This document shows, piece after piece, positions 1 to 17,890 of a DNA stretch of 17,890 nucleotides. The position numbers and the translations under genes are program-made. Where the stretch lies: the UHGV virus genome UHGV-0122684. One strand, written 5' to 3'. Positions within the stretch are counted from its first letter, which is position 1, and every line of letters starts with the position of its first letter. This DNA comes from a virus. The notes under the pieces were generated by a model. It ran no database searches and had not been told where the DNA came from. It saw only the letters and a list, made by a program, of their open reading frames with translations.

Positions 1-196
1 CAGCCTCATCACGGGCAATTATGCGCCCTTGTTCAATCATGCGGGCAGCGGTCTGTGCGTTCGCTGTTTGCGATGATTCCACGCTGTCACGTTCCGCCCA
101 CTTTTTTTCCCACCCGCGACTGCTCCATACACTGCCGGCGATGAATGCGACGGCCACCAGCAGCAACCCAACAACAATCTGGTGTTTCGGGTTCAT
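1..196 (-). CDS. Rz-like i-spanin, N-terminal part (gene runs off the window start)
   Basis: ATG at 194-196 (minus) overlaps the endolysin stop codon (196-198) by 1 nt. My translation of the reverse complement reads [65 protein letters not shown]: short N-terminus, one hydrophobic helix, then a charged/Gln-Ala-rich segment. This and the position after holin-endolysin match the Rz architecture. Not in the ORF track because it is truncated. Confidence 0.6.
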
Positions 197-768
197 CAAA
201 ATACCCCCGAAACTGATACTGGAATGCCTGGGTTAAGCGGCTCATATCCATCACTCAGATTTTGTGATTTCTCAGCCCACAGACAAACTTCACGCTCAAT
301 CTCACGCCGGGTGATTAACCCCTTCCACTGTTTGCCACCGGCATATGTCCAGCGCCGTAATTGTTCGCAAGCCCCTTTTGTGTCGCCCAGGTTGATTTTG
401 CGTAGCAGCGTGGAGGTTTTGAAGTTGCCAGCACCGACGTTGTACGCGAATGAGTAAAGTGCACCCCGCATTGTTGCCGGGATCGGAACCTTGATGTAGG
501 GGTCAATCTGACGTGCGATGGTATTCAGATCTTTTGTGAGCAGAATGGCACACTCTGTCTCGGTGTACGTCTTCCCGATTTTGACGTCGCTGCCAGTGTG
601 CCCGTAGCATACCGTCCACACCCCAACAACATCCCGATAAGGCTGATAGCGCACTCCTTCAAGGCCATCATTACCCGTTGGACCAATAATCAACGCCGCT
701 GCGATAGCAATAGCGCCAGCGGGTATAGCTGCAATAACGCTATTCTTCAGCTTTGGTGACATTGCCAT
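196..768 (-). CDS. SAR endolysin (phage lysozyme, T4-lysozyme-like fold, P21 R-like)
   Basis: 190-aa ORF. N-terminal Gly/Ala-rich weakly hydrophobic segment ([20 protein letters not shown]) typical of a signal-anchor-release domain, followed by GNDGLEG...D...T catalytic region and the conserved YNVGAGNF / [15 protein letters not shown] / TRREIERE motifs. Start overlaps the holin 3' end. C-terminus is about 25 aa longer than I recall for P21 R. Confidence 0.9.
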
Positions 769-1018
769 TAAGCCGGTCCTCCCTTTCCTTTTTCCTGTAG
801 TACCAGTTCACTGCACAGGTGATAACAGTGCATGAGATACCGACAATAATTGCCCAGTCGCTCAGGCTTAACCCTGCAATTCTGTCGGCCAACATCCAGG
901 ACACCTCTTTTGCTGTTTTAGCTGTTTCGGCATATGCCTTCGCTGATACACCGCAGCCGGTCAGCGTGGTTCCTGTTCCATATGAAAGTCTGCTGTAAAT
1001 GGTGCTCATTCTGGTCAT
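740..1018 (-). CDS. holin, pinholin-like, with dual-start motif
   Basis: 92-aa ORF directly upstream of and overlapping the SAR endolysin. Has a weak Gly/Thr-rich hydrophobic segment, a strong TM helix ([20 protein letters not shown]) and a charged C-tail (RKKEREDR). Strong SD (GGAGGTGA) precedes the ATG at 1016-1018. N-terminus MTRM gives two in-frame starts separated by a basic residue, as in holin/antiholin pairs. Confidence 0.7.
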
Positions 1019-1163
1019 AGCCTCACCTCCGATAGTTCGGATGGCGCTGTGTGTGATTGAAGGGGATCAGGCAACCGGGATCTTATGTTCAAGTAAAAAT
1101 TAAGGATGATTCCCGGTGCCTGAAGATGGTGATCACCACAGCAACGGAGAAGCGTGGTGATCG

Positions 1164-2216
1164 TTATGATTTTTTCAGTTTTTCCACCTCTTCGGTGGTC
1201 TGTATAAACCTGTCTTCCTCCAGTTCTACGCCGATCGCCCGACGGCCAAGTTCTATTGCTGCTTTCACAGTTGAACCAGAGCCCATAAAGAAATCGGCAA
1301 CGATATCCCCCGGCCTGCTGCTGGCGCTAATGATCTGCTTCAGCATGTCGGCAGGTTTTTCGCATGGATGTTTGCCCGGATAAAACTGAACAGGCTTATG
1401 CGTCCATACGTCGGTATACGGAACAAGAGCGGAAACAGAGAAACAGCGCCGGAGGGTTTTGTATTCCTCCAGCAATTCTGAATACTTGCGGTTTAATGAC
1501 TGGTAGGTAGCCACCAGCTGATGGTGAGGATGTTCAAGCTTCTGCTGAATGTGCTTATCGATAGCGATCCGCGTGAACAGTTCCTGCAACTTTCTATAGT
1601 CCACTTCATTTGGTAGTTGCCATTGGCTTGCACCAAACCAGTGTGACGCCATGTTTTTCTTGCCGGTTGCCTCAGCTATTTCTTTCGAGCTGACACCCAG
1701 TGATTCACGGGCATTACGGAAGTAATCAATCAGCGGCGTCATAATGTGCTGCTTTAGCTCTGTGCTTTTCCTTTCGTAAACATCCTCTTTACCTGTGTAC
1801 GGCCCAAGATAGTGCTCAGCAAACAAAATCCGTTCCGTAGATGGAAAGTACGCACGCAGGCTTTCTTTGTTACATCCATTCCAGCGGCCCGATGGTTTTG
1901 CCCAAATTATGTGATTCAAAACGTTGAACCGGGCACGCATCATAATCTCTATATCTGAGGCCAGTCGGTGACCACAAAACAGGTAAATGCTACCAGCAGG
2001 TTTAAGAACGCGAGCATACTCAGCCAGACAGCTATCAAGCCAGCGTAAGTAGTCCTCGTCCCCCTTCCATTGATTGTCCCAGCCGTTGGGCTTCACTTTG
2101 AAGTACGGCGGATCCGTAACTATCAGATCAATAGAGTTATCCGGGAGGGTGGCGACGTAATGCAGGCTATCAGCGTTGATTAATTCAACACTGTTTATTT
2201 TTACAGTATTTTTCAT
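1164..2216 (-). CDS. DNA methyltransferase, beta-class amino-MTase (probably N6-adenine)
   Basis: 350-aa ORF. Motif IV (DLIVTDPPYF) near the N-terminus and AdoMet-binding motif I (DIVADFFMGSGST) near the C-terminus, the order typical of beta-class N6A/N4C methyltransferases. No adjacent restriction endonuclease, so it looks like an orphan MTase. Confidence 0.85.
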   Translation of the reverse strand: MKNTVKINSVELINADSLHYVATLPDNSIDLIVTDPPYFKVKPNGWDNQWKGDEDYLRWLDSCLAEYARVLKPAGSIYLFCGHRLASDIEIMMRARFNVLNHIIWAKPSGRWNGCNKESLRAYFPSTERILFAEHYLGPYTGKEDVYERKSTELKQHIMTPLIDYFRNARESLGVSSKEIAEATGKKNMASHWFGASQWQLPNEVDYRKLQELFTRIAIDKHIQQKLEHPHHQLVATYQSLNRKYSELLEEYKTLRRCFSVSALVPYTDVWTHKPVQFYPGKHPCEKPADMLKQIISASSRPGDIVADFFMGSGSTVKAAIELGRRAIGVELEEDRFIQTTEEVEKLKKS

Positions 2217-2366
2217 AGATCAGTAAGCGTAACTCTGATAGGCTCACGTTGCTTTTGCGCTAAAGCAGTGGGCCTTGGTTAGCTTGTGACCTGAAAGCAT
2301 GAGCTGATGGCTGGCCGGGTGCGCTAACACCCACCAGCCGCCCATTTCCACAGCAGAATGCCCCCA

Positions 2367-2558
2367 TTACTGGAGGCGTTTATAACATCCAAACTGGTAA
2401 TCAGATAAACCCGCCATCACCAGCTGTGTGAGTATGAGCTGGCAACGTTCTCGGCTAAGGTGGGTATTCTGTGCAATCTCCCCAGCCGTTGCTGGTTTAT
2501 CGCTTAACTCATTGAAAACAGCCTTCGCGGTTTCTGTCATATCTTCCTGATTTAGCAT
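2367..2558 (-). CDS. small winged-helix-like DNA-binding protein (hypothetical)
   Basis: 63-aa ORF, first ORF after the late-promoter terminator. AGGTAAAAG SD-like sequence upstream of the ATG at 2556-2558. The helix-turn-helix-like segment TAGEIAQNTHLSRERCQLILTQL resembles the wHTH of the 84-aa ORF at 14047-14301. Confidence 0.5.
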   Translation of the reverse strand: MLNQEDMTETAKAVFNELSDKPATAGEIAQNTHLSRERCQLILTQLVMAGLSDYQFGCYKRLQ

Positions 2559-2680
2559 GTCTTTTACCTAAAATTATTTGCGTGACATACAGATAACTCT
2601 GGTTGGCGACACCAGCAAGAGAAGAATTCCATTCTGCGACCACCAGCGCCTTTATGCGCCGCGCATGGCTAAATTGCCAT

Positions 2681-2706
2681 AAAAAAACCCGCTCATTGGC
2701 GGGTTT
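2681..2706 (-). terminator. rho-independent terminator (tR'-like) ending a short late leader RNA
   Basis: On the minus strand: AAACCCGCC-AATGA-GCGGGTTT hairpin followed by a T run (the A run at 2681-2687 on the plus strand). Sits about 35-50 nt downstream of the predicted late promoter and upstream of the first late ORF, as lambda tR' does. Confidence 0.6.
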
Positions 2707-2724
2707 ATAAAACTTTGGCAACAT

Positions 2725-2770
2725 ATCAAATATGCTTCAAATATGGCTTATTTTGTTGCATTTTGCAAGC
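2725..2770 (-). promoter_or_regulatory. candidate late promoter pR' with a duplicated -10-like (pause/qut-like) element
   Basis: Minus strand reads TTGCAA (plus 2763-2768) ...CATATTTGAAGCATATTTGATATG. That is a -35-like hexamer, then two tandem copies of CATATTTGA about 12 nt apart. The first is a plausible -10; the second is a -10-like element in the initial transcribed region, as needed for sigma70-dependent promoter-proximal pausing at Q-dependent promoters. Hexamer assignment is tentative. Confidence 0.4.
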
Positions 2771-2798
2771 GCGTTTGAAGGAGATAGTGAAATTTACT

Positions 2799-3488
2799 TC
2801 ACATTTCTGCCACTTTGAGGGCTTCTTCTTCCTCATAGTATTCAAGAGCCATTGCCAACGCAGATTCATCAAGCTGGGTAAAAGCGGCCTTTAACCCAGC
2901 CCAGTGCCCTGAATAGACACGCAACCATGTCGAACGGTCAACGCTAACCATGCGGGCCAACGCTGCACCAGCATAGTCTTTATAGGTTTCATTATTTCTG
3001 GTTGCGGCAATTTCCTGCCCTGCCAGCCATACCAGGCCAATCAGTTTCTTTACTACGCGCTCCTGAAGGGAATTATCACCCAGGCATTTCTGATAAGTTT
3101 TCCAGACGTATTCACACATCATCACCTGGTGCTTATAGCTAAGGTCAAAACCGTAGCAGTACCGCAACCAGGCCTGCTGGTATCCACTAAGCGCGGACAC
3201 TGCCCTACGCCACGGCGCGGACTCAAATTCCGCATCTTTTATCGGCGGCATTGGCCTGCGGCGGCTGCGTGTTTCCAGCACATACAGTGGCGCGGAAAGC
3301 AAGTTAACAAAGCGTGGCCCCTTCTCTCCTTCGAGTTCGACGAGATGAATTCCACGGCGCGGGGTGGCATTTTTGTCTGCTGGTGGGTGTTCACTGAAAG
3401 CCTCAAGCTGCCCTTTTGTTCCCCCAGAGAGGTCAGGTAGCGCGCGGCGCAATTCTATTCTTACAAAATTCAGGTCTTGTTGATTCAT
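2799..3488 (-). CDS. putative late-gene antiterminator (Q-like; by position, not sequence-verified)
   Basis: About 229 aa from the ATG at 3486-3488 (GGAG 11 nt upstream); the ORF track extends it to a GTG at 3509. Lies immediately after a DUF968 gene and immediately before a promoter, short leader and terminator followed by lysis genes, which is the canonical Q - pR' - tR' arrangement. Family assignment rests on synteny and size only. Confidence 0.5.
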   Translation of the reverse strand: MNQQDLNFVRIELRRALPDLSGGTKGQLEAFSEHPPADKNATPRRGIHLVELEGEKGPRFVNLLSAPLYVLETRSRRRPMPPIKDAEFESAPWRRAVSALSGYQQAWLRYCYGFDLSYKHQVMMCEYVWKTYQKCLGDNSLQERVVKKLIGLVWLAGQEIAATRNNETYKDYAGAALARMVSVDRSTWLRVYSGHWAGLKAAFTQLDESALAMALEYYEEEEALKVAEM

Positions 3489-3509
3489 GCTTCTTTGCGC
3501 TCCATACAC

Positions 3510-4565
3510 TTAAGCTTTCGCAATTACGCCGATCGCCAGCGCCCGATCCATAAAACGCAGTAGCAGCTCAAGCTGCGTACCATGCTTCTGCTCGAATGCC
3601 GGTACATCGGCGTGCAGCTCATCGTGGCACTCTCTGCACAGAGGGATCACGAAGAGGTCATGGGCTTTTGTTGCTGTACCACCCATACCGTGCCCTACGA
3701 TATGGTGCGGATCATCTGCTGGCCGTCGGCAACACTCACACGGTTGTGTTTTAACCCAGCGGGTGTACGTATCATTTACCCAGCGGCGACGTTTTGGCCT
3801 GAGCATGAAAGACTCCGGAGACTCCGGATCGACGGTTAACGTCAGTATTGGCTTTTGGGTTTCCACATCCAGGCTGTCTGACCGCCGAGCTGGTAACGTT
3901 TCAATCGGCCTGACTTTTTCCTGCATAATGCTGGTGGCCGGCGGCATAGGTACGATGTCACTTTCCCGGTAAACAGATAATAATGGTTCGTCTGGCAACC
4001 GTAGTGCCCGTTGCGCCATTCCTTCAGTGACGGCATCAGCGACACCTGACTGAACAGCCCACCAGCAAAGCTCGGCTAAAGAGAGGGAGCGCTCTTTGTT
4101 GTAGCCAAGCCCAACCAGTACGGTATCAATAACCCACTCGGCAACATTGCTCAGGGCAAGCGCCTGCAGCCTCTCCGTAGTCTGCCCACGCAATTTGTTA
4201 TCGCAATGCCAGCACACCACCAGCGCGCCAGGCGGATGCCATAGTGTTGTGAGCTCGGCATGATGGTAGTCAGAAACAGGGTACTGGCACTTTTTAACGC
4301 GCTGACGAAGCCAGTACTCAAGCCCGGACATACCACCAGCAGCAGTAATGACCCGTTCATCGGTAAAGAAAGTGTGAAGGCTGGCATCATCCAGTAGCGG
4401 TTGCTGTGCATCGGGGATCCGACCAGACGGAAGCCGGGCCATGTTTTCTGGCTCCCGTTCAACCAGCACGCGACCTGATGCAAACAGGGGCATTAACTCC
4501 CGTCCTGGCTTGAACAGCACCACGCCAAGGCGTGGCACCATTTCAGGGGTAAGTAAGGCTCTCAA
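3510..4565 (-). CDS. DUF968-like phage protein with C-terminal HNH/zinc-finger-like Cys/His motif
   Basis: 351-aa ORF abutting the Q-like gene. C-terminal region CECCRRP...HHIVGHGMGG...CRECHDELH resembles an HNH-type metal-binding nuclease motif. Size and position upstream of Q match what I recall for YdfU-like DUF968 proteins in the E. coli Qin prophage (from memory). Confidence 0.7.
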   Translation of the reverse strand: MRALLTPEMVPRLGVVLFKPGRELMPLFASGRVLVEREPENMARLPSGRIPDAQQPLLDDASLHTFFTDERVITAAGGMSGLEYWLRQRVKKCQYPVSDYHHAELTTLWHPPGALVVCWHCDNKLRGQTTERLQALALSNVAEWVIDTVLVGLGYNKERSLSLAELCWWAVQSGVADAVTEGMAQRALRLPDEPLLSVYRESDIVPMPPATSIMQEKVRPIETLPARRSDSLDVETQKPILTLTVDPESPESFMLRPKRRRWVNDTYTRWVKTQPCECCRRPADDPHHIVGHGMGGTATKAHDLFVIPLCRECHDELHADVPAFEQKHGTQLELLLRFMDRALAIGVIAKA

Positions 4566-4575
4566 TGCCCACCCC

Positions 4576-5097
4576 TTATACCGTCAGATCTTTAAATTTC
4601 TGTACGGCCTTCCCCATGTCCGCCATAGCATCCACAAACTCATCAAACTTACGGCTTGCCATTCCATAAGCCTGGAGGATTTCAAGCTTCAGAGGATCGA
4701 GTTGCTTTTTTATTTCAGCGCGGTCACCTGCCTTTTTTTCAGCTTCTTCAGCGGCACGAATGAGGGCTTCAGCCTGCTTGCGTAATTCTTCAGGGGTCAC
4801 GGTTGGCTTATTCATAGTGGCTTCCTTCAATGTCTTCGACGACGCAATAACCGGCGCCACGGATTTATGACCAAACTTAGGGTGATGCAGGGTTGTTGTC
4901 CTGCCGTCATCAGTAATGCAGAGCAGGCTGTTTTCGCGGATGATATCGATCAGGTTTTCTTTATCCTTCCGGCTCAACGAGCTATATGCTGATACTTTGT
5001 GCGTCAGATGGGTGAGCGTTGCCCCATCAGGTTGTTTTTCAACAAACCGTTTAACCCTGGACAATACAGGCTGAAAGTGCGGAGGGGTCACTCTCAC
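4576..5097 (-). CDS. hypothetical two-part protein (N-terminal wHTH-like region, C-terminal coiled-coil-like region)
   Basis: 173-aa ORF whose ATG overlaps the stop of the upstream antirepressor gene (ATGA at 5094-5097). An internal in-frame ATG at 4813-4815 is preceded by a strong SD (GAAGGAAG), so a separately translated 78-aa C-terminal product is possible. Confidence 0.55.
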   Translation of the reverse strand: MRVTPPHFQPVLSRVKRFVEKQPDGATLTHLTHKVSAYSSLSRKDKENLIDIIRENSLLCITDDGRTTTLHHPKFGHKSVAPVIASSKTLKEATMNKPTVTPEELRKQAEALIRAAEEAEKKAGDRAEIKKQLDPLKLEILQAYGMASRKFDEFVDAMADMGKAVQKFKDLTV

Positions 5098-5915
5098 TGG
5101 AGACCCCCTGCTAAATCTTTATCGTGGGTAAAACTACCGTTCCAGGTGACCTTCATCGGAAGCTTCCCCTTCAGGTAGTTTTTGTACAGCCAGACAGCGC
5201 CTTCACGCAGCAGGACGGGCTGGTAGGTAGTAAAGCTCACCGCAGAGTTTGGCGATACTTTACTGCTTTTCTCGGTGAGGTATTTGTCGCGGGCATACGA
5301 ACGAACACGCCACTGTGCACTGCGGCCTTCGGGATTGTCGTCGTACAGCCAGTTAGCAGAGACAAGCCAGGCACTGATCTTGGAGGTATTCACACCATTC
5401 AAACGCTTACAGAACTGTACAGGGGAAAGCCCGTCAGTGAAGAGACTCTCGAGATGCTCGATATATTCGGCCTGCTGGTGGGTAACTGTTTCCGCGCGCT
5501 GCCTGGCTTCAAATTCATCAGCCCATGCTCTCGCAGCCTGTGCCGGATCAGAGAAATTTGGTAATGATGGTGTACCAACTCGCATTTTCGCTTGTTGTTC
5601 GCATGTGATGAAATAACGACGAACCTGACGACCCTTCTCGTTTCTCTCCACCATCGCCAGTTCTTTACCCATATCAATGGTGATCAGGTAATCAACGGTT
5701 GGGCGTCCACCGAGGGGGTTCTCGCCAGAATTGGCGTAAACCACATAATCAGTATTTTCAGCAAAACCATACTGACTGATACGCCCTTTAATCCAGTTGG
5801 TGAAATCACGCCCAACGCCGAGAAAGGCATGTAACCTTTTAGCGCTGACCATCGGGGTTATGTGGTTGCCAATATTGCCCTGAGTGATCGGGATGATCTG
5901 ATGTAGCTGACTCAT
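5094..5915 (-). CDS. phage antirepressor-like protein (AntA/AntB-type N-terminal domain)
   Basis: 273-aa ORF. N-terminus PITQGN...VSAKRLHAFLGVGRDFTNWIKGRISQYGFAENTDYVVYAN matches the AntA/AntB antirepressor domain pattern as I recall it. Start overlaps the stop of the KilA-N gene (5912-5915). Confidence 0.8.
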   Translation of the reverse strand: MSQLHQIIPITQGNIGNHITPMVSAKRLHAFLGVGRDFTNWIKGRISQYGFAENTDYVVYANSGENPLGGRPTVDYLITIDMGKELAMVERNEKGRQVRRYFITCEQQAKMRVGTPSLPNFSDPAQAARAWADEFEARQRAETVTHQQAEYIEHLESLFTDGLSPVQFCKRLNGVNTSKISAWLVSANWLYDDNPEGRSAQWRVRSYARDKYLTEKSSKVSPNSAVSFTTYQPVLLREGAVWLYKNYLKGKLPMKVTWNGSFTHDKDLAGGLQ

Positions 5916-6273
5916 TTTGCCTCCCCGTTGCGCAGATCACTGATAAAAGGGAGATTGCTCAGAACGCGAACATAAAAGTCAGGGCTCAACCAGAGGGCAT
6001 AGGCAAAAACCAACTCCTGAGAGGCGAAAGTACCCTGTAAGACTCCACCGCGAATAACATGCAACTTTTCCCAACGTTCACCAGGGAGAGCATTTAGAAT
6101 TCTTTTTGCAGTTAGCGTCCTGAGATAAAACGCAGGTTTTTTGGACGCAGACCCACCTGAAGCCTTATGAATATCATTGAGACTATAAAGATTTGGTTCG
6201 AATGAGTTGATTAAACATCCATCAACAACAAGATAAGAGTCTTTTTTGGGCGTAGCAGTGCCCATAACATGAT
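5912..6273 (-). CDS. KilA-N domain protein
   Basis: Approx 120 aa from the ATG at 6271-6273, preceded by SD GGAGAG. Contains LNDIHKASGG...AFYLRT...FASQELVFAYALWLSPDFYVRV, matching the KilA-N (APSES-like) pattern. The longer ORF-track version (to 6388) overlaps rusA and lacks an RBS. Confidence 0.65.
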
Positions 6274-6369
6274 GATTGCTCATATTCTCTCCATACTCTG
6301 ATTGTTGCGAAGGGCCTGCACGCCCTTTTCGCTTGCACTTTCCGACATTACTGCCATAACGACCAATAT

Positions 6370-6768
6370 TCAACCCACAGCTGGACATATAACCACCTCT
6401 TTTTTATATGCCGTTATGGTTATCTCAACTTTTCCCTTCGGTACTATCGGTCCCCATTCCACCAGCATGCGCTTAATCTGGCTGTCGTCTTCCCAGACAC
6501 CCGCATGCGTCAGCGCGTCAAACAGGGCTTTGTTGTAATTATCGATATCCCGGCGGCGAGCATCCGGCGGGTACAGCGTGATTTCTACCGCTGCCAGTTC
6601 AGTCGATGGCTTCGGGAGACGTCGTAATTGCTCAATGATCGCCACGCAGGCAGCGCTCTGGTATTTACGGCCATCAGCGCTAATGAGGTGACGACCGGCC
6701 AGCGGCCCCTTGTTAGGGGCGCGCCAGTAAGTGTTCACGCTCGGAGGAAAAGGCAGGACCAGTTTCAC
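6370..6768 (-). CDS. rusA: RusA-family Holliday junction resolvase
   Basis: 132-aa ORF beginning MKLVLPFPPSVNTYW, the characteristic RusA N-terminal motif, with acidic residues further on (DIDNYNKALFDAL). Start overlaps the stop of the upstream 439-aa gene. Confidence 0.85.
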   Translation of the reverse strand: MKLVLPFPPSVNTYWRAPNKGPLAGRHLISADGRKYQSAACVAIIEQLRRLPKPSTELAAVEITLYPPDARRRDIDNYNKALFDALTHAGVWEDDSQIKRMLVEWGPIVPKGKVEITITAYKKEVVICPAVG

Positions 6769-8084
6769 GCGGCCTCTCCCCGCATATTGCGAACAAGTTC
6801 AGAAGCAGCAGTAATGATTTCGCTGGTGGCAGTCCGCTCCAGCCAGAGTTGATTGATATTGGCTTTCAGCTTGTGTTGCAGTGACTCATCCAGCATGTCA
6901 GCACCATCCACCTGGTCGAATACAATTCTAACCTCCAGCGGCCAGATACGGGACTCGGGAAGCGGATCCGATACTGGTTTAGCTTTCTCACGAATGTGCA
7001 TGCGGATCTGGCGAATATTGGACCAACTGGAAACATCCAGGCTTCCCATGGCTGCAATGAAGTCAGTGCTGTTCATGCCATATTCACCGGATGCTTCAAG
7101 GGCAACAGTGCGAATACGTTCCGACATATCCAGGCGCACAGCAGCGTCATCGAATTCAATCGACAACAGCCACTCATCCACACCGAACAAAATACTCTCA
7201 CGAATAAGCAGCTTCGCTTTGTCGATCGTTAAAGGTGATACCTGAGTGAATTCCGGTGCTTCGACAGAATCCGCCGCCCAGGTATGCCCAAACTTCGATT
7301 CACTGAATGTGTATTCTTCTTTATCGCCAAACGCAGCTCTAACGCATGCCCACGCCTCGACACCGCTGATAGCAAAAATATCTTTCTGGGTGAGTGGCAA
7401 CTCTGCTTCTGGCTTATCAGCTGCAGGAGGTCTGGCAGTTACAGGTTGAGACTTGCTGGCAGCAAATTGTGGCAAAGCCATAAACGCCCGCCCTTTTGCC
7501 TCCAGTTCTGTGCGGTTGATATAGCTGAACCGCTCGCCACGCCATGACTTATCGAATACAGCTATGGCACCGGCAAAAAACGCGCTGGTGGGCTTCTGTT
7601 TTTCGTCAGCCGGTATAAACCACACAGGCAGATCGAACCCAATGCGCCCGCGAATGAATACAATGTGATCGGCATCTTCCGGCCACCACGTTTCACTCGG
7701 CGCGGCTTTTATCAGGAATACATAGCGACCGCCCTTCTCGCGCTGGGCTGCTGCGTACTTCATGATGTGCGTCATACCAGTGATCGCCTGTTTCTCGTGA
7801 TACTGCGAACGGCTATACTGTGGGTTGCCATAACCAGCGCCACCCAGTTCTGTAAGACGTTCAGACCAGTCCTGCGTCAGCGCGTTATCTTCGGCGGTGT
7901 ACCATGCCGGGCATTTCGCGTTGTCGTCGTCAGCAAACAAGTCCAGAACTAATGGACCAAATAGTGCGTTGATCCCCCAAAACAGCAGATCCGGTGTTCG
8001 CCACTGATCGCCAACTTCTTTCAATTCGTGAGCTGGTTTACTGCGCAGTTCTGCCAGCGCCTGGCAATATTTATTTGGCATCAT
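6765..8084 (-). CDS. protein with N-terminal phage Dam-like N6-adenine methyltransferase fold and long C-terminal extension
   Basis: 439-aa ORF translationally coupled to the O-like gene (ATGA overlap at 8081-8084). N-terminal about 180 aa read WRTPDLLFWGINALFGPLVLDLFADDDNAKCPAWYTAEDNALTQDW ... GYGNPQYS ... VFLIKAAPSETWWPED ... IVFIRGRIGF, matching the small phage Dam-family pattern as I recall it, but with NPQY where NPPY/DPPY is expected. No Walker A motif seen, so it does not look like a helicase or helicase loader. Confidence 0.65.
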   Translation of the reverse strand: MMPNKYCQALAELRSKPAHELKEVGDQWRTPDLLFWGINALFGPLVLDLFADDDNAKCPAWYTAEDNALTQDWSERLTELGGAGYGNPQYSRSQYHEKQAITGMTHIMKYAAAQREKGGRYVFLIKAAPSETWWPEDADHIVFIRGRIGFDLPVWFIPADEKQKPTSAFFAGAIAVFDKSWRGERFSYINRTELEAKGRAFMALPQFAASKSQPVTARPPAADKPEAELPLTQKDIFAISGVEAWACVRAAFGDKEEYTFSESKFGHTWAADSVEAPEFTQVSPLTIDKAKLLIRESILFGVDEWLLSIEFDDAAVRLDMSERIRTVALEASGEYGMNSTDFIAAMGSLDVSSWSNIRQIRMHIREKAKPVSDPLPESRIWPLEVRIVFDQVDGADMLDESLQHKLKANINQLWLERTATSEIITAASELVRNMRGEAA

Positions 8085-8947
8085 GAGCGGAACCCCGAAT
8101 TTTCTGGAAGTGAGTAGTCAACATTTTGGAAGCTTGCGCGGCTGGCTGAGTTAGCCGTCCATTTACCGTTAACGCGCTCAGGTCGCCCAGCGGCAGACCA
8201 TTTGGTCGCGCTTTGCAGGTAACCAGGGAAGTTTTTTGGAATAAACAGAGTTGCCGGACGGAGATATTGAGCCTGCTCGCTATCACGCCAATCAGCGTTT
8301 TTGTAATCCACCACAAGGCACAGATCATCAACAGTGAACCGTTCCCGCAGACGGGCACGAATATTCTCCAGCGACGTGCTGCATACCTGATAGCGTGAAC
8401 CAGTTGTCTGGTTCAGGTAAGACAAAACCTGTCTTGCCTGATCAGTAATCACAATCTCAGGGTCGGGTTGCGCCGCAACCGGACAAGAGGGTTTTGAAGT
8501 TACTTGTGGATCTTGTTTTGATTTTACTGACGGATCCCCGCCAGATTCTGACGGGTCAAAACCGCCGTTTTTGACGGATTTCGACGGGTCAGTTTTTGAG
8601 GCGTCAAAATTTGATGCGTCAGATTTTGACGTGTCAGAATCTGACAGTTGAGAAAATGCGGCAGCCTGAAGTTTCGCCACATTCAGGCGGTATACGTTCG
8701 AAGCATTACGGTTACCATTACGGCGCTGTGTACGCGTGAGCCAGCCATCTTTTTCAAGCTTTGCGATTGCCGTTCTGATAGTGCTCGGGCCTGCGCCAAG
8801 CTGGCGAGCAATAGTTTCAATTGACGGCCAGCATACGCCCTCATCACTGCTGAAATCAGCGAGTCGAGCCATGATCGCGACACTAGACAACTTCATGCCC
8901 GACGCCGCGCAACCATCCCATACGTAGCCGGTTAATTTAGTGCTCAT
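8081..8947 (-). CDS. replication initiator (O-like: N-terminal HTH, C-terminal conserved phage replication domain)
   Basis: 288-aa ORF. N-terminal winged-HTH (LSSVAIMARLADFSSDEGVCWPSIETIARQLGAGPSTIRTAIAKLEKDGWL). C-terminal YLRPATLF...NFPGYL motif, which I recall as the conserved C-terminus of phage replication-organiser proteins. The middle of the gene carries iteron-like direct repeats. SD AGGGAG precedes the ATG at 8945-8947. Confidence 0.8.
   Translation of the reverse strand: MSTKLTGYVWDGCAASGMKLSSVAIMARLADFSSDEGVCWPSIETIARQLGAGPSTIRTAIAKLEKDGWLTRTQRRNGNRNASNVYRLNVAKLQAAAFSQLSDSDTSKSDASNFDASKTDPSKSVKNGGFDPSESGGDPSVKSKQDPQVTSKPSCPVAAQPDPEIVITDQARQVLSYLNQTTGSRYQVCSTSLENIRARLRERFTVDDLCLVVDYKNADWRDSEQAQYLRPATLFIPKNFPGYLQSATKWSAAGRPERVNGKWTANSASRASFQNVDYSLPENSGFRS
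8527..8650. repeat. iteron-like direct repeats (candidate replication origin) inside the O-like gene
   Basis: At least seven imperfect copies of TGACGGGTCA-like units spaced 11-20 bp apart (tgacggatcc, tgacgggtcaaaa, ttgacggatttc, gacgggtcag, gcgtcaaaa, gatgcgtcag, tgacgtgtcag, ctgacag). They encode the low-complexity SD/SK-rich linker of the protein, as lambda ori iterons do within O. Confidence 0.55.
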
Positions 8948-9288
8948 GATCGTCCGTTATCTCCCTGAATTTTTGCCTGAAATGCTCAAGTGGGCTGAAG
9001 CATTCGTGCGGGTAGCCATCACGCAGATAGATAACGCGCTGTGTTTCTGGCTCCCAGCGGATAACACGGACTGGCACTCCACGGTGGTCTTTGAACCTTC
9101 GGTTAAGTTCGCGCACAGGCGTTTTGCCCTCCGGTTGTAGACCCCCACAATTGAAACCGCCCTACTGTGGTTACACGGAACCCAGCGGTTTGATAATCTG
9201 CGTTCATACCGAAACAACGGAGTACCCGAAACCGGGATCATCCTGAGTTGCGGTAGACGGTTAAAAGCCGTTACACTGCTCATGCGGA

Positions 9289-9840
9289 TTATTTCTCCAT
9301 ACTCGAAGAGTTGTTCGCCAAGGCGCCCGGAGCTGCACACTCGCGGGCGTCACTCTTTTCTGGAAGGCAATAAACTCGTGAAATCAGGTTCAGAAACGTC
9401 ATAAGCGTTACCCGGAACTGGTAGGCGATTTCATTCAGACTGTCCCACTCCCCTTTATCAACTACACCATCATCGATGTATCGACGGTATGCGTTGACCA
9501 GATCCCCAAGCCTGCCCACCAGCTCAGCCAGCTTTAAGCCAATTTCTTCGTTCTCTGTTTCTGGTTCTGCGCCAGGGATATGAATCCCGTTATCTGTTTG
9601 ACGAGAAAACGCATCTGCTATGTAGCTAACACCGGCGGCTTTCTGTAGCACCATCGCCCATCCCATAGGGAAGATCTGATCCCCATCCACACGAAGGCGG
9701 TTAAACAATGCGTTCTCTGTCACGCCCAACCATTCCGCAGCTTCGGCGTAGCCACCAGGCAGATCGGTAATCGTCTTTTTAATCGCGACCACCAGCCAGG
9801 CTGGCTGACGTTCAACTTTCCAAATAGGTTCGTTACCCAC
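9289..9840 (-). CDS. CII-like transcriptional regulator (HTH protein immediately downstream of cro)
   Basis: 183-aa ORF starting at a GTG (9838-9840) with SD AAGGGG, 10 nt after the cro stop. HTH-like segment YAEAAEWLGVTENALFNRL. Its position (cro, then this gene, then the replication initiator) matches cII. Family assignment is tentative. Confidence 0.55.
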   Translation of the reverse strand: MGNEPIWKVERQPAWLVVAIKKTITDLPGGYAEAAEWLGVTENALFNRLRVDGDQIFPMGWAMVLQKAAGVSYIADAFSRQTDNGIHIPGAEPETENEEIGLKLAELVGRLGDLVNAYRRYIDDGVVDKGEWDSLNEIAYQFRVTLMTFLNLISRVYCLPEKSDARECAAPGALANNSSSMEK

Positions 9841-9850
9841 GGTTAACCCC

Positions 9851-10096
9851 TTATTCCTGTGGTTTTATGTCTGTACTAACGCCTGTACAGTTCGAATAGC
9901 GATGTGGATAAAGGATTTCTAGCTCATTGATTTTTCCCGAGAAGAAACGGACTAGACGTTCAGCAATATCTAGGGAAGCAATTTGCTGCCCTCGCTCTAT
10001 CCGACTTAGATTTCCCGGGTCGATATCAACCCCTTTTGCTACATAGGAAAGAGTCATACCTTGCGATTTACGCAAGATTCGTAACGGTGATTGCAT
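9851..10096 (-). CDS. cro: Cro-like repressor (XRE-family HTH)
   Basis: 81-aa ORF divergent from cI, with perfect SD AAGGAGGG upstream of the ATG at 10094-10096. HTH segment QGMTLSYVAKGVDIDPGNLSRIERGQ. Confidence 0.8.
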   Translation of the reverse strand: MQSPLRILRKSQGMTLSYVAKGVDIDPGNLSRIERGQQIASLDIAERLVRFFSGKINELEILYPHRYSNCTGVSTDIKPQE

Positions 10097-10193
10097 ATAC
10101 CCTCCTTTAATTGCGTAAAACGCATATTAATTGGAACATACGACTTGCGCAAGTTGCTTTGCACATCACGCAAAAAAAACATGTAATAGACGC
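10097..10193. promoter_or_regulatory. OR-like operator/promoter region (divergent pR and pRM candidates, repressor operators)
   Basis: Inverted repeats with TTGCG/CGCAA half-sites: TTGCGTAAAACGCA (10111-10124), CTTGCGCAAG (10145-10154), TTGCACATCACGCAA (10159-10173). Candidate pR on the minus strand is TTGCGC (plus 10147-10152), 17-nt spacer, TAATAT (plus 10124-10129). Candidate pRM on the plus strand is TTGCAC (10159-10164), 17-nt spacer, TGTAAT (10182-10187), ending 6 nt before the cI ATG, which implies a leaderless cI mRNA as at lambda pRM. Confidence 0.6.
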
Positions 10194-10886
10194 ATGAACA
10201 TAGGAAACCGCATAAGAGAACTTCGCACTGCGAAGGGTCTAAAAATCGCTGATCTTGCTGAAGCCGTTGGTGTCGACGGAGCGAACATCTCGCGCGTAGA
10301 AACCGGCAAACAGAAGTCATTTACTGAACAATCACTTAGCAAATATGCTCAAGCTTTAGGCGTTAGCGTTGCTGATCTATTTACTCCAGAAGGAAATAAA
10401 ACTACTGTATGTGAATACAGTGGTAGTAACCCACATTCTGGAGATGGATCTGTGTTTAGAGTGGAGATTCTTGATGTAAGTGCCAGCGCTGGTGGTGGAT
10501 TTATTCAAGGCAGCGATATTATTGATGTCATCAGGTCAATCGAATACAACAATGAACGTGCACTAGCGATGTTCGGCGGAAGAACGGCAGATCAAGTAAA
10601 AGTAATCAACGTTCGAGGCGACAGTATGGCTGAGACAATTGAACCTGGTGATCTTCTCTTCGTTGATATCTCTATTCATGAATTCGATGGTGATGGAATA
10701 TATGTATTTGGTTTTGATGATAAAATTTACGTCAAACGATTACAGATGATACCTGATATGTTGTTGGTTATATCGGATAACCCAAAATATAGAGAATGGT
10801 CTGTGGACGAGACAAACGAACACCGTTTTTACATTTTTGGGAAAGTAATGATAAGCCAATCTCAATCATTCAAACGCCACGCCTGA
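10194..10886 (+). CDS. cI: CI-like repressor (N-terminal XRE HTH, C-terminal S24 LexA-like autopeptidase domain)
   Basis: Translation from the ATG at 10194: MNIGNRIRELRTAKGLKIADLAEAVGVDGANISRVETGK (HTH), with C-terminal VRGDSM (Ser nucleophile) and VKRL (Lys) motifs of RecA-stimulated self-cleaving repressors. The ORF-track version starts at an upstream TTG (10131) inside the operator region, which is unlikely to be the real start. Confidence 0.9.
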   Translation: MNIGNRIRELRTAKGLKIADLAEAVGVDGANISRVETGKQKSFTEQSLSKYAQALGVSVADLFTPEGNKTTVCEYSGSNPHSGDGSVFRVEILDVSASAGGGFIQGSDIIDVIRSIEYNNERALAMFGGRTADQVKVINVRGDSMAETIEPGDLLFVDISIHEFDGDGIYVFGFDDKIYVKRLQMIPDMLLVISDNPKYREWSVDETNEHRFYIFGKVMISQSQSFKRHA

Positions 10887-10906
10887 CACTACATATCAAT
10901 GTTGAA

Positions 10907-10930
10907 ACCGCCTTTACGGCGGTTTTTTTA
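10907..10930 (+). terminator. rho-independent terminator downstream of cI
   Basis: AACCGCC-TTTAC-GGCGGTT hairpin followed by an 8-T run, 20 nt after the cI stop. Confidence 0.65.
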
Positions 10931-10937
10931 CGTCTCA

Positions 10938-10993
10938 ATATTGCGCAATTCGCAATTTAATACTTGCGTAAATCGCAATTTAATTTTATTGTC
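10938..10993 (+). promoter_or_regulatory. OL/pL-like operator-promoter block
   Basis: The same TTGCG/CGCAA half-site palindromes as in OR: TTGCGCAA (10941-10948), TTCGCAA, CTTGCGTAAATCGCAA (10963-10978). Candidate pL on the plus strand is TTGCGT (10964-10969), 17-nt spacer, TATTGT (10987-10992), reading into the early-left region. Hexamer assignment is tentative. Confidence 0.45.
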
Positions 10994-11962
10994 TACTCCA
11001 TAGCGAACAGGCAGGACGCCAACGAAGTAGCCGCCGGTGGCGTATGAATAACCGGATGATTCGCACGAGACATGGCGAAAGCCGAAAGACTTGAAGGCGT
11101 TTTTCTCAGGTTGCGCGCTAAAGCATAGCGGGGAGAACCTGGGGCGGTGAGCAAACCCCGCGGGGCAGGACGTGGAAATTGTCTGCACATACCAATAAGC
11201 CGTCTGGCAGCGTAACTGCCCTTTACATCTGCCCCGGCGAGGTGGCGCCGCCAAACCGGGGTAGATGAATCGTAAAGGTGTCTTCGGGAGGGGTTACGGG
11301 CTGGAGTGACTACCAGCATCGACAGCTCTATCCGACGAAACGGAACCGTCTAACCCGCGGTTGTCGGTGAAAAGTACCGTAGGGATGCCAGCTAGTCACT
11401 GGCCCCCGCCCGAAGATACCTACCACCGCGCCTGATGTGGTTAAAAGCAGGCCAAAGCAATAACAAGTACTTCCCTGTTCTGGCGGCCCGGTGTTTTCCC
11501 GTTTGTCCGGTAACCGCCAGCCTTTTTCAGGGAATATCAGCCGGTCATGGTAAGCATCTCGCAGGATTCTTACCGGGACTGGAAGAGTTACCACTTGGAG
11601 ACGGTCCTTATAAATGTCCTGGACAGTGGCGGTACCAGCACCGACAACAGCGGCAGACGTTTAACTGTGAAAACGGAGAGATGCCAGCTCCCTCGACGGC
11701 AGTGACGGCGGGAAGTAGAACGCTGACAGCAGGGAAAGACCTGCACAGGCCAGACGATATCTGAGCGCCTTTAAAAACAGATGGGAGTCGGTGGAAGCCC
11801 GACACACAACAGAAAAGGGCATCACCGGGCGACGGGCTCATAATCCAATCCACCCGGGCAAAAGAAAGCGGTCTCTGCAAACCGCCGACCAATGCAGGTG
11901 CCCTTCTCTGTTGTGTATGGAGAAAGTTCGGCGGTTGCAGCCGCCTTAACGAGGGTAAAACC
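10994..11962 (+). other. GC-rich, ORF-poor stretch of about 950 bp (candidate structured leader or non-coding RNA)
   Basis: Between pL and the first convincing early-left gene the plus strand has a single ORF of 60 aa or more (109 aa, composition not protein-like). The minus strand carries several overlapping Arg/Pro/Ser-rich ORFs in different frames, typical of GC-rich non-coding DNA. Many GC-rich inverted repeats (for example GGGGCGGTGAGCAAACCCCGCGGGG, CCCCGGCGAGGTGGCGCCGCCAAACCGGGG, GGCGGTTGCAGCCGCC). GC content is visibly higher than in flanking genes (by eye, not computed). Confidence 0.35.
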
Positions 11963-12334
11963 ATGAGTAATGACCGCATGACCGTAGTGCCAGATTTTCT
12001 TGGCGAACTGGATGCCGGCGTGTTCATGAACAAAATCGCGGCAGCACTTAATACCACCGCGCTTGGCGTTCTGAACAACGGCAACAAAGGCAAAGTAGTC
12101 CTCACCTTTGATTTTGAGCGTATGGGTAATTCCGTTGAAGAGAAGCGCGTCAAGATCAAGCACAAGCTGAACTACAGCACCCCGACACCGCGTGGTAAAG
12201 CCTCCGAGGAGGACACAACCGAAACCCCGATGTGGGTCAACAAAGGCGGGAAGCTCACCATCCTGCAGGAAGATCAGTGCCAGCTGTTCGGGATCACTGG
12301 CGCGGTGGATGGAAAGCTTAAAGCGGCTCAGTGA
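11963..12334 (+). CDS. hypothetical early-left protein (YfdP-like by position and size)
   Basis: 123-aa ORF with SD GAGGGT upstream. It is the first gene of the plus-strand early operon. The YfdP-like label rests only on size and synteny recalled for E. coli CPS-53, not on sequence comparison. Confidence 0.6.
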   Translation: MSNDRMTVVPDFLGELDAGVFMNKIAAALNTTALGVLNNGNKGKVVLTFDFERMGNSVEEKRVKIKHKLNYSTPTPRGKASEEDTTETPMWVNKGGKLTILQEDQCQLFGITGAVDGKLKAAQ

Positions 12335-12390
12335 TCCGCAACAACAAACTCACTGATACCACTTTGATCATCAGTTAATAAGGAATTTTT

Positions 12391-13218
12391 ATGTCTCAGT
12401 TAGACAGCGGTACATTTCAGCAGGTAAAAGACCTGGTCCTTTCTGGCTACCACCTGAATGATATTCATGGCCTGGCTTGCCCGACCGCATTGCTGCCAGA
12501 TGGTACTAGCGTTGAAAGCCTTGAGCGCTTTTCTCTGGAGCGTTTCCGCTTCCGTGGTGCAATGACAACAACCAGTATTGACGATTTCGCACGTTATTCT
12601 AAAGGTTACGCCAGCGCCAGCGAGCCAGCCCGTTGCTTCATTGACGCTGACAACATGACCGCTCGTTCAGTGTTCAACATCGGCACCCTGGATAATCCCG
12701 GTCACGCCGATAACGTTGCTTCAATCACCCTGAAGAAAACCGCCCCGTTCCGCGCGCTATTGCAGATCGATGGTCAACGCCTGAAGCAAAAGCAAATCGC
12801 CGAATGGCTGGAAGACTGGAGCGATTACCTCCTGGCGTTTGATGCTGATGGCAATACGATGCAGATTTCCCAGGCTGCTCAGGCTGTGCGTCGTATCACT
12901 ATTCAGCAAGCAACACAGCAGGACCATGAAACTGGTGATTTCGCTGGTAAAAAATCGCTGATGCAAAGCGTTGAAGCAAGCAGCAAAGACGTAATGCCTG
13001 TGGCGTTCGAGTTCAAATGTGTGCCATATGAAGGTCTGGGCGAACGCCGCTTTAGCTTGCGTAACAGCCTGCTGACCAGCGATGAACCCTGCTTTGTTCT
13101 GCGCATCGTCCAACTTGAAGCCCAGGAAGAAGAGATCGCCAACGAATTACGCGATTTGCTGATCAGCAAGTTCGAAGGTGAATCAGTGGAAACTTTCATC
13201 GGTAACTTTAAAGCCTAA
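12391..13218 (+). CDS. hypothetical protein (YfdQ-like by size and synteny)
   Basis: 275-aa ORF with SD AAGGA upstream. Size and position before an HD-domain gene match the yfdQ-yfdR arrangement I recall in E. coli CPS-53; not verified by sequence comparison. Confidence 0.7.
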   Translation: MSQLDSGTFQQVKDLVLSGYHLNDIHGLACPTALLPDGTSVESLERFSLERFRFRGAMTTTSIDDFARYSKGYASASEPARCFIDADNMTARSVFNIGTLDNPGHADNVASITLKKTAPFRALLQIDGQRLKQKQIAEWLEDWSDYLLAFDADGNTMQISQAAQAVRRITIQQATQQDHETGDFAGKKSLMQSVEASSKDVMPVAFEFKCVPYEGLGERRFSLRNSLLTSDEPCFVLRIVQLEAQEEEIANELRDLLISKFEGESVETFIGNFKA

Positions 13219-13230
13219 TTGCTCTGCATT

Positions 13231-13258
13231 AAATCCCCGGCGCCGCGGGGATTTATTG
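13231..13258 (+). terminator. intra-operon terminator-like GC hairpin
   Basis: AAATCCCCG-GCGCCG-CGGGGATTT (9-bp stem) followed by ATTTATT, 12 nt after the stop of the 275-aa gene and before the HD-domain gene. Confidence 0.45.
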
Positions 13259-13346
13259 AAGCGTAATTCCATTAATTATCGCCAACCGGCGAGGGATTCG
13301 TGCAACCAAAATCTGCGCGGTGCAGCGCGCCAATATGGAGAAAACC

Positions 13347-13886
13347 ATGAGCTACATTCAAACATTATCCGGTAAAAAATTTAACTACCTGACCGCCACA
13401 ATCGACGATATCGATGTTGAAGATATCGCGACAGCTCTTTCCAACATCTGTCGATTCGCCGGGCATCTGCCAGAGTTTTACAGTGTGGCTCAGCACTCTG
13501 TGCTTGTTAGCCAGATTGTGCCGCCAGAGTTCGCATTTGAAGCGCTGATGCACGACGCTGCGGAGGCATATTGCCAGGACATTCCTGCCCCGCTCAAAGC
13601 CCTGTTACCAGACTACCAACGCATGGAAACTTATGTTGATGGTCTTATCCGCTTTAAATTCGGTATCTCTCTTGAACAAGCTGCTGTCGTGAAATATGCC
13701 GATCTCACCATGTTAGCCACCGAGCGCCGTGATCTGGAAATCGATGACGGTTCGAAGTGGGAAATTCTCGAAGGTATTCCCTGCTCTGATCTCGTTCAGG
13801 TTATCCCTCTCCGTCCTGGTCAAGCCTATGGCCTGTTCATGAATCGCTTTAACGAACTGATGGATCTGCGCCAATGCGCCGCATGA
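13347..13886 (+). CDS. HD-domain phosphohydrolase (YfdR-like by size and position)
   Basis: About 179 aa from the ATG at 13347 (GGAG 6 nt upstream). Contains the His...His-Asp metal-binding motif (VAQHSVL ... EALMHDAAEAY) of the HD superfamily. The ORF track extends it upstream to a GTG at 13320. Confidence 0.8.
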   Translation: MSYIQTLSGKKFNYLTATIDDIDVEDIATALSNICRFAGHLPEFYSVAQHSVLVSQIVPPEFAFEALMHDAAEAYCQDIPAPLKALLPDYQRMETYVDGLIRFKFGISLEQAAVVKYADLTMLATERRDLEIDDGSKWEILEGIPCSDLVQVIPLRPGQAYGLFMNRFNELMDLRQCAA

Positions 13887-14050
13887 AGGTAAAAGAACTC
13901 GTAGCGGAGGCTTTTGCCTCCGTTGATGAATTGCCACCAAAGCATGCACCGCTTATGCGCGAAATCGCCACCAGACTGGAGGCTACGTTCGCAGCATTAA
14001 AAGAGTCTCTGGTGCAACTGGAACAGGAACGTAAAGGTAAAACGCCATGA
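13883..14050 (+). CDS. small hypothetical protein (55 aa), translationally coupled; not in the ORF track
   Basis: Its ATG at 13883-13885 overlaps the HD-gene stop (ATGA) and its stop overlaps the next ATG (ATGA at 14047-14050). My translation: MKVKELVAEAFASVDELPPKHAPLMREIATRLEATFAALKESLVQLEQERKGKTP, helical and charged. Perfect coupling on both sides supports a real gene. Confidence 0.45.
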   Translation: MKVKELVAEAFASVDELPPKHAPLMREIATRLEATFAALKESLVQLEQERKGKTP

Positions 14051-14301
14051 CCGTATTTGAATATCTCCAGGCTCATCCGAATACCACCAGCGGTGAAATC
14101 GCCAAAGGTATGAACAAAAAGACACCCGCGGTCGCTGGCGCATTATCGCAACTCTATGGCACCGGCCGGATTGTGAAGTCAGGTGTTCGCAAGGGAATTC
14201 CTACTTACCGTGTTAACGATATGCCGTTTGGGTGCAGTAACAGCTTAACCATGATGTTTAACCAGCTATTAAACACAGCCAGAAAGGGAGCTGCACAATG
14301 A
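14047..14301 (+). CDS. small winged-helix DNA-binding protein (hypothetical)
   Basis: 84-aa ORF. wHTH-like segment TSGEIAKGMNKKTPAVAGALSQLYGTGRIVKSG. ATGA overlaps at both ends. Confidence 0.6.
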   Translation: MTVFEYLQAHPNTTSGEIAKGMNKKTPAVAGALSQLYGTGRIVKSGVRKGIPTYRVNDMPFGCSNSLTMMFNQLLNTARKGAAQ

Positions 14302-14642
14302 GTAAATCTCTGAACGCACGTTGCATCCGTCGCTGGACCGTCGAATTTAAAGGCCGCTGCGACTCGAAACACAGTCCGTACTGGCGTAAGCACCACCTTC
14401 GCAGTTACATCCGGGAATGTGCCCTGACTACCGCTGATTGCATGGTAGAGCGTATGGCAGAGGATAATGCGATGGTAGATTTTCAGGGGACTAATCGAGG
14501 GTGGTCGCCGGAGTTCTCTGCCTGGTACCACGAACGCCGTGAACAGTATCTCAAAGAAGCTCGTGACTATCTGAACGAAGACGCCACCAATGACGAGATC
14601 GACGAGGAAATCCAGAACGAGCTGGAGGCCTGGAATGACTAA
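14298..14642 (+). CDS. hypothetical protein (114 aa), basic N-terminus and acidic C-terminus
   Basis: Start overlaps the upstream stop (ATGA at 14298-14301). Contains several Cys/His (CIRRW...CDSKHSPYWRKHH...C...C) and an acidic tail (NEDATNDEIDEEIQNELEAWND). Confidence 0.6.
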   Translation: MSKSLNARCIRRWTVEFKGRCDSKHSPYWRKHHLRSYIRECALTTADCMVERMAEDNAMVDFQGTNRGWSPEFSAWYHERREQYLKEARDYLNEDATNDEIDEEIQNELEAWND

Positions 14643-14967
14643 CTCACTCAACAAACTGGATTTAGACGACGCGCTGGATTTTGACCTTTTCGAAGGTGAT
14701 TTCGGTACTCCATGCGATACAGAACTATCGAACAAAATCGTTACCTCTCGCGGCGAATACAAATGCCACATTTGCGCTGGCGTAATTTTGAAGGATGAAA
14801 TTCACCGTAGTACGGCGTGGAAATTCGACGGCGAACTTATGTCCTATCGGTGCTGCAACGATTGCTGCGTGGCGATGGTGAAAAGCGTCAATGGTGAATA
14901 CGAAGAAGAGGACCCGATAGAAGCGCGTTACGCGCTGGGCCATCAACGTAGGGGGTGGGAAGCATGA
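14635..14967 (+). CDS. Cys-rich putative zinc-ribbon protein (110 aa)
   Basis: ATG at 14635 overlaps the upstream stop. Carries C-x2-C (CHIC) and later C-C-x2-C-C (CCNDCC) clusters consistent with a zinc ribbon. The ORF-track version starts upstream at 14590 in the same frame. Confidence 0.6.
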   Translation: MTNSLNKLDLDDALDFDLFEGDFGTPCDTELSNKIVTSRGEYKCHICAGVILKDEIHRSTAWKFDGELMSYRCCNDCCVAMVKSVNGEYEEEDPIEARYALGHQRRGWEA

Positions 14968-15620
14968 CAACTAACAGCCACCCGGCGAACGGTCTTGTAT
15001 CACTCGATCGCCTGTACCAGATACGCGAAATACTCAGCAAAGCAGCAAAACAAAGCGACGGCGGTAATCTCGGCTACGCAATGGCTGATGCTGTGAAGGT
15101 GATTAATGGGGTGATTGCATCGTTTGGTGCAGAGCCTGTGGCGTGGATAGTTCACGCTCGTGCCGGTGACCAGTTAACCAATGACGGCAACTACGTTGCT
15201 AATGCAGAAGGCATGGGTGGTATTCACTCGACTCCACTCTACACCGCCCCGCCAGCGCCAGTAGTACCGGAGGAAAAACGCGACGAGGACGGCAATACCA
15301 CTTCTGAGTTTGACCACGGCTGGAACGCCTGCCGCGCCGCCATGCTTCAGGCTGGCAACTCTCCGACAATTCCGGATGGTTACGTTCTGGTGCCAAATAG
15401 GCTAACCGCTGAGAACGGCGCTAAGGGCGTGCTATCCGGTGAGTTTTCAGAAACGAAGTTTATAAACTGCCCGGAGTGTTTTGGCGAAGATGAGTGCGAA
15501 ACATGTGACGGTAGCGGAAGGCTTGAAATTACCGTTCCTGTCACCTGGACGACCATCAAAGCTATTTGGGCTAAAGGTGTCGAGCATTTCGAAGCAGCAA
15601 CGCAGCAGGAGAATGTATAA
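14964..15620 (+). CDS. hypothetical protein (about 219 aa) with C-terminal DnaJ-type CxxCxGxG zinc-finger-like motif
   Basis: ATG at 14964 overlaps the upstream stop (ATGA). C-terminal CPECFGEDECETCDGSGR contains the CxxCxGxG signature. Pro/Ala-rich linker in the middle. Confidence 0.6.
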   Translation: MTTNSHPANGLVSLDRLYQIREILSKAAKQSDGGNLGYAMADAVKVINGVIASFGAEPVAWIVHARAGDQLTNDGNYVANAEGMGGIHSTPLYTAPPAPVVPEEKRDEDGNTTSEFDHGWNACRAAMLQAGNSPTIPDGYVLVPNRLTAENGAKGVLSGEFSETKFINCPECFGEDECETCDGSGRLEITVPVTWTTIKAIWAKGVEHFEAATQQENV

Positions 15621-16194
15621 CGTGAACAATTTAATGATCGACCTTGAATCCATGGGCAAAAAACCAAATGCCCCTATCGTCTCCATTGGTGCCGTGTTCT
15701 TCGATCCGCAAAGCGGTGAACTGGGTCAGGAGTTTTACACCGCCGTTAACCTTGAAAGTGCTATGGAACAGGGAGCAGTGCCGGATGGTGACACTATTCT
15801 GTGGTGGTTAAAACAAAGCCCAGAAGCACGATCAGCAATCTGTGTTGAAGATGCTCTGCCAATATCATCTGCCCTATCTGAACTGAGCCATTTCATTAAT
15901 CGGCATTCTGATAACCCTAAATATTTAAAAGTTTGGGGCAATGGAGCTACTTTCGACAACGTTATATTGCGCGGAGCATATGAACGTGCCGGCCAGGTTT
16001 GCCCGTGGCAATTTTGGAATGATCACGACGTCAGAACCATCGTCACATTAGGCAGAGTTGTGGGTTTCGATCCTAAGCGAGACATGCCATTCGATGGGGT
16101 GGCACATAACGCACTGGCCGATGCGCGCCATCAGGCAAAATACGTGTCCGCGATCTGGCAGAAATTGATTCCGACCACCAGCAGCGAGCTTTAA
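15613..16194 (+). CDS. DEDDh-family 3'-5' exonuclease
   Basis: From the ATG at 15613 (SD AGGAGA upstream): Exo I motif IDLESMG (Asp-x-Glu), a central WGNGATFD motif and Exo III motif HNALADARH (His...Asp). The ORF-track version (from 15481) extends upstream into the previous gene and is unlikely. Confidence 0.8.
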   Translation: MYNVNNLMIDLESMGKKPNAPIVSIGAVFFDPQSGELGQEFYTAVNLESAMEQGAVPDGDTILWWLKQSPEARSAICVEDALPISSALSELSHFINRHSDNPKYLKVWGNGATFDNVILRGAYERAGQVCPWQFWNDHDVRTIVTLGRVVGFDPKRDMPFDGVAHNALADARHQAKYVSAIWQKLIPTTSSEL

Positions 16195-16231
16195 TTTCCC
16201 TGGGTGCAGCCAGGGTAATGGATAAATAACC

Positions 16232-16468
16232 ATGAGCAATATTTTCCAGTTAGCCCCCAACGAGTGGGTTTGTGAAAGCGTTCTTATCGCGGTTACCGGG
16301 CTCAAGCCCGGTACCATCCTACGGGCAAGAAAAGAATGCTGGATGGTCGGGAGGGAGTATATCCACGTATCACCTGACGGGAATCCTAAACCTTCCAGTG
16401 AGTGCATGTATAACAGAAAGGCTGTAGATGCCTGGGTCGCTTCAATGAAAAGCAAGCAGCCAGGGTGA
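16232..16468 (+). CDS. xis: excisionase (lambda Xis / TorI-like)
   Basis: 78-aa ORF immediately upstream of the integrase. Small basic protein with the winged-helix pattern WVCESVLIAVTGLKPGTILRARKECWMVGREYIHVSPDG typical of phage excisionases. Confidence 0.65.
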   Translation: MSNIFQLAPNEWVCESVLIAVTGLKPGTILRARKECWMVGREYIHVSPDGNPKPSSECMYNRKAVDAWVASMKSKQPG

Positions 16469-16526
16469 TTTGATGCCATGAAAAAGGTAAGCTCGTATCG
16501 CTCTTGGGCGTCTGGAGGTAACACCA

Positions 16527-17840
16527 ATGGATAAAGTCACATATCCAACAGGCGTCGAAAACCACGGTGGCACATTACGCATCTGGTTTAATTTTAAAGG
16601 TAAGCGTGTCAGGGAAAGTCTCGGTGTCCCTGACACCGCTAAGAACAGGAAGATAGCCGGAGAACTGCGGACATCAGTATGTTTTGCCATCCGCACAGGA
16701 ACCTTTGATTATGCAACCCAGTTTCCTGACTCCCCTAACCTCAAGGCTTTTGGTGTAAGTAAAAAAGACATAACAGTAAAAGAACTTGAAGAAAAGTGGC
16801 TGGATCTGAAACGGATGGAAATCTGCGCGAACGCATTCAATCGCTATGAGTCCGTCGCAAGGAATATGGTGCCGAGGATCGGAGGTAATCGCCTGGTGTC
16901 AGCAGTAACCAAAGAGGAATTGCTGTATCTCAGGAAAGATTTGCTAACTGGTTACCAGAATCCGACGAAAAACAAATCCCCGGCAAAAGGGCGAAGCGTT
17001 GTTACTGTGAACTATTACATGACGACAATGGCCGGAATGTTTCAGTTTGCTGCGGATCACGGTTACTTAGAAGTGAACCCATTCGAGGGAATTAAGCCTC
17101 TGAAAAAAGCCAGGGCAGAACCAGATCCTCTTTCTCGTGATGAATTTATTCGCCTGATAGATGCATGCCGGCATCAGCAGACTAAAAACCTGTGGTCATT
17201 AGCAGTGTACACAGGAATGCGTCACGGGGAACTGGTCTCCCTGGCCTGGGAAGATATCGATCTGAAGGCGGGAACAATTACCGTCAGGCGTAATTATACG
17301 AAACTTGGTGAGTTCACTCTACCGAAAACCGAGGCAAGCACAGATCGAGTGGTGCATCTTATCCAGCCCGCAATCAGTATCCTGAAAAATCAGGCTGAAA
17401 TGACAAGGCTGGGCAGGCAACATCACATTGAAGTTCAGTTACGTGAGTATGGCCGTTCGGTGAACCATGAGTGTACATTCGTCTTTAACCCGCATGTGGT
17501 CAGACGCAGTAAGCAGGTCGGATTTATCTACCGGGTCGATTCAGTAGGCGACTCCTGGGAAGCGGCACTAAAGCGCGCAGGGATCAGACACAGAAAGGCG
17601 TACCAGTCACGACATACCTATGCGTGCTGGTCATTATCTGCTGGTGCAAACCCGAGTTTTATTGCCAGTCAGATGGGGCATGCGAGCGCGCAGATGGTGT
17701 TCAATGTTTACGGTGCATGGATGGCTGACAGCAGCGCAGAGCAGATCGCAATGCTCAATCAGAAGCTGGCAGATTTTGCCCCATTGATGCCCCATAGCCA
17801 CGAGAGCAGTACGGGAGGATTATTAAAATCAGTAAGTTAA
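16527..17840 (+). CDS. int: tyrosine integrase (lambda Int family)
   Basis: 437-aa ORF with SD GGAGGT. The C-terminal catalytic region shows the tyrosine recombinase signature residues: R in YTGMRHGEL, H-x-x-R in SRHTYA, and a later His and nucleophile Tyr (QMGHASAQMVFNVYGAWM). The N-terminal region is consistent with an arm-binding domain. Confidence 0.9.
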   Translation: MDKVTYPTGVENHGGTLRIWFNFKGKRVRESLGVPDTAKNRKIAGELRTSVCFAIRTGTFDYATQFPDSPNLKAFGVSKKDITVKELEEKWLDLKRMEICANAFNRYESVARNMVPRIGGNRLVSAVTKEELLYLRKDLLTGYQNPTKNKSPAKGRSVVTVNYYMTTMAGMFQFAADHGYLEVNPFEGIKPLKKARAEPDPLSRDEFIRLIDACRHQQTKNLWSLAVYTGMRHGELVSLAWEDIDLKAGTITVRRNYTKLGEFTLPKTEASTDRVVHLIQPAISILKNQAEMTRLGRQHHIEVQLREYGRSVNHECTFVFNPHVVRRSKQVGFIYRVDSVGDSWEAALKRAGIRHRKAYQSRHTYACWSLSAGANPSFIASQMGHASAQMVFNVYGAWMADSSAEQIAMLNQKLADFAPLMPHSHESSTGGLLKSVS

Positions 17841-17890
17841 CCCCTAACGCCCGTCATGTTAACTGCGTGGAGGGCAATACCACGCTGTAT

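Follow-up and report, generated by a model that had tools for sequence, protein, structure and literature searches.

An M.EcoGII-family adenine methyltransferase gene, its winged-helix neighbour and a candidate RNA leader in the late region of a lambdoid prophage

The closest described relatives of the methyltransferase considered here are M.EcoGII and M.EcoGI, beta-class orphan enzymes of ~350 aa that are likewise prophage-borne (E. coli O104:H4 C227-11; Murray et al. 2018, PMC5778455). M.EcoGII methylates adenine in any context, accepts single-stranded DNA, RNA and RNA-DNA hybrids in vitro, and its methylation blocks restriction broadly in vitro; the gene is silent in the lysogen, constitutive expression is harmful, and the enzyme has been proposed to be turned on at induction against restriction (PMC5778455). 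Its activity on RNA lies ~100-fold below that on DNA (Table S3, PMC11551740), and the reconstructed ancestors Anc291 and SUPREM are active and largely non-sequence-specific (PMC11551740). O111 strains have M.EcoGI/GII homologues that are listed as non-specific, and methylome work on these strains detected no activity in lysogens that could be ascribed to them (PMC6602927). Enzymes of the Hia5/M.HaeV type (cited in PMC5778455) resemble this group by description, being phage-borne, nearly context-free in their m6A methylation and presumed to act against restriction. In the account of M.EcoGII and M.EcoGI, neither a late-operon position nor a winged-helix partner nor an RNA leader is described (PMC5778455).

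The gene pair studied here is not novel; it is a common prophage late-gene copy of a known M.EcoGII-type methylase, and the same two-gene module has already been deposited in several phage genomes. In phiP27 (L23/L24), SfV (orf47/orf48), Stx2c phages, Citrobacter phiNP and the E. coli Nissle 1917 prophage, a winged-helix gene, a spacer of ~150 nt and a methyltransferase gene also lie 3' of Q, the Nissle module being 97% identical to ours at the DNA level. The neighbours differ: in phiP27, tRNAs and stx2e separate the methyltransferase from the lysis genes and a T5orf172-type gene lies upstream, whereas in Nissle a 1.5-kb insert with an S49 peptidase and a hypothetical gene stands ahead of the winged-helix gene, on the Q side. 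What is new is that the methyltransferase gene is preceded by an RNA that is conserved, folded and in no RNA database (Rfam).

The methyltransferase gene and its late-region setting

The window, that is, the whole 17,890-nt stretch of virus genome UHGV-0122684 that was analysed, is a lambdoid prophage with an integrase, a CI-like repressor, Q and lysis genes. Its late region reads, in order along the minus strand:

2799 to 3509, minus strand: Q antiterminator gene, 236 aa (PF06323 Phage_antiter_Q, E 3e-37)
2740 to 2768, minus strand: candidate late promoter pR', read from the sequence
2677 to 2706, minus strand: tR'-like intrinsic terminator, AAACCCGC-CAATGA-GCGGGTTT followed by a T tract, stem 2706 to 2685 (terminator scan)
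2367 to 2558, minus strand: gene of a 63-aa winged-helix protein, phrog_331, methyltransferase accessory (phrog_331 match and AlphaFold model)
1164 to 2216, minus strand: gene of an M.EcoGII-family beta-class N6/N4 adenine DNA methyltransferase, 350 aa (PF01555 and identity to M.EcoGII)
740 to 1018, minus strand: holin gene, the first of the lysis cassette (PF16080 and PF04971)
196 to 768, minus strand: endolysin (lysozyme) gene (PF00959, E 4e-46)

Q, a predicted promoter, a nearby terminator and late genes on the same strand thus make up a Q-dependent late-operon layout, and the original prediction, which had set the gene pair between the late promoter and the lysis cassette, was correct in this respect. 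It had also taken the site for a spot where phages carry morons, and this too was correct. The candidate pR' consists of a -35 element TTGCAA (2768 to 2763), a 17-nt spacer and a -10 element CATATT (2745 to 2740). It matches the consensus at 8 of 12 positions and scores under the promoter-scan threshold, so that its assignment is an inferred one resting on conservation: the candidate is unchanged across Q alleles of 61-100% identity, and the whole 120-nt promoter and terminator block that follows Q is conserved across them and co-varies with the Q alleles. CATATT recurs 11 nt downstream of the -10 element, where it may induce a pause. In two related loci (L003 and L028) the tR' stem has changed bases and still pairs; right after its T tract the homology between phages stops. 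The methyltransferase module sits behind four different Q families. ARAGORN found no tRNA genes in the window and no tRNA remnant in the spacer. The same phage encodes a second methyltransferase, of the Dam type.

The 350-aa protein matches PF01555 (N6_N4_Mtase) over residues 29-337 (E 1e-44; 153 bits against a cut-off of 26.7) and carries DPPY at residues 35-38 followed by FxGxG (FMGSG) near residue 310, both invariant in alignment A4; the domain match and this order of motifs bear out the earlier assignment to the beta-class amino-methyltransferases. It is 75% identical to M.EcoGII over its full length (348 aligned residues, 2 gap positions), ~83% to Anc291 and ~70% to SUPREM, the M.EcoGII sequence coming from the supplement of PMC11551740 and the reference sequences having been machine-read from the supplement text with a few errors. 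The original prediction had looked towards identifying a target motif; the identity to M.EcoGII instead places the enzyme in a characterised family, and a search for a target motif is probably moot because that family methylates adenine in any context. By homology we predict non-specific adenine methylation for this copy too. A quarter of its residues are changed relative to M.EcoGII, including some in the central target-recognition region, and it may have some sequence preference. Among solved structures none is of M.EcoGII, and the matches found are only partial, to distantly related beta-class methyltransferases without the central domain. The RefSeq name for these proteins, 'site-specific DNA-methyltransferase', is a generic label.

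The small winged-helix protein and the absence of an endonuclease

The 63-aa protein matches phrog_331 (E 2e-32) and, in Pfam, gives only sub-threshold matches to DprA_WH and TrmB. Its AlphaFold model (pLDDT 92), with three helices and a two-strand wing, upholds the earlier description of a winged-helix protein. We compared it with the m6A-sensing winged helices of the DpnI type (PMC11037411): Foldseek against the PDB returned generic winged-helix matches only, none with E <1e-3, and there was no DpnI entry among the 50 matches listed. The function of the protein is therefore left unassigned by the structure search. The mRNA-hairpin-binding winged helix of SelB ranks 7th among the 50 listed matches. 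The gene is almost never found without the methyltransferase. The reverse does not hold: 16 of 79 close loci, and more than half of the distant ones, have the methyltransferase but not the winged-helix gene. Modelling and co-occurrence point to an optional accessory, a putative nucleic-acid-binding protein that would travel with the methyltransferase and be dispensable.

A controller-like role had been suggested for this protein. C proteins have a helix-turn-helix of the XRE type and act through C-boxes to set when the endonuclease is expressed. The two have in common that a gene of a small nucleic-acid-binding protein lies just 5' of the methyltransferase gene of a Type II system or, here, of the module. 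Unlike C proteins, the 63-aa protein is a winged helix with no HTH_3/XRE match, has no endonuclease that it could control and is not needed by the methyltransferase, which often occurs without it, and the suggestion is not supported.

The absence of an endonuclease partner, already claimed on the basis of the window alone, extends to its relatives. The window yielded no gene for a restriction endonuclease; there was no cognate endonuclease among the neighbours in 83 close loci or in the annotations of phiP27, phiNP and Nissle, and none adjoining the methyltransferase across ~240 related loci, where an adjacent one would have spoken for a decayed restriction-modification system. The neighbours in related loci are Q genes, variable cargo, tRNAs with stx, or lysis genes, with no adjacent endonuclease or remnant of one that would make the pair an intact or decayed Type II restriction-modification system.

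These results bear on two other ways of reading the gene pair. It might be what is left of a Type II restriction-modification system that lost its endonuclease, the winged-helix protein being the former C protein; the small DNA-binding-type gene directly 5' of the methyltransferase gives the pair a superficially C-M-R-like order, and phiP27 has a T5orf172/GIY-YIG-type gene upstream. Against the ~240 loci free of an adjoining endonuclease, and with a small protein of the wrong fold, we give this reading hardly any credence: the upstream cargo varies, is often on the opposite strand and comprises unrelated defence-like genes (KAP NTPase, GmrSD_N, S49 peptidase), and a site-specific nuclease cannot have a non-specific methyltransferase as its cognate partner. 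Alternatively, the enzyme might be a sequence-specific orphan with a defined short motif, as the original prediction assumed and as its 25% divergence from M.EcoGII, with many substitutions at residues 135-260, and the 'site-specific' of the database names might suggest. We regard such specificity as quite unlikely, since the enzyme falls by identity among three reported non-specific ones (M.EcoGII, Anc291 and SUPREM), its helix-turn-helix-like central domain aligns gap-free and the O111 homologues are listed as non-specific.

A folded RNA ahead of the methyltransferase gene

Two elements occupy the 150-nt spacer between the winged-helix and methyltransferase genes, and we consider them the foremost candidates for what actually controls the cassette:

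2351 to 2377, minus strand: terminator-like hairpin T, GCCUCC-AGUAAU-GGGGGC (hairpin 2377 to 2360) followed by AUUCUGCUG (pairing conservation)
2217 to 2353, minus strand: structured RNA leader of the methyltransferase gene, ~137 nt (alignments A3, A5 and A7; covariance model R1)

Neither figured in the original prediction. Hairpin T contains the stop codon of the winged-helix gene, and its pairing is kept even though each pair has changed on both sides in 3-8 of 44 sequences. In the window its U tract is weak and the terminator scan did not call it; where the winged-helix gene is missing, many loci have in its place a canonical terminator with a U6-7 tract, directly 5' of the leader.

The leader has helices P1 (2339 to 2309), P2 (2306 to 2280), P4 (2275 to 2272 with 2243 to 2240) and P3 (2267 to 2250), invariant single-stranded blocks UGGGC, GCCCA and GAGCCUA, and a folding z-score of -3.3, and the methyltransferase AUG that follows is not preceded by a Shine-Dalgarno sequence. 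nhmmer finds it in 213 of 238 loci, and it persists where the proteins share only 55-65% identity. Conservation of the RNA structure is directly supported: cells of the predicted pairs are paired in 85.8% of cases, as compared with 22-39% after sliding of the partners, and both sides have changed in 21 of 31 pairs (10 of 12 in P1). These counts are biased towards the structure, because they come from an alignment fitted to the model, although the MAFFT alignment displays the same compensations. From the wide MAFFT alignment RNAalifold obtained only part of the structure, and a hand-set structure and covariance model were needed for the whole. Of 42 leaders located independently of the methyltransferase, 41 have a gene of the M.EcoGII family directly 3'.

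The layout, with three covariation-supported hairpins and mutually complementary invariant pentamers (UGGGC, GCCCA, GCCUA) beside the ribosome-binding region, is one that suits a switch. Three alternative pairings that would sequester the start region, P0 (UGGGC:GCCCA), P0' (UGGGC:GCCUA) and the P2 loop with the segment before the AUG, can each form in >90% of the sequences, and covariation cannot choose among them because they are invariant. Any of three inputs would suit such a putative switch: a ligand (SAM or SAH, for example), the methyltransferase itself or the 63-aa protein. The leader resembles the cis-regulatory leaders and riboswitches of Rfam 15 in that it has several hairpins joined by invariant nucleotides and lies at the 5' end of a gene, right before the start codon. 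It differs from them in matching no family: Rfam 15 gave no gathering-threshold hits in the window and nothing within 2217-2353 at E up to 5, the weak leader and sRNA matches at that level all falling on the tR' hairpin, and the leader sequence did not turn up in a search of the literature. We tentatively propose, at a little under an even chance, that it represents a class of cis-regulatory RNA that is undescribed so far and dedicated to genes for M.EcoGII-type methyltransferases.

Other identities for the spacer were considered and rejected. The prophage anti-sRNAs AsxR and AgvB map elsewhere (3' of morons, convergent; PMC4104026), as do the Pas sRNAs. A small ORF of 33 codons (ATGGGCGGC...) was discarded because its synonymous positions do not vary and its frame is broken by indels of 1 nt in three loci (L002, L003 and L026).

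Possible control and role of the cassette

We think it likely that the locus is a late-operon M.EcoGII-type cassette, silent in the lysogen and induced through Q, that shields progeny DNA from restriction. In the lysogen, tR' would halt transcripts from the late promoter and the second hairpin stray transcripts from upstream cargo, and the structured, Shine-Dalgarno-poor leader would probably limit translation too, so that two terminators and a leader together might keep a toxic enzyme off. Upon induction, Q-modified RNA polymerase would pass both terminators into the winged-helix gene, the leader and methyltransferase gene, and the lysis genes. The methyltransferase would then modify adenines of the replicating phage DNA in most sequence contexts, and the progeny genomes would reach the next host shielded from many m6A-blocked restriction enzymes of Types I, II and III. 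The 63-aa protein may tune expression or act on methylated nucleic acid. The original prediction had put forward such protection, which we retain as the probable use of the enzyme. Late-operon placement behind two terminators would also explain why M.EcoGI and M.EcoGII are silent in lysogens despite their toxicity.

Part of this proposal depends on the spacer acting as RNA. It could instead act as DNA, as a promoter, an operator (for the winged-helix protein, for example) or a recombination joint, and its long invariant blocks (AATGGGCGGC, GGCCCA and GAGCCTATCA among them) could be protein-binding sites, with mosaic joints just 5' of the spacer. Three hairpins that stay paired through near-total sequence change, with substitutions on both sides, conservation that is equal in loci without the winged-helix gene, and a fixed orientation and distance to the start codon argue for RNA and make the DNA reading very improbable. 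A different doubt concerns the purpose of methylation: the main job of the enzyme might be to methylate RNA, or phage or host DNA, and so reprogramme late expression, replication or packaging, the leader serving as a substrate or autoregulatory site. The in vitro activity of M.EcoGII on single-stranded DNA, RNA and RNA-DNA hybrids, the strongly conserved leader with its invariant single-stranded A-containing blocks and the phage's Dam-type enzyme are in keeping with this. We nevertheless hold it to be unlikely, given the far weaker activity on RNA, the broad block to restriction in vitro and the fact that nothing in this analysis ties the leader physically to the enzyme.

The gene pair itself adds little, being a further copy of a well-known and commercially used family in a position visible in deposited phage genomes. 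If the protective late cassette is the right reading, induced lambdoid and Stx phages are predicted to carry heavily m6A-modified DNA, which bears on host range, escape from restriction and nanopore-based phage analysis. The leader is a concrete candidate riboregulator that could explain how phages dose a dangerous enzyme, and it may help those who express M.EcoGII-type enzymes as tools. The methyltransferase module is widespread, matching at some level more than 1,000 of 5,426 complete E. coli genomes.

The methyltransferase and its prophage setting

The genes concerned all lie on the minus strand, and the gene pair of the original prediction was found as claimed, with both ORFs present and flanked by Q, holin and lysozyme genes. 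Elsewhere the window contains a CI-like repressor gene, a CII-like gene, a replication gene, a Dam-type methyltransferase gene, RusA, antirepressor genes and an integrase gene, and is therefore a lambdoid prophage. Neither tRNA genes nor, at gathering score, Rfam families were found in the window.

Features of the region, 5' to 3'
4565..3510, minus, DUF968 gene, the 5'-most in this order
3509..2799, minus, Q antiterminator (PF06323, E 3e-37)
240 nt, minus, gap between Q and the 63-aa ORF
2768..2740, minus, promoter-like TTGCAA-17 nt-CATATT, directly past the Q stop codon
2706..2685, minus, canonical intrinsic terminator, stem ACCCGC/GCGGGT then T7, about 35 nt past the promoter-like element
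2558..2367, minus, 63-aa ORF (winged helix)
150 nt, minus, gap between the 63-aa ORF and the methyltransferase
2377..2360 (region 2351-2377), minus, hairpin T, a terminator-like hairpin spanning the winged-helix stop codon, with a weak U tract
2216..1164, minus, methyltransferase, 350 aa (PF01555 N6_N4_Mtase, E 1e-44)
1019-1163, minus, gap of 145 nt from methyltransferase stop to holin start
1018..740, minus, holin
768..196, minus, lysozyme

The DPPY and FxGxG motifs of the methyltransferase are both intact. A protein search with it yielded 2,929 clusters at E <=1e-10, with generic annotations throughout, and a full-database profile search about 300 cluster representatives at E <=1e-30, many of those listed being near-full-length over the query; solved structures are of distant relatives and extend over no more than the catalytic core. 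The enzyme is 75% identical to M.EcoGII over its full length with 2 gap positions (the reference, machine-read from the PMC11551740 supplement, contains a few errors), and 83% and 70% identical to Anc291 and SUPREM, reconstructed ancestral methyltransferases that are both reported as active and largely non-sequence-specific (PMC11551740). M.EcoGII, a 349-aa beta-class enzyme carried by a prophage of E. coli O104:H4, methylates adenine in any context in dsDNA, ssDNA and, more weakly, RNA; it is silent in the lysogen, its constitutive expression harms the cell, and its authors proposed that it is turned on at induction, allowing the phage to overcome restriction (PMC5778455). Judged by these identities, the window methyltransferase thus groups among enzymes with non-specific activity. 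The same prophage carries a second DNA methyltransferase gene (439 aa, 6765-8084, minus) with an N-terminal PF05869 Dam domain, located in the early (nin-like) region and adjoining RusA; a Dam-type enzyme therefore accompanies the M.EcoGII-type one in this phage.

Annotated records already contain the two-gene module. In phiP27, L23 ('TrmB family') and L24 precede tRNAs, stx2e and the lysis genes, and in SfV the pair is orf47 and orf48. Stx2c phages, Citrobacter phiNP and the prophage of E. coli Nissle 1917 also have it, the last being 97% identical to the window in DNA and having a 1.5-kb insert that separates Q from the small gene. Among 5,426 complete E. coli genomes, 1,055 match at least part of the 2.6-kb region. 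The pair as first described is real and ordinary and belongs to a known kind of system; what is added here is the late-operon logic and an undescribed structured leader, both of which merit experimental follow-up.

A structured leader RNA

The spacer ahead of the methyltransferase gene shows greater conservation than the coding DNA. It forms a leader of about 137 nt (2353..2217, minus) in which three hairpins are supported by covariation: (i), in a 78-sequence MAFFT alignment, the three hairpins hold their pairing despite near-complete sequence change, as illustrated below for helix P1. (ii), a covariance model with helices P1-P4 recovered the leader at 81 of the 95 loci, and standard pairs made up 85.8% of pair cells in its alignment versus 22-39% with the partners slid. 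(iii), both sides had changed in 21 of 31 pairs (P1 10/12, P2 7/9, P3 3/6, P4 1/4), a count from an alignment that favours the structure, being fitted to the covariance model; the same compensations are seen in the structure-blind MAFFT alignment. (iv), the covariation score was 0.325 against at most 0.08 in slid controls. The window leader folded better than 200 of 200 shuffles (z = -3.3).

Strands of P1 in the window and two related loci
Window: GGCTGGTGGGTG / CACCCGGCCAGCC
L175: GCGGTTAGCGTG / CGCACTAACCGC
L258: GCTGCAGCATG / CATGCTGCAGC

An nhmmer profile of the spacer detected the leader in 213 of 238 loci; it persists with methyltransferases just 55-68% identical in protein and whatever the upstream neighbour, be it the winged-helix gene, an S49 peptidase gene, a 220-aa ORF or Q. 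Independently of the methyltransferase, 185,579 species genomes were scanned with a DNA pattern built from the invariant blocks only. This gave 50 matches, 42 of which were confirmed by the covariance model; the other eight lie in unrelated phyla, within our rough estimate of chance matches for the pattern. The confirmed leaders are on Enterobacterales contigs nearly throughout, and the four labelled otherwise (a Geobacteraceae MAG, a Bacillus MAG, Vagococcus and a Proteobacteria MAG) are probably mis-binned or contaminant. An M.EcoGII-family gene lies directly 3' of 41 of the 42, the single exception being in Erwinia psidii, where the methyltransferase gene is lost. The leader has no counterpart in Rfam, its sequence drew no match in a literature search, and known prophage anti-sRNAs map elsewhere.

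The GC-rich hairpin T, immediately 5' of the leader, varies in sequence and keeps its pairing, and in many loci devoid of the winged-helix gene a textbook intrinsic terminator with six or seven U occupies its site. The conserved unit is therefore terminator, leader and methyltransferase. A terminator-like hairpin directly upstream of the leader is seen, for example, in the related loci L250, L301, L175 and L252.

Within the leader, the invariant pentamers UGGGC, GCCCA and GCCUA allow three alternative pairings among themselves, each excluding the other two, and the P2 loop could base-pair with the pentanucleotide just ahead of the AUG. Each of these pairings is possible in more than 90% of sequences, and covariation cannot choose among them because those bases do not vary. 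A Shine-Dalgarno sequence is absent from the vicinity of the AUG in window-type leaders, and in distant leader types AAGG occurs some 15 nt ahead of the start codon. We hypothesize a translational switch, with which this layout is compatible.

An accessory winged-helix protein

The 63-aa protein belongs to a small family of 303 clusters, every one from Enterobacterales, for which automatic annotation gives 'TrmB family' or 'DprA-like winged helix'. It also belongs to phrog_331, for which PHROGs gives no function. AlphaFold confidently models it as a minimal winged helix (pLDDT 92). Against the PDB, Foldseek returned only generic winged-helix matches, none with E <1e-3, including O-methyltransferase dimerisation domains, the SelB mRNA-binding domain, IclR and MarR; the fold therefore does not reveal the function of the protein.

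An endonuclease gene adjacent to the methyltransferase in related prophages would make the pair a decayed restriction-modification system. No cognate endonuclease lies by the methyltransferase in the 83 close loci (L001-L083), where the DNA between Q and the module is variable cargo, often on the opposite strand: KAP NTPase, T5orf172/GIY-YIG-type, GmrSD_N (Type IV restriction-like), S49/SDH peptidase and MT-A70 methyltransferase genes and several unknown ORFs. This reading is therefore rejected. A controller-like role for the 63-aa protein, suggested originally, is not supported, the methyltransferase occurring without it in 16 of 79 evaluable close loci and 86 of 155 more distant ones. Conversely, a methyltransferase lies downstream in 76 of the 77 winged-helix loci with room for it (best 80 in IMG/VR), two of these being truncated copies, and the spacing is fixed at 147-154 nt in 72 of those loci. 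Linkage is thus asymmetric, the winged-helix gene being rarely alone whereas the methyltransferase often lacks its partner, and the 63-aa protein is a dispensable methyltransferase accessory rather than a restriction-modification-type controller. The original interpretation was right in part: the orphan status stands, the controller does not. Two alleles of the winged-helix gene, sharing 86% and 57% identity with that of the window, precede near-identical methyltransferases; the pair therefore persists through recombination.

Several variants of this arrangement were observed. A decayed copy in Erwinia psidii (L325, 3655-4013) keeps the winged-helix gene and leader and has lost the methyltransferase, and in two others (L085 and L152) the winged-helix gene survives together with a truncated methyltransferase. 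In a distant subgroup (L179, L180, L185, L186, L188, L192, L195, L207, L216, L217, L227, L288 and L314), the winged-helix gene is merely 76-102 nt before the methyltransferase; nhmmer did not detect the leader in these 13 loci, nor did the covariance model in the nine searched with it, and these loci may use a shorter leader of another kind. About 60 nt before the winged-helix start (CTTGCTGGTGTCGCCAACCAGAGTTATCTGTATGTCAC...) are conserved along with the gene in L003, L016 and L028 (block 2559-2683, minus) and include a small hairpin (2615..2599, minus); farther upstream lies a perfect palindrome, ATGCGC-G-GCGCAT (~2665..2653, minus). They may represent promoter or operator DNA or another RNA element.

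Late transcription and a proposed mechanism

The 120-nt promoter and terminator block past Q is near-invariant after Q alleles 61-100% identical, the pairing of the terminator stem survives changes in L003 and L028, and similarity between phages ends right after its T tract, where differing cargo starts. This is the picture expected of a pR'/qut/tR' unit co-evolving with its own Q. The assignment of TTGCAA/CATATT as the late promoter is inferred, its agreement with the consensus, at 8 of 12 positions, being under the scan threshold. The hexamer CATATT occurs twice, 11 nt apart (2745..2740 in the promoter-like element 2768..2740, and 2729-2734, minus), first as the candidate -10 element and again in the initially transcribed region, resembling the sigma70-dependent pause element for Q loading at lambdoid late promoters. 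Four unrelated Q families (PF06323, PF06530, PF03589 and DUF1133) precede the methyltransferase in the 83 close loci, and the stretch just past tR' is a hot spot for cargo, probably defence or moron genes.

We propose as likely the following account, partly shown and partly inferred. In the lysogen, pR' transcripts would stop at tR', hairpin T would end stray transcription entering from upstream cargo, and translation would probably be limited by the leader, a silencing in line with reports of the enzyme as unexpressed in lysogens and harmful when expressed. Once the prophage is induced, Q-modified polymerase would pass both terminators, and the enzyme would broadly methylate phage DNA ahead of packaging, so that progeny entering the next host would be shielded from m6A-sensitive restriction; the winged-helix protein may somehow modulate this process. 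Further downstream, the gap between the methyltransferase stop and the holin start (1019-1163, minus) contains a 9-bp inverted repeat, GATCACCAC...GTGGTGATC.

Follow-up and report, generated by a model that had tools for sequence, protein, structure and literature searches.

The 17,890-nt window, the whole stretch of the virus genome UHGV-0122684 that was analysed, contains an e14-type lambdoid early region. The early-right operon lies on the minus strand in the order cro, ymfL (cII-like), ymfM, DUF4222, and replication gene, a layout identical to that of the Escherichia coli K-12 element e14. The YmfL-family regulator gene (9289..9840, minus strand; stop codon at 9289–9291) matches NCBIfam NF041471 (phage_reg_YmfL; 134 bits vs. 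a cut-off of 90) and phrog_101, a CII-like activator (E 1e-42); its score against Pfam Phage_CP76 is under the cut-off, and YmfL is not a close homologue of CII. The replication initiator gene (8081..8947, minus strand) was identified by HTH_36 and Phg_2220_C among Pfam and PHROG matches. The spacing from the YmfL-family stop to the start of the replication gene is 341 nt (8948–9288), and an initial annotation had treated this stretch as a cII-O intergenic region with candidate open reading frames (ORFs) on both strands and a possible oop-like antisense transcript. All of the features that it listed are present (a 108-aa minus-strand ORF, a 66-aa plus-strand ORF, and a plus-strand hairpin with a T-run). 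The stretch is not intergenic, however: the minus strand is protein-coding throughout 8948–9288. We consider it likely that the apparent gap consists of three superimposed elements, namely a ymfM-like gene, a DUF4222 gene, and an antisense RNA.

The ymfM-like gene (8957..9283, minus strand; 108 aa including the stop codon) was assigned from phrog_1170, position, dN/dS, and AlphaFold. Its ATG (9283–9281) lies 5 nt past the YmfL stop, behind a Shine–Dalgarno (SD) sequence, GGAGA, at 9298–9294, and its stop codon is at 8959–8957. The match to phrog_1170 covers residues 1–107 (E 1.1e-16); no model for the ORF was found in Pfam or NCBIfam. The likeness to YmfM/SfiC of e14 extends to the position between ymfL and the replication gene and to length (108 vs. 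112 aa). Identity to K-12 YmfM by BLASTP is 37% overall (E 2e-14); the N-domains are alignable, with just 30% identity (E 3e-4, pairwise), and are of different subtypes. The Ser/Arg-rich product, which has no hydrophobic segment, had been set aside in the initial annotation as junk; this judgement is overturned by the first 54 codons, for which dN/dS is 0.14–0.34 in their own frame vs. about 1–3 in the other two, a pattern indicating that this half of the gene is under purifying selection. The junk-like appearance is restricted to the C-terminal half, which is overprinted on DUF4222.

In the AlphaFold model, pLDDT is 84–93 for residues 11–60 (10-residue block means) and about 41 for residues 66–105, and YmfM is thus predicted, with reasonable confidence, to comprise a folded N-terminal domain of ~60 residues and a disordered tail of ~50 residues. 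Codons 1–55 (9283–9119) correspond to the predicted N-domain; the remainder (9116–8957) overlies DUF4222 in the +1 frame. Providencia-type phages encode the N-domain as a complete protein of 58–70 aa that stops at the DUF4222 start. Given this stand-alone form, the absence of amino-acid constraint on the tail (see below), and its low pLDDT, the tail may be dispensable. A Foldseek search of the model against the PDB found nothing (best E 2.4), and PDB sequence searches with YmfM and DUF4222 gave no match; these searches supplied no fold-based clue to function. In K-12, ymfM is the SOS-inducible division inhibitor gene sfiC of e14, and the cloned ORF blocks Z-ring formation (Ansari et al., 2020/2021; bioRxiv 10.1101/2020.11.19.390815). 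By extrapolation from K-12, the diverged YmfM of the window might likewise inhibit division.

A 59-aa minus-strand ORF (8937..9116) with a GTG start had been overlooked. It is the DUF4222 gene, as identified by Pfam PF13973 (61.9 bits vs. a cut-off of 27, E 4e-17, profile positions 5–52 of 53) and phrog_1343 (E 1.5e-33); it is preceded by its own SD (GGAGG, 9132–9128), is annotated by PGAP in E. coli relatives, and has a dN/dS of 0.07, with dS saturated. In no relative does DUF4222 lack an SD or a start codon (ATG, GTG, or TTG) of its own; ATG is used by 41 of 70 distinct relatives. The replication gene lies downstream of both overlapping ORFs: its ATG lies between the two stops, 9 nt downstream of that of YmfM and just upstream of that of DUF4222, giving an 11-nt overlap between the end of DUF4222 and the start of the replication gene.

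Both the K-12 and window YmfM tails overlap DUF4222 in a different frame, and selection acts unequally on the two frames: dN/dS is 0.07 for DUF4222 and about 2.2 for the YmfM tail, which is without amino-acid constraint but avoids stop codons. The YmfM frame is open for 108–114 codons in all enterobacterial relatives. Among distinct e14/ST64B/Stx-type DUF4222 cores, the +1 frame is open in 89 of 89 and the +2 frame in just four of 89, counts in which sequences within a clade are related and hence do not represent independent events. Fraca-type DUF4222 genes, which are without ymfL, ymfM, and the antisense RNA, have an open +1 frame in 4/39 cases, which is the chance level. The +1 stop at +157, 9 nt ahead of the replication ATG, is invariant; in ST64B, SfV, and mEp460, the YmfM frame continues into a Rha-family gene. 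These comparisons suggest that the tail is probably an overprinted frame, the sequence of which drifts freely while stops are avoided. The putative conserved dual coding of ymfM and DUF4222 appears to be undescribed. In lambda Rz/Rz1, as in other nested phage genes read in the +1 frame, two proteins are encoded on the same strand in different frames from independent starts; the ymfM/DUF4222 arrangement differs in that the overlap is confined to the C-terminal half of the longer ORF, and in that openness is conserved and amino acids are not. The possibility that a programmed frameshift joins the YmfM N-domain to DUF4222 was considered and rejected, there being no conserved slippery site by eye and DUF4222 being self-starting everywhere. 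A few database proteins (P0022, P0024, and P0028) do switch frames; these cases are sporadic and resemble indels of assembly or mutational origin.

The plus strand of the ymfL/ymfM junction encodes a predicted cis-antisense RNA of ~80 nt (9281..9361), recognised by covariance model R1 and by homology to the K-12 RNA ECS003. Its 5' end, at about 9281, lies opposite the ymfM ATG (9281–9283), and it contains an anti-SD sequence, UCUCC, at 9294–9298. Model R1, built from homologues, has a single match in the window (9276–9375, plus strand; 117.7 bits; next best, 14 bits) and scores 97.3 bits on K-12; it is positive in 80/80 and 40/40 loci of the ymfL-containing clades and in 0/80 Fraca-type loci. 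The oop-like RNA proposed in the initial annotation is upheld by the detection of its K-12 e14 homologue and by a structure that covaries across more than 80 distinct sequences; the coding role suggested for it is not. Rfam gave no match, either for the whole window at gathering thresholds or for 9150–9450 at E up to 10. The predicted fold has a free energy of -27.2 kcal/mol, with a z-score of only -2.1; the structure is supported alike by the alignment, RNAalifold, and pair counts.

Toward the 3' end, a terminator-like hairpin with a U-rich run (9322..9361, plus strand) is formed by a 5' arm at 9322–9332, a loop at 9333–9339, and a 3' arm at 9340–9342 and 9344–9351, interrupted by a bulged G at 9343; the U-rich run (9352–9361) has four consecutive U residues at most. 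This hairpin had been described as weak, yet it is an 11-bp bulged stem showing 100% pairing across 38 distinct homologues and four pairs with compensatory changes; in wider sets, 8/11 and 7/11 pairs covary. On four of five measures, the observed values were unmatched by any of 500 shuffles, and sliding the partner strand by 1–3 columns as a control gave pairing of only 35–54%. A 1-nt deletion in the loop that shifts the reading frame of the YmfL C-terminus leaves the hairpin intact. Some relatives (L006, L042, and the YeP3 type) are without the U-run, and a simple terminator scan missed the window hairpin because of the bulge. On these grounds the hairpin probably acts as the terminator of the ~80-nt antisense RNA, the end of which would thus fall within the final ~60 nt of ymfL, as had been proposed, leaving the RNA suitably placed to regulate early-right expression. 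A 5' stem-loop (9284..9318, plus strand), in which 9284–9287 pairs with 9315–9318 and the loop holds the anti-SD, is also predicted by RNAalifold and covariation: one pair occurs as GU, UA, and GC in alignment A1, and four of four pairs are compensatory in alignment A2. Because the stem is short, its support is weaker than that of the terminator.

A promoter had been expected around 8900–8940, where a consensus scan finds no promoter-like site. A putative sigma-70 promoter is located instead at 9248..9277 on the plus strand (-35 TTGCGG at 9248–9253, 18-nt spacer, -10 TACACT at 9272–9277), inside ymfM codons 2–12. Relatives of the e14, ST64B, Providencia, and Yersinia types conserve the pattern TTGCnn-18-TAnAnT despite differences in spacer and encoded peptide, and the synonymous positions of Ser3 (AGT) and Leu4 (TTA) are invariant. 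The window copy is weak (6/12 consensus positions) and was unflagged by the scan; its -10 TACACT compares with TAAACT in K-12, and it is without the extended TG. An "internal promoter" between ymfL and ymfM was reported for K-12 from gSELEX with RpoD holoenzyme (PMC3946193). The sole promoter-like match of the scan (9170–9197, plus strand; GTTACA-16-GATAAT) was discarded as unconserved in relatives, the chance expectation being 1.7 matches.

ECS003 was reported from K-12 e14 as a candidate cis-antisense sRNA with a sequence beginning CAUGCGUUAGUUUCUCC, a main read region of 78 nt, and a constitutive Northern band of ~70 nt; it starts at the complement of the ymfM ATG, and it was proposed to mask the ymfM ribosome-binding site (RBS) (Shinhara et al., 2011, BMC Genomics 12:428; PMC3175480). 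It was presented as a single K-12 candidate without structure, family, or function (PMC3175480), and no follow-up on its function was found in the literature searched. The published sequence aligns column by column with the homologue alignment. ECS003 and the window RNA have in common the ymfL/ymfM junction, strand relationship, 5' end, UCUCC anti-SD, terminator hairpin, and U-run; they have diverged between the 5' end and the hairpin.

Lambda oop is a 77-nt RNA transcribed from promoter pO, with an RNase III-dependent action on cII mRNA. The predicted window RNA resembles it in having a promoter and 5' end just downstream of a cII-type gene and upstream of or at the next gene start, an intrinsic terminator within the cII-type 3' end, and a size of about 77–80 nt. 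There is no homology in sequence or structure (the R1 score for the lambda cII-O region is 4.7 bits, E 0.54), and by this comparison the window RNA is an analogue of oop, not a member of its family. The two also differ in reach: the window RNA would extend over both the SD and the AUG of the gene that follows, which encodes a division inhibitor homologue, whereas the oop start lies 11 nt ahead of the O start codon, leaving the AGGAGT just upstream of that codon uncovered. There is further likeness to type I toxin–antitoxin systems such as hok/sok, in which a constitutive cis-antisense RNA lies over the initiation region of a growth-arresting protein, but YmfM is not a small hydrophobic membrane peptide, and its gene belongs to a repressor-controlled phage operon.

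From these features we infer how the three elements may work together. The ymfM-like gene would be translated from the ATG at 9283 behind its GGAGA SD, DUF4222 would initiate independently at the GTG at 9116, shifted by one base relative to the frame of the YmfM tail, and YmfM translation would end 9 nt ahead of the replication ATG, the overprinted frame being kept open. A constitutive sigma-70 promoter within the first ymfM codons would fire the ~80-nt plus-strand RNA (about 9281–9361). Complementarity is perfect over the ymfM SD and start codon as well as the final ~70 nt of ymfL, so this RNA should pair with the early-right mRNA; pairing could block ymfM initiation, create an RNase III substrate, or both. 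A toxic division inhibitor, and perhaps ymfL, would in this way be silenced under leaky transcription, and after induction the RNA would be out-titrated. Such a scheme would follow the oop–cII logic of lambda, with something of a type I antitoxin added.

Other accounts of the same stretch begin with the 66-aa plus-strand ORF (8940..9140, GTG start), which the initial annotation had judged to read like a real protein: a longer plus-strand transcript from near 8900–8940 would encode it and regulate the cII-like gene or O. The ORF exists and its composition is protein-like, and an antisense RNA does exist nearby; the conserved RNA, however, lies 140 nt from the ORF 3' end and reads away from it. 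The frame concerned (a0) has a median dN/dS of 1.76 and is broken by internal stops in 38 of 75 distinct relatives (e.g., at codon 7 in the L007 clade and in L008), the same ORF being kept in 12 only, whereas the minus-strand frames are conserved; the initial annotation had itself named this outcome as one that would count against its proposal. The ORF has neither an RBS nor a Pfam match and is exactly antisense to the strongly constrained DUF4222, its codon positions 1, 2, and 3 falling on DUF4222 positions 3, 2, and 1. Antisense frames of real genes commonly remain open, and the protein-like look of this one comes from its being the mirror image of DUF4222. It is an antisense shadow rather than a gene, and the longer coding transcript is extremely improbable. 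Antisense frame a1, which is not that of the 66-aa ORF, has a dN/dS of 0.18, a value dismissed as a coding signal because it is a known artefact of sharing wobble positions with the real gene. It could also be supposed that the hairpin works on the sense strand, in the early-right mRNA or in the DNA, by directing RNase III cleavage or other processing or by causing pausing or attenuation between ymfL and ymfM, or that it simply reflects a conserved YmfL peptide, and that the antisense RNA is incidental. Most hairpin pairs are Watson–Crick, so that the sense RNA can fold too (-25.5 kcal/mol), and the YmfL peptide DARECAAPG is conserved in many relatives. Yet many G.U pairs fit the plus strand only: G.U occurs at pair 49–76 in half of the sequences, and G.U or U.G occurs at five pairs at least in wider sets, all becoming C.A mismatches in the sense RNA. 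The U-run follows the stem on the plus strand only; in L010, L011, L061, and L066, the peptide becomes DAGELQLPAS or DASELQLLAS and compensatory changes restore pairing; the Providencia hairpin is in a non-coding spacer, outside any conserved ORF; and K-12 contains an abundant RNA whose size and ends are as predicted (PMC3175480). A sense-strand role with an incidental antisense RNA is accordingly improbable, and the hairpin is better read as the end of the antisense RNA.

For the minus strand, it can be argued that functional YmfM is the N-domain only (about 60 aa) and that the 50-codon extension is an unselected accident of a lost stop, its frame merely inherited. The dN/dS and pLDDT of the tail agree with this, as do the stand-alone Providencia-type proteins and the openness of the +1 frame in Providencia- and YeP3-type genes, where it is unfused to the N-domain. 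Conditional on the DUF4222 protein and local codon usage, the +1 frame would be expected to stay open over 52 codons with a probability of 0.02–0.06; for the 40-codon core alone the chance is 0.11–0.22. Against an accident stand the 89 open cores, which come from lineages with pairwise dS of 1–3, the invariant stop at +157, and the continuation into Rha-family genes. In addition, the strict risk codons of DUF4222 (4, 18, and 28) are exclusively T- or C-ending and swap among safe synonyms only (CTT/CTC, GTT/GTC), whereas other fourfold sites use all four bases and 14 of 14 non-risk fourfold sites use A- or G-ending codons (e.g., Leu31 CTG in 62/70, Val14 GTG in 31/46). We find an unselected tail less likely than an overprinted frame that is kept open. 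It is further conceivable that the SfiC division-inhibiting activity belongs wholly or partly to the embedded DUF4222 protein. The screen clone D1-8E held the complete DUF4222 ORF; the pBAD-ymfM insert, being the annotated ORF, includes the DUF4222 SD (AAGGAG), a TTG start, and 53 of 59 codons; DUF4222 is conserved much more strongly than YmfM; and the overlap is unmentioned in the published ymfM work (bioRxiv 10.1101/2020.11.19.390815). In pBAD-ymfM, however, the vector SD drives the YmfM frame, and DUF4222 would be made from a weak TTG with its C-terminus missing; the YmfM N-domain is, moreover, itself selected and predicted to fold. Attribution of the activity to DUF4222 is unlikely.

A broader proposal is advanced tentatively: the ymfL-ymfM-DUF4222 junction may be a three-layer module conserved across Enterobacterales lambdoid prophages, in which the ECS003-like RNA would act as an antitoxin-like off-switch for a division inhibitor and ymfM would be truly dual-coding, its tail kept open to deliver ribosomes to the replication start or, in the ST64B type, into the Rha-family protein; the SfiC phenotype may then owe something to DUF4222. 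SfiC genetics to date have not separated YmfM from DUF4222, and K-12 b1148 hides a second, better-conserved gene. The locus also illustrates how raw ORF inspection can mislead, in that the good-looking ORF is a mirror image, the apparent junk is a gene, and the conserved gene has a GTG start.

By these comparisons ECS003, until now a sequencing candidate from one strain, becomes an RNA family backed by covariation, with members in Escherichia, Citrobacter, Klebsiella, Enterobacter, Kosakonia, Salmonella, Shigella, Providencia, and Yersinia phages; the family is absent from Rfam, to which it could be submitted. The RNA is also tied to a putative target of later-known function, the SOS-inducible division inhibitor YmfM/SfiC, yielding the testable hypothesis that an antisense RNA keeps a toxic prophage gene silent. 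A related locus was matched in about half of complete E. coli genomes (2611/5426).

The finding lies within an e14-type lambdoid prophage, in its early region, where the early-right operon occupies the minus strand. A LexA/S24-type repressor is encoded on the plus strand (10131–10886). The minus strand encodes a Cro-type HTH protein (9851–10096); a YmfL-family protein (9289–9840; NCBIfam NF041471, 134 bits; PHROG 'CII-like transcriptional activator'); a ymfM-like ORF of 108 aa, which runs from 9283, 5 nt past the YmfL stop, to a point 9 nt short of the replication ATG; a DUF4222 protein of 59 aa, with a GTG start and GGAGG upstream (8937–9116; Pfam and PHROG); a replication initiator (8081–8947); and a Dam methylase (6765–8084). 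The E. coli K-12 e14 element has the same order (ymfK, ymfT, ymfL, ymfM, ymfN/oweE), and of 5426 complete E. coli genomes, 2611 show a match to some related locus. In E. coli, the nearest matches carry the PGAP names 'YmfL family putative regulatory protein', 'DUF4222 domain-containing protein', and 'conserved phage C-terminal domain-containing protein'. Within the replication initiator gene, 8542–8654 holds six copies of a partly palindromic repeat with a period of ~15 nt (core TTGACGnGTCA); these are reminiscent of origin iterons like those of lambda O.

Between the stop of YmfL and the start of the replication gene lie 341 nt, an interval that the initial annotation treated as an intergenic cII–O gap. 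Its coordinates all hold (the 341-nt spacing, a 108-aa minus-strand ORF, a 66-aa plus-strand ORF at 8940–9140, and a hairpin). The gap is not intergenic, because 8937–9116 on the minus strand, an ORF missed at that stage, is a clear member of Pfam DUF4222 (E = 4e-17; 61.9 bits, cut-off 27) and also matches phrog_1343 (E = 1.5e-33). For comparison, 90 related loci were taken from genomes and IMG/VR contigs, to which about 200 more distant loci were later added. None of the loci has a broken DUF4222 frame, and 41 of 70 distinct sequences start it with ATG. The 66-aa plus-strand ORF had been thought to read like a real protein, and a comparison of synonymous and non-synonymous change across relatives had been proposed; this comparison goes against it, with a median dN/dS of 1.76 vs. 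0.07 for DUF4222 (dS saturated). Of 75 distinct relatives, 38 have it interrupted by internal stops and only 12 retain the same ORF. Its codon positions 1, 2, and 3 coincide with DUF4222 positions 3, 2, and 1. On the basis of its dN/dS and internal stops, we reject this ORF as a gene; it is an antisense shadow of DUF4222, which accounts for its protein-like appearance.

The 108-aa minus-strand ORF, previously dismissed as junk, is by position and sequence a homolog of K-12 ymfM (b1148; annotated 'cell division inhibitor YmfM'), with 37% identity to the K-12 protein (E = 2e-14) and a match to phrog_1170 (E = 1e-16). For codons 1–54 (9283–9122), which do not overlap DUF4222, dN/dS is 0.14–0.34 in the ymfM frame and about 1–3 in the other two frames. 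AlphaFold predicts a confident three-strand-plus-helix domain for residues 11–60 (mean pLDDT of 84–93 in 10-residue blocks) and a disordered tail for residues 66–105 (pLDDT about 41). The Ser/Arg-rich part of the ORF is exactly the stretch that overlies DUF4222 in the +1 frame. We conclude that DUF4222 and the YmfM N-domain are both real genes. In a protein alignment of the window with database proteins P0031–P0035 (A4), K-12-like, ST64B-like, and Kosakonia-like N-domain subtypes are joined to a near-identical DUF4222/tail segment; this arrangement points to modular recombination at the boundary between N-domain and DUF4222. Three database proteins (P0022, P0024, and P0028) begin in the YmfM frame and then switch to the DUF4222 frame, including a 114-aa protein of Enterobacter cloacae with a Pfam DUF4222 match (P0022); they probably reflect indels or assembly errors, or may be natural frame fusions.

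In the overlap, the YmfM frame has a dN/dS of about 2.2 and thus no amino-acid constraint. Even so, all enterobacterial relatives keep the frame open for 108–114 codons and end it at an invariant stop, 9 nt before the replication ATG. When synonymous DUF4222 codons were resampled (local codon usage, 52 overlapping codons), the +1 frame stayed open in 2–6% of trials; lineages separated by pairwise dS of 1–3 have all kept it open. At DUF4222 codons 4, 18, and 28, where synonyms ending in A or G would introduce a +1 stop, only T- and C-ending codons occur, and these interchange; A- or G-ending codons are used at all 14 non-risk fourfold sites. Over a 40-codon core, all 89 distinct e14/ST64B/Stx-type sequences, which are related within clades, have an open +1 frame, and 4 of the 89 have an open +2 frame. 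Fraca-type DUF4222 genes, which occur without ymfL, ymfM, and the antisense RNA described below, have an open +1 frame in 4 of 39 cases, fitting the resampling expectation (about 0.17). This suggests that stop codons in the YmfM frame of the overlap are selected against. Openness of the overprinted tail, rather than its sequence, is probably what is maintained, perhaps so as to couple translation to the next gene.

This inference is tempered by the Providencia- and Yersinia-type loci, where the +1 frame is open too and the YmfM N-domain is a separate ORF of 58–70 aa in the other frame, ending at the DUF4222 start. Providencia-type loci (L013 1281–1487, and L100–L119) encode a stand-alone N-domain protein of 58–70 aa, the stop of which lies 8–44 nt past the DUF4222 start; an overlapping TAATG opens a further +1-frame ORF in L013. 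As another caveat, the YmfM frame of ST64B, SfV, and mEp460 runs on into a Rha-family gene as one annotated ORF of about 385 aa (L094 758–1915, ST64B sb41; L095 752–1903, mEp460), and within these ORFs of ST64B, mEp460, and SfV-type phages lies a DUF4222 ORF that is unannotated and uses a different frame. The putative conserved dual coding of YmfM and DUF4222 appears to be previously undescribed.

K-12 ymfM likewise holds an intact, unannotated DUF4222 ORF (4002–4181 of the K-12 locus L003; NC_000913.3 1204001–1204180), which has a TTG start behind AAGGAG and encodes a protein 85% identical to the window copy. Ansari et al. (bioRxiv 2020.11.19.390815) showed that Z-rings fail to form when the cloned ymfM ORF is expressed and that this ORF accounts for SfiC; their study makes no mention of the DUF4222 overlap. 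Its ymfM insert includes 53 of the 59 DUF4222 codons, and the clone from an earlier screen carries the whole ORF. Which product is SfiC appears to be a question not raised before.

The plus-strand hairpin and T-rich run noted in the 3' end of YmfL are present and strongly conserved, as a terminator-like hairpin (9322–9351) followed by a U-run (9352–9361). RNAalifold, applied to an alignment of 38 distinct homologs, returns exactly this 11-bp bulged stem, which is paired in 100% of cells, vs. only 35–54% in slid controls; none of 500 shuffles attains the observed values on four of five measures. Compensatory changes occur at four stem pairs (C-G to G-C, C-G to A-U, and GAG/CUC to AGG/CCU), and half of the 38 sequences have a G.U pair, which on the sense strand would read C.A. 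Loss of 1 nt from the loop in four lineages turns the YmfL C-terminal DARECAAPG into DAGELQLPAS or DASELQLLAS with pairing kept. Together, these observations place selection on the plus-strand nucleic acid. A covariance model built from the 38-homolog alignment has one match in the window (117.7 bits; the next is 14 bits), and also matches K-12, ST64B, and mEp460 and, more weakly, Providencia and Yersinia phages. It is found in 80/80 and 40/40 loci of the ymfL-containing clades and in 0/80 Fraca-type loci. In these wider sets, 8/11 and 7/11 hairpin pairs covary, as does a 4-bp 5' helix closing the anti-SD loop. The Providencia hairpin sits in a non-coding spacer. In Yersinia phage YeP3 (L098), the hairpin persists as a perfect stem of 12 bp; many YeP3-type copies (L098, L260–L299) have no U-run after it and may not be intrinsic terminators.

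The idea of an oop-like antisense transcript thus stands, without the 66-aa ORF as part of it and with a different promoter. Instead of the site proposed around 8900–8940, a conserved TTGCnn, 18-nt spacer, TAnAnT element lies upstream of the RNA at 9248–9277 on the plus strand, within ymfM codons 2–12; this putative promoter (TTGCGG, 9248–9253; TACACT, 9272–9277) predicts a start at ~9281, the complement of the ymfM ATG. Another candidate, which a promoter scan picked out within ymfM on the antisense strand (GTTACA-16-GATAAT, 9170–9197, plus strand), was rejected, as it is at chance level and not conserved in relatives.

The K-12 ortholog of this element is ECS003, reported by Shinhara et al. 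(2011; PMC3175480) as the most abundant of the novel E. coli K-12 cis-antisense sRNA candidates for which a sigma-70 promoter is predicted. ECS003 is antisense to ymfL and ymfM, its sequence begins CAUGCGUUAGUUUCUCC, and it has a main read block of 78 nt and a Northern band of ~70 nt; its expression was constitutive across the tested conditions, and masking of the ymfM RBS was suggested (PMC3175480). A constitutive RpoD 'internal promoter' has been placed between ymfL and ymfM (Shimada et al., 2014). Our literature search found no later work on ECS003, and an Rfam search did not recover the RNA. The element joins a known but neglected kind of RNA and is located on an already known gene (ymfM) and domain family (DUF4222).

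The predicted antisense RNA has perfect complementarity to the ymfM start codon, the SD GGAGA (9298–9294), and the last ~70 nt of ymfL. Most likely, it would block ymfM initiation and/or trigger duplex-dependent cleavage of the early-right mRNA; in a lysogen with leaky transcription, a toxic division inhibitor would thereby stay silent, and induction would then overwhelm the RNA. The element parallels lambda oop in geometry and size. Lambda oop is 77 nt long and acts by an RNase III mechanism; its sequence lies between cII (38360–38653) and the O start (38686), on the opposite strand. The covariance model finds no match on lambda (4.7 bits), and the element is therefore an analog of oop rather than a homolog.

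Follow-up and report, generated by a model that had tools for sequence, protein, structure and literature searches.

How does RNA polymerase reach the early genes of a lambda-like phage that carries no N gene, and what fills the ORF-poor stretch that it has to transcribe first? Both questions are raised by a locus in a 17,890-nucleotide stretch of viral DNA (UHGV-0122684; hereafter the window), in which positions 10994-11962 separate the predicted early-left promoter, pL, from the first gene of the early-left operon. Lambdoid phages without N include ST64B, the Shigella serotype-converting phages SfII, SfIV and SfV, phiNP of Citrobacter rodentium, LLS and mEp460. In the 2025 paper on phage LLS, the absence of N was noted and a put-like mechanism was guessed at (PMC12315714); the mEp collection was isolated as Nus-dependent phages (PMC11893012), and mEp460 appears, from its name, to be one of its members. 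An earlier note on this DNA, made from the sequence alone, offered three candidates for the region: an RNA-based antitermination element, a large structured non-coding RNA or a decayed, horizontally acquired insert. Annotation leaves the region blank or fills it with spurious ORFs; we find there a modular RNA leader, in which a 5'-terminal element of 66 nt, block A, is, we infer, the best candidate for terminator read-through in N-less lambda-like phages.

An untranslated leader between pL and yfdP

In lambdoid phages of the ST64B/SfV/phiNP/LLS/mEp460 type, the gene order is always cI, terminator, pL, leader, yfdP and yfdQ. In the window, the cI-like repressor gene is followed on the plus strand by an intrinsic terminator (10908-10929; hairpin CCGCC-UUUAC-GGCGG, then U7), an arrangement whose equivalent is annotated in SfV. 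The predicted pL (10941-10992, plus strand) is formed by a -35 hexamer TTGCGT (10964-10969), a 17-nt spacer and a -10 hexamer TATTGT (10987-10992), and two operator-like inverted repeats, TTGCG-N5-CGCAA, lie at the promoter (10941-10955 and 10964-10978, plus strand); a third is found in the pR/cro region, making three matches against 0.07 expected. We infer a transcription start near 11000. In relatives, a promoter scoring at least 9 of 12 was detected upstream of block A in 79 of 121 regions, as against 13 of 121 shuffled ones, and the distance from the end of the -10 hexamer to block A is mostly 10-13 nt (7 nt in the window); block A begins 2-6 nt past the predicted start of a repressor-controlled sigma-70 promoter in the window and in most relatives. 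Downstream of the leader lie, on the plus strand, the YfdP-family gene (11963-12334, with its AUG at 11963) and the YfdQ/DUF2303 gene (12391-13218), the first and second genes of the early-left operon; these two genes also come next after the leader in phiNP, ST64B, SfV, mEp460 and 689R6.

The earlier note had found no N-like gene, and we agree: among the tested ORFs of the early-left and early-right operons of the window, none matched N in PHROG, the families recovered including integrase, excisionase, exonuclease, dNMP phosphatase, cII-like, O-like and Q-like proteins, among others. Nor is there an N gene in ST64B, SfV, phiNP, mEp460 or 689R6. The terminator-like hairpin that the note had placed further into the operon (13231-13258, plus strand), between yfdQ and the next gene, has a real 9-bp stem (AAAUCCCCG/CGGGGAUUU), but its U-tract (UUUAUU) is weak and it did not pass a stricter terminator filter.

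The region is richer in GC than its flanks, as had been seen by eye: the GC fraction is 0.562 at 10994-11962, against 0.413 in cI (10131-10886), 0.346 in the pL/operator stretch (10887-10993) and 0.509 in yfdP-yfdQ. Its plus strand is purine-rich (A250, C258, G287, T174). The single plus-strand ORF (109 aa, 11435-11764) is kept open in none of seven homologous leaders and its substitutions are spread evenly over the three codon positions (53/41/53); the three minus-strand ORFs are likewise neither kept open nor biased by codon position in homologues. As a coding control, yfdP is open in 94 of 96 homologues, with 417/238/2398 substitutions by codon position. When all six leader ORFs were scanned, Pfam gave no match and PHROG gave few and weak ones, all to families of unknown function. 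One of these, to phrog_3651, had made a minus-strand ORF (11608-12165) a candidate gene, which we rejected: the ORF is open in 22 of 81 homologues and the match falls on a segment conserved at the nucleotide level (module B, below). The view that the region holds no credible ORF is thus borne out, and a conserved coding ORF, which in the earlier note would have spoken against a non-coding region, was not found among the homologues.

The abundance of inverted repeats is also reflected in folding energies: the 963-nt leader folds at -374 kcal/mol, as compared to -341 ± 9 for shuffled sequences (z -3.6), with a similar value for the minus strand (z -3.9). Since the G.U wobbles of its conserved helices (below) fit the plus strand only, the wobble pairs mark the plus-strand RNA as the folded species. 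The covariance search that had been proposed yielded no known family: Rfam 15 gave no match at the gathering threshold over the whole window, and a permissive scan of 10700-12300 (E up to 10) gave matches at chance level only. ARAGORN found neither a tRNA nor a tmRNA in the window. We conclude that the early-left (pL) operon of a lambdoid prophage of the ST64B/SfV type has its untranslated 5' leader at 10994-11962.

The leader is a mosaic of RNA modules

Comparison with relatives shows the leader to be a mosaic of independently exchangeable plus-strand RNA modules. The modules are conserved in many phages at 75-98% identity, with compensatory base changes, and a decayed insert is rejected on this ground; the comparative search for such changes, also proposed before, located them in block A, cassette 2 and module B. 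At the same time, module order is shuffled from phage to phage and modules are exchanged among them, with anything from about 390 to about 1860 nt between block A and yfdP in relatives. Of the single large structured RNA envisaged in the earlier note, the non-coding, structured, conserved and transcribed-strand-specific character stands, but the region is a tandem array of independently shuffled modules rather than one RNA. In one case an insert is exactly inverted between identical arms (contig L085 relative to L063, with 70 of 71 nt matching the reverse complement). The arm ends, ACACAAC...GUUGUGU, may in our reading loosely recall integron attC cores. In some relatives, namely SfV (orf33), mEp460, 689R6, YeP1 and AH07, annotated small ORFs (morons) lie in the interval from block A to module B.

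Block A is a conserved two-helix RNA

Block A (11001-11066, plus strand) is a two-helix RNA of 66 nt at the 5' end of the pL transcript, conserved across Enterobacterales. Helix P1 pairs 11003-11007 with 11060-11064 (5 bp in the window, up to 7 bp in relatives) and helix P2 pairs 11034-11038 with 11051-11055; covariation places P2 inside P1. The element further comprises a near-invariant internal loop of 26 nt, AGGCAGGACGCC(A/C)ACGAAGUAGCCG, a P2 loop of sequence GGCGUAUGAAUA and a 3' linker, AUGA; about 40 of its unpaired nucleotides are invariant. In an alignment of 57 sequences, 89.9% of cells pair, with a covariation score of 0.54, whereas shuffles give 0.137 (0/500) and slid partners no more than 0.12; the G.U pairs are compatible with the plus strand only. 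A covariance model of block A scores 86.8 bits at 11001-11066 and finds no other copy in the window, and among 50 further loci, 36 of which have a full copy, none has two; block A occurs once per prophage, in the left operon.

A 22-nt core of block A has exact matches in 48 stretches from about 40 species, among them members of Yersinia, Serratia, Erwinia, Pantoea, Xenorhabdus and Photorhabdus. Block A itself turns up in 236 of 5426 E. coli genomes (about 4%), and in none of these is it annotated. The element is absent from Rfam, and literature searches on the leader elements and on antitermination or sRNAs in ST64B/SfV returned no description; as an RNA element, block A is apparently undescribed. 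A consensus boxA (GCUCUUUAACAA) lies downstream of block A in 12 of 113 leaders. In Xenorhabdus and Photorhabdus, an N-like gene (weak phrog_271 match) is found downstream of block A, in some loci with a boxA-like sequence in between; block A is therefore not simply a substitute for N. Block A also contains two GGA motifs about 40 nt apart, AGGAC, in a predicted small hairpin, and GGAUGA. A riboswitch was considered and dropped because the sequence past P1 differs among leaders, with no consistent expression platform.

Cassettes, terminators and modules downstream of block A

The variable cassettes that follow on the plus strand are long hairpins, closed by conserved stems around interiors that can be exchanged. 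Cassette 1 (11067-11276) contains predicted hairpins, including CAUCUGCCCCGG...CCGGGGUAGAUG, and a weak terminator-like site followed by U5 lies at 11062-11099; the cassette is 79-92% identical to phiNP and about 15 IMG/VR leaders, the order being different in one leader (L009). Cassette 2 (11277-11420) is a long multi-branched hairpin, in which GGUGUCUUCGGGAGGGG (11277-11293) pairs with CCCCGCCCGAAGAUACC (11404-11420) to form a closing helix of 16-17 bp. Seventeen distinct variants share this helix and enclose at least two unrelated interiors; a copy from Erwinia has compensatory changes, and a G.U wobble in the helix fits the plus strand only. Cassette(s) 3 (11533-11746) add more predicted hairpins, the segment 11534-11631 being common to mEp390, Salmonella PAT1 and Klebsiella phages.

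Between cassettes 2 and 3 lies a predicted intrinsic terminator (11479-11527, plus strand), recognized by a GC-rich nested hairpin CUGGCGG...CCGCCAG (-19 kcal/mol) followed by one C and UUUUU on the transcribed strand; in many relatives this terminator module sits directly before module B. More generally, a run of at least five T residues immediately precedes module B in 62 of 67 distinct leaders, with a terminator-like hairpin, identified by eye, before it; transcripts from pL must therefore traverse this site to reach yfdP. Terminator-like sites as such are in no excess within 1 kb after block A (0.98 per leader, against 1.02 on the opposite strand, with a crude detector). In the window, the slot held by the terminator in those 62 of 67 related leaders is occupied by module C (11747-11803, plus strand), which reads CCAGACGAUAUCUGAG...GGGA and ends in a hairpin, GUCGG (11787-11791)-UGGAAGC-CCGAC (11799-11803). 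The virulent-type siphophages 9NA, SopranoGao, DS8 and phi_KPN_H2 have intergenic leaders that match module C at 85-90% identity, and the module C hairpin covaries (GUCGG/CCGAC in the window, GUAGG/CCUAC in 9NA, GCCGG/CCGGC in SopranoGao).

Module B (11804-11916, plus strand), just upstream of the yfdP ribosome-binding site, is a three-way junction. Its P1 helix of 19 bp (11804-11823 with 11897-11916) is 96.6% paired across 28 sequences, P2 joins 11825-11829 to 11853-11857 and P3 is variable. In the alignment of these 28 sequences, 97.1% of cells pair and 16 of 28 pairs show compensatory changes. Covariation scores 0.226, as compared to 0.099 in shuffles (0/500) and no more than 0.071 with slid partners, and 24 of the 28 sequences retain a U.G wobble. 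With predicted stems of 19 bp and 16-17 bp, near the roughly 20 bp of continuous double-stranded RNA typical of RNase III sites of the lambda N-leader or T7 early type, module B and cassette 2 are both putative RNase III processing hairpins.

The tip of module B P2, GGG-CUCAUAA-UCC (11834-11846), resembles the anticodon arm of initiator tRNA. In most variants 14 nt (CGGGCUCAUAACCC) are identical to the tRNA-fMet arm, as checked against E. coli genomes, an identity that was spotted after the fact; the window matches at 13 of 14 positions, with one C-to-U change that preserves a G.U pair. This tip, three G-C pairs and the CUCAUAA loop, is the most conserved part of module B, although at loci retrieved by pattern the search itself partly imposes the invariance of the anticodon stem-loop; within the loop, positions 37-38 differ among variants (AA, UA, UC). 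ARAGORN found no tRNA gene at the module B positions of six contigs scanned. Units like module B immediately adjoin tRNA genes in two phage contigs (L205 and L148) and are also found in the leaders of the virulent phages 9NA and SopranoGao; leader units thus recur in virulent phages and beside phage tRNA genes. The leader ends in a tail (11917-11962, plus strand) conserved in nearly all 67 distinct leaders, with AUGGAGAAAGUUC, a small hairpin GGCGGUUGCAGCCGCC (11930-11945) and the ribosome-binding site GAGGG (11951-11955). A small upstream ORF starting from the AUGGAG of the tail was set aside, as frames and stop codons differ among variants (by eye).

Possible roles of block A and of the leader

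RNA-based antitermination, the first of the three earlier candidates, emerges as the leading idea, restricted to the 66 nt of block A. Tentatively, and with confidence short of even, we favour a reading in which block A is a cis-acting nut- or put-like element, polymerase crosses an untranslated, terminator-bearing leader, and the long stems are sites of processing or stability. When repression lifts, RNA polymerase would start at pL and transcribe block A first; once folded, block A would remain on the elongation complex, by itself or together with such host proteins as elongation factors, in the manner of put RNA or nut/boxA, and the complex would resist intrinsic terminators and Rho across the ribosome-free leader of about 0.4-1.9 kb. 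The composition of the leader, with G over C and highly paired, may deny Rho a loading site. The long, near-perfect stems of cassette 2 and module B would serve as double-strand-specific processing or stability sites, comparable to the RNase III sites of the lambda N leader or of T7, and once they were cut, the yfdP ribosome-binding site would be released from the leader. Against antitermination stand the P1 helix of just 5 bp in the window, the replacement there by module C of the terminator before module B, the co-occurrence of block A with N-like genes in Xenorhabdus and Photorhabdus, and the lack of any relation to put, of a pR copy and, in the crude count, of a terminator excess after block A. 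A bolder form, in which block A founds a new class of cis-acting processive antiterminator RNAs unrelated to put or EAR, loading onto host RNA polymerase from the first 66 nt of pL transcripts in N-less prophages of the ST64B/SfV/LLS type across the Enterobacterales, and the leader is a slot for exchangeable RNA cargo, the tRNA-arm mimic included, seems to us unlikely, if worth serious consideration.

The invariant loops of block A could equally bind a nuclease, CsrA-type proteins (through the two GGA motifs) or the ribosome. Block A might act after transcription, binding a conserved host factor (for protection from RNase E/RppH, or CsrA, Hfq/ProQ or the 30S subunit) and setting the stability or translation of the early-left mRNA rather than termination, a possibility that we consider rather unlikely. 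Its place at the extreme 5' end of the transcript, its single copy confined to the left operon, the GGA motifs and its presence in Xenorhabdus and Photorhabdus alongside N-like genes (and, at some loci, a sequence resembling boxA) would all suit such a role. Direct translational control, however, is unlikely because the first gene is 0.4-1.9 kb away and differs between phages, and some 40 invariant unpaired nucleotides far exceed the needs of a protective hairpin or a CsrA site.

The leader could instead be an array of RNA cargo, with cassettes processed to stable, trans-acting RNAs; module B, for example, would present its tRNA-arm mimic as a decoy or competitor to anticodon nucleases (VapC-type) or initiator-tRNA-binding factors. 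This we judge improbable. The arm shared with tRNA-fMet by most module B variants, the similar units beside tRNA genes and in the 9NA and SopranoGao leaders, and cassette interiors that are exchanged as cargo would be are consistent with it; the variable loop positions, the ARAGORN results for the window and the six contigs, and an identity that is post hoc and partly search-forced are not in its favour. Quite improbable, too, is that the inverted arms act as DNA, as recombination linkers or invertible or mobile cassettes that drive the mosaicism, with the RNA folds a by-product. The shuffling of modules, the inverted insert of L085 and the loosely attC-like arm ends point that way, but the conserved G.U and U.G wobbles would be A.C mismatches on the other strand and pairing is kept by compensatory changes despite sequence drift. 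A MITE or integron-attC origin of the arms was set aside because the sequences flanking the units are conserved, which those at transposon insertion sites are not, because the units always point along pL transcription and because the wobbles are strand-specific. Finally, small annotated ORFs in some relatives and one minus-strand ORF with a weak PHROG match notwithstanding, hidden small protein genes or decaying acquired DNA are very improbable, as no window ORF is kept open or third-position-biased in homologues, the PHROG match lies on nucleotide-conserved module B, and the modules covary.

For the antitermination reading, block A offers a concrete, mutable candidate: 66 nt with defined helices and invariant loops, conserved over a range that extends from Escherichia to Xenorhabdus, with no entry in Rfam or in genome annotation. 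Should block A prove to modify RNA polymerase, enteric phages would have just two RNA classes that do so, and synthetic biology would gain a compact new part for controlling read-through.

Comparison with known systems

A close parallel is with the put RNAs of HK022. These resemble block A in being folded RNAs of about 65-75 nt that lie at the extreme 5' end of the pL transcript, just downstream of the start (predicted, for block A) and ahead of terminators, in lambdoid phages that lack N and only in enteric hosts. Put RNA suppresses pausing and termination through the zinc-binding domain of the RNA polymerase beta' subunit, without a protein factor. It consists of two side-by-side stem-loops, whereas the helices of block A are nested, and it has a second copy in the pR operon, whereas block A, at one copy per phage, has no putR counterpart. 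That block A is itself a put RNA is ruled out by covariance models in both directions: a model built from six putL sequences scores 90 bits on HK022 putL and 35 bits (E 1e-7) on putR, which was not in its training set, but has no match at block A of the window, ST64B, SfV, phiNP, YeP1 or AH07; the block A model finds no put RNA; and BLAST with putL matched no block A phage. In the unlikely event that block A represents a new antiterminator class, it would be structurally unrelated to EAR of Bacillus as well.

With the lambda nutL/N leader the window shares a layout of pL, a 5' RNA signal, a long structured leader and a long hairpin before the ribosome-binding site of the first gene. Lambda nutL, however, combines boxA and boxB with N, while the window leader has no boxA (CGCUCUUUA-like), no boxB-type pentaloop hairpin and no N gene; boxB is a 5-bp stem with a purine-rich pentaloop, block A P2 a 5-bp stem with a conserved 12-nt loop; and, unlike nut, block A has no rightward counterpart that we could find. 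By eye, the lambda pL leader has CAGCAGGACGC and AUGAA in common with block A; as a homologue it was rejected, the block A model giving it 4.3 bits, which is not significant. A looser analogy may be drawn with antitermination in rrn operon leaders (boxB-boxA-boxC with Nus factors), where a long, untranslated, structured transcript likewise has to be shielded from Rho and terminators; the order of hairpin then boxA is matched only in those block A relatives that have boxA, which is missing from the window, and block A itself has no rrn counterpart.

Module B mimics only three base pairs of the initiator tRNA-fMet anticodon stem-loop and is not a tRNA gene. The morons of lambdoid phages (Hendrix) are read through by antiterminated polymerase. 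The interval from block A to module B is likewise a slot for cargo, and in some phages it holds small genes with their own terminators; morons, however, are genes, whereas the cargo in the window is non-coding, structured RNA.

The leader and its phage setting

The window is a lambdoid prophage with cro, cII-like, O-like and Q-like genes on the minus strand and, downstream of the leader on the plus strand, yfdP, yfdQ and genes for a dNMP phosphatase, an exonuclease, xis and int. An S24-type cI repressor gene (10131-10886, plus strand) and its 3′ terminator (10908-10929) are followed by pL (-35 TTGCGT, 10964-10969; -10 TATTGT, 10987-10992). The operator-like palindrome TTGCG-N5-CGCAA is present in three copies in the window, against 0.07 expected; those at 10941-10955 and 10964-10978 are at pL, and the third (10061-10075; pR/cro region) lies within the 5′ part of a predicted cro-like ORF (9851-10096, minus strand), not upstream of it. 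The arrangement of cI, a terminator, an empty-looking stretch of 0.8-1.3 kb, then yfdP and yfdQ is common to Citrobacter phiNP, Salmonella ST64B, Shigella SfV, and E. coli mEp460_4F5 and 689R6; in every one of these phages the stretch carries few annotations or none. This gap is conserved within a group of phages.

The earlier note, made from the sequence alone, had described the leader (10994-11962, pL to yfdP) as GC-rich, devoid of a credible plus-strand ORF and full of inverted repeats, and all of this was borne out. The GC content over the 969 bases is 56.2%, as compared to 41.3% for cI, 34.6% for the promoter stretch and 50.9% for yfdP-yfdQ. Open frames are not preserved in homologues for the only plus-strand ORF (109 aa) or for three minus-strand ORFs, and substitutions in them are not biased by codon position; yfdP served as the control (417/238/2398 substitutions by codon position). 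The folding energy of the leader lies 3.6 standard deviations below that of shuffles. The leader is non-coding and its plus-strand RNA is folded. The hairpin reported at 13231-13258 is present, with a weak U-tract. The earlier note had seen no N-like protein in the early-left operon, and none of the window ORFs tested resembles N.

Block A marks the 5′ end of the transcript

Block A (11001-11066), a 66-nt element, is always the first of the leader blocks. Its 22-nt core was found in 48 stretches in a scan of one genome per species, in Enterobacter, Citrobacter, Yersinia, Serratia, Pantoea, Erwinia, Xenorhabdus, Photorhabdus and other genera; of 5426 complete E. coli genomes, 236 carry block A, and it is annotated in none of them. 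Two helices, P1 and P2, are strongly supported in a 57-sequence alignment: pairing holds in 89.9% of cells, and covariation scores 0.54, compared with 0.137 for shuffles (0/500) and at most 0.12 with slid partners. The P1 pairs switch among GC, UA, CG and AU, and the G.U pairs are compatible with the plus strand only. Compensatory changes, for which the earlier note had proposed a comparative search, were found in block A, and also in the helices of cassette 2 and module B (see below). Between the helices lies a near-invariant 26-nt segment, AGGCAGGACGCCCACGAAGUAGCYG; the genome loci were chosen by exact match to part of this core, but in contigs retrieved through YfdP, and so not selected by the core, the segment is equally conserved.

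A σ70 promoter scoring at least 9/12 was found in 79 of 121 distinct regions upstream of block A, and in 13 of 121 when shuffled. In these regions the -10 mostly ends 10-13 nt 5′ of block A, which therefore forms the 5′ end of the transcript. It is present once per prophage: the covariance model finds one copy in the window and, among 50 further loci, a full block A in 36 and two copies in none.

A second sub-family has another covarying P1 (GUCAUC/GAUGAC, CCACC/GGUGG), other operator types and a conserved 3′ extension, ACGCGCAGCAGGUUCAACGUUCCGCCAGCC (L098, L100, L102, L104, L110, L123, L129, L131, L141, L094, L121, L134 and L137, all genome loci). In most of these, a conserved ORF of 40-45 aa (MIDFARKPVR...LAQKG; phrog_31129) lies 3′ of block A.

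The leader is a mosaic of conserved modules

By BLAST, the leader is pieced together from short blocks shared, at 75-98% identity, with very different phages. Leaders differ greatly among 80 IMG/VR contigs found by way of a near-identical YfdP, a given block being present, absent or in another order, and the first block and yfdP are ~390 to ~1860 nt apart; in some relatives small genes (morons) occupy the leader slot. In L020 (IMGVR_UViG_3300009092_000441), YfdP is 99% identical and the leader matches that of the window only at 86-94% over two short blocks. The leader is both modular and conserved.

Cassette 2 (11277-11420) folds into a long hairpin; its closing helix is retained with at least two unrelated interiors, and carries compensatory changes in an Erwinia copy. 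A predicted intrinsic terminator follows at 11479-11527 (a -19 kcal/mol hairpin, then U5), and at least one terminator lies in the path of transcription. The leader end is common to 67 distinct leaders: a long hairpin with the conserved base CACAACAG...CUGUUGUG, the tail UAUGGAGAAA, a small hairpin, the ribosome-binding site and yfdP. A run of at least five T directly precedes the long hairpin in 62 of the 67, with, by eye, a terminator-like hairpin before it; in the window and three relatives module C (11747-11803) replaces this terminator.

Module C, with a covarying hairpin, is also found in the virulent-type phages 9NA and SopranoGao, in intergenic leaders close to promoters. In both (Klebsiella phage SopranoGao, L007, 2100-2700; Salmonella phage 9NA, L008, 2400-2640) it is intergenic, just 3′ of promoter-like sequences, and is followed by long hairpins with a CAACAG...CUGUUGUG base. 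SopranoGao has two such units in tandem within its own long GC-rich leader, and in 9NA GUUGUG overlaps the annotated GTG start of gp42.

The long hairpin of the window, module B (11804-11916), is a three-way junction. In an alignment of 28 sequences, pairing holds in 97.1% of cells and compensatory change is seen at 16 of 28 pairs. Covariation scores 0.226, compared with 0.099 for shuffles, and 24 of the 28 sequences retain a U.G wobble. The insert is of at least four unrelated types. That of the window has the tip GGG-CUCAUAA-CCC which, with the flanking base, matches the anticodon arm of the E. coli initiator tRNA at all of 14 nt (verified against 5426 genomes); in the window's own copy one C is replaced by U, with pairing retained as G.U. 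In two phage contigs, Module-B-like three-way junctions with a GACGGGCUCAUAACCCAA tip lie directly upstream of a tRNA-Arg(UCU) gene (L205, 6896-7069) and just downstream of a tRNA-Thr(UGU) gene (L148, 7689-7845), which hints at a link with tRNA-type processing.

In L085/L087 the 71-nt insert enclosed by the long-hairpin arms upstream of yfdP (L085 and L063, both 2841-2960) is exactly inverted relative to L063/L064: in L085, 70 of 71 nt are identical to the reverse complement of the L063 insert and 10 of 71 to its direct sequence. The arms therefore also act as DNA inverted repeats, and the interior can flip. The conserved tail after module B (11917-11965) holds a possible tiny upstream ORF (GUG UAU GGA ... 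CCA UGA), ending in the window in an AUGA overlap with the yfdP start codon; since frames and lengths vary between variants, it was not treated as coding.

A possible role in protection from termination

A leader of ~0.4-1.9 kb that is never translated and has terminators ahead of the first gene would need protection from intrinsic and Rho-dependent termination. We infer that block A, the sole element common to all these leaders, may be the protecting element; the occasional boxA (see below) points the same way, as does the Nus-dependence of the mEp phage collection (PMC11893012). Against antitermination by block A stand the lack of a rightward copy, its coexistence with N-like genes in some genera and a crude terminator count without strand bias. 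Block A could instead be a 5′ stability or protein-binding element; alternatively, the modules could be trans-acting RNA cargo or decoys, or recombination arms acting at the DNA level.

Block A and known antitermination systems

No description of the leader elements was found in Rfam, RefSeq annotation or the searchable literature; in particular, Rfam, against which the earlier note had suggested a covariance-model search, gave no match to block A. One paper goes no further than noting that LLS is without N and "may" use a put-like mechanism (PMC12315714). Block A as a put RNA, the cis-acting antiterminator of HK022, was rejected: searches with the block A model recover no put RNA, and in the reverse direction a model made from six putL sequences picks up HK022 putR, its positive control, but has no hit in block-A phages.

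A boxA is absent from the window leader. A hairpin and consensus boxA were found 3′ of block A in 12 of 113 relatives, counting L133, with boxA and no hairpin, and phiNP, a looser match. The module, ~+84 after block A, consists of the hairpin AAAAGCGCCC-N4-GGACGCUU and, directly after it, the consensus boxA GCUCUUUAACAAUC (L111, L116, L119, L127, L133, L135, L088, L058 and others). In Xenorhabdus and Photorhabdus the first gene 3′ of block A encodes a ~123-aa basic protein with a weak match to an N-like PHROG family. Two types share the C-terminus CC(M/L)..ALYSTKTK (L108, L113, L114, L125, L126, L128, L095), and upstream of each gene stand a long hairpin and UAUGGAGG, the hairpin-plus-tail design of module B.

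The lambda pL transcript starts with AUCAGCAGGACGCACUGACCACCAUGAAGGUGACGCUCUUA, and CAGCAGGACGC and a hairpin with an AUGAA loop are common to lambda and block A; the block A covariance model scores an insignificant 4.3 bits on the lambda pL leader (L262 643-689, minus strand), and the likeness may be a relic or chance. Block A occupies the position at which putL and nutL sit, and differs from put and nut in having no rightward copy. The long perfect stems of the leader, in turn, resemble RNase III sites such as those in the lambda N leader and T7 early mRNA.

Follow-up and report, generated by a model that had tools for sequence, protein, structure and literature searches.

The prophage CPS-53 of E. 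coli K-12 carries the genes yfdP to yfdT; YfdR of this prophage binds DnaA, and multicopy yfdQRST inhibits replication initiation (Noguchi and Katayama 2016, PMC4776307). A preliminary description of the viral genome UHGV-0122684 (17,890 nucleotides; the window hereafter means this whole stretch) had referred to this report and had suggested, from gene size and gene order, that three plus-strand genes at positions 11963-13886 may form a functional version of the same module. The content of the report agrees with what the preliminary description stated. The question was then whether these genes are indeed yfdP-yfdQ-yfdR, and whether they are likely to act on host replication or on something else.

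Identification of the three genes

The window contains, on the plus strand, a yfdP homologue (11963-12334, 123 aa, ATG start), a yfdQ homologue (12391-13218, 275 aa, ATG start) and a yfdR homologue (13347-13886, 179 aa), and these coordinates and lengths agree with those initially described. In its longest form the third reading frame spans 13320-13886 (GTG start, 188 aa); the alignment with K-12 YfdR starts at the internal ATG at 13347, which is preceded by a GGAGAA Shine-Dalgarno motif 5 nt upstream and yields the 179-aa product. BLASTP against the five CPS-53 proteins (query proteins from NC_000913.3), which had been proposed as a check, gave clear matches for YfdP (58% identity over 122 of 123 aa, E 2e-48), YfdQ (57% over 277 aa, E 9e-113) and YfdR (67% over 178 aa, E 7e-92) and returned no homologue of YfdS and YfdT. 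All three alignments run end to end, and gene order and orientation are those of CPS-53. Judged by sequence comparison, YfdP, YfdQ and YfdR are orthologue-grade homologues of the K-12 proteins, with a similarity far beyond chance, and the identification by size and order was thus confirmed.

Family searches led to the same assignment. YfdQ matched Pfam DUF2303 (PF10065) at E 1.8e-66 with 224.6 bits (gathering cut-off 26.6), and the match covered profile positions 28-269 of 269. The three proteins fell into phrog_204 (YfdP), phrog_210 (YfdQ) and phrog_318 (YfdR, E 3e-96), the last being annotated as deoxyribonucleoside 5' monophosphate phosphatase. YfdP combines full-length similarity to the K-12 protein with a position directly upstream of a DUF2303 gene; its homologues carry PF27127 according to a precomputed table and comprise 396 cluster representatives at E<=1e-3. 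The closest copies in E. coli prophages are named 'YfdP family phage-associated protein' and 'YfdQ family protein' in RefSeq, and Citrobacter genomes hold copies of the cassette at 97-99% protein identity; the host of the prophage is probably Citrobacter. The cassette is common and already catalogued, having been noted in ST64B, SfV, phiNP and LLS, and as one more copy of a named, known cassette it matters little in itself.

Genomic context of the cassette

The window covers only the phage early region and int. Upstream of the cassette we found the gene of a cI-like prophage repressor with an S24 LexA-type peptidase (10131-10886, plus strand; Peptidase_S24 at 6.7e-20 and HTH_3/HTH_31 in Pfam), the counterpart of which in L004 and LLS is annotated as LexA family regulator or prophage repressor. 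Its reading frame is initiated by TTG and the true start is probably internal. A putative intrinsic terminator was read from the sequence 3' of this gene (10907-10929, plus strand; ACCGCC-TTTAC-GGCGGT followed by T7). The probable PL region follows at 10941-10992 (plus strand) and comprises two operator repeats, TTGCGCAATTCGCAA (10941-10955) and TTGCGTAAATCGCAA (10964-10978), a -35 hexamer (TTGCGT) and a -10 hexamer (TATTGT); these hexamers were read by eye and score below the threshold of the promoter-scan tool. On the PR side, a related palindrome is present at 10112-10124 (TGCGTAAAACGCA). In sister loci the position of the PL region is taken by strong consensus promoters of other immunity types.

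Downstream of the cassette, five small early-left reading frames (58, 84, 114, 125 and 221 aa; 13874-15620, plus strand) match PHROGs only (phrog_12248, 1687, which is MarR-like, 6675, 19515 and 60). They are followed by a gene for a DEDDh 3'-5' exonuclease of the Rv2179c-like type (15622-16194, plus strand; PF16473 at 6.3e-74), which was found in 50 of 80 related loci, and by the xis and int region (16232-17840, plus strand; DUF1233 at 2.3e-32, integrase phrog_1 at 4.6e-86). ARAGORN reported no tRNA or tmRNA. The window contains 18 Chi sites, with 0.7 expected, its replication module is O-only and it holds no Rec module. From repressor to int the layout is identical to that of the annotated phage LLS and of E. 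coli prophages, and this early-left layout has been described for LLS, ST64B and phiNP (PMC12315714). The cassette thus opens the early-left (PL) operon, which is under repressor control, in a lambdoid prophage of the ST64B/LLS/phiNP type, and the term 'early genes' in the preliminary description was appropriate.

ST64B (sb35-37), LLS (gp37-39), phiNP and SfV (orf29-31) share the three genes, their operon position and 77-81% nucleotide identity with the window and differ from it in mosaic detail only, for instance in the repressor. Many Chi sites, O-only replication and the lack of a Rec module are also the features of the 'LLS functional type' (PMC12315714). The E. coli relatives carry in their leader a ClpX-zinc-finger gene that is missing from the window, and the leader terminator and the structured RNA element described below lie about 270 nt farther apart in the window. 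With CPS-53 of K-12 the window shares full-length P, Q and R and a Q-R spacer of about 127 nt. In contrast to CPS-53, the cassette in the window still lies behind repressor, PL and leader; the immunity region and leader RNAs have been lost in K-12, since a remnant of an O-like replication gene directly precedes yfdP there.

YfdP and YfdQ as an obligate pair

Among 80 closely related viral loci, YfdP was located upstream of YfdQ in 78 and YfdR downstream in 77. Six distant phages (Xanthomonas CP2, four Vibrio phages and Pseudomonas KT1) all encode a YfdP homologue directly upstream of YfdQ (hmmsearch E 1e-32 to 1e-45; hhalign probability 99.7), and YfdR was detected in one of the six. These data suggest that YfdP-YfdQ is an old, always-adjacent pair and that the HD enzyme YfdR is linked to it less tightly. 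In CP2 the pair is surrounded by genes for Erf, an exonuclease, an endonuclease and SSB, and in Vibrio phage 44E38.1 by recombinase syn/exo, an RNase T-type exonuclease and SSB.

A second layout was found behind the same leader RNA. Of the loci with this RNA, 58 have yfdP as their first gene and 15 have rdgC; yfdR follows in both layouts. A prophage of E. coli FAM21845 illustrates this variant: it shares the leader RNA, the HD gene and the downstream genes with the window (83-96% nucleotide identity on both sides), but a single rdgC stands in place of yfdP, yfdQ and their 3' spacer. YfdQ showed no detectable similarity to RdgC in sequence or fold. It is homologous to PDB entry 9o7m ('YfdQ Protein', E 3.8e-40), which contains 36 chains of one sequence that is 98.8% identical to a Xanthomonas phage protein; no accompanying paper was found for this entry, and a genome scan with its sequence gave no match. 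For YfdP, the structure model (pLDDT 47.5) was too poor for structure searches, a profile of 51 diverse homologues retrieved nothing meaningful from the PDB sequences, and an alignment-based homologue search carried out to broaden the input of structure prediction added three diverse sequences only.

Taking these data together, we favor a composite reading, which in our judgment has about an even chance of being correct. The first conserved block of the PL operon would consist of two units, the obligate pair yfdP-yfdQ acting on DNA or RecA and the HD enzyme gene yfdR. YfdQ, as a DUF2303 protein, belongs to a family whose members form large homo-oligomers. The pair is associated with genes of DNA replication and recombination, and its most likely target during lytic growth is DNA (binding is predicted) or RecA-type transactions. 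It occupies the operon slot of RdgC in sister prophages and probably has the same role. YfdP-YfdQ may be an oligomeric DNA-binding complex and a non-homologous functional equivalent of RdgC, and such a complex may tune RecA/RecBCD-dependent replication in Chi-reliant phages that lack a Rec module. The locus comparisons sharpen the question of what DUF2303 and YfdP proteins do, as they now appear as an old obligate pair, located among replication and recombination genes and interchangeable with RdgC.

Relation to the published effect on replication initiation

For K-12, YfdR was reported to bind domain I of DnaA via Phe46 and to compete with DnaB and DiaA (PMC4776307). [quoted passage not shown] The published DnaA effect thus concerns Q, R and one of S or T, and not the P-Q-R arrangement.

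In the window we found yfdQ and yfdR but neither of the alternative partners. Searches for YfdS, YfdT and TorI by tblastn, BLASTP and Pfam at E values up to 10 gave no homologue in the window, in which respect it differs from CPS-53; the best tblastn hits (YfdS 0.34, YfdT 0.075) were short stretches elsewhere in the window. The YfdS domain DUF551 was absent from every downstream reading frame in the Pfam search. The 221-aa reading frame was considered as a candidate YfdS and rejected: its BLASTP E value against YfdS was 7.5, and what it shares with an E. coli 'DUF551' neighbor is an N-terminal or central stretch and not the DUF551 domain. YfdS was found in two and YfdT in none of the 80 related viral contigs. 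Because a required partner is missing here, the link to the published replication block transfers only in part. The family assignment of P, Q and R on which the preliminary description had built holds. A functional host-takeover module at this locus would be an extrapolation, one published component short.

The host-takeover alternative can be put as follows. After induction, the cassette would stop initiation at oriC, with YfdR acting on DnaA domain I and YfdQ assisting, a non-homologous downstream reading frame would replace YfdS/T, and DnaB and other replication resources would be freed for the phage. In its favor, both YfdQ and YfdR are present and conserved here, five uncharacterized small reading frames lie 3' of yfdR, and the K-12 data cover both multicopy yfdQRS or yfdQRT in vivo and extracts oversupplied with YfdQRST in vitro (PMC4776307). 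Diversion of host DnaB would presumably suit such a phage. However, a strain deleted for yfdQRST showed no phenotype in initiation, and an overexpression artefact was considered possible by the authors of the study (PMC4776307). If S or T were integral, the widespread P-Q-R form would lack the function; moreover, conservation among the three genes is highest for yfdP, which has no part in the published effect, and distant phages keep P-Q without R. We consider this alternative unlikely.

Within the composite reading, a host-replication role of the cassette is nevertheless possible. Like the K-12 orthologue, with which it shares 67% identity, YfdR may bind DnaA domain I at Phe46, which would weaken the DnaA-DnaB and DnaA-DiaA contacts at oriC; any effect of the cassette on host replication is one that we infer. 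Lambda P, with which the authors of the K-12 study compared YfdR, is likewise an early phage protein; it binds the initiator of the host and could favor replication of the phage over that of the host (PMC4776307). The two proteins are not homologous, and lambda P is a helicase loader that contacts DnaA domain III, whereas YfdR is an HD phosphohydrolase directed at domain I. With repressor, PL and leader in place, the window offers an inducible natural context for the YfdR-DnaA question that the K-12 work left unsettled.

YfdR as an HD enzyme

The assignment of the third gene as an HD-domain protein, already made in the preliminary description, is supported by phrog_318, by the identity with K-12 YfdR and by the conserved HD residues. 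The residues H50, H69-D70, E73 and D119 are shared by YfdR of the window and YfdR of K-12 and also align with the HD protein of PDB entry 2gz4 (E 1.3e-10), so that the H...HD...D motif is accompanied by full-length similarity. K-12 YfdR is annotated as 5'-deoxynucleotidase in RefSeq, and we predict that YfdR of the window is an HD-domain 5'-deoxynucleotidase with intact catalytic residues.

An alternative would be that this enzymatic activity is the whole function. YfdR would then be a dNMP phosphatase that adjusts the supply of deoxynucleotides or removes unwanted dNMPs while the phage replicates, its DnaA binding would be incidental, and YfdP-YfdQ would serve an unrelated function. The K-12 annotation, the phosphatase function given for PHROG 318 and its relatives, and the conservation of the H...HD...D set with the Glu after HD are consistent with this view. 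The retention of YfdR behind either P-Q or RdgC and the conserved structured spacer that parts yfdR from yfdQ would also fit an independent unit. However, the match of YfdR to the Pfam YfbR-like profile stayed below threshold (E 0.0048, 17 bits versus 25.9), and in enterobacterial prophages the gene is almost always linked to P-Q or RdgC (77/80), which suggests a functional tie. On balance, we regard a purely nucleotide-directed role as improbable.

According to a third alternative, the slot held by P-Q (or RdgC) would serve exclusion or anti-defense, in a manner comparable to RexA, and not replication or recombination. RexA shares the RdgC fold and adjoins cI in lambda, the P-Q slot lies just 3' of the repressor gene, accessory genes are abundant in early-left regions, the same idea has been raised for RdgC homologues of lambdoid phages (PMC12315714), and CPS-53 genes including yfdQ have been linked with stress tolerance and with the control of particle production by another phage. 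This alternative is very unlikely in our view: expression of the cassette from the repressor transcript is improbable because a terminator and the PL operators intervene, no PADLOC-DB defense family matched YfdP, YfdQ or YfdR at E<=0.01, other phages place P-Q among SSB, recombinase and exonuclease genes and not beside a repressor, and no RdgC/RexA-like fold was found for YfdQ.

RNA elements in the leader

In the composite reading, a PL transcript made after induction would have to pass one or more terminators and both of the conserved RNA elements on its way to the cassette, and we consider these leader RNAs a more original lead than the cassette itself. The first element (11002-11064, plus strand) comprises 63 nt, holds a 7-codon mini-ORF and is nearly invariant. 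It starts 2-9 nt past the predicted PL start and is kept in 122 fetched loci, although the promoters and operators that precede it are unrelated; 44 phage records contain it and none annotates it. An intrinsic terminator inside the leader (11480-11532, plus strand; CTGGCGG...CCGCCAG followed by CCTTTTT) was predicted from sequence and fold.

The second element (11804-11916, plus strand) is a structured RNA with a three-way junction made up of an 18-bp closing stem, an inner arm of invariant sequence (CACCGGGCGACGGGCTCATAAYCCAATCCACCCGGGC) and a hairpin of variable length. Its minimum free energy was -49.6 kcal/mol (z -5.3). In the alignment, 99.2% of the cells were paired, compared with 40-55% in slid controls; four pairs showed compensatory changes, and the covariation score was reached by none of 500 shuffles. 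The element is assigned to the plus strand because of its G-U pairs. Its covariance model (R1) found one copy in the window, and the core is present in at least 120 viral contigs. The end of a terminator, either of the type seen in the window or of another type, precedes the junction RNA by 2-3 nt in 75 of the 80 sister loci. A small hairpin (GGCGG-TTGCAG-CCGCC; 11930-11945, plus strand) and the Shine-Dalgarno motif of yfdP (GAGGG; 11951-11955, plus strand), both taken from alignment and consensus fold, complete the leader.

Rfam searches with leader and cassette gave no match at E values up to 10, and the reading frames of the leader of about 1 kb (108, 88, 109 and 52 aa) had no credible PHROG match. 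Since the hairpin indels of the RNA element have lengths that are not divisible by three, we treated the leader as non-coding except for the possible 7-codon mini-ORF.

The put RNA of HK022 mediates processive antitermination without N protein; a put-like mechanism has been suggested for LLS, and these phages lack an N homologue (PMC12315714). In position and size, the 63-nt element matches HK022 putL. As a put homologue it was rejected, as the best nhmmer hit in the HK022 immunity region had an E value of 2.9 and was not located at put, and no second copy was found on the PR side. By eye, HK022 put and the leader elements share short motifs only. The three-way-junction RNA differs from put in that its closing stem surrounds two arms, it is present as a single copy and it lies after and not before a terminator; model R1 found no copy in HK022. 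Together, the leader RNAs could form a protein-independent system of read-through or translation control that is distinct from HK022 put, and in this large group of enterobacterial lambdoid phages without N, such undescribed RNA elements may gate the early-left operon, one from the beginning of the PL transcript and the other from between a terminator and the first conserved gene. The joint proposal that this gating exists and that YfdP-YfdQ is the RdgC equivalent is tentative, and we regard it as rather doubtful.

Conserved RNA structure continues within the cassette. The yfdQ-yfdR intergenic region contains three conserved hairpins (13231-13254, 13280-13291 and 13315-13330, plus strand), which possibly act as attenuator or processing site. 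Over 13231-13330 the spacer shows 90-92% nucleotide identity in 71-73 loci, which is above that of the flanking coding sequence, and pairing in the first hairpin is preserved by compensatory changes.

Identity of the cassette

We compared three plus-strand gene products directly with the reference proteins encoded by CPS-53 of E. coli K-12 MG1655. Here, we found that the gene at 11963-12334 (+) encodes a 123-aa homologue of YfdP (58% identity, E 2e-48), the gene at 12391-13218 (+) a 275-aa homologue of YfdQ (57% identity, E 9e-113; Pfam DUF2303) and the HD gene in the ORF 13320-13886 (+) a homologue of YfdR (67% identity, E 7e-92). Each of these alignments covered the whole protein length. The first codon aligned with K-12 YfdR is the ATG at 13347 and thus, YfdR of the window comprises 179 aa. 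The preliminary description had placed three genes of these lengths at these positions and had named them from size and order. Positions and lengths were correct, and the identification now rests on sequence. No homologue of YfdS, YfdT or DUF551 was found in the window. In gene order, the three proteins fall into PHROG families 204, 210 and 318, and the last family is annotated as deoxyribonucleoside 5' monophosphate phosphatase. Sequence comparison indicated that the catalytic residues of the HD 5'-deoxynucleotidase YfdR are intact.

In megablast searches the cassette block was recovered at 78-89% identity from E. coli prophages and from phages phiNP, ST64B, LLS and others. The trio has been named in LLS, ST64B and phiNP, and the function of yfdQ and yfdP was called unknown (Genome Res 2025, PMC12315714). 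The cassette is genuine, its identification holds and it is unremarkable, an already known set of genes. Citrobacter freundii proteins match YfdQ of the window at 97-99% identity and thus, the host is probably a Citrobacter.

Operon and prophage setting

On the plus strand, a cI-like repressor gene (HTH/S24, 10131-10886) is followed by its terminator, by two operator repeats and a weak promoter (both read by eye), by a leader of about 970 nt and by the cassette. Downstream of yfdR there are five small ORFs, a DEDDh exonuclease gene and genes for an excisionase and an integrase. One early ORF (14590-14967, +), which overlaps the preceding 114-aa ORF by 53 nt, encodes a 125-aa protein that contains cysteine clusters of the form CxxC...CCxxCC and matches DUF7576 weakly (E 0.005).

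On the minus strand we found cro-like and cII-like genes, an O-like initiator gene (8081-8947, within the replication module 6765-8947), and genes for a methyltransferase, RusA, an antirepressor and an HNH protein. The 439-aa DNA methyltransferase, the N-terminus of which is 80% identical to K-12 YfdM, directly follows the O-like initiator. Neither there nor elsewhere in the window did we find a helicase or helicase loader, and a Rec module is absent from the window. The Chi sequence GCTGGTGG is strongly enriched, with 18 sites (12 minus, 6 plus) compared with 0.7 expected, and the sites are distributed over the whole window (for instance 154, 1511, 4059-4340, 9516, 9789, 14084 and 16175). In its high Chi content, the lack of a Rec module and the lack of a helicase or loader after the O-like gene, the window resembles the LLS functional type (Genome Res 2025, PMC12315714), and the first two properties fit the 'no Rec module, high Chi' class of lambdoid phages.

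Conserved RNA elements

Conservation of the leader is patchy and locally exceeds that of the genes; the 5' end of the cassette together with the leader is the most constrained or most recently exchanged part. Two unannotated elements stand out. Element 1 (11002-11064, +; 63 nt) hardly varies among 122 fetched loci, where it lies downstream of the promoters and operators of many unrelated immunity types. Its 5' end falls at about +2 to +9 of the early-left (PL) transcript that we predict. A mini-ORF, ATGAATAACCGGATGATTCGC, lies within it and ends in TGA in most loci. We recovered it from 44 phage records, among them phages of Yersinia, Pectobacterium and Aeromonas, and it was never annotated. 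A Providencia T5-like phage also carries it. Position and size are similar to those of the HK022 antiterminator RNA putL, but an nhmmer profile of element 1 did not find HK022 put, so that sequence homology is unsupported. Its fold energy is unremarkable, and its sequence offers no variation on which covariation could be tested.

Element 2 (11804-11916, +), located directly upstream of yfdP, folds as a three-way junction RNA with a minimum free energy of -49.6 kcal/mol (z -5.3). It consists of an 18-bp closing stem, an invariant inner arm and a third hairpin, which varies in length and has several unrelated sequences. Among 37 distinct sequences, standard pairs made up 99.2% of the pair cells, compared with 40-55% when the partners were slid, and compensatory changes were seen at four pairs; the closing stem shows such changes. 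The G-U pairs place the RNA on the plus strand. It matched no Rfam family. With a covariance model we detected one copy in the window and strong copies in LLS and in an RdgC-type prophage; HK022, K-12 and the distant phages yielded none. The core was found in 62 phage records and in at least 120 viral contigs, where the RNA precedes yfdP or rdgC. The closing stem begins 2-3 nt behind an intrinsic terminator, the sequence of which varies, in 75 of 80 related loci. In the window the terminator (11480-11532, +) is separated from element 2 by an insert of about 270 nt (11533-11803), which is not found in sister loci and in which we detected neither a credible ORF nor a family match. We hypothesize that the leader RNAs control read-through of the early-left operon.

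The yfdQ-yfdR spacer (13219-13346, +) contains three hairpins and exceeds the coding sequence on either side in conservation. The first hairpin (13231-13254), the pairing of which is preserved by compensatory changes, is followed by TTATTGAAG and could be a weak terminator, an attenuator or a processing site.

Linkage of the genes and replacement by rdgC

In 80 IMG/VR loci with a YfdQ identity of at least 80%, YfdP was encoded directly upstream of YfdQ in 78 cases and YfdR directly downstream in 77. Conservation is graded within the cassette: in loci with about 85% identity for YfdQ and about 68% for YfdR, relative to the window proteins, the identity of YfdP remains at 98-99%. We then applied a profile built from 51 diverse YfdP representatives to six distant phages (Xanthomonas phage CP2, four Vibrio phages, Pseudomonas phage KT1). 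All six encode a YfdP homologue directly upstream of YfdQ, but only one encodes YfdR, and thus, yfdP-yfdQ is the old unit and yfdR a frequent but separable companion. In CP2 the DUF2303 gene (3068-3892 of the fetched locus) is preceded by a 124-aa gene and followed by a DUF1351-like gene and by genes for Erf, an exonuclease, an endonuclease and SSB. In Vibrio phage 44E38.1 it is preceded by a 135-aa gene and lies with recombinase, exonuclease and RNase T genes to one side and ssb to the other. Each of the two small proteins is homologous to YfdP (hhalign probability 99.7).

Some prophages, among them that of E. coli FAM21845, carry one rdgC gene in place of yfdP and yfdQ and retain the HD gene and the remainder of the operon. 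Among 76 loci carrying the leader RNA, the first gene behind element 2 encodes YfdP in 58 and RdgC in 15, and YfdR comes next in both layouts. Novelty would lie chiefly in the leader RNAs and in a possible equivalence of YfdP-YfdQ with RdgC. According to a preprint, production of another phage is influenced by K-12 yfdQ.

Structure and possible function

The PDB entry 9o7m ('YfdQ Protein') is an apparently unpublished structure with 36 chains of one sequence, which is 98.8% identical to a Xanthomonas (CP2-like) phage protein and about 33% identical to YfdQ of the window. No YfdP homologue is present in the PDB. Our YfdQ model (pLDDT 69) matched only other DUF2303 proteins in BFVD and had no RdgC-like or other informative neighbor in the PDB; the YfdP model was unreliable. 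Defence-system models matched none of the three proteins.

Our preferred reading, to which we give about an even chance, is a composite of a YfdP-YfdQ unit and a YfdR unit. A YfdP-YfdQ oligomer, the operon position of which corresponds to that of RdgC, would act in DNA transactions. YfdR is predicted to be an HD 5'-deoxynucleotidase and, by analogy with its K-12 orthologue, may also bind DnaA.

Alternatively, the cassette might be a pure host-takeover module that blocks host replication initiation, but we consider this unlikely. The published basis of this idea is as the preliminary description has it: YfdR is reported to bind DnaA, and multicopy yfdQRST to inhibit initiation; the binding depends on Phe46 (Noguchi and Katayama 2016, PMC4776307). 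One reason to give this reading some weight is that these phages encode an O-like initiator without a helicase loader, and blocking the DnaA-DnaB contact would suit such a phage. However, the minimal inhibitory set was yfdQ and yfdR plus either yfdS or yfdT, yfdP was not needed, deletion gave no initiation phenotype and the authors allowed for an overexpression artefact (PMC4776307). Thus, yfdQ and yfdR belong to the published module but yfdP does not. Among the 80 relatives, YfdS was encoded in two and YfdT in none, and since both are missing here as well, the inhibitory set is incomplete in the window and in most relatives.

K-12 itself differs in its upstream region. There, the segment just 5' of yfdP (9338-9587 of the fetched CPS-53 region) is 82% identical to window positions 8462-8714, which are internal to the O-like gene. 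This gene remnant adjoins yfdP and thus, the cryptic prophage has lost the immunity region, PL and both leader RNAs.

Follow-up and report, generated by a model that had tools for sequence, protein, structure and literature searches.

What do five small overlapping genes do between a YfdR-like HD-domain gene and an Rv2179c-like exonuclease gene, and do they do it together? The genes, here gA to gE, belong to the viral genome UHGV-0122684, the whole 17,890 nt of which form the window analysed here. The sequence-only reading of this DNA had taken them for a chain of translationally coupled zinc-finger and winged-helix proteins, probably made in fixed proportion and plausibly serving host takeover, anti-defence or superinfection exclusion.

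Coding status and operon context of gA to gE

All five ORFs are present on the + strand as described, with products of 55, 84, 114, 110 and 218 aa (the last had been put at about 219 aa), and they form an uninterrupted, co-oriented block between the HD gene and the exonuclease gene (Table 1). Because gA is so short and lacks a Shine-Dalgarno (SD) sequence, and because a 188-aa ORF on the - strand (14205-14771) runs antisense to gB, gC and gD, some of the ORFs, gA above all, might be regarded as chance frames or as shadows of that antisense ORF. We give this idea next to no credence. In the + frame, median dN/dS against homologues is far below 1 for every ORF (0.18 for gA, 0.09 for gB, 0.07 for gC, 0.06 for gD and 0.12 for the C-terminal domain of gE), each ORF has a PHROG family match of E <= 1e-16, and independent public annotations also call a gene at each of the five. 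These data already refute the chance origin of the ORFs for practical purposes and show that all five are genuine protein-coding genes under purifying selection.

Table 1. Features of the early region of the window, with the matches that identify them
Feature	Position	Strand	Matches and remarks
Cro-like gene	9851-10096	-	
cI-like repressor (HTH + S24 peptidase)	10131..10886	+	Pfam Peptidase_S24 6.7e-20, HTH_3 4e-11
YfdP-like gene	11963..12334	+	Equivalent gene tagged PF27127 YfdP in public contigs with identical gE
YfdQ homologue (DUF2303)	12391..13218	+	Pfam DUF2303 1.8e-66; 57% identity to K-12 YfdQ, full length
YfdR-like HD-domain gene	13347..13886	+	67% identity to K-12 YfdR over 178 aa, E 3.5e-91; phrog_318 3e-96
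gA, 55 aa, predicted soluble	13883..14050	+	phrog_12248 1e-31; alternative ATG 13874 gives 58 aa
gB, 84 aa, basic, pI 10.1	14047..14301	+	phrog_1687 5.6e-25
gC, 114 aa, orphan four-helix protein	14298..14642	+	
gD, 110 aa, acidic, 7 Cys	14635..14967	+	phrog_19515 1e-16
gE, 218 aa, Ea22/EaA-type mosaic protein	14964..15620	+	phrog_60 1e-24
Rv2179c-like 3'-5' exonuclease	15622..16194	+	Pfam PF16473 3e-74; start GTG 15622 or ATG 15613
Excisionase (DUF1233)	16232..16468	+	Pfam 2.3e-32
Tyrosine integrase	16527..17840	+	

None of the five could be identified with a characterised protein, as had been supposed from the sequence. Searches of Pfam, NCBIfam, PADLOC and the PDB returned nothing significant, the PDB having been searched with both sequences and profiles of gA to gE; the sole PADLOC match was a weak DEDDh one to the neighbouring exonuclease. 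The PHROG families that they match carry function-less labels, except the gB family, which is labelled a MarR-family regulator. No transmembrane segment was predicted in any of the five products, all of which are predicted to be soluble.

The cI-like repressor gene marks the start of the leftward early arm, which here lies on the + strand. The five genes lie downstream of it and upstream of xis-int, and they therefore belong to the early-left operon, in agreement with the sequence-only reading; the Cro-like gene is on the - strand. For the HD gene, ATG 13347 is preceded by an SD of -6.4 kcal/mol, compared with +0.6 at GTG 13320. Promoter and terminator scans detected no promoter-like or terminator-like site on the + strand inside 13883-15620, and Rfam gave no match in this interval. 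The block would be transcribed from the early-left promoter upon induction or infection. The host of the prophage is most likely a member of the Citrobacter freundii complex. In relatives, a DUF72 gene adjoins the prophage end.

Gene order and strand logic are the same as in yfdP-yfdQ-yfdR-yfdS-yfdT-ypdJ-torI of CPS-53/KplE1, a cryptic prophage of E. coli K-12 (Noguchi & Katayama 2016, PMC4776307). The window and K-12 CPS-53 share the succession of YfdP-, YfdQ- and YfdR-like HD genes, small overlapping genes and excisionase, and in both the gene 3' of the HD gene overlaps it by at least 4 nt. The small genes themselves differ, since none of gA to gE is detectably similar to YfdS (DUF551), YfdT or YpdJ (BLASTP E > 0.4; no DUF551 match). 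The window further differs from CPS-53 in having the Rv2179c-like exonuclease gene and in that xis lies next to int. In lambda, the same pL-operon position beside xis-int is held by the exo-xis region (orf60a, orf63, orf61, orf73, ea22, ea8.5, orf55), which is early, non-essential and mosaic and encodes small Zn proteins (PMC10834534, PMC8614690). That region likewise consists of partly overlapping small ORFs, with C4 zinc proteins (Orf73/TraR-like, Ea8.5) and the modular Ea22 protein. BLASTP of gA to gE against orf61, orf63, orf60a, ea22, ea8.5 and p35 gave nothing at E < 1, Orf73 being compared by hhalign, with gD only. The segment is the positional counterpart of the lambda exo-xis (ea) region and of K-12 yfdS-yfdT-ypdJ.

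Junctions and gene combinations

The start/stop overlap that had been noticed at every junction is real: from HD/A through D/E the gaps are -4, -4, -4, -8 and -4 nt, with ATGA (4-nt overlap) at HD/A, A/B, B/C and D/E, and ATGACTAA (8-nt overlap) at C/D. At the end of the block the exonuclease gene has two candidate starts. ATG 15613, within ATGTATAA, would overlap gE by 8 nt and has an SD that is too close, and GTG 15622 lies 1 nt past the gE stop and is the choice of public gene calls on identical DNA. Overlapping junctions are not peculiar to the five-gene stretch. They are equally common in the window's other operon, the early-right one on the opposite strand, where four junctions overlap by exactly 4 nt and three by more.

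Against a background of -2.4 ± 2.5 kcal/mol, gA (-3.1) and gB (-3.9) have no SD of their own, and gC (-7.6), gD (-9.3) and gE (-10.6) have strong ones, located inside the 3' end of the preceding gene. We infer that gA, and probably gB, would be translated by termination-reinitiation from the HD gene, and that gC, gD and gE would be initiated independently.

About 440 related loci were compared; they come from pattern-based scans (best 80 hits each) and are phylogenetically non-independent, so that the fractions given here are descriptive and not natural frequencies. In these loci gC, gD and gE were mostly found without the other members: gC occurred without any of gA, gB, gD and gE in 53 of the 80 C-anchored loci (best 80 hits), and gD was alone in 19 of 30 D-anchored loci. 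The commonest pattern in both A-anchored and B-anchored loci was AB without C, D and E. The full A-E set was found in one IMG/VR contig, in a single E. coli genome out of 5426 and in a single lineage of Citrobacter prophages. Moreover, nucleotide identity jumps at gene borders, as in locus L280, where it is 99.3% in the HD gene, 97.0% in gA, 87.5% in gB, 97.1% in gC and 100% in both gD and gE.

The junctions are kept all the same. The gap is -4 nt in 78 of 93 junctions between the HD gene and gA and in 65 of 80 between gB and the next gene, and after gC, where about 20 unrelated gene families follow, 79 of 85 junctions have a gap of -8 nt. Each of gB, gC and gD is tied by the same overlaps to 19-20 unrelated protein clusters, and directly past the stop codons of gB and gC column identity falls from ~0.9 to ~0.4 (28-30 junctions, unrelated downstream DNA). 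Since the overlap is kept whatever gene comes next, it is uninformative on partnership, and the junctions look like generic compaction and recombination joints. Such overlaps would serve compaction and give recombination short common joints for the exchange of cassettes.

These observations bear directly on the proposal that the five genes are one module, in which coupling gives a fixed stoichiometry and the products form a complex for host takeover, anti-defence or exclusion. In its favour, all internal junctions overlap, and the complete A-E chain is intact in at least 24 contigs of the Citrobacter lineage (Citrobacter and gut-metagenome contigs) and present in E. coli FAM21845 at 84-86% identity; because it is stably kept in the former, the combination is not selected against. 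The proposal is nevertheless very improbable and already largely refuted by co-occurrence: members are mostly apart, alleles reassort singly, gene by gene, gC, gD and gE have strong SDs of their own, and the overlaps are neither special to these genes nor dependent on the next one. The conservation on which it had been staked extends to the single ORFs but not to the pairing among them. We conclude that the five genes are separately swappable accessory genes, ordinary for a lambdoid phage, and not a fixed five-protein module. We regard the stretch as probably the variable accessory part of a pL-type, early-left operon; the lambdoid prophage that carries it would be a relative of CPS-53/KplE1, and the genes of the stretch are reassorted singly. 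Each product would then act singly, as a non-essential modulator of host physiology.

The HD gene, gA and gB

The only constant linkage is that of the YfdR-like HD gene to gA, which gB joins in the closest clade. HD was followed by gA in 74 of the 80 HD-anchored loci (best 80 hits), and of the 61 distinct proteins encoded after HD, 59 show an A-type motif at the N-terminus, the overlap being -4 in most cases. Among loci of the closest HD clade, 40 of 43 have gB after gA; gB is absent at more distant HD genes. Pairwise distances of the HD protein and gA correlate with r = 0.42, a value similar to that of other gene pairs and uninformative on co-inheritance.

K-12 YfdR is a 5'-deoxynucleotidase, and counterparts of its HD-motif residues are present in the window HD protein when the sequences are compared by eye. 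To our knowledge, YfdQ and YfdR are the sole prophage proteins reported so far as DnaA domain I binders. In K-12, YfdR binds DnaA, and multicopy yfdQR inhibits initiation at oriC together with yfdS or yfdT, yfdQR alone being insufficient (PMC4776307). The authors of that study themselves warned that the overexpression effect is possibly an artefact, and their pull-downs showed no strong affinity of YfdQ, YfdS or YfdT for YfdR or DnaA (PMC4776307).

By analogy, the HD protein, gA and gB could constitute a three-part replication inhibitor aimed at DnaA, with gA and gB in the role of YfdS/YfdT and gC, gD and gE as unrelated passengers. The nearly invariant, overlapping HD-gA arrangement, the company of gB in the closest clade and the need of K-12 yfdQR for a downstream gene are consistent with this, as is the retention of the HD-motif residues; moreover, gA and gB have no SD, so that their translation should hinge on the HD gene. 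The analogy is weakened by the lack of homology of gA to gE to YfdS/YfdT. Any resemblance of gA to the YfdS N-terminus or to YfdT is visual only, the A-family profile giving an hhalign probability of 1.5% for each. Further, gB is missing with distant HD genes and its relatives stand alone, without HD or A, in P88 and Stx phages, and the K-12 pull-downs also speak against it. In many loci the A motif is just the head, at the N-terminus, of longer mosaic proteins of Ea22-like build, so that its constancy may stem from a conserved recombination joint and not from function. On balance we regard a three-part inhibitor as possible, if doubtful. Most plausibly, the YfdP-, YfdQ- and YfdR-like genes, perhaps with the help of gA and gB, would damp host replication initiation through DnaA, in the way reported for K-12 yfdQRST.

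As had been suggested, gB looks like a small winged helix, although its profile gave only sub-threshold winged helix-turn-helix (wHTH) matches in the PDB (PKZ Z-alpha, PapI, MepR/MarR and FeoC; E 0.03-1). Its residues 1-55 align weakly to PDB wHTH domains, and among known proteins it comes closest to small stand-alone winged-helix proteins (PapI/FaeA, FeoC, Z-alpha and the phage 'MarR family' protein P88 gp09). The curated wHTH models FaeA and FeoC scored 14.4 and 14.0 bits, below the Pfam cut-off, and NCBIfam gave nothing. gB shares 41% identity with P88 gp09 and 40% with a 'MarR family' protein of an Stx phage, but it is only half as large as true MarR proteins and has a unique conserved tail, NDMPFGC.N..T..FNQLL. 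Its homologues (40-45%) stand alone in P2-like P88 and in Stx phages. P88 gp08, encoded 5' of the gB homologue, was considered as a counterpart of gA and is not A-like. The gB protein would bind nucleic acid.

gC, gD and gE as single cassettes

The basic N-terminus and acidic tail ascribed to gC are borne out by net charges of +8, -4 and -10 over its successive thirds. The C-terminus ends in the nearly invariant acidic DEIDEEIQNELEAWND, and the last codons of the gene hold the SD and ATG of whichever gene comes next. With only C9 and C21 invariant, gC is not a zinc protein. The four-helix model of gC is confident, and fold searches with it found no structural neighbour. As a single gene, gC occurs in a Mu-like phage beside gemA and in virulent Hafnia phages. 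The protein would work through its invariant acidic tail.

The Cys cluster recognised in gD is a conserved Cys4 site. In the alignment C44, C47, C74, C77 and C78 are conserved, together with the motifs FEGDFG and KFDGELM. Pfam DUF7576 (PF24461), a family for which we know of no function, matched gD at 17.5 bits (E 0.0038), below its 27-bit cut-off, and is assigned to 3 of 31 homologue clusters in precomputed tables. An assignment of gD to Ea8.5-like or TraR/Orf73-like zinc proteins was rejected (hhalign probability 0.5% against Ea8.5 and 1.1% against Orf73).

Alignment of gE, which has more than 6559 relatives, reveals conservation in the head (1-57) and in a C-terminal domain (134-218) that contains one C4 knuckle, and a hypervariable middle between them. 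The CxxCxGxG finger reported for gE exists in so far as the motif C169PEC172FGEDEC178ETC181DGSG is present; with four conserved Cys only, it makes up one C4 site. The adjacent CPECFGED and CETCDGSG are of DnaJ type and could hold one zinc ion, compared with the four CxxCxGxG repeats and two Zn centres of the DnaJ cysteine-rich domain; gE has no Pfam DnaJ_CXXCXGXG match, and its PDB match to DnaJ has E = 8.6. In its conserved head, swapped middle and portable C-terminal domain, gE resembles the ead/Ea22-like/EaA mosaics such as ST64B Sb31, and phage proteins annotated Ea22, EaA or ST64B Sb31 share its C-terminal domain at 69-72% identity. This domain is a C4 zinc knuckle and neither the lambda Ea22 CTD nor DUF551; BLASTP found no similarity of gE to lambda Ea22, and there was no Pfam or NCBIfam ead/Ea22 match. 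The AF2 model of gE, in which no long coiled coil is seen, is poor (pLDDT 54, C-terminal domain <45) and unfit for fold search, probably owing to the low variation of the alignment in that part. Both gD and gE would act through an interaction domain stabilised by Zn.

Could one or more of the five genes, with gC and gD as prime candidates, be stand-alone counter-defence (anti-restriction, anti-Abi) or superinfection-exclusion effectors? Their early accessory position would suit such a role, as would the gC cassette, which is spread over lambdoid, Mu-like and virulent phages, is strongly constrained by purifying selection and has an invariant acidic tail; in addition, at least one gE relative (P0238) carries the Lar restriction-alleviation domain PF14354. 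We consider this role unlikely, given that gA to gE match no PADLOC or other known family, that transmembrane segments are absent, contrary to membrane-type exclusion proteins, and that gC has no fold neighbour. Improbable to a similar degree is the broader supposition that either gA, maybe with gB, would be an obligate, reinitiation-translated partner of the HD protein that shuts down DnaA-dependent initiation, or gC would be a stand-alone host-targeting or counter-defence effector.

Our results are a corrective to the use of junctions as evidence: when ATGA overlaps follow one another in the early operon of a lambdoid phage, this should not count as evidence for a protein complex, and the overlaps here are conserved joints between interchangeable cassettes. 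gC, an orphan early protein with wide distribution and strong conservation, is a reasonable candidate for screens of host-takeover and counter-defence genes. The invariant pair of the HD gene and the SD-less gA, beside YfdQ and YfdR homologues, is a concrete candidate partner for the K-12 DnaA system; if an HD-gA device of this kind exists, it would account for the need of K-12 yfdQR for a downstream gene.

Five small genes in the left arm of a lambdoid prophage

The window is an arm of a lambdoid prophage, in which plus-strand genes run in the order YfdP-like, DUF2303, HD, gA to gE, Rv2179c-like exonuclease, DUF1233 excisionase and integrase. The ORF listing and raw sequence confirmed the five consecutive small plus-strand ORFs proposed by the sequence-only reading, with ATGA at the HD/gA, gA/gB, gB/gC and gD/gE junctions and ATGACTAA at gC/gD. 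At gE/exonuclease the genes overlap by 8 nt if the exonuclease starts at ATG 15613 and are 1 nt apart if it starts at GTG 15622, the start chosen by public gene calls on identical DNA. The exonuclease start is ambiguous (15607-15624): ATG 15613 is directly abutted by AGGAGA, and GTG 15622, 1 nt past the gE stop, has ideal Shine-Dalgarno (SD) spacing.

Features of the window (gA-gE from the ORF listing and raw sequence)
Feature	Position	Strand	Remarks
gA	13883-14050	+	55 aa (58 aa if start is ATG 13874)
gB	14047-14301	+	84 aa
gC	14298-14642	+	114 aa
gD	14635-14967	+	110 aa
gE	14964-15620	+	218 aa
gE head module	14964-15134	+	residues 1-57
ORF antisense to gB, gC, gD	14205-14771	-	188 aa, ATG start
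YfdP-like gene	11963-12334	+	
YfdQ-like/YfdR-like gap	13219-13346		128 nt, non-coding
Terminator-like hairpin in gap	13330-13315	-	GCGCGC…GCGC then T-run
cI-like HTH/S24 repressor	10131-10886	+	
Cro-like, CII-like, replication genes		-	
DNA methyltransferase, early-right arm	6765-8084	-	439 aa; N-terminal Dam domain (PF05869), long uncharacterised C-terminal half
AntA/AntB-type antirepressor, early-right arm	5094-5915	-	
DUF968 protein, early-right arm	3510-4565	-	weak HNH-like signal
DNA methyltransferase, early-right arm	1164-2216	-	N6_N4_Mtase (PF01555)

All five genes are under purifying selection in the plus frame, with median dN/dS of 0.18 (gA), 0.09 (gB), 0.07 (gC), 0.06 (gD) and 0.12 (gE C-terminal domain). 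Since dN/dS favours the plus frames, the antisense ORF is probably their shadow. The conserved gE head gave a dN/dS of ~0.67 against homologues, versus 0.06-0.18 for the rest of the region, which may reflect relaxed or diversifying selection, or two paralogous head types mixed in the comparison set. Within the five-gene stretch, a scan detected no plus-strand promoter-like or terminator-like site and an Rfam search no family. The gap upstream of HD has a similar 127-nt counterpart between yfdQ and yfdR in K-12; the hairpin in the window's gap may represent an antisense or bidirectional element.

The exact gE protein was present in at least 24 public contigs, from Citrobacter genomes and a human-gut metagenome, which makes the Citrobacter freundii complex the likeliest host. 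The same five-gene chain occurred at 4 of 4 exact-gE places with genes listed, in a prophage adjoining a DUF72 gene. A related prophage, IMGVR_UViG_3300009092_000441 (L168/L210), is ~90-95% identical over parts of the window. Citrobacter prophages with identical left-arm genes (L446-L449, ~1100-2700) differ from the window (9851-10886) in Cro (P22_Cro-type versus HTH_3-type) and in repressor length; the immunity region has been swapped separately from the left arm.

The protein descriptions of the sequence-only reading held. gA (phrog_12248) has no Cys, and a search for PDB relatives returned none. gB (phrog_1687, "MarR"; pI 10.1) aligns below threshold over residues 1-55 to the small wHTH domains of PKZ Z-alpha, PapI, MepR and FeoC, and its C-terminal tail is strongly conserved. 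The charge of gC by thirds is +8/-4/-10, from basic head to acidic tail. gD contains 7 Cys, of which C44, C47, C74, C77 and C78 are invariant across 31 homologue clusters, and matches DUF7576 marginally; comparison with Ea8.5-like and TraR-like proteins ruled out both identities. gE, which contains CPECFGEDECETCDGSG and has more than 6559 relatives, has a hypervariable middle between the conserved head and a conserved C-terminal domain; that domain carries a single C4 site and recurs in phage proteins annotated Ea22, EaA or Sb31. The gE structure model was unusable. None of the five proteins has transmembrane-like segments or a match in PADLOC or NCBIfam.

Co-occurrence and mosaicism

Loci anchored on gA, gB, gC, gD, gE or HD were fetched from IMG/VR (for gC also from GTDB genomes), and every window protein was scored against them. 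Among the matches listed, gA-anchored loci carried HD in 76 of 77 and gB in 73, and gC, gD and gE in only 22, 6 and 30, respectively. Among the best 80 gC matches, gA, gB, gD and gE were all absent from 53, and gD stood alone in 19 of the 30 gD matches listed. The full set occurred in a single IMG/VR contig among the loci scored; at least 80% of the region was found in 1 of 5426 complete E. coli genomes, and some piece in 466.

Nucleotide identity to the window jumped at gene borders. In one related locus (L280) it was 99.3% for HD and 97.0, 87.5, 97.1, 100 and 100% for gA to gE; in another (L125), gB and gC were >99% identical and gD and gE absent. Directly downstream of gB, gC and gD, we found 19-20 unrelated product clusters each, including DUF550-like, ASCH-like, methyltransferase and many Ea22-like proteins. 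In lambdoid phages such as HK97, HK022 and HK620, mosaic segments typically meet at gene junctions. We conclude that the region is an ordinary mosaic accessory region. In E. coli FAM21845 (L001 3008-3925), which has the whole chain, rdgC (recombination-associated) is annotated upstream of HD instead of YfdQ/DUF2303; the slot upstream of HD is therefore swappable too.

Meaning of the overlaps

Junction geometry at gB, gC and gD was largely maintained regardless of the downstream gene. Of the 85 unique junctions after gC, 79 showed an 8-nt overlap, and in 72 of them the next gene was neither gD nor gE; gB overlapped by 4 nt in 65 of 80 (another gene following in 57) and gD by 4 nt in 16 of 25. 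Where gB or gC was followed by unrelated DNA (28-30 junctions), mean column identity stayed at ~0.9 as far as the stop codon and fell to ~0.4 over the next few codons. The last codons of gC (…GAGCTGGAGGCCTGGAATGAC TAA/TGA) provide a GGAGG SD and an ATG for any attached gene, which explains the MT(N/D/E) start of all downstream proteins. Because this geometry is kept with any next gene, similar overlaps are frequent in the window's other operon and mosaic boundaries are usual, the overlaps reflect compaction and shared recombination joints rather than partnership. The Mu-like Escherichia phage PhiR68_1 also has a gC homologue (67% identity; L442 2501-2842), which lies immediately upstream of gemA within the Mu semi-essential early region and shows the 8-nt stop/start overlap of the window.

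Thus the earlier interpretation is supported in part: the operon stands, as does the uncharacterised status of the five products. The stoichiometric module does not, since the genes are mostly found apart in the loci scored and their overlaps persist with unrelated neighbors.

Known systems and the HD-gA linkage

The DUF2303 protein shares 57% identity with YfdQ, and the HD protein 67% with YfdR, of the E. coli K-12 cryptic prophage CPS-53, where the gene order (yfdP-yfdQ-yfdR-small genes-torI) matches that of the window. YfdR binds DnaA in a Phe46-dependent manner, and multicopy yfdQ and yfdR with either yfdS or yfdT inhibit oriC initiation, possibly an overexpression artefact according to the authors (PMC4776307). 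The early, mosaic lambda exo-xis region is dispensable, modulates the lysis-lysogeny decision and includes both the modular Ea22 and small zinc proteins (PMC10834534, PMC8614690). K-12 yfdQRST and this lambda region are the best-supported analogies for what gA-gE may do, the genes being counterparts in position, not homologues.

An A-like gene came next in 74 of the best 80 HD matches. The motif MKVKELVA.A….LPP….LMRE.ATRLD.TF.AL.E begins 59 of 61 distinct proteins right after HD, usually with a 4-nt overlap; some of these proteins are 55-66 aa long, and in the others the motif heads an Ea22-like mosaic protein of 83-234 aa. gB accompanies gA only in a clade of at least 95% HD identity (40 of 43), and its relatives (40-45%) stand alone in P2-like P88 and Stx phages. 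Anti-SD pairing energies were -3.1 (gA), -3.9 (gB), -7.6 (gC), -9.3 (gD) and -10.6 kcal/mol (gE), against a background of -2.4 ± 2.5. These values suggest that gA would be made by reinitiation after HD, and gB probably likewise, and that gC, gD and gE could initiate independently. Two modest leads emerge, the HD-gA(-gB) unit and the orphan gC.
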